A stretch of 57,188 nt of DNA, the filler included, from Bipalium vagum (taxonomy: Eukaryota), in the NCBI GenBank assembly GCA_037834085.1. It is 3 parts of 3 records of this genome, joined end to end, with 100 filler letters (N's around TTAATTAATTAA, not from the genome) between each part and the next. Parts side by side here need not be neighbours in the genome. Positions count along the whole stretch, not along the records: positions 18,672 to 38,604 come from JBBMKC010263755.1; 2 more parts are not named here. One strand, written 5' to 3'. Made by a program: the position numbers and the translations under genes. Positions 1 through 57,188 of the stretch are shown here, in pieces (position 1 is the first letter of the stretch; each line of letters opens with the position of its first letter). The notes under the pieces are model-generated. The model searched no databases and had not been told where the DNA came from. It was given only the letters and a program-made list of their open reading frames with translations.

Positions 1-2442
1 CATGAAATCTAAAAATAGTAACATAAAGTTACTATAATTAAAAAAATAGAAAAATAAAATAATATAAATACTGAAGTATTTCAGTAGTAACACACAAAAA
101 ATAAATACGAAAAATAGTCTGAAATAGACAAGCTATTAAGGATAAAACCCGAAGGATTCCAGATAACAGTCATCAGAGCCATATTTGGCAAAACAGAACA
201 ATTCGGAATAATATTCAGAGCCATAAGTAGAGTGATATTAGGATCTGTATTCGACTCAATCGCCAAAACAAATCAGGAACTCCAAGTGAAGTCTACGGCA
301 ATAATTAAACGTATCAGGGTCCGGGATTCAAAAAGAAATAATATTCAGTAATTTATTTTATTATCGGAAATCTATTAGATTTGACTAAAAATCTACATAG
401 ATTTTTATTATTAAATTAAATAAAAACAATTTAAACTCTTGGTTTCACACTCATCCCATGTGAACCGATATTTAAATAAAACATAATAATAAAAATTAAA
501 AACTATAATTCGATTACTAATTATCAGTTATTAATTAAATTAAATAAATACTAAGGATTGGAGTGTTATCCAATACCTTAGGATCAAGTATTTGTTAATT
601 TTTGTCTTATTTCCAAGTATCTTCTTTTTTTTGTGTTCTTCACGTCAAGTAGGACGGAGAACCGAATTTTTATCTGAGGGCCCTTGAGAGTAAGATACTG
701 AAGGGTGTTCTGACTTCACTAATAACTCTTGTCTCAGGTTTTAACTTAAAAGTAAAATTGTAAAAATAAAAAAGTTGTTAGATTTATATAAAAAATATAT
801 TTTATAAAAAAACAACTTGTTATCTCAGTGAATCGATTGAAAGTTTATCGTTTATCGTTTTGAAAGTTAAAAGGTTTTGAAATCAGTATCTGTTTGAAAA
901 GTTCACTTTTAATAATCACCATTTTTATTGATTTCACTTCGAACGTACGAGCACTAAATCCTTCTGAATTTGCATATATTTTATGTTAAGTTCCTAAAAA
1001 GACCCATATCGATATTCTTAACCCAATAAACATAACAAGTCCACTATCGATATTCTTAACCCGATTAAATATTAATCAATAATAATCATTTTTATTTTTT
1101 CATAATAAATTATCTTTTTAGGTCTCGTTATATTTTAAAACTTAACAGACCCATTCCCTTTTTATGCGTAAAATACTAAATAAGTCTCTAATTGCGGATA
1201 TGACCAAATCTTGGCAATTCAACATTCGACATTTTCAAGATTAGAAATCAAAAATAAAAATATATTATTTTATTTTTATGACCATTCATACCCTTCAGCA
1301 GTCTTCTTAATTTGAAGGGATGTGATTTTGGCCAACCAAGAATCTTATAATTATTATTTCAAATCACCAAGAGTAATCAAAATAAATCAAAATGCATAAG
1401 TACATTAGATCATTCCAAGATGTTTTTCTGGAGCAAATGGAAACAATTATGATCACACATTATGATATTCTTACAAATTTTAATGGTTCTATTTGAAAAG
1501 CGTGATTAATAAAGCACACAGGTCTTTTCAGCTGTGGGATTAAGCTTTTTCTTTAAGCTTATCACCTCAAAAACCATCTTATCCAAATTCTTTTATTCAA
1601 AGTATTTAACATTATATTGGAATATTATAACCCAACATAATACATGTTTTGTTTATAACATGTTCCTAACAATATTTATAAGACTGGTGATTTGACATTT
1701 ATTTTCACATACTTCGATTATATAACACAATTCTGGACACCAACAGATCAGTCCAAGATCAATTATTTGTATCCCATGTTTTAATCGTCTGACAATTTTT
1801 ATTGTTTATTCTTTTAAAAATTAAAGTCCGTCAATATTTCGGAAACATTTAAATTTTTTACTTCATTTCCAACTACCTGACAGTTGGAAAAGATTTATTA
1901 TCCTACAAGATAGAACATCAAAATACTGGCACTCTCTTTCTACAGTAGAAAATAATAAAATTCCAGATATTTTAAAAAAATAAATAATGAAAAAAGATTT
2001 TGAAAATTATAGAAAACCCTTTCACACTCCCCTAAAAGCAACTTTCCGTGCGGATATGATATATCGATATTTTTATTAAACATTCAACCCAGTTTTAATC
2101 TTTTGGTATCAAGCGAAAGCTATCTATTGACTTGGCTAGATGTATTTTGCAGACATTCAACTTCAAATTAAATTTGGTCAACAGACAAAGGATTAATTCT
2201 AATATTTTCATTGATCAGTCGACAAAATCTGAAATGGAAATCTTAGTAAAACGCCCAACATTGGCAAACCATAAAGGTTATGTTTTTCATCATCAAAATA
2301 CAAAATATCCTTTTGGTGTATAAAATCTTCGGCCCAGACCACAATCTTTCCGATTATCCTTTACTTCGTTAATGTAAAACTTCTCGAATTGATATTTTGA
2401 AATGTGTAGGTCAATGCATTATTTAGGTAGCACGCCTTAAAA

Positions 2443-3507
2443 ATGTCTCATGATGACCAGCATATTCGACATGTTATTCTCTTTTATTTTCATAAAGGGA
2501 AAAACGCTACTCAGACACAAAAGAAGATATGATCAGTGTAGGGCAAAAATATAATAACCACTCGCATTTGTCAAAAGTGGTTCTAAAAATTTAACGAGGG
2601 AGATTTTTCTCTAAAAGATTAAGGTTGCTCAGGGCGGACATCTACGATCTATTAGATTTCATTGAAAAAAGACGATGCAGCACAACACGAGACATGTCAG
2701 AAATGTTAGATATAAGTCAGACGTCTGTACTTAATCACTTGGGAAAATTGGGCTACATCTCCTGTTAGGAAACTTTGGTACCTCATAAATTATCAGAAAA
2801 GAATATTAATGATCACCTTTCTGTTTGCAAATTATTATTGAAAAGGAACGAGAAAAGTCCCTTTTAAAGCAGCTAATTACAGGTGACGAAAATGGATCAT
2901 ATATAAAACTGAATAGATCATGGATAAAGAAAAACGATTCTACTATAGCAATCTAAAGGAAGTTTGTATAAAAAGTTTTACTTTCAATTAAGTGGAATTG
3001 GAAGGGCATTATTTAACACGAACTTCTTCCAAACAATGAAAAACTCTACGCTGATAAGTATTGTCATCAACTAGACGAATTTAAAGATGTAGTAAATAAA
3101 AAACGTTCAAAATTATCTAATCGAAAAGGAGTGATATTTCACCATGATAACGCAGACCTCATGTAGCAAAGAGTGTGCTGCGAAAAATTTCAGAGCTGGA
3201 ATGAAGTGTTAAGTTATCCAGCTTATTCCCCTGATACCGCTCTTTCAGATTAACATCTCTTCCGTTCCTTGCAAAATAGTTTAGATGGAAAAGAATATCG
3301 ATCTTTAGAAGATATCAGAATTCACCCGGACAAGTACTTCAGCCAACACAATTCTTTTCTGATGGTATCATGAAACTGCTCGAAAGATGGATACAGATAA
3401 CCGATCATAATGGTGTATATATTGTATAATAAATTTATAAATGTTACTTATAAGACTTCTTTAAAACATATACAAAAAAACGAACGAACTTTCAGTTCAA
3501 CCCAATA
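2443..3507 (+). mobile_element. Decayed mariner (DD34D) transposon: near full-length pseudo-transposase plus 3' TIR
   Basis: Frameshifted translation gives MSHDDQHIRHVILFYFHKGKNA..., QKWF..F.EGDFSL.D...SGR, LVPHKL (WVPHEL), LITGDE.WI, FHHDNARPH and YPAYSPD.ALSD.HLFRSLQNS. It ends ...cgaactttcagttcaacccaa-TA. The 5' TIR was not found. Confidence 0.92.
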
Positions 3508-3668
3508 CAACCTTTATTAATGATGACGTTAAATATGACTTTTTGTAATTTTTATTGATAATCTCAAACGATGAATCAGTTCAACCCAATCGTTTGAGAT
3601 TATCTATAAAAATTACAAAAAGTCATATTTGACGTCATCATTAATAAAGGTTGTATTGGGTTGAACTG
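3493..3668. repeat. Inverted repeat/hairpin, 80-bp arms (78/80 identical), 16-nt loop
   Basis: 3493-3572 is the reverse complement of 3589-3668 with 2 mismatches by eye. Confidence 0.95.
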
Positions 3669-3669
3669 C

Positions 3670-3787
3670 TTTCTGAAAGACGACAGCAGTTGCTTGATAA
3701 AGATGGACAATTAATAATATAAGACTATATTATTCCATGTCTTTTATTTCTTCAAAATAACCACCAATTACTTTCTTGCCAACCCAG
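3670..3787 (+). mobile_element. 3' end remnant of a second mariner element
   Basis: Encodes ERRQQLLDKDGQ (like the mariner C-terminus ERWQKV.D..G.Y), followed by the TIR-like caattactttcttgccaaccca. Confidence 0.6.
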
Positions 3788-4032
3788 TGGTTTCATTTTA
3801 CTTTATATATTAAGAGAACGTGAAGTCTTCGGTAAAATGTATTAAAATCTTAGTGGCATTTTTACAAATAAATAAATTGACATAATGAAAAATCATTTTA
3901 CAGACGGCATAATATCAGTGACAAAAACAAATCCAAAACGTCCAATTAACATTCAAAAGTTCAAAGGAAAAATCATTGATTTTTTAACTACAAAAATAAT
4001 TTTCAAAAATCAACAATTTCAAGTCGATTCCT

Positions 4033-7000
4033 TTATTCGTGCTTGTGAATCCTGACATTGAGTTTGTGTAATCCTTCAGTCCTGGCATCATTTATTTCGC
4101 TATACTCAATCTTGGGAATATATTTGACTTTTTGAGAAATCAATGAGGCACTGGCTGGAACAGGTTCCACGTTGTGATTGGTTCCCAAATCATGAATCGG
4201 ATTGTAGTCTTCAAACATCTTCGGATCTAAAGAAACCAAAGGAACATCACAATTTAGAACATTTTGAGAGTCTGTTCCTTTGGGAAATGAAATTACACAA
4301 TTGTTTTGGGGTTTAGTATTCAAAATCAAGTTCGTAGCATCTAAGTAATTAAGAACTGTGGATGCTTCATTGGTTTGATTTCCATTCCTGGAGTCATAGT
4401 TCTTTGGAGGTATGGAAGGTAAAGTCGATTCCGGACTTAAAGTTCTTGACGATGTTGGAATTATGTGGTTTTCTGAAATAGTTAATCGTTTTGGCACTTG
4501 AGGAGGATCTGTTGATTTTGAGTCCTTTACACAATTAATATAAGTTGTACAAGTAATATATAATTCACTTTGAAAGTGACTGTTTCGTTAAAATTTATCA
4601 GTTCCGTTACGGAAGGATTAGTGTTGGAGGAAGAATAACAACTGCTTGTGCTTGAAGAATCATCATTCTTAATTCTCGAAGGCAATTCAAAATTAAAATC
4701 GCTATCATGGTCGTTGTCCTTGTCCTTGTCTTTGTCATTGTCGATATCACTAGAAAATGATAATGGTTTACAAAATCATAAAAGAATTAAGGAGAGAAAT
4801 ATTTCATGGCTATATATAAACGTACATATATAATAATAATCCTGAGAAAAGAGACGTTAAGATTTAAGGACCTGCAGAATATTGACCATAAAATTTAAAG
4901 AACATTGAAACTTCGCACTTATTAACGTACAGTTTCATTAAAAATATTTTAATAAATTAAAGAAAATAAAATATTTTTATGAAAACGGGCATTCGAAAAA
5001 TAATAATTTAATATTATAATAAAAAAATAAATATTAAAAATAATGATTTGTTTTAATTATGCGAAATAAATGGCGGAAAATATGAAAAATTATTTTATCA
5101 AATTTATAAATACCAATAAAATGATTTTGAAAGAAAAGAGTGATTGTTTAATTTTCAAAGAAATGAAATTTAATATTGATTTACTTTCCGAAAGCACTTA
5201 TCATAATTATTTTCTCTCGAATTGAGGAAGAAATAGATTATTTCTTAATTCAAACTCGTTATCAAACTTTTCATTAATGGAATTCTAATTGTGACCGAAA
5301 AAAGATAATTGTGGTAAGCATGAAAGAAAAAAATGACGCTTTTGTTAAAGTTTTTCAACAGATACTTTTATTTTACAAGACAATACTCACGAACAAAAAT
5401 AAAATCCATTGTTTTGAAATACGCTGGGCTATCTTTAGGATTTATTGTTCTTTTGTTCGACCTTTTTACTTGCGGTGTTAGCCTTTTTATTTCTTATAAA
5501 AAATAGTTAGTCAAATAAGTCGAAAAGTAAAAAAATTCCGGTTGGAAGGTAAAGGGTGGTTCGTGATTCTCATATTTATAAGAAGTTGGAGGTGAGGAAT
5601 TTTTATCACATCTAAAATCAGGCCTCAAAAGAGACCTGACAATTTGGTAAATGTCGTTGGACTACCAACTGCTGAGAAGCCCTGAGAGAACAATCACTTG
5701 CACCTATCTATCAATCTTTTCAAGGGGTTTGAGGTGAGGTAGATTGCTGTATTTGTCTTTTCGAAGAAAATGTGAGATTGAGTAAAACAAATGAAAATCA
5801 GAAACTGAAACATCTAGAGAGTACAGCGGATGTGATAATAGTTCAGCTGTTGCTAGTTGCCATTGATTTCCGTGAAGCAGAAGACTTTGTGTTTTCGACT
5901 GATTAAAAAAGTATATTTCTTGTCATAAATTCATGTAATCTCTTCAATTGGACTGAATAAATATCCGAGTTTAAATTAATATCACCTGGAAGAAGTTCAA
6001 AAAAGAGGATTCCATCACACCTCTAAAAATAAGAAATGATCATTTTCCAAATCAATGTACTTTAGGACAAGAAATGGGCTGCTTATTTGTAGGTAACCAT
6101 TGTAATTTTCTGTTTTGGTTATTTAATAAGACGCACTTTTTATCTATGGAAAAAGTACTTTTAAAAATCGTCATCCGATGGGCTTTTTAAAAGTGAATTA
6201 TAAATTTCAAACAGTTTATTTCTTTGACTAATAAATTTCATAGTGGTCGATGATTTGAGGAGCGATTCTTCCCAAAAAATGATTGGCATTAACTATATTT
6301 TTCATTGGATAGTGAACCATAAAGAATCAACCTCAGTGGTTAATTGATGAAGTAAACTAAGACGGATTGGATTCAACATATTCTTTCAAGATATCTTCAT
6401 CAAAAACAGATACCCTTACGTTGACAATGGAGGTATTTATCACCAGATTTGAACTTTGCAGGCAACTGTATGGCTGTCCTCTTGGTGATCTTATGTGGCC
6501 CTTCCACTTCAGTAATAAAGCGCAAGACTTCCGACGAGGAAAAATATTTTTCCAATAATATTATTAATATTAATTATTAAATCTCATATTTACGGTCATA
6601 TTTGGCGCTAAAAATAGAATATTAAAACAAACTGGTATAAAATAATTTATCACTATACATATTTAGAGAATTAAGCAAATTGTAAAAGTAATAAACAATT
6701 TCACATCTCTTCATACACAAAAGATATGTTCCATATAAGTCTATAACAATAAACATTTTAGGGGACAACATAATATTATTGTAAAATGAAAATAATATAA
6801 ATTATAATAAAAAATATATCGCGTCATGTTAATATGGTCACCACGTCAGAATTCCATCAAAATATCAAGATTTTTACACTCACTTTCTATATTAAAAAAT
6901 TGTAGAGTAAAAGTACAAGAAGTCTTGGATGACCGATATACACTATAATTTTAAAAAGTGACATTTGTGCTCGTTAGAAATGAACAGTTCAAAAGAGAAT

Positions 7001-10000
7001 GTAATACATGACAATGAAAGGTTTCACGCAGCAAAACCTATCATGAAACTCACTATTCATTGCTTCTTAGCATTATCATTTTTTAATCTATCGGATCGCA
7101 GAACATGAAAAATTATGAAATATGAAAGAATTCTGACGATGTCAAAAATTGAATAGATGTCCTGAAGCACATAACTTTCGATGATAGCTTTGATAAATTG
7201 CCCAAATAATCAATGGTGAAAATTATTTTTTAATACAAATTTACGTTTGTTTTAACTTTTAAACAATATCGGTCAGTGGTCTTGTATACTTAATAGCAAA
7301 TATGCACATATTGATTTCATTAAGAACAATGTAGATTTGTCAGATACCTGCCTTATTTAAATATTAAATAAGCTTCCGGATTAGATGCAGAAATAATATT
7401 ATAAAATAATAAAAATAAATTTCGAAAAATAAATAATTTTATTTTACCAATAATATTAAAACTGATTTTGACCAATTAAATTTGCCTTAAAAAGATACAC
7501 ATAACACAAATAGATTTAAATCTATTTAGAAATTTATTTAAGAAAACCTTTTATAATTTCCATCGAATTTTTGTAAAAGTTTTAATTATTTGTGAAATTA
7601 ACAAGAAATCGATCGATTATTATTTTCTTAACTTAACGAAATAATTAATTCAATGATAATTATATTATTTTTTCAAGAAAATTAAATCTAAACAAAATTT
7701 TGAGGTTTTTATTATTTAAATTAAAAAATATTCATTTGAAAACGATCTGTAAAATTATTTATAACAAAAAGGAAAAAATACTTACTGTAAATCGATGAAA
7801 TCTTTTGACTGGTTCTGATCGTTACCTAAATAAGGTAAATATTATTATTAAAAGATTATCAAAAATTCGAAATTGAAATAATGAAATATAAATTTTTATC
7901 GTTCTATAGGCAATTTCAGCAACAAAAGTCTGTTATTTTATTGGTCACTTTAGGAAAGACAATAGAATTCTAAAAGGTAGAGCAAAATCAATACCTTAGA
8001 CGACTCAGAGGAATTGTGCCATATCTGGATCAAATTAATAAAAAGGAAATAAAATTCCAATTTCAGTAATAACAGAAGGTCTTTAACAGATCATCACAAA
8101 ATACATATAAATTTCTCTATCAATACATTAACGTGTAGGGTTTCAGACGTTGATAATTATATATAATATAAAAAATATTTTTATATATTGTAATTATTAT
8201 TATATTAAAGCTTGTCGATATACTTGGTGTCATTGATTTGTCGAGTGTGATCTGATCAAATCCGAGTAAAAGACATTATTCATATTTAATAAAATTCTTC
8301 TCTACCAATTATAAGATCCAATATTGGTGACCTCAACGTGAGCAAAGAGTATTGCAAAAAATTATAATGACAAAGGATAAATGTAATAATAAGTAAAATG
8401 ACAGTTTGTCTAACAAGATGAAGAGAATTCAAATAGAAAATGGTGGATGTCCTCCCACGATGTAAATAACTATTGGGTTAGGTAAGAAGTATTTTCGTTA
8501 TTTTGTAAAGAATAATATTGAAAGTATAAATCACTTAGAACATATATTTTTAAATACCCTAAATAGCGAGCCCATTGTAAGTACGTTATTCTTTTAAAAA
8601 TTATCCTTGAGTTTAAATTATAGAAAATATGGTGCATATATTGATGAAAAAAATTTTTATAATAATAAGAAACCGACTTGAATTTTTCTTAAAAATTGGA
8701 AGACTTCTTACTGAACCCAATAATTCTAAATACCATGCAACATCAATTACTTCATAATATAAATAAATAAATTGAAAAATAGTACTGTTTCTGCATCTCA
8801 TACTTAAAATGAGAATAAGACTGACCTAACAAAGCTAAGAAAGAAAAAATGTTCATGTCAATATTGAAAAGGGGTTCTTAAATTTGAGTAATCGTCTGAG
8901 TCAAAATGTTGTTGATGAAATCGCTCTGCTTTTTTGCATATGACAAGATTAAATCTCGTAATATGTTTTGTACTGTGTCTGCTGCTGTAAGTCACACTTG
9001 TTTAATCTTGTTTCGTTTTAAAGTCTGTCTCTAAACACGTCTGACAAATAACGGATGCTTTTTTCACAATAATTAATTATCACAAGCAAGAATAAAAGAT
9101 ACAAGATTTTCAGGCCCTGGTTGCACATTTTTCGACCAAAACTTATTTTAACCGCTCAAAAAAAGAAAATTCCGTTATATGGTGAAAATCAAGAATAAAT
9201 TCCTCCGAAGTCATCCCGAAAACGATTAAATGTTATTTTAAAAATATTTCATTATTAATAACCATAAAAATTAATTAATAATAATTGGTCGTTAATATTC
9301 GGAAATGTTGCTGGATAATTGATAAAGTCGCAGTTTAGAAATACAAATAGAAAATCAAAACCATTTCTTATTTTATTGATCATTTCTTCAGCTTTCAGCA
9401 GTTTCTCTTTGGATTTGCCATTCACCGGTTTGGATTCTGTGCTGAAATCATTCCCGAAGAACATCTGGCAGACATTATTGGGAGTTTTCAGCTCGTCTCC
9501 CAGATTGAAATATGAATGGGGCTGATTTGCTTCGCAAGGAAACTGAAAAATGGAAAAACCAAAGTAAATCACAATTTGTAAACGGAAGTACAACATATTC
9601 GTAGTATATAATAAACGGAGGTGGACTTCGCTTCATCCGCAAATTTTCAAGTTTACATTTAATCCTAGATTTTAGTAACTTTGGTTGGTAAAATAAATAT
9701 TAACTGATTTACTCGATTTACTGCTACAATCATTATAACTTGATTGTGATTACCAGTGTTGTTTTATATTAACATATAGTATAATAAACAAACTGGTCAT
9801 TACAAAAATACGAGAGCTAATTATAGTGAACAAGTACTAATAATTAAAGATGAGGAGAAAACTTTACAAAAATTAGATGACACTAAGGAAAACTATTGGG
9901 CGTGACTGATTACATTTATATATACTATGACACGCACTGAATTAATTTCAATCATATGTCGAGGGAAATGGTAATCGTAGCGCTTCAAATACCACCCCTG

Positions 10001-13000
10001 AACATGATGATCGTAAAACGGATATCACAACAAGGAGTATGAGATCAGAAAATCAATGAAATCATGATATAATAAAGTCCAGAGATTTTTGAAAAGATTT
10101 TCAGTCTAATATTCTGGTCCATATCAAAGACATACAGTCCTCCTGACATTGAAATGAAATTATTAAATTCATTCTTCTTGCGACTGTCTCAATGCCCAGG
10201 CAGTCAGGCGATAATCATATCACATGTTAATTAAAAATATTAACATTTATCAGAAAAAGTCAACAAGTCTGAAGAAAATTTATTAAAGTCGACTTTATTT
10301 CTACTTTTAGATCAATTTCAAAGAACAAATGAGAAATTTTTGAAAAATTCGATTTATAAATAATTTTAAAAAATCTCAGATTCAATTGGACATTTTTATT
10401 AATTAAAACAAAAAAATATTCTTCATTTCTTTTCATAGTTTTAATTCTTTTAAATAATTCGATTATTTCATACATAAATGTGCTGAAATGTCCAGGAATA
10501 TTGCAAATATCGTCGAGCGAGTATGATTGGCAGTTAATGAAAAAATATTCAGTTTCTTTTCCAAACGATTATAATATTATTTTCCCAAATTATGAGTATT
10601 AAGACAGAGAAATTCATTAAAATAAATCTTTTTCCATTATTGACTTTGAGAGATTATGTTACTTTTTAAAATAGTGAAATAGTTATTGTGAAAATCTTTA
10701 ATGAAATCATCAAACCAATAAGAATTAAATTATTAAAAACATTCTTTTTTTATTAATCTATTCAAAATGAATTTATGTTGAAATCAAACCATTCATAATG
10801 CTTCATTCTGCAGGGTGTATAATAACTAGGGATCAGATTTTAAAACGATTCAAAACATTTTATTTTTGAATGTTATGTAACCAACTTCATTTAAAAAAAA
10901 ATTTTTTTTGATGTGTTTAATTGTTTTAATAAGTTAATATAATCTCATTTAGGTACAAAAATTGAAAAGATTTCTCAGATTTATGAAGAGCGTTCCATGA
11001 CATTTATATGCTGCTAAAGTAATTGGATAATTTTAAAGCAATATATAATTTGTCTGAGAACAAGATCAAAATTGAACTGGACCTGCCCTACTTATTAGTC
11101 GTTTGAAGTTAGACGTTGTTGGACAGTAAATATTACGGAAGACGAGTTAGAAAAGGATGACTGTACAATAAGGCTGTGAGATCATCAGATCTTTCCTCTG
11201 GGTATATATAAAGACAAAGGTTTGTAGAAAAAGAAGCTAAAAGATCTGAAGAAAAGGCAGCTAACATATCACCAACAATACTAATAATTCTTTTTATTGT
11301 CTATCACAAAATTGTATTAGTGTTAATCGATATTCTGTTGAAAAATATTAATTTTTAATGCCAAAATTTGCAGTGTGATTTTAAGTGTGATTTTATTTTA
11401 ACAATATTAAATTTTACAGTCTGACAATTCTTACCCTGTAAATAATTAAAAATGTTTTACCGGAGATTAGCAACTTTAGATACCTAGGTGTCGTTTTGTT
11501 GTTAAAATAATTTCTGGAAATTTCAGAAAATCTTACACCCAAAGGAAATGGTTTATTTATATCATTTTTTATTTATACAGTCAACCCTGACTGTTTTTCG
11601 TTTTTTCGGAGAAATGATTTTAGAAAGTGAGAAATAGACAGGGAAAGTAAAATTGATTATAGATATGTTCAAACAATCATTATAATAAATCTTTATTTAA
11701 ACCATTTAACTGTCCGATAGACTCTTCATCTCTTGCTAACATGAATTCTTTAAATTTAAAAATCCCTCAAAAGCGTTATCAAATGTAAGTCTTTCAAGTT
11801 TCAAGTCAATTATGAAAATGTCAGTAGAATACTCTGTTTCTCCAATACACTTGGATGGACTGCTCATTATTCTCATATTTATGAATATGTTAACAAGGGT
11901 TTCTTTTTTGGCTAATTCAAAAATGAATTTATTTGCGGTTATCAAATCGTCTACAATTTCTCTTTATTTTATAAAATTAAGGTTTGACAAGCAATATATA
12001 GCATGTCTACGAATGTCTCAAAAAATCCTTCCAAGAAGTTCGAATCACAGATTTCTGATTTACATTGTCAAAAAATTCATATCTCGTTTCAATAATAAAA
12101 AGAACAAACAATAAAGAAGTTCCGGATATTTATAATCTTTTATAATTTGCACTGAAGTCCTCGGAAAATAATATTAAAAGTTTTCACAGAAACAAAATGA
12201 ACAGTCCAATTATTCTTTCTCTAACTTTCCATAAAAATCAATCTTATCGCAAAAATATTTCTAAAAATTTAGAAAAAATAATAACGAAACTCTAATTATG
12301 GGGAGATATTAATTTTTTTTCAACACAAAATTTTCATTATCAAAATTTCTGATAGTTCAAGGGAAACGCGAATAAAAAATTATCATATCATATCCTGTCC
12401 CATATTAATTTGGTTTATTAACAAATGAAGATTGGAATGATTATAGGAGAATATTAAATTTTCCTGAGAATGATCGATAGGCACTGACATTTCCCAAAAC
12501 TTTCAATTCAGTGTTTAAAGATTTTTTTTCAAATCTCCTCCAAAAACAAATAATTACTATGGAAACGAAAAATATTTTATCTGGCATTATCAAGTTTTTA
12601 AAAAAAAGAATAATTGCTAGGGTAAAGTTTTTTAACATTATTTTTTTACTTGAAGGCATAAAACGTAAATCACAAATAATAATAATAATAATAATAATAT
12701 CTAATTCTGTCAATAATTTGAAGATTTGTCGATAGATATGATCAAAAATTAAGAATGGACTGTTGAAAACAAAAGAAATTCGTCTCATAAATAAAATAAT
12801 AATAATAATTTAACTAATATTAGCCATCTTTTCATTTTCCTTCTTCATTAAGAAAAACAATATTATATTTCAATAGATGATGATTACTGAACAATCAGCA
12901 TCTGTGCGTACAATTATGAATTTGCTGAAATGAGACAGGATAATCAAATTATTAATATGTTCAGATGATGAGAACGATGATAATAATAATAATAATCATA

Positions 13001-15073
13001 GTATAATTAAAATATCTATATTTGTTTTTCACAATTTTAATTATTTTTTAACATTCATTTAAACAAAATAATTATTTAGAAAATAATTTTTTAATTATTG
13101 TTTTCACAAAATTATTCTGCTTAATATTTACATCCGGCCTCCATTTCTAACTTAAAATTAACTTGTTTTACGATTTAATCAATAATTAAATCAATTATTT
13201 TACTTTTTGTTGAAAATAAATAATTTATAGCTCTAAATGTTGCTTAATTACAATTTGTGACGAAATGCCCAAAATCCTGGAAATATGAACTTAAAACCAT
13301 ATTATAAGTGGGTTTCAATAAATGCTTTATTTACATTAACCTTATTAAATGGATAATAAGCTCAGTGTGGTATGCACCTCATCTTGAGAAAGTCGAAATA
13401 CGTTGAAGATGTAATATCTGGTCAGTGTTGAGATGCCAACAAATTCCCGTCTTTTCTGTATGGGTCTCAGAATGGGTCTTTACCGTAAAAATGGTTTAAG
13501 TTATTTTGCAGTAGGAATCCAAACTCAGGATAAAGTTTTATCTCTAGTAATTATCTGTTTAGACATGGGGCCATTATGTTTTAGGAGCATATTGAAAAAA
13601 GATCTACACAATCTGTTTGGATTTGATTAAATAATGGATGGATTCACTTTCTTGTTTCATTCACAAATAGATAATATTGGACTGATCCCGGTGGTTTTTA
13701 TCAAATGTGTAAAGTTGTGCACATTGAAAAAAAATATTAATTATTATAAGCACAGATTTAAGCGGTATCTTTAACAAATAAAAATATACCACTTAATACA
13801 CATGTAACCACAGTTTTTAAGTTTCAGAGATTGAAATTGGATCATTTCCAACTGTTAAATATTTATATTAACTTTGAAAAACAGTTCAACAAGAAAAATA
13901 AAACCCACGTTAAATATCGGTAGGTTCTGTTTATCTATTCAGAAATAATATCGATTTTTAACTTATTATTTTACAGAGAAGGACAGACTTCCAAACGGTA
14001 GAAATCTGTCTGTGCCTACTTCGAAAAAAGATATTATTAGAAAATATTAGGTCATCAGGAAAGTCCTGTGGATTTTTTACCAAAAAATCTGTCCAAAAAA
14101 AAGTTCAACAGTTTTTAACGATTTTATTTAATAAAATATTCTCTCATTCCGTTTAAATGGTCTTCGCCATTAGTCTGTTAATTGAATAATCCCTATTTGG
14201 TAAAAATAAGTAGGCTTAAGTAAACCAATTGCTTTTTGATGATCACAAATGAATCAAACTTTCTGTCGGTTAATGAATTTTTGAGGGATAAAAATAAAAG
14301 GTAATCCAAAATGGATAAGTCAGGAGAGTGTGTGCTGTAGTCTTCTACAAAATTTCATCATCACAACCAGGTGGGTGTCCAGAATGAGCATTGCCTTCTA
14401 GATTGGAATTCTGGCCTTTGAATTTTAAAAATTATCTCCGAATCGTGTCTATTGACAAAACACCTTGTCCTTAGCCTTCACAAATAACCTTATTAGTGGA
14501 AATTTCAACATTTTGACCTTATAAAAATAAAATAGGAATACCTATCGTAAATAGTTCTTCAGCAGATACATTTCTTAGTATTAAAATAAACTAAATAGTA
14601 TTTTCTATTTAAATTTTTTCCCCGCTTATTTCTACCGTTTTATTTTTTATTTCAATACTTTATTTAAACAAATAAAAATTATATACCAAAAATATAAACT
14701 TAAAAAGAATTCATTAAAATTCCACAGGATTTTCCGGATGAAAATCTTAATACTATACAAAGTAACATGAAAACCAAATACTCCACTCAGTTATAAGAAA
14801 CAGATAATAAAAAGTTATTGAAAACCAATACATCAATATTTGATAAAAGAAAAATTATTTTATTATCCTTATTATTTATTATGTCAATATTCATTATATT
14901 TTTACCTTGTAAATTTCATCGTCTTCTGCGAAAATGGAATCGACAAAAGTTTCGTTGGTACTGTTAGCAAAATTTCGATCCATGTTATAATAAGTAAGGG
15001 AGTTGTCCGTATTCTGAGCATTAGACGAAGTTCTTGTCAAATCAACTATTGGTTTTGCGGATCGACCAGGTAA
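4033..15073 (-). CDS. Multi-exon gene, 3' part; probable FRS2/Gab(DOS)-like receptor tyrosine kinase docking adaptor
   Basis: Phase-consistent exons 9592-9664, 9362-9542, 7786-7825, 4569-4749 and 4033-4524 (introns of 49 and 44 bp between close pairs). A clean 168-nt GT-AG exon lies at 14906-15073 and a candidate at ~10474-10555, but their linkage is not resolved. The product has YxN motifs (YYNM, HSYFNL), PPQVPKR/PSIPPK and a terminal Tyr pair LNYLD...IEYSEINDARTEGL. No PTB/PH domain was found, so the family call is inference. Confidence 0.55.
8134..8341 (+). mobile_element. Probable LTR remnant followed by a tRNA-Trp-type primer-binding site
   Basis: Starts TGTAGGG at 8134 and has AATAAA near 8288. 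TGGTGACCTCAACGTGA at 8325-8341 matches 15/17 of TGGTGACCCCGACGTGA, the complement of the metazoan tRNA-Trp 3' end as I recall it. No gag/pol is recognisable. Confidence 0.45.
8850..9119 (+). mobile_element. Possible hAT 3' end remnant
   Basis: Peptide VNIEKGF...SNRLSQNVVDEI resembles the hAT dimerisation motif (ER.FS...RNRL). Repeated acaag/cttgt subterminal motifs; terminus caggccctg. Confidence 0.35.
10811..11438 (+). mobile_element. Internally deleted Tc1/mariner (maT/Tc3-like) element
   Basis: Termini CAGGGT...ACCCTG-TA; internal remnant RSSD..FLW.YIK.K (like RSPDL..DFFLWGY.K.KV). Confidence 0.6.
14045..14752 (-). mobile_element. Internally deleted mariner with both TIRs
   Basis: tcatcaggaaagtcctgtggatttttta is nearly the reverse complement of taaaattccacaggattttccggatga. 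Minus-strand remnants ICEG.GQGVLSIDTIR, KFKGQNSNLEGNAHSGHP and HSPDLSILDYLLFLSLKNSL. Confidence 0.85.
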
Positions 15074-16378
15074 CTGTGATCAATAAAATTTACCGGTTTA
15101 TTTTTAAAAATCAATCAATTTTTTAATTAATCGATTTTTAAGTATTATAAACAAATGATTACATTCATCATAAAAACCAATCGCATTTCGAATAATAAAT
15201 AAATAAAATATTTTAATTGATAATATAAAAAATTATTAAAAATATATAAATATTCTGTTTAGTGGCATGTCATGGACATCACTGAAAATACAGTTAAAAA
15301 TAAGACTGTAATAATATTCGAAGAAACTGTTTTAATCTACGATAAAATATAAATAGAAAATAAATTCTTTTCTAAATTACCGAAAGACTGGAATGAAACG
15401 GTAATTAAGCGAAATTAATAAAAAATTGTGAACAAAACATCAAAATGGGGATAAAATGAATTTTTATTTATAAAAATTTACATTCCTCAAAACATTTGCA
15501 AAAAATAATTATTGATTCTAAAAACAGTGAACAAATAGTTGCATCATATTGGTAAACAAAAATCACGGTTCACATCTCAGTACAAAACTATTGATCCATT
15601 CTCTTTACTTGAATAATTATCATAAAATAATTTCAAATGGAAATTATTAGTTCCGTAGTTTTAAGCTCAAATCAATAGATCAAAAACTGATCTGATTCTA
15701 ATTCGTTTCAACAATAAATATTTCTGTTCTGCAGTTCAGCGAAAGATATGAAAGTAATAAATATTTATATATATTTGTAGATCAAAGTCAGATCGATAAA
15801 GAAAAATTTTCTCCAGTGAAACCAGTGAAAAAATAAAAATATTATCAGTGGTAAATAAATCACAGAGGAAAGATTAAATGGCATTGTCAAGAGATCTCCT
15901 TGTGTCAGCGGATAATTCATTAAAAAAAGTATCAACAATTTCTGAATTAATTATTATTAATTCAACATAATAATAACTCAATAATAAAAAAAATCGATCA
16001 CAATGTTCGCGGAAATGCAAAAAAGTATAAATAATATTTTTAAAAATAACATGCGTTAACCAAAATAAAAAATTAATAACAGCAAAACTTTGAGCATAAA
16101 CGAATAATGACAAATTAAAAATTACTTTTAAATTAAATAAATGTTTTGCCTATATTTTATTGATTATATTAATAAATAATAAAATGAAAATAAAAATGAA
16201 AATAAAATAAAATTATAATAATAATTATTTATAATAACAAGATCAATTTCAAAATGAAATGTTCCCGTTTTGAGATCCTTGAATAATTAAAAACAAAAAG
16301 ATGATCAATGCAGAATCACAATAAAGTTTATTGAACAAAAATTGATTCGATGACAAAAATATTAGAAATAATATATTT

Positions 16379-16379
16379 A

Positions 16380-16410
<31 letters not shown>

Positions 16411-16420
16411 TAATAATAAA
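16379..16420. repeat. (AAT)n microsatellite
   Basis: Direct inspection. Confidence 0.85.
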
Positions 16421-17909
16421 TATATTAAATTTTAATTGTCCAAATCCAACGAAATTTGATGAGCAGATAATATTGGATAAATTTTTAAAATGTAAAGAAG
16501 TTAAACAATAAAATAAGAATTATTAAAACGATATTAATATTATCATTCCTTGTTCTCAACCAACTGTGAAACAGACGGCTGTTCTAATGGTTTAATCGAT
16601 CGTAATTGTAATTGGGCTATATAAATTACTAATTAAATAAAAAAGAGTGGGAAATATATATATTGTCTATGAAATATATTTTTCCTCATCTGGCTGCATA
16701 AATAACTAAAAAATATTTATTTTTCTGAATTTTCGAAAGCAAATATCAGGCATTCATATTTTCAGAAAGAAAAAAAACAAATTCCAAAGTGATAAATAAA
16801 AAATGTTGCTGACAATATCGAGTTTTCCATGATTTCTAAATTTCCAGTTTGTTTTCGAACATAGAAAAAGTACGGCTTTAATTCAATAATATATGGCTTC
16901 AGTAATGATGTAAAAATTGTAAAAAAAATGAAAAATATTTTTATAAAGACAGATCTAAATATAGATTATCGAAAATTTCTGTTAAAAACTGCTCTTATTT
17001 TAATTTATTTTCATCTACGGAAAATAACCTTATAATAATAATTATTACTATCTTTTTTAATAAATCAATAATAATTATTATTATTGTTTTAATAAATCAA
17101 TAATTATTTTTATTAATATTAATTTTAAAAATTTAATAATAGATCACCTATGGAAAGGAGAATTAATTATTTTCGATCTTTACTCGAGGGCTTACCTACA
17201 AATTTTTTTTTTAAATTTGACTGTATTATAATTTTTTTGAATTCGGCCATTTCATAAAATCAATGTTAAAAATTAAAAAGAACAAAATTGAGAAAAGTTT
17301 TTAATGCATATTTTAATATATACCACAAAAAAATTAAATGTGATTTGTTAAAAAACAAATACCAAAATAAACCATCTACAGACGGTGTCAATAAATTTCT
17401 AAAAATAACGATTTCTTCTAAAAGGGATTCCGTTATTTTATTAAACTTAATCAATAACAGTGATGAAAATCAGAAAATTACCAGGATTTTTGGAAATTTA
17501 TTTCACAGGAAATAATAATCAGTAGGAAATTGTTTATTATTAAAAATATGTAACAAAAATGAACTTTTGGAAGGTCACTGTGGTCTGAGACAAATGGGAT
17601 AATTAAAATTTATTATTAAAATATTTAATTTAAGAAAAAAAATTATGCAAACTGGTCGCAAAACGAACAAACGCGAAAAATTATAAAGATGGCCGAGAAC
17701 GACTTGGGAAAGAACATTTCCGAAGGTAATTATTTCTTTTTTAATTGTAGGTTTCGAAACAAAGTTGAGGAATTGATGAATTAAGGGTTTTCAAGAAAAA
17801 TGATTTTTCTGGTTCAAAAAAAAACCCAATAGAAAAATAAAATTCACACAAAAATACATTGGAAACATAATACCATAATTATGAGTATAATTTTCATATT
17901 GATTGCTCC

Positions 17910-17917
<8 letters not shown>

Positions 17918-17941
<24 letters not shown>
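17918..17941. repeat. (TA)n microsatellite
   Basis: Direct inspection. Confidence 0.9.
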
Positions 17942-18501
17942 TACAGAATATTCACATTTCAATTTCAATCACATTTAATTTTGTGGGAAAATTATGTCTG
18001 CAATGCCTTTCTATTGAAATACTGACATTATTGATATAAGGGAAATTAACAATTAAACAGCATTGGGCAGATTATAGCCTCAAAATACAATTAAATACGT
18101 TAACTAAAAGGGACTTTCTAAACTTCATATTAATATTCACAATTAATATAATTATAAATAAATAAATTCATAAATTTTTAGAAATAAATAATTAATAAAT
18201 ATTTTTATTATTATTTAAAAGTATTTTTATTTATATTTTCCTTTAACTTGAACCACGGTCTTTTAGGATAAAGATATATAAAGATAATGTTCCAAACTTA
18301 TTTTTCATCGACCGTTATTAACTGTTTCAAAAATTACCTATTTTGTTGCGTTAGATAAGAAAATCGCAGATTTCAAAGTTTTGTCTAATGTGACTTTCCT
18401 TAAATTGGTAAGGAACCGATAAACCGATTTTTTTCAAGTAGCTAATAGGATTGATATGGCTTTCGATGATTGGACGTTTTACCGTGAGCTTCCTTATAGG
18501 G

Positions 18502-18571
18502 TTTTTACTTTAAAAGTATAACTTTTTACTTAATTAGTATAAATTTTTACTTTAAAAGTATAACTTTTTAC
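18502..18571. repeat. ~21-bp tandem repeat (tttttactttaaaagtataac) running into the gap
   Basis: About 3.3 imperfect copies visible. Confidence 0.85.
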
Positions 18572-18671
18572 NNNNNNNNNNNNNNNNNNNNNNNNNNNNN
18601 NNNNNNNNNNNNNNNTTAATTAATTAANNNNNNNNNNNNNNNNNNNNNNNNNNNNNNNNNNNNNNNNNNNN
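18572..18671. other. Assembly linker/gap (N44-TTAATTAATTAA-N44)
   Basis: Exactly 100 bp; the central 12-mer has stops in all six frames. Confidence 0.98.
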
Positions 18672-18746
<75 letters not shown>

Positions 18747-18775
18747 CATAATAACATAACATAATAATAATAATC
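18672..18775. repeat. (TAA)n microsatellite
   Basis: Perfect run to ~18743, degenerate afterwards. Confidence 0.95.
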
Positions 18776-18869
18776 ATAAAACTTTTGATCTTTTCCAGGA
18801 AAGAAATCATCCAGTTTAGTTTTTTTATGCCATCCGAAGCAAATTTCTTCCCAGCCAAATATTTAAAAT

Positions 18870-20434
18870 TGATCGAAAAACGTTACGGGAATGGTTGGAA
18901 ATAAATATCTAATTCGTAATGTCGATGGCAAACGACAACGTCTAGATGGTGGTGGCCGTAAATTAATTTCTGAGGAGCTGAAAGAACTGCTTTTTGAAAA
19001 AATTCTTGACGAAAGGTTGCAAAAAAAGAAAGTTTCGCGAATGATGATTATTAAATGGGCCCATTTGTTTGTTAAAGATTTAGAAATGCCAACTTTTAAA
19101 GCAGCCATTTGTGGCTAGATAATATTTTGAGAAGAAACAAGTTGACAATTAGAATAGCCAAATGGTTAAGTAATTTGAGTGATGAATAAATTGTTGAACG
19201 TGGTATAAGTTTTATCCTTCTTTTCAAAAATATGATAGAGTGGAAAAAAAAGTTACAACCGTTACAGAGCCATTATAAAAAATTAATAATCTTTGAGTAA
19301 CAGAACTCAATTTTAATAACATTAATTTATTTTAAAAATATAATCAAAAAATTGAAATACTTGATAGAATCTTTAGCACCTCTCTCCTTCTTCATAAGTT
19401 CTACTCTACCAACATAAAGAATATTTTCTCTCACTGGATCACTACTTATCTTGCAAGATCGATGTTGCATTGTATTTTCTACCTGCAAATAGGAACGAAA
19501 ATAATTTTATGACTGGAAATAAAGGAGAAATAACCAACCTTAACTTTGTTGAGATTGAAAACCGATCCTAATATTGTGACGAATTTTCTCTTGAATTCAT
19601 TGTCCGACAAATGATGAACAAAGCAATCGAGAGCATCAAGAAAATAACACACGACTTGGTCTTGATGATGATTCACATTTTACAAATTATCATATTGGTG
19701 CTAATAAAGTGACAATTCTTTCTGAAAATCTATCGCGATTTCGAGTGACTGGTATATGTGCTGCTTCGGTAACCGGCAAAAAACTGTTGCCAACTCATTA
19801 TTAAAGGAAAATCCGAATCCATTTATACAAAGAACAATGTTGTTTTTTTAACTGCTCTAAAGTCTTGGATAAATTATAGTCTCCTGTAAAAATGGATCGA
19901 TTATATGTTTCCGGCTGTTACTGTAATGCCTAATCAAATATTACTGATTTTTGATAGTGCTAGAAGTCATCTTTCAAAGGATGTAAAGGAATTCTTTATT
20001 GTGTTATTCCTGAAGGACTAACTGGATTATTGCAACCTGGAGATACATTTTGGTTCTTAAATTTAGTCTGTGTGCACCGGTTAGACAATAGCTTCAGAGT
20101 GATACTTGGGAAAGAACCAAAACTGGGAAAGTAAAAGTTTCATCTAGTGATGTTCTTGAAACTTGGTTCTCCACTTCATGGATGCCCTAAGTAAAGATTT
20201 AATCAGAAAGAGTTTTATGTTAAGCTTTCTAAGAGAAAGTGAAAATTTATTAATTGCCAAAGATACACAGCTTGGACAAAAATTTTTGGAAGATCTGAGC
20301 TTGAAGATCTAATGGGTCCATTAGTTCAATCCATTAGTTCTTCATCTGATGTATTTGATATAAATACCCCATCAGGTATTTTTTGTACCTCGGGAGACTA
20401 ATCCCCATGGGGAATTAATCGAAGATTTAGAGTA
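18870..20434 (+). mobile_element. Decayed pogo/Tigger-family DNA transposon (CENP-B HTH + DDE_1) carrying a captured MDN1 fragment
   Basis: Remnants RQRLDGGGRK...KVSRMMI...FKAA.GWLDN.LRRNKLTIR, then after the insert RFRVTGICAASVTGKKL...IIKGK, LLIFDSARSH, VIPEGLTGLLQPGD and TKTGKVK...W...LSKDLIRKSF. The 3' terminus is ...gattagag-like (gaagatttagag-TA at 20421-20434). The 5' end was not found next to the gap and microsatellite. Confidence 0.88.
19252..19663 (-). pseudogene. Duplicated genomic fragment of MDN1 (copy of 34947-35358: partial intron, 122-nt exon, intron, partial exon)
   Basis: Colinear with a constant offset of 15695, no indels and 8 substitutions in 412 bp by eye. Same orientation as MDN1. 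Confidence 0.97.
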
Positions 20435-20970
20435 TGATTGAAAATTACTCCACAAATTGTACCTATTTAGCTTATATTTAGTAATAACTATTGTATATAA
20501 TAGAACCTTAACTGAAATGGACAGCAGCGTCGAAATCTATTAATTTCTTAATATTAATTTATGGTTCTTTTAGTTCTGTCTATAAATTTTCAAGTTTTTC
20601 TACAAATTTGATCATTTTTCGTTTTTTTTCCAACCATTTGCAATATTCAAAATTTTATATATACTATCTAGAGGGGATACAATCTAACGTTTCATACGTT
20701 AGTTGTATTATTTTAATATTTTATAATTGATGAAATTTTTATTTTTTACAAAAAGAAAAAAATCAAAAACTGAAATAAAATATATTGAAATTCAATTTAA
20801 GTATTCAACAACCAAATAAAAAATAAATATTTATCAGAAAATTTCAATATCAGAAAATACTCAATTTTTAAAAAAATAAAATCGATTTAAACAAAGATTG
20901 TCACAAAAAATACAGAAATAAATCCTTCATTTATTTTTTACAAAAATTTATTTCAGACAATAAGAATGCA

Positions 20971-23900
20971 CTATCGAGTCGAGTATCGATCTCCGCCTGA
21001 CGACAAAGCGAACCACTGACGAAGAGCATCGGACAACAGAACGGGTAACTTAACAACGTTTTGCAACACGATAAAATGCTGGAAGGGGAAATGATCGAGA
21101 AACCGTACGAAATCTGTTCCGTCGTCTACGACCATCTTTAGATTGGTTATCGATTCCTTCTGATCCGGATGATCCAAAATCACGACAACGACCATGATGC
21201 CCCTGTGGTGCGCCTCACGAATCAATCCCACCAATTTCGGGTCGGAAACGTCCTCCGATAGATTTCCGTCGGACAGAATGATTAGAAATTGAGACGTGGA
21301 CGACGAATTTCGGCAACGATTTTCTTCAAATAACTTCAAAGTCTGCTCGAGCATAGGCACGAATTTCGAACTGCGATCGGTAAAGTCGAATTTATCAATC
21401 AATTCTTCACCAATTTCTGTGCTGAAAGTTTCGTAGAGCGGCACGACTTCTTCGGCCCTGTCTCCGAACTTACATACCCCAACCTGACCTACCTTAAGCA
21501 TTTTCAGTCCTTCTAAAACGATAGCCAAACTCTCGAAAAAAGTTTGGTCACTGACGTTGTACGACATCGACTTTGAGTTGTCTACAGCGATGATAACCTG
21601 GTATTCCCGTTGACGGGGCCGAATTCGTCGCATCCAGAAATTATTTTTGCTATCGTCTCCAGATGCCAAAATGTGCACCAACCGTTTCATATTGATTCTC
21701 TTACCCGAACTGAACGCACCGCCCAGCACGTTGGCCTTAGTCGGGTTGAGAACTGTTCGCAGATTCTCGCACAGGTCACCTATCAGGTACTGAATTCGAG
21801 ACACCACTTTCAACCATGTCAACTTTTCCGCGACTGTCTCAAGATTTTCTGCTACCACCACAGAATCGCAACCGTCCTTCTTCGCGTCATCATCGTTGTT
21901 CGATTGTTTTGGGTCTGTTTTCTTGTTCTCTTCCGTTTTGACACACGTCTTGTCTTCATTGTAATCATCTTCTTCCCGCTGATCCTGTTTCGCTTTGTTC
22001 AGCTGATCATCATCATCCTCACCGTCATAATCAATTTCCGGTATGCGCTGCTCTTGATTTGCTGTAGCGTCGTCGATTACCTGGTCTTCTTCATCCCGAC
22101 CATCGTCTTCATCAGCATTGTCATTTTTGTCGATATGTGCATAACTGTCAGCCAATTTCTGTCTTTTACAATCGTTCTCTTTTTCTTTCATGTCCACAAC
22201 ATCAGCTTTTCGCTTGAATTTCTCGTCAACATTTCCCAATTTCCGATTCTCTGATGGTTTCGACATCTCCTTTTCGTTCTTTTCCATTGGTGGTATTTCA
22301 TCGGAATGTTTCGATTCTTGTTGATCAATGCGACCGCTCTCTGAATTTTCCATGTTCTTGAAATTATCGCAACCATTTCCATTTCCATTGACTCCGTTGT
22401 CATCATTTTCTCCCGACATTTCTTCTGCGTCCATTTGAATATCATATGTCATTTCTTTCTCATTTGAGCAATCATTTCTGCCGACAATATTTTGTTCCTG
22501 GACTGTCAAATCGTTATCATTAGATTCGGTGTTATCTTCTGGATTCTCATCCTTCATTCTATTATCTTCAAGTTCAACTGGGTCTTCATTTGTCTCGCCA
22601 TCCCCTTCCACATCTTTTTCGTCTTCCTCATTGTTTTCATTATCCATTCCTGCCTCGTCTTGATTGATTTTATTATCCAATTCTCCATTTTCCTCGTTTT
22701 CATCCAAGCATCCATCATCATCCCAAAATTGATCAATGGCATCCATCTCATTTTCTTTTTCTTCATCCTGAACGTCATTGTTTTCCATCTCACCCTCCTG
22801 TTCTCCCCATTCGTTTGCATTTTCATTCGGTAAGATAGGTTCTTCCTTTTCTTTTGATTTTTCTTCTTCGTCATTACCACATTTTTCCTCATCGTCTGCA
22901 ACCGTTTCAACTTCATTTTCTTTCGAAGAGACACCTCCATTTCTTTTGTCCTCATTCATTTTTTTCTTCTCTTCATCATTGTTCTTATTGTCTTCCTCCT
23001 TTTCCGGATTTTCTTTATCCCAAGAATCTTTGTTAACATCGGTTTCTGGTGATTCACCTACTTCTCCCATTTTGTCCTCTAGATCTTTCATCTCGTCCTC
23101 TTTATCATTGTCATCGTCATTTTTATTCTTTTCCTTATCTTCTTTGTTGTCGTGCAGTTTGGCTTCGAAATCTTCAGTCATCTCAATACCGTTTTCTTCA
23201 TCTTCAACGTCTTTGTCTTGGTTCTCATCATTTTTCTGATCTTTGTTTGTACCTTCGATTTGTGATTCTGACTCAATTTGATCACTGACATCATTCATTC
23301 CAGTTCCTCCCGAATCCATACCTGCCATTTCAAAGTCATTTATTTTCTCGTTCTGTGAACCCTGTCCCTCATCACTATTCTTTTCCCATATCGACTCATT
23401 GGGCTTGCAGAACCCTTCGGTCATCAACTTTGAAGTCACAGTTATAAGAGCGTCCGTTGCACCCAACAAAACATTATGAATATTAATCAATAAAATTGAA
23501 AACTCTTGATTCAAATTCATCAATCGATTGAGATTAGGCAAAAACTCTTCATTAATATTCCTTCTCAACTCCTCCAATGAAGAAAGATTATGAATCGCTT
23601 TAAAACCATCTATAATTGTTTGTAATTGATTTCCGATTTTATCTATTCCAATACACATTTCCATTTTATCGACTTCATCAATCATTTTCACAATTGATAA
23701 ATCGATATCTTGATCATCATTACACACCTTATTCTTCAAATACAAATCACTAAATTTTGTTAAACTTTCATTAACGGATAACTTCACATTATCGATCATT
23801 TTTTTAAATTCTGTCAACGAGCTGGGTTCGTTCTGTAAATTGGTTCTCGGCAATGATTTCAACATCCTCGATTCAAGTTCTTCAATAATCGTCCAATTTC

Positions 23901-26900
23901 TTCGGTTCAATTCTTGAAATTCACAAGTTATTGATGAATTGATGTCTATCCAGTCGGGTGAAAATTGAATTTTTATCTCTTCAACTAAACTGTCTAATGA
24001 TTTCACGATAGACTTTTGACGATTTAAACAGTCCACATGGTCCTGTGTAACCAGAAAACCTTGTGGGACTTCATTTTTACGAATTTCTTCTTTAATTGTA
24101 TTGATCATTTCAACAATTTTTGCGCAGCTGGAAGAGAAAGATATTCCTAATAATAATTTCGGTTTCAAATTATCATCATTAATTAGGCTGGGAATATTTT
24201 CAGAACTGGGTCCCTTGGTTACCGATTCTGAACACAAGATAATAAACCTAGACCATTGGCAAAGTTTATCTTGATAATCATTATTCATCGACTTAATTTC
24301 TTTCTCAATACAAACTGGATCGATTGAAAACTGAATTTCACTTTGCATTGTTTTTGTTATTGATTCGGTCATCATTTGAACAATTTCCAAATCTTTTTTC
24401 CATCGATTGATTCTAATCGTGCTACTGCATGAGATGGATAGTAGATGATCACATATTCCAATCAAATGGTCTTTGAACATGTTAAACTTGGCGAATTCTT
24501 CAGATTTATCTGATTCATCCAACTGTAACCGTAGACCGATGCAACGAATTGCGCTCAATTGATCAGAATTGGCTGATAACACATTCAGCTCCACGTCACC
24601 CGACGGTAAATGGGTCATTAAAGCCGTGTGCCGGGGAAACCGGCCAAAAAATGAGGTTAACCCAATTTCCTCTTTTAATTGTTTAACAAAAGACGTGACA
24701 AAATTTCGCTTTCTCTGTTGTAAATTCTTGACCTTAACTATCCATGTTTTCTTCAATGATTCCATCATCTTTTCGTCGTCAGAAGAAGCTTTCACATCCT
24801 CCACTGCTTTCGTCTCCAAATCTGTCGTTTCTTTTCGAAATTTCGTCATTGCATCCCACATTTCTTCACAGAAACCTGTCATTTCTTTGCACCATAACCA
24901 AGTGAAAGACGGCTGGAAAATGTTCAATTTGTTCATCGAAACACATTTCAAAGCATTGATGGGATTCAAGATCATGAACGTTGAGACCGATTTATTGATC
25001 ACCTCGTTCCATTGACGAAGATACTTGAATACGATCTTGTGACATTTGGCCAAGTCTGTCGATTTAGGAGGAGCATCTCCCCATTTTTTCGTCTTGATGA
25101 AATTCTTCAATTCTTGTTCGATTTTTTTGTGTTCCAACGATAAATGATCATCTACATTTCGTTCATATAACCGATAATAATCCAAATGATTTTTCAAGAT
25201 GAATTTCAATTTTTCTAAAAATCTATTGCTTCTTTTCATTTCCTTTCTGCTGCACATGGAGCTTACATAATCGATTATAAGTTTGATAACAGATAGTCTC
25301 GGCTTGAAATTGCCAACGATACTATTGGTCACCATAAACATAATCGGCTCAAAAATAGTATTGATAGAATGTTGGAAGTCATTTATTTCGTCTCGATCAT
25401 TTTCACATTGACTATCGATTTTCTCAATCTCAATCAATATATTGTTATAGATTTGAAAAAAGTCTACCGATACTGACCGTTTCAATTTCCACGAAGCCAT
25501 AACGAGAGTGTTTTGCCACATTTTCAATTCCTCATGACTCCATAGTGACAACAATCTGTTCAATTCATCGACATGTACCAACAAAGAAACGTGCCGAGCG
25601 GCAACAATTTCCCATTGTTGGATTTCGTGCATCAATCGTTCTACACTCGTTTTAAATGAAATCAGGGGACAATCGAGAGATAACATAAGAATTCCATCGA
25701 TCTTCTTTTCTATGCGCATCAGTGTGACATTATCAGGATAGTCGTTAAGAAGTTTTTTCACACTCTTCTTCGTTCCTTCCAAAATCGATTGAGTGGTAAT
25801 AATATTACCAATCTTAACGGGATCTTGATAAATATCATAGGGCTTCGCATAATCGATTGTCTGTTCTTTTGACGAACTGTTTAAACTTTCATATTCCCAA
25901 GATAAAGCTGAAATATGTGACGGGAATAGGCACAATTTATCTTCAATAACGACATTGCCACTGTCCGAACAGATCAATGCCGCTGCAAACTGATAACAAT
26001 CTCTGTACACATGTTGAGATTCTTGTTCTTGTTGATCTGGTGATAACATTTTGCTCCCATTGAAAATATTTTCAATCAATGTGACAATTGAATGCACTGT
26101 GTCTTCGGATAATATCAGGGCACGCTCCAATGTTTGGAGCTGTTCTCTCAGATTCTGAATTTTCAAAATAGCTGAATTCATTGTCGTCGACATTTCCATT
26201 GATTTATGATCAAAATACCCATCGCCATTCAAGCCAGAAGTTGCAGGACAAACTTCCAGATAAATGTTCAAAGTTTCCAACTCTTCTTCATTCAAATTCT
26301 CGGTAATTGATTGTTTTTTCATGTAACTCGAAGCTTCAGCTTCCTCTTTTTCCCGTCTTTTCTTCTCTTGCTTGTTCCACAACGTATTGAAAATGTCGAT
26401 CAATTTGTGCAATAGATCCACTGTCCGTTTAAGATCTTTATTTGGCAAATTTAAAAGTCTCAACGATAAATGGAGCAGTTTCATGTGAACTTTTGCCATT
26501 ATTTCAGCTTTACTCTCACCAATCAATATACTACAGTGCTTCATTATATCATACTCCTCCTTTAATATTCGTTCCACTAAATCAATATTGTTGCAATTAG
26601 GAAATTGACAAAACAATTCACACATTTTCGTTGCACTTTTTGTCCGTTCGTCAAAATCATTGTTCAATATAGATTTTGTTCTCTGTATCAAATCCATTCC
26701 GACTAAAACTCTTCCAATTGCCAAAGCCAATGGTTCAATGAGATCGGGGAATGCAAATCGATCCGTGCTGGAGAGGAAATATTCCAATAGCTCTCCTGCA
26801 CCCATACTCCACTCGATAATGAAACTGGAATCCAAATCCGAAACGTTTCTCATTGTCGAATCACTGTCGTCACACAATAACGTCCATCCATATCGGGACA

Positions 26901-29900
26901 TGAATCGAATTATTCGATTTCTCAATTCGTGGAATTTTCCATCTGGAACAGGTCTCAAAACAGATGAGACTTGCTTTTGGAATACTTCTCGTAATTCTTT
27001 CAATCTCTTCCATGTTGCATGTAATAAAGGATGCTCCAACCCGTGAGCATTCCAGCACTGCTCTGAATGGTTGTCACTGTACTTGTTTATACCAATAAAA
27101 AACCGCCGGTACATCGAAGCGATATTTTCTTGTGTCGATAAATCTTCGATTTCCTCACTCAAATATTTATTCTCCCAATATAATTGACATTGTGGATCCA
27201 ATGTTTCCGTGACAATAAATAATTTCATTTGAACACAACCCCAGCGAATCCAAAGTTTTCCGATTTCCATTGTTACCAGTCTGTCGTCTTTTTTATCGTG
27301 AACCATCTTTTCCAAATTATTTATATCGCTTTCCAAACAAAAGAACCAAGGAAAATGAGCGTTTATCCATTCATCGACATTGCCCTCTTCGTTCCAGCAA
27401 CTGACTATACAATTTCTTTGTGAACGAATTAATGTGGTCAATAGTTTTCTTTCCCGTTCACTAAAATTAAAAAAGGATATTAAAAAGAGAAGGAAACCAA
27501 AATATGGAACATTACATTCGTAACTTTTTTGAAGTAATAACACAAACACTTTCCATATAATTGATCTTGCAAATTTTCAATTGATTTTTTCTTGTTGAAA
27601 TTGACCGTAAACATCTGTTAGCCGAATTGACAGACCCAATGTTACTCAAATAGCCATAAATGTCTTTTTCACATCGACTTCCGTTTACGAGAAGAAATAT
27701 CGATTTATTGGGATCGGTCCATGTGTCTTTAATACTTGGCTAAAGTAAACAAAATTCAACAAAACGTCGTTAATTGCACAGTATATCTAAAATATATTCC
27801 TCAATAATAATAACCTGTTTAAATTTTGGGTTTGAGAAATCCAGCTCGATCGTCTGTTCGTCCGCTTCAGTGTTAATGTGAAAATTACAATTGGCAACTA
27901 TTTGATTCCATGCACCTTGGCTTATAAGATAACTTGTCCAATCGGAAAGTGAAATGAAATTGATGTTCATCTGATCTGAATCTGTCAATCGTTTTTGAAA
28001 ATCACATGGCAATGGAGGAATGAACGATCCAAATTCCAAAACATTCACCAGAGGTTTCGATGATGAGTTTATCACCTCAGCCAACATTGTCAACATAAAT
28101 GGCCAGATTCGAACAGTTTCAATATCAAATTGGCTTAGAAGATCATTTGAACTTGTGTATACTGGTTTTGTTTCCATTGCATAGTTACAAAACAATGTGC
28201 ACAATGAACTCTTTAACGACTCCTCTCCCATTGCGTTCCAAATCGTTATGGATTTTTTTTCCAACTGTTCACTTGAAATCAACGATCGATAATAATCATA
28301 ACAATCGATCAGATTGGAGTGTGAATAAGTTAATCTCACAAGATTTCGTTTTACACCAATAGATCTGAATATATCACGCACTATTTCCATATTTTCATCT
28401 GGGTTCAAGTGTTTCTCGTTTAAATTACTTAATATTTTCTGACCGACTTTCTTTATTTCTCCGTACTTGACATTAGCAATAGACAAAGTTTCTAAAATTG
28501 ATGTTATGTGAAATGAAAATGCACTGATCCAATTATTGTCTTTTGACGGAACAAATTGGCAAAATTGATGCAACAGTTTGCTAACTCGAATTAACAAGAA
28601 CATATTATCCATGTTGCACAATTCACCAAACGAAAATGTTGATAAAAGATGAATAAAATCCAAAATCGATTTGTCAAAACCAACCAATCGGCTGATAATA
28701 GCTTTCGATAATCGACCCAGTCCCAATAACTTTGCAATTTGGAACACGTTGAATGTGCCAATTGTATTTTCAGTCAAAAAACTTGGTTTCACATTTTCAT
28801 CGATTGCAAAATATTCTCTGTGGTCCATCGAATTTTCAATATTATACATGTGGAACAAAATCCTGCAAATTAAAAATAAATAATAAATAGAAAATTTAAA
28901 TTAATTATAAAAAAATAAGAAATACTCACGAGTTTGCTTGTCGGAAATCTAATGAGAGGAACTCGGCCCAATTTGGTAGCCACCTCAAATCGATTGGTAA
29001 GGACGAATCGTTGCAGTTGATTTGAGATCGACGCAAAATGTCACTGAACCTGTTGCATAAACTGCTATAATCACTATCAAAATTTTCCATTAAAGACAAT
29101 CGATCACAGATATCGTTCAAGCTGGAATACTGCATGAATAGTCGAGCTACGATTATTCTATTTTCTGAGTCCATCGACAGTAATTTTATGCAATTCTTAG
29201 CAGCCGTAAAATGCTGTCGAACCATTTCAGTCTTTGGATTACTGATCAGATTGCACAACGATAAAGTGCCACAGAAGATTTCATTGTCCAGACATTCTTT
29301 TCCCTTGTTTTCAAATATATTATTAGAATTGCTTGCAATGATTTCATTAATTTCATTTCTGACATTGAAAGTAAGTTGCATGTCTTTATACACTATCTCC
29401 AGACAATCGTTCAACGCGTAACCCTGGTTTAGAAGTCGACATACTTGCATCAATGAGGAAACGTTTCCGATTTTGATTTGTGGAAAATTTTCCTGGCACT
29501 TTATCACAGTTTTGTGGAAATGTAAGACTTGTAGTGCTTGTTCTTCGCCTATTTTATGAGAATTGGTCAATAGAGACAAAATGTCTTCATCGTTCAATGG
29601 CTGTTCTTTATGAGACGCTACCATAGCAATCTCCAAACCTCTGTTACGCATTGCCCTTGAGATTTCTTCTTCACATTCCGGATCCATTATGAGAAACATT
29701 CTAAAATTAGGATGTGGTTTAATTTCTTCCAATTGACCACCTTTTATTGGACCGCGCTCGTTTAAAATCAATGATCCATTTGGCTCCAATAATCCATTTA
29801 ATCGATCCAATACAGATGGTTTACAGAAGTTAACAGTATCCAAAACCAACCAATCGCCATTTTTCAATGATTGTACCAAAGTACTATCGATCCATTTTAT

Positions 29901-32900
29901 TTGTCGACCGCCTTTGATTTGTTCGAACGAACCCAACAAATCGCACGTTTCCATCGAACTATTCATTGACATTGTTCTCAAATTATTTCTCGTAATTTCA
30001 GCTAATAAATTAATAATGCTTGTTTTACCCGTTCCGGAACCACCGGCAAGAATCGTTAACCAACCCATTTCGATTGTCAACATTATTGATTCCAATGTCC
30101 ACAACTGACCGGGTAAAACAAAACTCCTTTCAATAAATTCAGAATTTTTATGGCAGTTATTAGTGTCATTATTGATTTTTAATTTTGCTCGTCCAACTTT
30201 TACAAATTCACTAGTTACATACAACTCTGGGTGTTTAAGCCAAAGTTTACTAAATCTGTATTCTTCAGCTAAGCCGTTGTAGAGATTAATAGCTGCTTCT
30301 TGATCATCCTGTGTACGGAATCTGGTAACAAATAATAATGAGGCAAAAATTGATGGCTCAAAATAAGCGTTTTTATGGTCTTGCTTATGAGCAATCAATA
30401 AATCACACCATCTCGTCAAGTCTCGCAAATTAAATTCCCACGGTGAACCTCTCAATCCAAAAGACCGTAACACCATTACTTCGTATTGGAGTCTTTGTAC
30501 ATAATCGACCATAAAACGAATTGTTTTTTCTGGAATTTGGCAATATATATTCGACAAAATATCAACATAATCTGACGTTTCGAGACTGGCCATGTAAACC
30601 TGATTGAATCGATTGATAAACGATTTCGGAAGACTGTTTCTCCCACTACCTTCGCTTTGAGGATTTTGACAAGCAAAAAATCTAGTCTGACCGCGCTTCA
30701 GGTGGAAAGTCTGATTGATTTCCGGAATATATATTTCTCCTCGGTGATCGAAACATGCGTTAAGACTTTCCAAAACTTCAGAAGAAGCTAAATTCATTTC
30801 GTCCAGTAATATCCAGTCACCATTTCGTAAAGCCTGAAGAAAAGGCCCATCTTTCCAAGAAAATTCAAGTCCATTTTCATTCTCTGTTGGTAAAACACAC
30901 CCGAACAAGTCACTGGCTTCGGTCTGTTCTGAAAGATTTATACGTACCACTTTGAATCCGGCAATTTTTGCCAATTGGCTCACTAAGCTGGTTTTGCCTA
31001 CTCCTGGGCTTCCTTCCAACAATAGAGGCTTTTTTCCTATTTGCATAGCTCTGAATAATCGATAAAGATTATCGATAGTTGTTTTGTTCGTAAAACTGTA
31101 TTTTTGATTGTCTTTATCACCATTTGAAAAATTACCAATCAACGAGGAATCCGTATATGGGCCCATTGAAATATAGAAAGGACTTATTCCAATATGACCT
31201 GAAGACTGGATATTCAATTTCTTATCGATTGAACTCAAATCAAATTTATTATCCACTTCCGGTATATATTGATTGACGAAGTATTTGATTTTTTCGATCA
31301 ATCGCATCTCGTAAAGTTTCTTTTCTACCTTATTACTGATTGAGTCAATAATAACCATGTAAGCACCGTGCATTAATGATTCATATATTGATACTTTATT
31401 GGTCTGTGAAACATTGATGAATTGAATCCACGCTAATAAGTCTCGAATTGTAACCACGGAAAACCTGAATAATCGCTTAATTTCAGACATTTTTTCTTTT
31501 AATGTTACTTACTTAATTTCATAAGAAATTTCATGAACATATCGTAGAAAATTAACGACAACTTTAGCTAGTTTTATTTTGATCTCTGGAATTTCGATTT
31601 GTTCATCCAGAGACAGATTCCTTTCAGCGATTTTAACCCAATCATTAAATCCACTTTCTGTCGTGTTCCACGAATTTGATGGACACCATATTTCGGTAAA
31701 TCGATTTCTCAGAGCTGGTGACAATTCCTTTTTTCCACTATCACCACCGGGATTCATCGTAGCTACAACTTGGAATTCGGGGCTGGCAACAATTTCATAA
31801 GAAGACTGATTTGTTTTTTGCACTGACTGCTCAGTATCACTTGCACTATTTTCTACCAAAGTCAATTTGCGATCTGACTCCAACACACTGTTCAATCTCT
31901 CCAAAACCGAATGATCTGCTAATGATATTTCATCGATGAGAAACATTTTTCCTTCTTTCATTGCAACCACGAGGGGCCCATCAATCCACTCAAATAAGCG
32001 ATCGCTTTTCTGTTGAAATAAAGAAAAAACAAATGATTTAATAAATTTCAAATTAAATTTTTAACAATTTTAATTAAATTAAATATATTTATTTTTAATT
32101 GAATAATTATTTTTAATTTATGTTTTTTAATTATCAGTTATAAAACAAATTTTAAAGATACTATTGATTTCTTACTTTGTCATTGTCAACGGGTCGCATT
32201 GCACCAAGAAAATCACTTGCATCCGTGTATTGATGACAATTGATAGATAACAATTCACAATTTCTGACCATTGCAGCCAATTGACAGACAGTGGTTTTCC
32301 CACACCCAGTGTTACCAACTAATAGCACTGGTTCATTGCACTGCAAAGATCGAATAAGTAAGACTGCCAAGCGACACAAATCAAAGGTCCATTCAATACT
32401 TTCCATTCCCTGGATCATCGAACATTTTTCCAAAATGGATTTTGCGATATTCGATCCGGATGCTGAAAAAAACCATTCGTCGTTCAATTGAACTTGAGAA
32501 TTTTTAAATATTTCTGCCAAAGTGTCCGTTACGACTTTCACTCCTTCGATCGATCTCTCCTTTCCTGTCAACAACAAATAACCCTCTTCCACCATACATC
32601 TCTCCCAATCAAAAAATCGATCTGCTTTATCGTGCTGCTGATACACTCTCCTGGCCCAACGAAACAAGTCTCTCAATGAAATGTACTTTTGATTTCCTTG
32701 AGCCAAATCCAATTCCTGAGTTTTTATATGCATTAAACGCATAGTTTCTACCATTTTTCGTCCTTTGTTTTTCGGTATCTTGCAACATTCATCCAGAATT
32801 TCCACCAATTCCACATCAGGTATTGGATTGAAATGAAGTTCAATAAATCGATTTCTCAATGCTCGAGACAAAACATTGCGCCCACCATACATTCCAGGAG

Positions 32901-35900
32901 GGTTTTGTGTGGCAAATAATCGAAACATCGGATGAGCTTTAATTGTTGTTTGAGTTTCCGGAATAAACAATTCCCGGTTATCGTCCAAAACTCGATTGAG
33001 AGCTTCTAACACTTCAGTGGGTGCCAAATTCAACTCATCCAAAATAATCCAATGACCCTGTCGCATAGCGTGAACAAGTATTCCTTCTTTGAACACAAAT
33101 TTCCTTTTTGATCCACTAGAACTTTCATTGACATATGATCCGACGTATTCTTGTACATCGGTTGATTCGTGATTATTAACTCGATGACAAATGTTTCCTG
33201 TCAATTTTGCCAAATATGTAATCAAACTCGTTTTACCAACTGATGTTTCTCCTTGAACCAATACCGGTAACGATTTCCTGATTTATTATAAAAAAAATAA
33301 TAAAGCTTTTTGAAAAACTCAACATATTTACCCAGAAGACACAATTCTCGCTAAATCTTTCAGATTTCGACTAACAGATTTTGTGATTTTGTAACCTTTC
33401 ACAAATTCGTCAATTTCCTCAATATTGGTTTGATATATCGATCCAGTTTTAATCGCGTAACCCATTATTATTTTGTAATCTTTTCTTATCAATTGTTCTG
33501 CTACGCTCGCATTGCTCAATAATCCAGAAACCTCAAATTTTGTCAAATCGATTTTGAAATGTTGTCTAAACAAATCGTCAAAAATTTGTCTCGATTCGTC
33601 TTTCAATTGAGATTTGAAACTGAAACTGAACCCCTGAATACATCGATGAATATTTATCCGTCAATTAAACATATATTACGTACCTCATACAGTGCTCTAA
33701 TTGTTGTCGTCTTGTACAACTCACTGGTAATAATATGTCCGACGGCTTCAAGACCTCGACAAAGTGTTCTCAAACTAAATTGCGGTTTATTGTCCGCTCC
33801 ATCGACAATGCGATTATTTTTCACATTCATTCTCAAGTCTAAATAAAAAGAGACAACGGATTCCGCCAGTCGATAACTCAACGATCCCAAATAATATTTA
33901 ACAATGACACTCAATTCTTCCACATCGTCCAGTTCGTGCAAATAGATTTCTGTAAATCGATTTCGAAGACCTTGGGGTAAATTCTTCTTTCCAACGTCGT
34001 TACATGGATTCATGCAGGCAAACATTCTAAAGTCTTCATGCCTTTCTATTGGTATTTTGTCACTGAGGATATCATTATATAAATTCAACAATTCGTTTGA
34101 AAAATATTACCCTCTTTCTGTTAATGTTATTGACCCTTTGGATGATTCCAAAAGACCACTAAGGCTTTGTAATATTTCAGGAGGAGCCAAATTAATCTCA
34201 TCCAATAAAATCCAATCACCGTTTTTCATTGCCTTTACCAATGCTCCTTCAATAAAGGAAAACGTATAACTCGATTGCAACTTTTTCAGTTCTTTTGATA
34301 ATAAATCAACATTTTCGTAAATGTCACTCCAGTCTTTTTTCAATGATTCTGATAAAGTTAACTTTTCCAAACCATGAACTGCATCAGAGATAACTTTGCT
34401 ACCAATGAGTTTCAGAAAAACATCGTAGTTCTTCGACTCATAAGCTTTCTAAATTTAAACAATATTTATTTTTATTGACTTATTAATTTGATTTCAAACG
34501 AAAATTGGTCGTACCTTTACATAATTCAGAAAAACTGCATTCTTTTCTCCATTAAATGACAACTGGAAAGCTTTATTGAAACAATTCATCAAATCGTTAA
34601 ATCGATTATTCAATATCGATTTCTGTTCTTCTGACATGGCATTGTTGACGGGTTTATATCTGACAAAAATAAGAAATTTTTTGAATTATATTTAAAACCA
34701 ATGTAGCTTACCCTCCTAACCAGTCAGCACTATCACTTTCCTGGTTCATATTGATTACAATGAGTTTTCGATAGAGTAATTTGCTCAAATATTGTACAGT
34801 CGATGTTTTACCACAACCAGTTTCACTTACTAACAACACCGGTTCTTTCATTTGTACACATCGAGAAAGGGTTTCCAAAAGTTGAACCATTTGTCGTGTC
34901 TGTGCCATATGCCTAGAAGGACTGAATGGAGTTGAAAAAAGTAAATGTCACAATCGTTACAGAGCCATTATAAAAAATTAATAGTCTTTGAGTAACAGAA
35001 CTCAATTTTAATAACATTAATTTATTTTAAAAATATAATCAAAAAATTGAAATACTTGATAGAATCTTTAGCACCTCTCTCCTTCTTCATAAGTTCTACT
35101 CTACCAACATAAAGAATATTTTCTCTCACTGGATCACTACTTATCTTGCAAGATCGATGTTGCATTGTATTTTCTACCTGCAAATAGGAACGAAAATAAT
35201 TTTATGACTGGAAATAAAGGAGAAATAACCAACCTTAACTTTGTTGAGATTGAAAACTGATCCTAATATTGTGACAAATTTTCTCTTGAATTCATTGTCC
35301 GACAAATGATGAACAAAACAATCGAGAGCATCAAGAAAATAACACACAGCTTGGTCTTCCGTGGACAGGTTAATGTTAGATATTCGGTGACAAAATTTGA
35401 AGAGGTCTCTGGAACTATTCACTCTCGAGAGACCTTTGAGTTCATTGAATTTCATGACCAGATCAAGAATGCCTTGTGTACAAGTCAACTTAGGAAGAAA
35501 CGATGTGATCGACGGATAATTGGATTTGATTATTATTTCTAAACTGGCATTTGACAACTTGTCTATCAAAATCGTTTGACATTTGTTCAAGCAATTGGAA
35601 CTATATCTGCAATTTTCCGTTTTCAAACTAACTTCTCGGTAACCATCCTCGATCTCTGAAAGACTTTGCGTAACTATAATGCGAAAGTCTTCACTTGCTA
35701 TAATTTCTTCATTTAATTGAATAATATTGGTTAATTTTGGTCTTAATCCGTGGGTTTTGGCCTCAAAGAGAGATCTCAGCATGCCAAAAATATCTGATTG
35801 ACCAGTCAAAACATCCTCCAAGACTAACCAGCAGCCATTTTTCATAGCTCTAATCAGTGGTCCATCAACCCATTTATATTCGTTTGGTACATCAGTGCAA

Positions 35901-36374
35901 CAATAACCGCCTAATAAAGTTTTGTAATCTGTATCGTCACTCATTTGAACTTTACAGACGGTTTTATTCATCTGTTTAGCCATATAATCAACAAATGTAG
36001 ACTTTCCACTTCCAACCGGTCCATTTAGAAAAATACATAATTTATTTTCTATACACAGTTGAAAATGTTTGATATTTTTTTCCATTTGAGGAATATTAAC
36101 GAAATTATCTATTTCTGAAAGATCCTAAATAAAGAAATACGTTACCAAAGCGTTTCCTAATTAAAAATCAAACTTTTTTAAGATTGTCTAAAACATTATC
36201 AGTTTTCATTTTTTTATTAATGTGACTTTTCTAAAATACATTATTCATTTCAACATTTAGTAAACAACAAACTTCATTAGGTACTCTCCGCTTTTTACTG
36301 ATTTTACTTTTATTATTTGATGAAGACTAAATTATTATTATATAAATCATATCATCATAAAATATAATTACCAT
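20971..36374 (-). CDS. MDN1: Midasin (MDN1/Rea1) AAA+ ATPase, pre-60S ribosome biogenesis factor; 16-exon model, ~4798 aa
   Basis: Six AAA modules with Walker A GPVGSGKS, SETGCGKT, GETSVGKT, GNTGCGKT, GSPGVGKT, GGSGTGKT and Walker B e.g. WILLDEINLA, WIILDELNLA, FLIDEISLA, WILLDEMNLA. These are followed by a long helical linker, a D/E-rich tether and a C-terminal MIDAS domain (DNSKS...ILSDG...LRQWF). Phase-consistent GT-AG exons, 5' to 3': 36372-36374, 36273-36326, 36174-36230, 35234-36124, 35056-35177, 34712-34921 (alternative acceptor 34912), 34515-34659, 34111-34448, 33684-34062, 33332-33633, 32176-33277, 31513-32009, 28930-31464, 27815-28862, 27516-27739, 20971-27460. Total 14397 nt, divisible by 3. 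The first three micro-exons are the least certain. Confidence 0.97.
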
Positions 36375-36743
36375 GAAAAGTTTTTAAAATATTTTGAGGT
36401 TAAATTAATATTTAAACAATATTAATATGATAACCAATATTAAATTTATTTTTAAAATGATATGAAATTAATAAATTTAGAGGTCTATGTAAATAATTTC
36501 TTATTAAATTGATTTTCATAAAAACACTGCTTATGGATTCTATGATTTAATTCATCTGTTATCAAAACCTTTTGACTCATTACACGGGATTGAGAATATG
36601 ATCAACCTGCTTAATTTATTTTAGTATTTCAGAAATGAATTAGATAAATCTTATTAAATACTTCTGAATATTACCAGAAGATCTATTATGTTACCTATAT
36701 ATTAATTAACTATAAATCTGTTTTCGTCCAGATTTGAAAGTTA

Positions 36744-36825
36744 CAGAGTGATACAAAAAGTAACGCAAAATTTCATGATCACTTACTAGATCGATAAAAA
36801 TGTTGTTACTTTTTTAAACCCCCTG
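36744..36825. mobile_element. ~82-bp MITE-like element with Tc1/maT-type TIRs upstream of MDN1
   Basis: TA-cagagtgatacaaaaagtaac...gttacttttttaaaccccctg; imperfect ~22-bp inverted termini. Confidence 0.5.
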
Positions 36826-38524
36826 TTTTATTATACCATTTTATTATACTGGTAATTTAGAATATACATAATAATTTAAAATACTCCATTGTAATCACTA
36901 ATTTTTTTAAAAAATTTAGCTTTAATAATTTCCACAGCATTAAGTAAAAATTAAAAATTTTCTAACTTAATTTTAAAAATTATAAACAGCTTTTTATCTA
37001 GTAATGAATATTGACTTTTTTTATTCATCTTTAAATTATCCTTACATCTTTTCAATACAATTTTAGGTAGATTGACATATAGCCAAGAACAGATAAATAT
37101 TACATTTGGTCTACATTCAAATTTATGGAGAATCAGGACTATGATTGAAAAACTATGTTGAGCCATGACTCTATGCTGGCTTTGGATGGTAAGGTAGGGT
37201 TTTGATCGTGGTGCTCCCCTTTAAAACTGATAGTTTCTCTAGTATTACACGTCCAGGGCTAAACTCCTCTTCAGCATACAACTAATGAGAAATTTTTTGA
37301 TACTTTTTAAGGTTTGTATAAAGATCTACACCCAGACCTTGTTGTAAAAGACAAGTTGGGAAATCCAAAATGTATGTTATAAAGATGGTTTCTAAAAACG
37401 GAGCATTTCCATTACACAAAATACCCCGATTGTGTAATTAATAAAATATTTTATAAATTACACTTTATTTAAGATATTCAAATAGTGTCTTTTAAATAAT
37501 TTTAGGATGTAAATACATTTTTATGTTTTCTTCAAAATCCATGAAAAAATATTTTCATTGATGTTTCAGTCGATGATAAAAATCTTACCATTATCGGATA
37601 ACTGTTCGTTTTTGCAAATTATACTTTTTCTTATTAATCAAATCCGCCTGCAGGAATCAATTAATTATGAGAAAGAATTGGACAAGAAAGGAATAATATT
37701 AAAAAAGAAGATTGTTCATCACGATTTGAAAGTATACCACACCGAATTCAGGTTTTTTTAAAAGCAAAAGTTAAATATACATTATCTTAAAAATTCAGCA
37801 AAAAATTGTTTGGATGATATGGGTGTGTTTTTATTTTAATAAAGATTTCAGTTTTCACTTTGACTTCAATTTTTTTTACATTTAGTAGAAGGAGGAATTA
37901 TTTATATTGTGTGAAAAGTTTAGGTTGATAAGCAATTGTTAAAGGTGAGTTATTAAAGTTTTAAGTAAAAAATGGAAAACATCTGAACAATTGCTTGAGT
38001 CAGTGAATATATTATCAGTTCTTCAAGTATAAATTGTTCAATTGTTCAAGTGGAGCTTTTAAGAGATAGAAGTCGAACTCGCCCTTAGCTTGCAAAACGA
38101 AGTTGAGGTCTTATGACAAAGTCAGGTCTCATATTCTTGATAGAATAAGAGTATTTAAATATTTAAATGAATTTGATAGAGTTTATGAAGCAAAATGAAC
38201 TGAACAAATATTAATTATTATAAAAGTCTTAAGAAATAATCCTATAACTTATGAATTAATTGATTCACTCGGAGAAAATTATTTAGGTAAGTTTTGAGTC
38301 TGATTTACAAAAATAAAATTTTAATATTTGTTTTAATCAATTCTATAAATATTTAAAGCATCTTGAGACGAAATCAAATCAAAATATTTTATAATATATA
38401 ATTTATTATTAGCTTTTATGCAAAAATCTTATTAAAATCTTTCTCTTTAAAATGATTTCTAAAATTTACAAACTTTAAATAAACATTTAAATATTAATTT
38501 AATATATATATTATAATTTAATTT

Positions 38525-38604
38525 TTTAATTTAATTTATTAATTTACTTTATTAATTTAATTTATTAATTTAATTTATTAATTTAATTTATTAATTTAAT
38601 TTAT
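38525..38604. repeat. 13-bp AT tandem repeat (ttaatttaattta) running into the gap
   Basis: Several consecutive copies. Confidence 0.85.
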
Positions 38605-38704
38605 NNNNNNNNNNNNNNNNNNNNNNNNNNNNNNNNNNNNNNNNNNNNTTAATTAATTAANNNNNNNNNNNNNNNNNNNNNNNNNNNNNNNNNNNNNNNN
38701 NNNN
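38605..38704. other. Assembly linker/gap (N44-TTAATTAATTAA-N44)
   Basis: Identical structure to the linker at 18572. Confidence 0.98.
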
Positions 38705-39859
38705 TGTCATTATAATTTATGGCAAATTATAATTTCCTTATGAAATTTACAATCAAACATAAAATGGAGATTTGTATAATCGAAATAAACTTTTTTAAAA
38801 CAATAAATCCTTATGAAAATGATCTATTTGTATTATATTTAAAAATTCAAGTACCTGCATAATACTTTTGAGCGGTTGTGTATATGTATATAACTATTAT
38901 TGTTAATTAAAAAAATAAAAATATTAAAATAATATTAATCGCTTATAAAAATCACTTTCCATTTGTTTAGAAATTTTGCACCAAAGATTTGAAAATAAAT
39001 ATTTTCTGTATAAAAAATCGGTAAGAATTTTTCAAATTTTTCACTTAAGTATAAGAAAACAAAGATTATTATTATTAGATTTAATTTTTTTTTGTTCTTA
39101 TTTCAAAAGCATAACGTCGTAATCTACCACATTTTAGTTAGAAAGGGAAATATTTTGAGCAACTTATTTTCCTTTTCTTTCAGTTGAAATATATTTCGAG
39201 CAAAGATAAAAACGTCCAAACTAATTAACTAATGAGAAAATAAATCGTTTTCCTCAATCATATTAGTCACAGATCGCTGGATGTTTTGAAATGGGTAAAT
39301 TGTTTCCTCTTCAGCAGGGCAAGATGTGATCATTTATCAATGGACATTAGACGAAGACAGACAGCATTAGACAAAATGAAAGCGAATGATTTTATGAGAG
39401 TTCAAAGTAAAATTTATGCAAAGAAAACAATACAAGAAGTCGACAAAAGTTTGATAAAATTAATTTAATAATCAATAAATTTCCTCTAAAAATAGTGAAA
39501 AATAAATTTAGGATATTTTACAATTATAAATTATCTTTTATTGAATAACAGTAATTATTACAAAAAATAAGAGCACCTTTTAAAGATGGACCCAACAAAA
39601 CTTGAGAAATATCCAAAGAAATAAATTCTAATCTTTCAAGTGGTTAATCTGAAACCAAAGATTTTTTATTAATATATTTCGAAAAACAATTTTAAAATTT
39701 ATTTTCAGTTTTTGAAAAATTTACAATATAACGAAAACATGTCCATAATAAACGTTAATTATTTTTTAATAAAATAATTTATTTAGTTCCATTTTCAATA
39801 TTTGAACATTGATAATATTTTATTTAACTTTTAAAATATTCGCTGATTCTTTCAAATAT

Positions 39860-39875
39860 AATAATAATAATAATA

Positions 39876-39927
<52 letters not shown>
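39860..39927. repeat. (AAT)n microsatellite
   Basis: About 22 units with one interruption. Confidence 0.95.
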
Positions 39928-39932
<5 letters not shown>

Positions 39933-42900
39933 TAGTAATATTACTATTTTAACTATTATTAAAGCAAAAAATTACATCTTTACAAGTTTTTAATGAAAGT
40001 TTAAAATAAAAAAACAACTTGAAATATTATTTATTAAAATTAAAAATTGATTTAATACTGTGCTATTCATTAAGAAATAAATAAAAAATTTTAATTTGAA
40101 CAAATATTTATACAATTCCAGAATATTTATTCCTTATAAGGTTTCCTTTGTCTTGAAGAAAGTCAAATATTTATTCTATTAATATTAAAAGTAATAATAT
40201 TTAATTTAATTAATATATTTTGTATTCCGATTGATTTTAAGTAATTTTCTTAAAAGAGTAATATTTTTTATACTTGAACTGAAACTTTCTGCCAACAGAT
40301 CTTATCTTGATCCGATAAATCTTATCGATTCTTAACAATTTACAAATACTATGAAAACCTTTCTTACGAAATACTTTTATTATTGGTTTTTTGGTAATAA
40401 AAATTCACATTATCGTTTGTTAAAAGTTTTTAAATAATACTGGAATTCGAACCGAAACATTTTATTTTTTGAACTTCATATTCAACTGTCATTCATAGAA
40501 GTAAAAAAAAATTATTATTATTATACAGAAAATTGACATCGTTTGCTTTGTTTCTCATGGTATTTTAACATATTGAAATTAAAGATATTATTTTAATCAA
40601 ATATTTTTAAAAATAAAAAATCAATAGAATTATAATCATTTTGACAGACACTTTCACATAAAAAGAGTCGAAAATAAATAAAAAATATTTTTCAAAGAAT
40701 AATCATTGTGGAAAATCATGTCTTAAAATAGTTATATATTTTTTTAGGCATTTATATGAAAGTTATTTTCTCATAGAAATATTTTTCAATCTTTATTGAT
40801 TTCAGTCATTAAATTAAAAAAAGTTGAACTAATTAAAAAATATATTAATTAGATTATTATTATATAAATATTTTTTAATAAAATTTTAATAAATTAAGTA
40901 TTCATTAATGTTACATAATCAATAAAATCATAATTCTACGTTATCAAAAATTATTAGAATTGTGTAAATTTATATATTGATATTGATCGACAAAAATAAA
41001 ATTTTAGAAAGTGTTAAGATTATTTATTAAAAATTTAAAACCAAATTAACAAAAATATTTTAATAATTTTTTTGAGAAAAATAATTTTAATTAGTAATCA
41101 TTGATATTATTATTTATTATAAATGAAAATTGTAATTATATTATAAAAAGTAAAATTATAAAAACTAAAGCTTAAATATTAATAATTTATCAAAGTATTT
41201 TTCATTTTGTCGTAATAAATTTAACAATAATTAAAAATGTCTCATTTCAAAAATGATAAAATATCAATTATTATTAAAAAAAATCAATTTTCTGCTTTTA
41301 TATCTTTATAACATCGACCAAATGATTAATACGATTCTAACAAAGAGAGATTGATTCGGGATTTTAAAAATTTATTTAATATCAGTAGTTTGTTTAAGTA
41401 AAACGACGACTTTTAGTAAAAATTGATTATTTTAAAAATCATCTGTTTATTCTCTTGTCCATAATTAATTAAAATATTTAGAGTAATATACATAATTTTT
41501 CTATTCGTACATATTGAGACATTGAAATTTTAATTCGAATATTTCAAAAATTACAAAATTAATTATAAAATAAGTGTAATCTGATGTAAATGGATTTTTA
41601 ATTTTAAATTATTGTATAAAATGTTTAGAAATTAAATAAATTATAAAAGATATTTAAAATTTAAGTGTTGATTTTCTTATTTAAGCAATACAAATGTATA
41701 ATAATAATGTGGAATCTTAATGAGATAAATATTAATTAATTTATTAGTTTATAATTAAAGGTAATCAATATATATTGAAAGTTGAAAATTCAATAGTTTG
41801 ATAATTAAAATTCATGAAAAATCCAAATTTATGACAGAAAAAAGTAAATTAAAAAATTAAGACCTCGAACATCCAAAATAGTAATAGTAATAATAGAAAT
41901 ATAATAAGATATAAAAATAAATTATTATATTTAAGATTAAAACAAAATTTCACCTCTGAAAATATGTCTGAAATGATCTTAAACATTATCAACAGTAGTT
42001 GAAGATTATGATATCAAAGGTTGAAAAATAGACATTGAAATAATTTGAAATAGATCAAAAGAGATTTTCTTTTTTAAAGGATTCAAGACGACAATGAAAA
42101 AATCTTTTTGTATTTTTCTGATATTTTAAAACAAGAAATAATTTATTTGTTTAATTAAATATGCAAAAGTCTGAAGTGCTTAAGACTCCAAAAATCCTGT
42201 TGCACATTGACAATCAATAAGTGTCCTAATTGCCTGACTTCAAAGAAATCTGGTCCAAGTTCTCAACATTAACTTTAGAGATTGTGTACATATTTCCTCC
42301 ACAAATTTAGACTGAGTTCTTTTAAAATATTTTATTTTATTCTTGTTTTTTTACAAAATATTCTGTATTAGCTTCCTTGTTACCGAAATTTGACAAATAG
42401 ATCTTTGCTTTCCACCAGTCCAAGAAATTTGTCTTAGAACAATCCATTAAACTTTAACCATCCACTACCATCTTTCTTTATTTACCATTAAATAACCAAG
42501 TATAATTAAAGATAAACTTAATATCTAAACAGGAAGTTATTATATTTAGAATTGAGGTTATCAAGGTTTAGGATATTTAAAAATTAAAAATATTAACGAT
42601 CTAATAGTGAAATGTACTGTTAATATTTTTGATATAGAATAACTTGCATTTCAGATTTAATCAACTGTTGATATCTTGATCATTTTTATATTCCAGTAAT
42701 TATTTTAAGTTTTTTTTCCGAGTTAAATTTTTTATTTAAAAATTCCATTGGTCTATTTTCTTAATTTCTAATGTACTCTTACCATTTTTTTTAGAGAAAG
42801 TCAACATGATATTTTTATAGAAATTAACTTTTTCTATTTCACTAAAAAATGATTTTATAATATTTTTAACATTAAATGATTAATATTCAATTAATAATTA

Positions 42901-45107
42901 ATCATCATTTTGTTATTTGTTACCTATTTGTACAAATACTTTTAACTTTCACCTTTTTAATGGAATAAATGTTTCAAAACAACTTCCGAAAGACTTCTTA
43001 GAAACTTTGCGCATAGTAAGTACGTAAATAGTAAACAAATCAATCTTTATATTATGTATTGACTTTATATGCATTAAGTTTCAAAGTACAGTAAATCTGT
43101 AGATTTACATAACTTAAATATTTTAATAAAAATTATTTTACGACTCAATCTCGAAAAAAGAAATCTTAAAGTTGATCTAAATAATGCCACCTATTTTACT
43201 CTATCTTATATCTAATTTACTTTTTCGTAAAATTCAAATTAAAAATGTTATCTTGTAATTTTTCTTAAAAACACTTCATACCAGAAATCCCGACTTTATC
43301 TTGGCGTCAAAAATATGTACATAGAATTAAGTCGTGTACCATTGTTTCCATATTTAAAAAATTTATATGAAAAGATCAATAATTTTTTCATTTTTTCCAG
43401 ACACCCACATTCTTTCGTACTGAAATAACATATGGTTATGAGAAGTAAACTTTAAAGTCTTTGATTTGACGAGACAGATTTTCGTTTGGTGTTTCTTATC
43501 AGTAATAAAATTATGAATTATCAATTTTATTTATGTTCGATCGAAAAACCGCTTAAATTAAATCATACGAATATTAAAACAAACTCTGTCTTCATTAGTT
43601 TTTTATAATAATTAAGAAATTTGTATATATATTGAAATTATAAAACAATTTTTGTTAAATTAATTCTTAATAAGTTTTTAATTAATAAATATTCAATGTT
43701 ATTTTACTTTTGCAATTTACAATTCTAAAACTATTGAATCTGGAAGTAACATAATTACATTTTTTTATTGAAAAAGTTTTAAAAATATCCTTTCAAAAAA
43801 ATTTAAGCTTAAAATTTGAAAACAATAAAACTTTTAGATTGACTTAAATGACATATTATGAGTGATTTATGATACAGGAATACCGATTTTTTCTGTTATT
43901 CATGTAATACATTTTCAGATTTTGGTTATTTAATGATTGTTTCAATTAAAAGTTTTCCTCATATTTACCATAATCTAATATGTAAAATGAAATATTTTAG
44001 TTGAATTCCTTTATCATAAATTTTTTTTATTTAAACATTTTTTAAAAATCATAAATATTGGCAAGTATTTGTTTATTTAATGATCATAAAATGGTAATCC
44101 GAAGAAAACAAACGGGTTATATTGCTAATATTGTAGTTATAATTCATCTCAATTTTTTAAAATTTCCATATTTCTTGTTATAATAATAAAAGTATTAAGT
44201 TGAGTATTTGAAATTTTTTAACCTGTTGTAGTTATAGTCTGATATTTTGGAAAAGTAAATGTATTAAAATTCAAGTTTAATTTTGAAAATATACATTAAT
44301 TAAATTCCTTAAATTAAATAGAATATTTAAATAGCCTTTTTGGATCTTAAAAAATTTTTATATAGAAAATGATTATCAGATTTTAGTTCCAACACAATTC
44401 AACCATGCAATTCTCAAATAAGAACAACTTTGTAAATAAATAAAACATCACACAAATTTTGCAGACATTGAAGAAAAATTAAATTTAAAAAAACTGAATT
44501 TGAAAAAGAAAATTTATACAAGAAGCTTATCATAAGTTAAGCTTTGGTATTAGGAAAGGAAGGTGTCATTTCTTTAAATATAATATCAGTTTCAAAATAA
44601 TATTAGATCAATCTGTGATTGGTGAGATAATTCTATTTTTATAAGGTTTGATATAAAATAAAATTGTTAAAATATTTTCCGTAATAGATTTATGAATTTT
44701 TTATTCTCTGAATTTTCAAAATGATTTATTTTTTATGTAAAATTGTGACATCACTATATTTCTTGATTTCCCCTTAATTAGATGCTTTGCTCAATTCATC
44801 ATTCTTACTCCTAAAAATTTAATTAACTCCACAAATCTCCTTGTCATTATTGTGATTATTTGCATAATTTAATAATTATTATCTTTTCAAGTTTAAATCG
44901 AATTAAAATATAGTCAATTAATTCGAAAATCTGTTATCGTTAATTAAATTCTACGAAAGATGACAGACTTAATTTTCAATTTTTTAAATACAAGGCTAAG
45001 GCATTATATAATTAAATATGTGGCCAAATGAAATTTTCCTGCTTCCTTCATCGTTCAAGCTGTTTTGGATTTCAATCTCTGAAAGTTAATGAATATTTTT
45101 TTAATAG

Positions 45108-48100
45108 GTTCTCGTAGTCAAGATCATTCGTCTGTGGATCTGAATTTTACGAAAACCAGTTCCTGTAGAGTGTGTATGAGAAGTTGCTTTGCAACTCTCG
45201 AATTTCCCGATTCGAGGAAATCACGATGGTGGAATTACTTATATTATGTTATCTGCTGTCCTCTAAGAATCTTGCTTTGCTTTACCGTTCCAGATTGTAG
45301 GGAAAACTATTTCCGCAATTGGTTTTGGATAACTTTTTTTGGCTCCTGTGTATGGATTGGCATTTATTCATACATTATGATTTGGATGATTACGATTATA
45401 GGTAAGTTCTTGTTACTTATAATAAAAACGATTAAAAACTTCATTTCAAACGAACTTTTTAGGATTTACTTTGGGAATTCCAGACTCCGTGATGGGTCTC
45501 ACTTTTATTGCAGCTGGTTCTAGTGTACCAGATGCCATTGCGTCTGTTTTAGTGGTTAGAGAAGGCCAAGGTGATATGGCGGTCTCTAATGCCGTTGGTA
45601 GTAATGTTTTTGATATTCTCATTTGTATGGGAGTTCCTTGGCTTTTGAAATGTTTAACTTATGGAATACCTGTTTTGATATACTCGAAAGGTAATATTTC
45701 TAATTCTAGTAATTTTAATTTGAAGTATTTCTCTTAGTCATTGATTATAATATATATCAATTCAATAAAGAATAAAAATGTACTACTTTTAAATTATAGT
45801 AGTATCACGTCATGAAATAAAATCATATTTCTATTTTGTACTTTATAAAAAGATTAATAAAAAATGACAATTTAAATGGCCACTTACTGTAAAACATTAA
45901 TAAAACTTATTTATATATATTAATAGAAGAGCATTAATTATTTAAAATAGTGAAATTGGTGTATACACATATATTTATAATAATAATTATATTTAAATTT
46001 TGCATATTAGAAGATTTTGATAATTTCAGCTTTAAACAAACACGATGTCCATAAAGGATACGCGTTTTCTGTTTGTAGACATTAAAGATGAACCACTTGT
46101 AATAAAAAATTATGAAGTATTTATTGATTGACATTTTATACATCTTGTTTTACAAAATAGGATTAATTTTCTTAAATATTCATTTTGGCACGTCTTTAAA
46201 ATGACAATAAGTTATGTAGATATTATTTTTTTTGGTAAACACAGTTGTCAGACTCTGAAGCCACCAGGCTAATCCATGAATTAGAAGGCCCAGATGTAAT
46301 CAATGAGAAGACAATGGTGTGCTGTTTTGATAAGTTAGATTAGAGTGACATTGGTCTCAAAAGTGTATTTATCTGGTTTCGGAAGACTATGATTTGCTAG
46401 ACTGTTAAGAATTTGATCCATCCCAATCCAAAACCAAACCATTTTAAATTTTATGGCCAAAATAATTACAATTTACAAATATAGATCTTGGTCTTTTGGA
46501 AATACAATTTCGGATTAATTTTTCTAAAACCAAAGTTTTGAAATCGATCCACAATTATTTTCTCTATATAAAAATAGAGAGATTTTATATTTTATAATTC
46601 TTTTTATTTTCCAATATTTTGGTGAATCTGATAAAAGATTTTGCAATTATTTTTAACATATCGAATTTTTTGTTTAAAATTAAATTAAAAAAAAAACACT
46701 TGTATTGAAGACGAATATAATAAATATTTGATCAGCACTTGGTTTCTTAATCGTCAAATTTTACCAAGAGCTAATTAGAAATTCTCTTTTCCGTTCTGTT
46801 GCTTTAAATGTCTTTCTGGTTTTAATTAGTCTAGACACATCATCAAGGAAAATTAATTTTTACTCCAGCTAACATTTTAATATATTTCAAAGGTTTTCTA
46901 TTTCTGGCAATTTGAAATGTACTAAATTGTTTAATAATTATTAATTTTATAATAATAAATAAATATTGATACTAAGTAATAACCACAATACCAGATTATA
47001 ATAATAATAAAATTAATATAATTTAAATAAAATATTTATCTTGTGTATTTCAAATAGTATATATAAAATCAAATTGTCAGTAATAATTTTATTATTAACA
47101 ATTTTTTATTTCCTTAAGTTGTTCAATTCTTAAAATTTGTATTTTCAAATTTTCGAAAATAAAAATTGTTAAACATTTATTTTTAAAATTATATATTTTG
47201 TTTATTATAATATAAAAATTAAATTTCTTCATTAAAATTATTGATTTCGTTCAGTTTTTGAAAAAGTGAAAATTTAACATTTTTATTTTAATTAGAAGTT
47301 ATTATTTTATGATTTATTTTTTAAAGTTTTAAATATAATCAATTTATCAAATATTTATTATCAAAATATCATATTAAAATAGATTTAAAATTTTACTGCG
47401 TACCGATTTAGCCGATGTAAATAAAAAAAATCCTTTTTTATTAACTCTTATGCTTTCAGTTAATGTTGCTGAGATATTTTTATACAGTGAAAAATTTATA
47501 CTCATTTTTAAATTAAAAATTATTAAATGTCAATAAAGAAATTTTAAAATAATTTATTTAACATTTTGGATTCCATTTGATTCAAATACCTCTGAACATG
47601 TATTTATTTTAAACCATCAATTAAATCAAAAATATGAAGAAATATATAAATGTAAAATAAAATAATAATTTCTAAATTTTTAAAATTATTATTAATAATA
47701 ATAATAAAATTTTAAAAAATAATAAAACTTTATTTACAACATTTACATATAAATAAATTAAAAAATTACTTTCCATAGGTCATAATTGATTTAAATTAGT
47801 ATTTAAATCAAATTTCAACAATAATCTCTAAAATTAATAATTTTATTATTGATTTATTAAATTAATTAATTTGTATTAATATTTTTATTAAGTAAAGTTT
47901 TTTTAATAATTTATGTGGACACTAAAAGCATTTGACCCCTTTCAGGACTTTTGTATGCAACAATCACATTATTCATGACAGTTTTCGGACTTATATTTAT
48001 CACACATTTGTACAGCTGGAAAATGACCAAAAGTTACGGATATATATTGATCTTTATTTATGTCGTATTTCTCGTTGTTTGTTGTTTGTATGAACTGAAT

Positions 48101-48133
48101 ATTTTCGGCAACGTCCATCCTCCGGAATGCTGA
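45108..48133 (+). CDS. SLC24A: K+-dependent Na+/Ca2+ exchanger (SLC24/NCKX family), 3' exons only
   Basis: Exons 45108-45401, 45463-45690 and 47946-48133 splice in phase 1 and encode FTVPDCR...[48 protein letters not shown]...[19 protein letters not shown]...[14 protein letters not shown]. This is the alpha-2 repeat; the Asp of GSNVFD marks K+-dependent NCKX. The subfamily number cannot be assigned. Confidence 0.93.
46240..46380 (+). mobile_element. Mariner N-terminal HTH fragment inside an NCKX intron
   Basis: Encodes [38 protein letters not shown], like the mariner A.R.I...G.D.......WF.KF..GDF.L. Confidence 0.55.
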
Positions 48134-48914
48134 CCATGCGATAATATGTTGATGTTGTTTTTACGATAAACTATTTAGAAATCATTTAATTGTTTGGTTT
48201 TTTGTTTCAATTTAATTTCAATTCCTCTTTACGCAATCACCGACGATGAGGTTTACAGATGGGAAAATTTGTATTTTTGGTGTACCGTGACGGAAATGAT
48301 TGCTGTTGTCGTTGTTGTTGGTGTAACTTTTATTTTCTTTATCCATTATAGAGATATGTAACGGGTTTATGGATTTTTGTTGATTCCGAAAATTGATTTG
48401 CCTCATTTTATATTGTAAATATATTTCATTATTTAGGTTTCCGTTAGATACCGATGTTCGTTGTTGTTAGTAAATATACTTGGAATTTAAGTTTGAGCTC
48501 TATTATAATATTTTTCTATTATCTACTTTTTCTTCTTTAAAATGTTTAAATTTGGGGAGAAGCCATTGAAAAGTCTTATTGATTTTTTATTTGAAATTTT
48601 CCCTTTTAAAAAATTTAAAGAAATGAAAAATTTTTTGAAAATGGTCAACTTTGATGGTGATTGAAAACTATCTTTCTTTCATAAAATTTAAAGTGTTATA
48701 TATAAATTCTAATTGTTAAACTTATTTTTTCGTCACATATATAAACCACTTGTGGAAGATTAGCATACATTCTTTTTGAGGAAGTGCATAATTATGGATG
48801 ATAATGATAAATAAAATGAATTCTAGTAAAAAATAAATCGCGTAAAAATTAGAGTTTCATTTTCTTTAATATTTTATGAGTATTAAGTATACATGATTAT
48901 GTAAGTGATTGTCT

Positions 48915-49390
48915 TCAATTAGTAGTGATGCATTGGGACCAGAAAATATCCAAATCAACAGTGGATCTTTCAACAAGAATCAAGCTTCCGGACATCGAGC
49001 AAAAGTAACAAAAGTTTTGCAAAAAAAATCTTTCAGGATTTATTATATCAAAGGATAATCACATACTCTCCAAATTAGTGCCTCATAAACTACGTAATTT
49101 TAGAGATTCTTGACACAAAAGTTTGTTAAGTCACAAATATGTTCAGTCTTTTGAGCGCAAATTAGTGAAAAAGATTGGAACAAATTAAACGAAAAACAAT
49201 GTTCGATTGACCAATTTCCACGTTCTCTTCGAGTCCGTATCAATGCTAATGGAAAATATTTTGAAAATGACTTTGCATAAATAAAAGTTGTATTTCTTTA
49301 TCTTATTAAATATTTATTGTTCATAATTAAAACAAATATCGTCAAATAAAATTTATTTTAATAGTTTCCGAACCTTTATGACTCATTGTA
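48915..49390 (+). mobile_element. 3' half of a decayed maT/DD37D-type Tc1/mariner element
   Basis: Frameshifted YPNQQWIFQQE..SGHRAKVT...SYSPN...NYVILEILDTKVC...WNKL...IDQFPRSLRVRINANGKYFEN. TIR-like end ...tttatgactcattg-TA. Confidence 0.75.
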
Positions 49391-49859
49391 TAATTGCTTT
49401 TATTTTGTTAGTTTTAACCATGTGTTTTTCCTAATGACACTGAAACCTTGGTTTTATAATTTTAAATTAACCGTTTTGTCAATGGAATTACACAGTATCA
49501 CAATTAAATATAAAATGCCAAGAATGATATATTATGATAAAGAATAAATATTGTAAAAGTAAATTCGTTTCAAAAATGAAAGTAAAGATATTGAATATAT
49601 TTAAATTTAACACTTTGAATTATGCACTATTGTCCAAATTAATGTGGATACAACTTTTGGAAAATTAAGATTTTAAACTGTTTATAGTAAAGAACCACTA
49701 AAATGTTATAGCACTTAAATTTGAGTATTCAAAGAAAGTGCATTGAGTGCTGATTAAACAGAGGAGCAAAAATAGATGTTAGAGTCATAATTTTTTGAAA
49801 ATAATAATGTGGAATTAGTGAAATAAGAGGACGTGTTAAAATGTGCGAATAACTTTCAG

Positions 49860-50450
49860 ATTATCGCCTTGCGAAAGATACAGATAAATTCAGAAATTTT
49901 CAATTCACCGTGGTAAAAAACTTGAGTCCGTACCCCATTGGAGGTTTAGACGTATAGAACCAAATTGAATATGATTTAAAGGAAGAGAATTGATTCAAAG
50001 AAAAGGACTGAAGAAAATGCAGCATAAATGTGATGCTTTTAACGGAAAATGGGTGTTAACGAAAAATCACAAGTAGGTTTGGAAACTATTGATAAAACGA
50101 TATGATAAGTTTGAAAATTTATACTTCAATATCGAATAGTATTTATGACAGATAATTTGGACGTCGGATGCACAACGTTGTCTGAACACAAGATCATGAC
50201 AAAATGGTAACGGATATATAAAAAATAAGGAAAAAACCACGAATCTAGAGAAACTGATTAAAGTCATTAAAAAATTTAACAGACGGTTTATAAGAAAAAA
50301 GCACTTTACAATGGAGCTGATAACATTATGTTAGTTCTACTAAATTTCCTCAAATTCAACATAAAACTCTAAATAATCGAATAAAAGATCTAGATTGCGT
50401 ATAATAAAATATACTGATGATATCACAGTTATATTCAGTAAAATGAATGA
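49860..50450 (+). mobile_element. Heavily decayed non-LTR reverse transcriptase remnant
   Basis: IIKYTDDITVIF at 50401-50436 resembles the RT YADD motif; upstream motifs are faint. Confidence 0.3.
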
Positions 50451-51636
50451 AGTGCTTCCTTACTTTAATAAAGTTTTTTATTTATATTTCTTTAAAGAAT
50501 AATTGATTTTTTTACTAAAGGTAGCCTGTCACCTAATTGTTAAGATCTGATTTTTGAATCAATGAATTTTTATTTGATCCTTGAATTAGTGAAAGAGAAT
50601 ACTCCTCAAGAATTTATTTATTTTTCAGTATAAGCTATTTGATGTTCCTTATAATAAGTAACTATTTATGACGGGAAAAGATTAATACTTAATTGATAAT
50701 TAATATTATTTAATTAAAATAAAGCAAAAAAACTTATAAATTCTCAAGTATGTTTTTAGTTTAGTTAAATTTTTTAAATAAAAAAAATTACTAGAATTTT
50801 CAATTTTTGACAATCCTGTTCACGATTGCAATTGGTTATATTCAAGAATCTATACTTATTTGTTTTTCTCGGTTTGTTTACTTAATTTAATAGATTCTTG
50901 TTCACTTGGAATTAATTGATTGGTAAATATTAGGTTTGACACTTTTATTGTTTCTTGATCAAATTAAATTGTTGAACTTACCATAAATTTTTTTATTCCT
51001 TATTCTTTTACTAGGTTAAGTTCTTTTTACTAAAATAATTGGTTAATTTCATTGTTTAGTAACACTAGTTACTAAACTTAACTGCTCAATTTTAGCTATC
51101 TCTATTCTATCCCTTTAAAGTAACTAAAGTTACTATCTAAACAATTTTTTTTACAAATTTTTTTCTAATCTATTTTTAGTAACATTATTTACCATTTATT
51201 AAATCAACTATCTATAAATTTTTTAATTGATTTTAATTAAATTATTATTATATTTAATATTTTATTATTATTTTTAACTAGATTTATTTAGTTAATTTTT
51301 GATACCTATAAAAGAATACAATCGAATACCACATATCATATTTTTACAGAATACAAATATATAATGTGCAAAATAAGAATTACCGGCGATTATGAAAATT
51401 AATTATGATTACTGTATACATATACATATACATATTATTATTATTATTTTCAATTCTAAAACTTTTATATAACCATTAAGAAATGTTAAGAGGTGATAAT
51501 TTTGAAACATAAAATACTTAAAATAAATGAATATGGTTTACGAACCTAATATGAATTAAGGATTATGTTTTATCAAATCTCTTCAAAAAGAAATAATTTA
51601 TTCACATAAAATCTTCAACTATATATCCTCCCTTCT

Positions 51637-53751
51637 TCAATGAGAATTTATATTGCTTGATTTACTTAATAAATTAGTACGTTTCACAGTTTGACTTTCT
51701 TCTCTTACACTATTTGTAACTTTTGTGGTACTTCTTGAAGTTCTTTTCTCATCCTTCATTTCATCAAACATCTTTCGTCTTAAGTCGAACTGATCCATCA
51801 TTTGTTGATCAAATGCTGTATTTTCTGATAAAAATTCGTTCTCATTTTGATGGAGGGTCGTTGAGTTAGTGTAAACGTTACTAGACCGAGTACTTGAGTT
51901 CTGGTTGACTGAATTGACCTGATTTGAACACGACGTGGATGTCGTTGCGATTGATGAAAAATGTGTAGATTCTCTTATAATAATTTTTTTCGACACTGAA
52001 GATTGTTGAATACATTGTTTAGAAAAATTCGTACTTTCATCTTCAACAAAAGTTTTAGATGAAGTTGAATGTACTGTCGATGTGTGAGTTTTAGAGGTAT
52101 TCGTAGAGCCGATCTTATTATTAGGGATATTGTCTTCATTTATCTTATTCCTTAAATTTTGTGGTTCGAACGATCTCTGATTTTGGCTTGATGTCGAAAT
52201 ATTATTTTTTGTTAAAATTGACGAGTTACTGTTTGCAAACTCAGATTGAGTAGAGTTGTAATTGTTAGATGACTGAGATGTTAGATTGGTTTTCTGTTGA
52301 CTAATCAAATCCTTTGATACTTTAGCTGAATTTTGGATGTTCTTTCTTAAGTCTGGTTTCGTAGAACTTGGTGGTGGAGGTGGAGGTCCAGGTGGAAGGA
52401 ACAGATCCGAGCAATTAGTTGAGGCAGTGGAAAATGGCTTAGTTTTCTCATTATCAAAGTTGACTTTGTGATTATCGTACTTTGAATTAAAGCCACTAGT
52501 GACATCATTGTCTTTTGACCTCTTCCTAGTTACATGGGAAATATTGGTCTTAGTACTAATTTTATCTGATTTTCTTATACAATTGTTGCTTTGAGAAGAA
52601 ACATTTGAGTTATATTTAGTGGAGATCTGTTCGTTTTTTTCACCACTTGATTTAATAAAACTTGAATTTTTCACAAAGGAAACTTTTTCATTCTCAAGGT
52701 ATGTTGAGATAACACTTTTGTTGGGTTTAGGAAGTAGTGGTGGTGGAGTTCTTTTGACACAAGAAATGTCCGGTTTACAAGCACTTGGAATTTTGTTTTG
52801 AGAATTATTTGAAAAATTATTACTTTCACCATTGAATTCTGAACTCCTATTTAGGTTTTTCAGAAAACCTTTTGTACCTTTCGTATTAATCTGGTTTATT
52901 GCACTATGTAATTCACTTGTCAAATCTGTTTTTTTCGTTGGGGCTAAGTCGGAAGTAGTGGACGGAGACTTATTTGACGTTTGTGAGCATTCAATTTTAC
53001 CATTAGTGGGAATTTTTAAAACTTGCTTTTCTAAATTGCTTTCATGACTAGTCTCTGATTTAGAATTGATATTTGAAATTTTTGATTGTGATGTGACGGT
53101 TGATGGATTTGGTGGTGGAGGTCCAGGAGGAGGAGGAGGAGGTGGTGGTGGTGTGTCACCAGAAATTGATAAAGGCTGAGACATATTTTTAAAACTTTTT
53201 TCTTGTTCAACATTTTCTGGCCTCTCTAAATTCGTGTCAAAACTTATTTTATTTGGAAATCCGTTTATATCTGCAGTTGTAGAACAAATCATTTTGTCTG
53301 AATTTCGTGCTGTGAAAGTTTCATTTCTTCTGGTACTCTCCTTTTCGCGAAAAGGGTGTTTCTTAAGATATGATGAAAGATTTTGTATGTTTTCAGATTT
53401 TTCTTTCTTTTTCATATCAGACAAGGGTTTCGACCACAAGAAAAAATCTTGAGAATTTGCTGAATCTGTAGTACCGTTATTCTCTTTTAGTTTTTTATTT
53501 TTATACATTAATATTTCTTGAAATGGTCTAACGGGACAAAAATCTTGCTCTTTTATAAAAGAATAATTATCTGGACCATCTTTATTCCTGTCTTCTAGAA
53601 CTCTCATATTGCTAAACTTGTTTGTAGTAGATTGTCTTCTTGTTTCAAAATCTTCATCTGGATGAAAAGAATTATCGAAATTCCTTAAGTCATCAAAGGT
53701 ATCCTGGTTTATTCTTTGCGCATTATTCGTTTTTTGTTTGTTATTCTTCAT
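51637..53751 (-). CDS. Intronless 704-aa low-complexity Ser/Asn/Thr/Lys-rich protein with polyproline tracts and a WH2-like motif (possible actin regulator)
   Basis: A 2115-nt uninterrupted ORF from ATG in very AT-rich DNA. It has tracts PPPPPPPPPGPPPP, TPPPLLPKP and LFLPPGPPPPP, and the segment SELHSAINQINTKGTKGFLKNL (helix followed by an LKxx-like motif). Function is inferred only. Confidence 0.75.
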   Translation of the reverse strand: MKNNKQKTNNAQRINQDTFDDLRNFDNSFHPDEDFETRRQSTTNKFSNMRVLEDRNKDGPDNYSFIKEQDFCPVRPFQEILMYKNKKLKENNGTTDSANSQDFFLWSKPLSDMKKKEKSENIQNLSSYLKKHPFREKESTRRNETFTARNSDKMICSTTADINGFPNKISFDTNLERPENVEQEKSFKNMSQPLSISGDTPPPPPPPPPGPPPPNPSTVTSQSKISNINSKSETSHESNLEKQVLKIPTNGKIECSQTSNKSPSTTSDLAPTKKTDLTSELHSAINQINTKGTKGFLKNLNRSSEFNGESNNFSNNSQNKIPSACKPDISCVKRTPPPLLPKPNKSVISTYLENEKVSFVKNSSFIKSSGEKNEQISTKYNSNVSSQSNNCIRKSDKISTKTNISHVTRKRSKDNDVTSGFNSKYDNHKVNFDNEKTKPFSTASTNCSDLFLPPGPPPPPPSSTKPDLRKNIQNSAKVSKDLISQQKTNLTSQSSNNYNSTQSEFANSNSSILTKNNISTSSQNQRSFEPQNLRNKINEDNIPNNKIGSTNTSKTHTSTVHSTSSKTFVEDESTNFSKQCIQQSSVSKKIIIRESTHFSSIATTSTSCSNQVNSVNQNSSTRSSNVYTNSTTLHQNENEFLSENTAFDQQMMDQFDLRRKMFDEMKDEKRTSRSTTKVTNSVREESQTVKRTNLLSKSSNINSH

Positions 53752-56700
53752 TTATTGTTAAATACTTATTATGCGACCAAGTACTCTTTTTATACCAAAG
53801 TACATAATTTAAATACGGAAACTTAAATATATAACGGAAATAAATTTTACGTATTTTTCCAAAAAATATTATTATTATTATTATTATTTCAATAAAGCGA
53901 AAATGGTTTGTTAACGTAACAAAATAAATTAATTAAAATGGAAACGTGGATTGCTAAATTAAAAATAATTTTGAACGAAATTCTAAAAAAAAACAATGCT
54001 AAGAGTTTTACAAAAATTGATCCCTTTGTTCATACATTTCTATATTATTGTTAATATTTTATTATTAAAGAGCTCTGTTTATATGTCTAAACATATTTTT
54101 ATTCTGGTTATATTCTGTCAAATTTTAAAATTTTTAATTCAAGCAACCTTTCTTGTAATGAAATGAATTGCTGTTCAGTGATAGTCGTGCGGATAAATCA
54201 ATAAACACAGAACAAAATAAAATATATTAAACGTAAACTGGAAATAACGAAAAATGTCAATATTAATCATTCAACAATCCACGAATTATTAGTCTAAAAT
54301 TCTCTAATACTCCGCTAAGATAACGCCAACTGTTTTATTGTAAAAATGCTTCATTCAACTTCCGATGAAACGCCAATCATAAAAAGAATAATAAATTTTG
54401 AGGTTTATTATGTAAATAAATAAATTTCTTATTATAATGATAATAATTATTATTTCTTATTATAATAAAAATTCTGGACGTATTTATAAAAATATCTATA
54501 ATAACTTATTTAAAGACCTTCAAAGTGAAAATTGGTAAATCTGAAAAATCACGTGGAAATGGATTTCAAAGAAATTAGCATCAATAATTATAAAAAAGAG
54601 ATTTATTTTAAAAATTTAGAATCAAACTTAATCAAAATAAGAAAAATTTGATTGAAAACCAGAAAAGGTTTGTTTCAATTAACTTAGGTCATAAGCACAG
54701 TCATATACATTTCAGCCGTTATTTGAAAATTTTAAACAGATTTTCAAGGAAAAAATCTAGACAACCCACCAAGCCATGTATTAGAAATCATGATCATTTT
54801 CAGAAAGCCTTAAGAAAAGGTCTGATTTGAAGAGGAAAAAATTGAATAGAAACATAATAGAAATGCTACCTAGAATCTTTTAATTGAAAAAAAGTGTGGT
54901 AAAAAAGGAAGAAATGATGAAGAGCGAGGAAAGTGTGAAAAATAATAAGAAATGAAACTTATAATATCTGTTAAGAATAATTCTAGGCATCATAAGTATC
55001 GATATCATCATGTATAAAAATATCTAATTACCACTATCTTTGAATCAGAAAGCAGAGAAGATTAAAAAAGAGAAAATTATGGAAACCAATCTTTTATAGT
55101 TGCAACACCAATGTGTGATCAAGATCTATTGACAGATCAACTTCAATAGTATATATTATTATTGAAAAGGAACTCTAAAACAACAGGTTTTATAAAATTT
55201 TGATTATTGTTCTAAACAATTTTGGCTTCTCAAACATGTTCAATATATTTTTTTGAAAATCTGATATATTTTCTCAGGAGACGTTAGGTAAATTGATTCT
55301 TCCAAGACTATCAGCATTGGATGCATTCAACATTGAGAACGACTAGCTAGCATTCTTTGGATTTCTTATATTCATACTTATCGTCAACAAGTAAATATAT
55401 CGATTTAAAATGTAACCAATGATCTGATGACAATACAAGTTGAGAGAAATTTTGATATTAAAACTCTATTTCACCAGGCCGCCGGTATTTCCAACTAGAT
55501 GAATGAACAATTAAGGCCCAAATCATCGCGTCAGATGGGGATGAAGTTCAGAAACTAAAAGTTTAAACCACTCAAATTCTTACACTTCACCGACAGTAAA
55601 GTAAGTCTTCTACAAGCGATCTAATGCCAAAACGCAAATCATATAAAATGATTTAAACATCCACACTATTCTCAAAGCGAGGTTTGAGTTCAAATATATT
55701 TCTAATCCGCATTCGCTGTAAAAACAAAGAATAATAATGTTGCCTCTTTGTGAGGTTGGCACGAATTATCATTATCTATGGGCGAGATTCAGACTTAGAG
55801 GGGTTCAGTCTTAATCTCTCCGATGTAGCTTTGTGCCATTGACCATTTGATTAAGCACTTTCATTTCAAAATTTTTCTTTTTAGATATGTAATAATAAAA
55901 AATAAATTCAATTTAATGTGATAAAATATTAGTGAAGCATCTTAGTTTGATATTAGATCAATAATCATTCGCCGAATAATAAACGAGAATTGAAAAAAAA
56001 ATATTTTCACTGGGTCAAAATCATACGTTAAAACCAACAGATGGATAATGTTGATGTACTTTTACACCCAGTAACATTTGTGCTAATCTCAATCAATTGA
56101 CAATACCTTACACAATAAGTCGATTACAAACAATATGGTAATAATACAAATCAATTCGAAATGCGGAAACATTAAACTTTAAATAAAAAACTTTTAATAA
56201 ACACCCTTACCCATTCACACACATGAACAAATATATATATAGTCTACTCCCTCTACCTTGAACAGTCAATGAAATCGACTCACCTTCATCTCTTATAACG
56301 AGAGTTCATTAAATACATTAATTTAATATTTTTATATTATAGGAATACATTAAATGATAGTACAGAAAAAGAATAAGTTTTTAAAACTGTATTTATTATT
56401 TTCCTAAATTTTAGATAATATTAATCTTCTAACAATAAAAAAGATTTTTCAAATTTTATTCAATAAAGAAAAAATTAAAGTTTTGCAGTGTTTCGAAAGA
56501 AATGCAATAGACTAGAATTTCACATTTCATGCTGATTACAAAAATCAATAAATGATTCGATATCATCATTCCTGTTGCACTAAGTACAGACGCAACTTAT
56601 TTATTGAATCCATGGCATTGCTGTCAAAAATGTTTGGTATCGGATTATCAATAGCTTCAATATCATTATAGTCATAATTGATTTTATTAATATCATAATT

Positions 56701-56859
56701 TTGTTGGTCTTTAATATGATCAATGATATCAGATTCTGTTAAAATTGAACATGTAAACGTTAATGGGCTAGTATTGTCCTCAAAAAGTATATAAACTTTA
56801 AACTATAAAAAAAAATGAACCAGTGCCTGATAAAAATAAATGAATGTCATACTAGAAAC

Positions 56860-57188
56860 AAATGAAATTTTTCAAGATTTTTCAAAAACCAACATGCATA
56901 AAGCAATTTTAATTGTGGCAGGTTTTACAATAGACCAAGCATTTTTGAACTTAAATAAAGCATCCAATAAATATCAAATCAGAAGAAATATTTCCTCATT
57001 GTTCTTTCCCTCAAATATACAAATTATGATGACATCATAAATGTCTTATATAAGTCCGTGTAAAGCACATAGTAACATATCAGGAAATGTTTAATTACCA
57101 AAAAATATTTTTCAACAAAAGTATATAGAATCGGTTGTTGAGAGTAATGAAATTTGTGAGAGCTGTCTGTCAATCAGGAAACACCATT
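56860..57188 (-). mobile_element. pogo/Tigger DDE C-terminal remnant
   Basis: Minus-strand LLDALFKFKNAWSIVKPATIK matches the Tigger/Jerky-like LDA....AW..V...TI motif. Confidence 0.45.

Follow-up and report, generated by a model that had tools for sequence, protein, structure and literature searches.

Two questions are raised by a short stretch of the Bipalium vagum genome (positions 36125-36374, minus strand): what stands in place of the N-terminal domain of its midasin, and by which route does the resulting protein enter the nucleus? The stretch belongs to a sequence of 57,188 nucleotides (assembly GCA_037834085.1; three parts of three records, joined with filler letters), which is referred to here as 'the window'. 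A first-pass annotation had proposed that the N-terminal domain ('N-domain') had been replaced by micro-exons that encode a bipartite classical nuclear localization signal (NLS). The reading that we favor, and to which we assign a probability of roughly 60%, is that the gene encodes an intact midasin that lacks both the N-domain and the helical insert of its sixth AAA module, that its PY-NLS is broken, and that a short basic N-terminal 'tip' is likely to act as an importin-alpha signal in place of the transportin route.

The gene itself is readily recognized. It lies on the minus strand of a single complete contig (positions 18672-38604 of the window, from a 441-Mb assembly of 272,664 contigs), and the joining of exons at GT-AG boundaries gives a model of 16 exons and 4,795 codons (20971-36374) that has no internal stops. 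Six AAA+ modules stand in tandem, with lid domains of the midasin type (Pfam AAA_5, AAA_lid_7, AAA_lid_5 and MDN1_4th, with six Walker B-type sites), followed by the long linker, which matches those of mollusc, insect and chordate midasins, an acidic region, and the C-terminal MIDAS (vWA) domain, which closes the last exon as a VWA_2 match and carries its DxSxS motif at residue 4593. The top matches in the PDB are midasins. The first module and its lid are encoded by one exon (35234-36124, minus strand), in which the Walker A motif (36022-35999) begins at residue 73, as the first-pass annotation had placed it. A contig assembled from a sequence run ('X1') corresponds to positions 31400-35317 with no differences and no intron skips; the filtered record set from which it comes has no long piece over 35320-37400.

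The genome search returned a single match to the MIDAS domain and a single full match to AAA1, and a second canonical copy was rejected on that basis; a pseudogene was likewise ruled out, the 4,795-codon model being open throughout. When the AAA1 exon was used as a query against proteins of 521-2000 residues, one match was found among 1515 candidates. Midasins use ATP to strip NLE1/Rsa4 and WDR12/Ytm1 from pre-60S particles, and only one match to an NLE-domain gene was seen in this genome. Trees built from the AAA ring nest the protein among animal midasins, beside those of flatworms, with monogenean, tapeworm and fluke sequences as its sister group (FastTree support of 1.000 in trees of 40 and 155 sequences, and an SH-aLRT value of 100 in a tree of 25, with seven or eight neodermatan sequences in the trees). 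The branch is long, is not attracted by other long branches, and shares the AAA6 deletion described below with the neodermatan group. No relative above about 40% identity was present among the best 150 matches of a HMMER library search. These comparisons draw on sets that are rich in fish and fungi and whose samples are not independent, with a flatworm set that contains no triclad, Macrostomum or catenulid midasin. The feature is real, and the protein is a known one in a novel variant form.

The surroundings of the gene hold several further features. A copy of 433 bp, 96.5% identical to part of the gene, lies 1.3 kb past the midasin stop (19235-19663 versus 34926-35358, both on the minus strand); it covers the last part of the AAA1 exon, the adjoining intron, the exon after that and most of the intron that follows. 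Position 35317, where the X1 contig breaks, falls within the copied stretch, in line with a real two-copy repeat. Beside the copy is a broken frame (about 19700-20400, plus strand) that we take, from its motifs, to be a decayed transposase of the pogo/DDE kind, and which may have carried the captured midasin fragment. Upstream of the gene, positions 37300-38030 contain two dispersed repeat families that match the genome at dozens of other places. In the third part of the window are found an exon of a sodium/calcium exchanger (PF01699; 45083-45737, plus strand) and a frame of 704 codons that includes a polyproline run and matches no Pfam family (51637-53751, minus strand), and in the first part a near-perfect palindrome of 176 bp (3493-3668, arm identity 92%). 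Several import and export factors occur in pairs in this genome (L002-L018, which we take to be two each of proteins like importin-7, exportin-1, importin-beta and importin-5), and midasin was found once.

The predicted 5' end consists of three coding pieces separated by three phase-0 GT-AG introns, all on the minus strand. The start codon (36372-36374) would be the sole coding part of exon 1 and is followed by a good donor (7.0 bits); intron 1 (36327-36371, 45 nt) leads to exon 2 (36273-36326, 18 codons, with KKRR at residues 12-15), intron 2 (36231-36272, 42 nt) to exon 3 (36174-36230, 19 codons, with KKMK at residues 25-28 and an alternative Met at 36209), and intron 3 (36125-36173, 49 nt), which ends in a strong acceptor (9.4 bits), to the AAA1 exon. 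The fourth codon upstream of the ATG is an in-frame TAA, and the first AG met upstream ends at 36485. Everything that the first-pass annotation had reported of these boundaries is present at its coordinates. The layout of its ATG-only coding exon is not, in itself, unusual: an intron placed right after the start codon is described as a common and enriched arrangement (Nielsen and Wernersson 2006, PMC1626468).

The three 5' introns are inferred from DNA signals, and the strength of those signals was assessed by listing every splice path that reaches the AAA1 exon from 37300 downwards (introns of 36-200 nt, at most four per path) and giving each a score from models of splicing, length and coding that had been trained on the 12 introns and the exons downstream. 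The three-intron parse ranks first of the 59 paths (46.5, against 43.2); among 500 dinucleotide shuffles, its score was attained in five, and a short-intron path with a bipartite motif arose in one. Exons 2 and 3 are coding-like in the modelled frame only, and the occurrence of an ATG directly before a GT within a 36-nt span is expected by chance about 3% of the time. Introns 1 and 2 have weak acceptors (1.5 and 0.3 bits) and are shorter than any of the 12 downstream (48-166 nt). Six paths, the top parse among them, use introns of 75 nt or less throughout; four begin at the ATG of the top parse, and the two that begin at 36209 lack a basic motif. Short introns can extend the protein upstream by at most 110 residues within this enumeration. 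We consider it quite likely that the exact three-intron parse is correct.

In a nucleoplasmin-type bipartite classical NLS, two basic residues are followed by a spacer of 10-12 residues and a K-K-x-K cluster. The protein predicted by the top-ranked parse matches this pattern at residues 12-28 (basic pair, spacer of 10-12 residues, basic cluster), in agreement with the spacing, KR-(10 aa)-KKMK, noted at first pass. The accompanying claim that the signal 'forms only after splicing' holds for the bipartite pattern; the monopartite KKRR is complete within exon 2, so that only the bipartite form depends on intron 2. Across the enumerated paths, the bipartite motif is encoded by 2 of 59 and the monopartite motif by 43 of 59.

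Comparable motifs are found at the same end of other flatworm midasins. Of 17 flatworm records, 6 have the bipartite pattern ahead of AAA1 (Clonorchis, Opisthorchis, Paragonimus heterotremus and both Taenia) and 9 a monopartite motif, a count that adds two Schistosoma records and P. kellicotti; among 223 non-flatworm proteins, the bipartite pattern precedes AAA1 in six and a monopartite motif falls within the first 40 residues in two. The flatworm records that have no basic motif (8 of 17) start 55 residues or less from the Walker A motif, or have no AAA1 start, and are provisionally read as truncated gene models. Whether such a signal was 'gained', as the first-pass annotation put it, is doubtful, even though the basic, NLS-like tip itself is there: a K-K/R-x-K/R motif precedes AAA1 in 17 of 23 non-flatworm invertebrate N-domains (and in 5 of 86 mostly vertebrate records), which suggests that a classical-type signal near the N-terminus is old among invertebrates. 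Thirteen of these invertebrate motifs lie in one loop, 160-185 residues before Walker A, often as E-P-x-K-K-K-K, and the flatworm tip may have been kept from that loop or may have re-evolved. Importin-alpha is encoded at two loci in this genome, and we think the tip is probably the main import signal of this midasin.

The best argument for a switch in import route, and one that the first-pass annotation did not contain, comes from the other end of the protein. A MIDAS-loop PY-NLS is reported to be the import signal of Rea1, and to be present in all orthologues from yeast to human (PMC6624252). In the element-II loop of the present protein (21607-21741, minus strand), the consensus R/K-K/R-I/V-I-P-Y is replaced by KRLVHI (21687-21670), so that PY has become HI. 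At the tyrosine position, where this protein has Ile, all 209 other loops (a set picked by pattern, from which very divergent loops are excluded) have Tyr or Phe; at the proline position, here His, 195 of the 209 have Pro. Three upstream basic positions and an F-R-K motif have also been lost, and the loop retains GKRINMKR and RRIRPRQR. No PY match is found elsewhere in the protein, in which four R/K/H-x2-5-P-L matches remain. This break in the PY-NLS, as read from motifs in one genome, is a new observation. A HEAT_EZ family search of the genome shows that transportin-1 is encoded (an IBN_N family search did not have transportin among its matches); with transportin-1 and two importin-alphas encoded, the pathway itself is retained and the loss is specific to midasin. 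The basic tip does not force the loss of PY, since all 12 of the neodermatan loops that were found keep it. The loop is also reported to have a second, essential role in the release of Rsa4 (PMC6624252, PMC11603028), and foreign signals that were swapped into the Rea1 loop are described as rescuing import only (PMC6624252).

The alternative that survives best, although we consider it unlikely, grants the loss of the N-domain and denies the tip a role in import. The tip would then be a low-complexity or RNA-binding tail, or translation would start downstream of it (at 36209 or 36085), and the protein would enter the nucleus by means of the remaining basic residues of the loop or bound to a partner. 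AT-rich coding sequence favors Lys and Asn, 7% of the 72-residue windows of this same protein hold a monopartite match, GKRINMKR and RRIRPRQR are still in the MIDAS loop, and the best score per intron belongs to a one-intron parse from 36209. Against this, the bipartite pattern is matched in only 1.2% of the same 72-residue windows, the pattern recurs at this end of the protein in flukes and a tapeworm, and exons 2 and 3 are coding-like solely in the frame that encodes the tip.

A further alternative, which we judge improbable, leaves the protein unchanged and concerns the source of its first residue: the N-domain would have been lost and the tip would be as modelled, with the initial Met supplied by a spliced leader joined in trans to the acceptor of intron 1, at 36327, which could take such a leader in frame, and the genomic ATG-GT would be a parallel or chance site. 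All reported flatworm leaders are stated to end in ATG and to be able to start translation (PMC12582326, PMC9851317), cis- and trans-splicing are said often to use the same acceptors (PMC12582326), and the leader AUG is given as in frame in 28% of those S. mansoni transcripts that are trans-spliced (PMC9851317, citing Cheng 2006). However, a strong donor with an ATG lies 45 nt upstream of the acceptor (an arrangement expected by chance in about 1-3% of cases), start-codon introns are common (PMC1626468), and leader counts are 0 in both of the midasin rows for S. mansoni in a published supplement (PMC5832876).

The favored reading, that of an intact midasin with an importin-alpha signal at a shortened N-terminus, presupposes that the N-domain is truly absent, and this is very probably the case. 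Residue 55 of the model aligns to residue 297 of yeast Rea1, so that about 240 residues are missing. In 14 of 17 flatworm records the Walker A motif begins at residue 13-109 (of the remaining three, one has no AAA1 start and two carry long extensions, in one case as a model fused to a ribosomal L7Ae domain); in 223 other proteins its median position is residue 316, with a position below 150 in eight. No Pfam family covers the N-domain in three control proteins. A hidden Markov model built from 27 animal N-domains reaches 20 bits or more in 93 of 121 control proteins; its best score over 15 flatworm N-termini is 2.2 bits, it gives the present midasin 0.8 bits, and it is blind to the short S. 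pombe domain (-2.2 bits). A six-frame scan of the window with this model gave no match (best -4.6 bits), a word-limited search with an 11-sequence alignment, itself without a positive match, found no stand-alone N-domain protein among 3506 candidates, and an insensitive single-protein search with one mollusc N-domain query found none in the species' own genome. The first-pass statement that 'this lineage' lost the domain therefore stands with respect to the loss, to which the HMM, the position of Walker A and the co-lost AAA6 insert all attest, and fails with respect to the lineage: the absence is common to all flatworm midasins retrieved, including those of parasites, and the loss is thus older than this lineage. 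Garbarino and Gibbons reportedly described short N-domains in Giardia and Encephalitozoon in 2002, so a midasin without an N-domain is, as such, probably already known.

The absence of the N-domain is accompanied by that of a second element, and the coincidence of the two is a new observation from the aligned sequences. The H2 region of AAA6 (29886-29939, minus strand) is reduced to a short hairpin, with a helical insert of about 100-130 residues absent from the interior of one long exon, so that this deletion does not depend on the 5' model. In yeast, the N-domain is described as occupying the place of the absent AAA6S and as touching both AAA6L-H2alpha and the linker stem, and deletion of AAA6L-H2alpha as lowering ATPase activity only modestly (PMC6286127, PMC6920918). 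The corresponding gap in the alignment was measured in 271 proteins, of which 235 passed filters and 36 were dropped. It is 8 in the present protein, as compared to a median of 117 in 214 proteins with a long N-terminus, of which two, both extended flatworm models, fall below 40. Among the 21 proteins with a short N-terminus, the gap is at most 11 in 18 (14 flatworms and four others), and the three that keep the insert comprise two labelled partial and one beginning at Walker A. Three of the dropped entries also have a short gap, namely two flatworms and Mycena citricolor. The double loss appears in three separate clades of the tree, although the starts of the two non-flatworm clades may be gene-caller cuts; the non-flatworm proteins concerned (P0091, P0152, P0135, P0115) have no basic tip, and the three with a C-terminus have PY. 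Two Mycena citricolor models (P0106, P0272) keep the N-domain without the insert, by a real one-sided loss or by an exon that the models skipped, so that any coupling is one-way at best. That the N-domain was merely missed, being encoded on another contig past a long intron or by a split-off gene, with the loss an assembly artefact, is very improbable: the assembly is fragmented, the contig ends 2.2 kb upstream of the gene and the domain is structurally central in yeast (PMC6286127), but the domain is also absent from flatworm records on contigs of 18-33 Mb, the insert that partners it is deleted within an exon, the six-frame scan was negative, and short introns could add no more than the 110 residues given above.

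The order of events that we infer has two steps. An ancestor that this lineage shares with flukes and tapeworms would first have lost the N-domain together with the AAA6L-H2alpha bundle, which pack together at the ring-linker junction in yeast, while a basic signal at the new N-terminus was kept or re-made; with two import signals then present, the PY-NLS could have decayed in the present lineage, and in the loop the GKR-x-N-M core and the R-R-x-x-P end would have stayed, probably for docking to the ring. A broader proposal, which we offer tentatively, is that ribosome assembly in flatworms is carried out by a 'minimal' midasin from which N-domain and AAA6 bundle were removed as a unit, as may have occurred independently in at least two other eukaryote lineages. 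Under that proposal, this protein would be a natural mutant that separates the import role of the MIDAS loop from its mechanical role, with the loop residues kept here as candidates for the mechanical core. In yeast the Rea1 N-domain acts as a brace where ring and linker join; a natural midasin that has neither this brace nor PY would also show which parts of the motor are dispensable. The loss of the N-domain would explain the internal-Met starts of several flatworm database models, and it indicates a structural difference between flatworm and vertebrate midasins. We found no paper on the architecture of flatworm midasin, and the passages of PMC3264779 that were consulted make no mention of reduced forms.

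When set beside the known systems, the protein resembles Rea1, S. pombe Mdn1 and metazoan MDN1 (6HYP, 6I26, 5JCS, 6OR5) in its six tandem AAA_5 modules with midasin lids, its long linker, acidic region and C-terminal MIDAS with DxSxS, and also in a retained AAA2 H2 insert and a degenerate AAA6 Walker B; unlike them, it has no N-domain of ~250-300 residues, no AAA6L-H2alpha bundle and no PY in the MIDAS loop, and bears a short basic tip. With the database models of parasitic flatworms (Clonorchis, Opisthorchis, Paragonimus, Schistosoma, Taenia, Echinococcus, Hymenolepis, Spirometra and Cichlidogyrus) it shares the missing N-domain and the short AAA6 hairpin, and with those of longer 5' ends (flukes and a tapeworm) the N-terminal basic cluster; it differs from them in having lost the PY that all 12 of their loops that were found retain, and it branches outside them on a long branch. 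The tip resembles a nucleoplasmin-type signal in its pattern (residues 12/13-28), whereas here the predicted pattern is split over two tiny exons. Finally, the predicted intron between codons 1 and 2 is like the phase-0 start-codon introns described in PMC1626468, but those are reported to be enriched in short, lysine-rich proteins, while the present one would open a protein of 4,795 residues in a phylum whose spliced leader can also supply an AUG.
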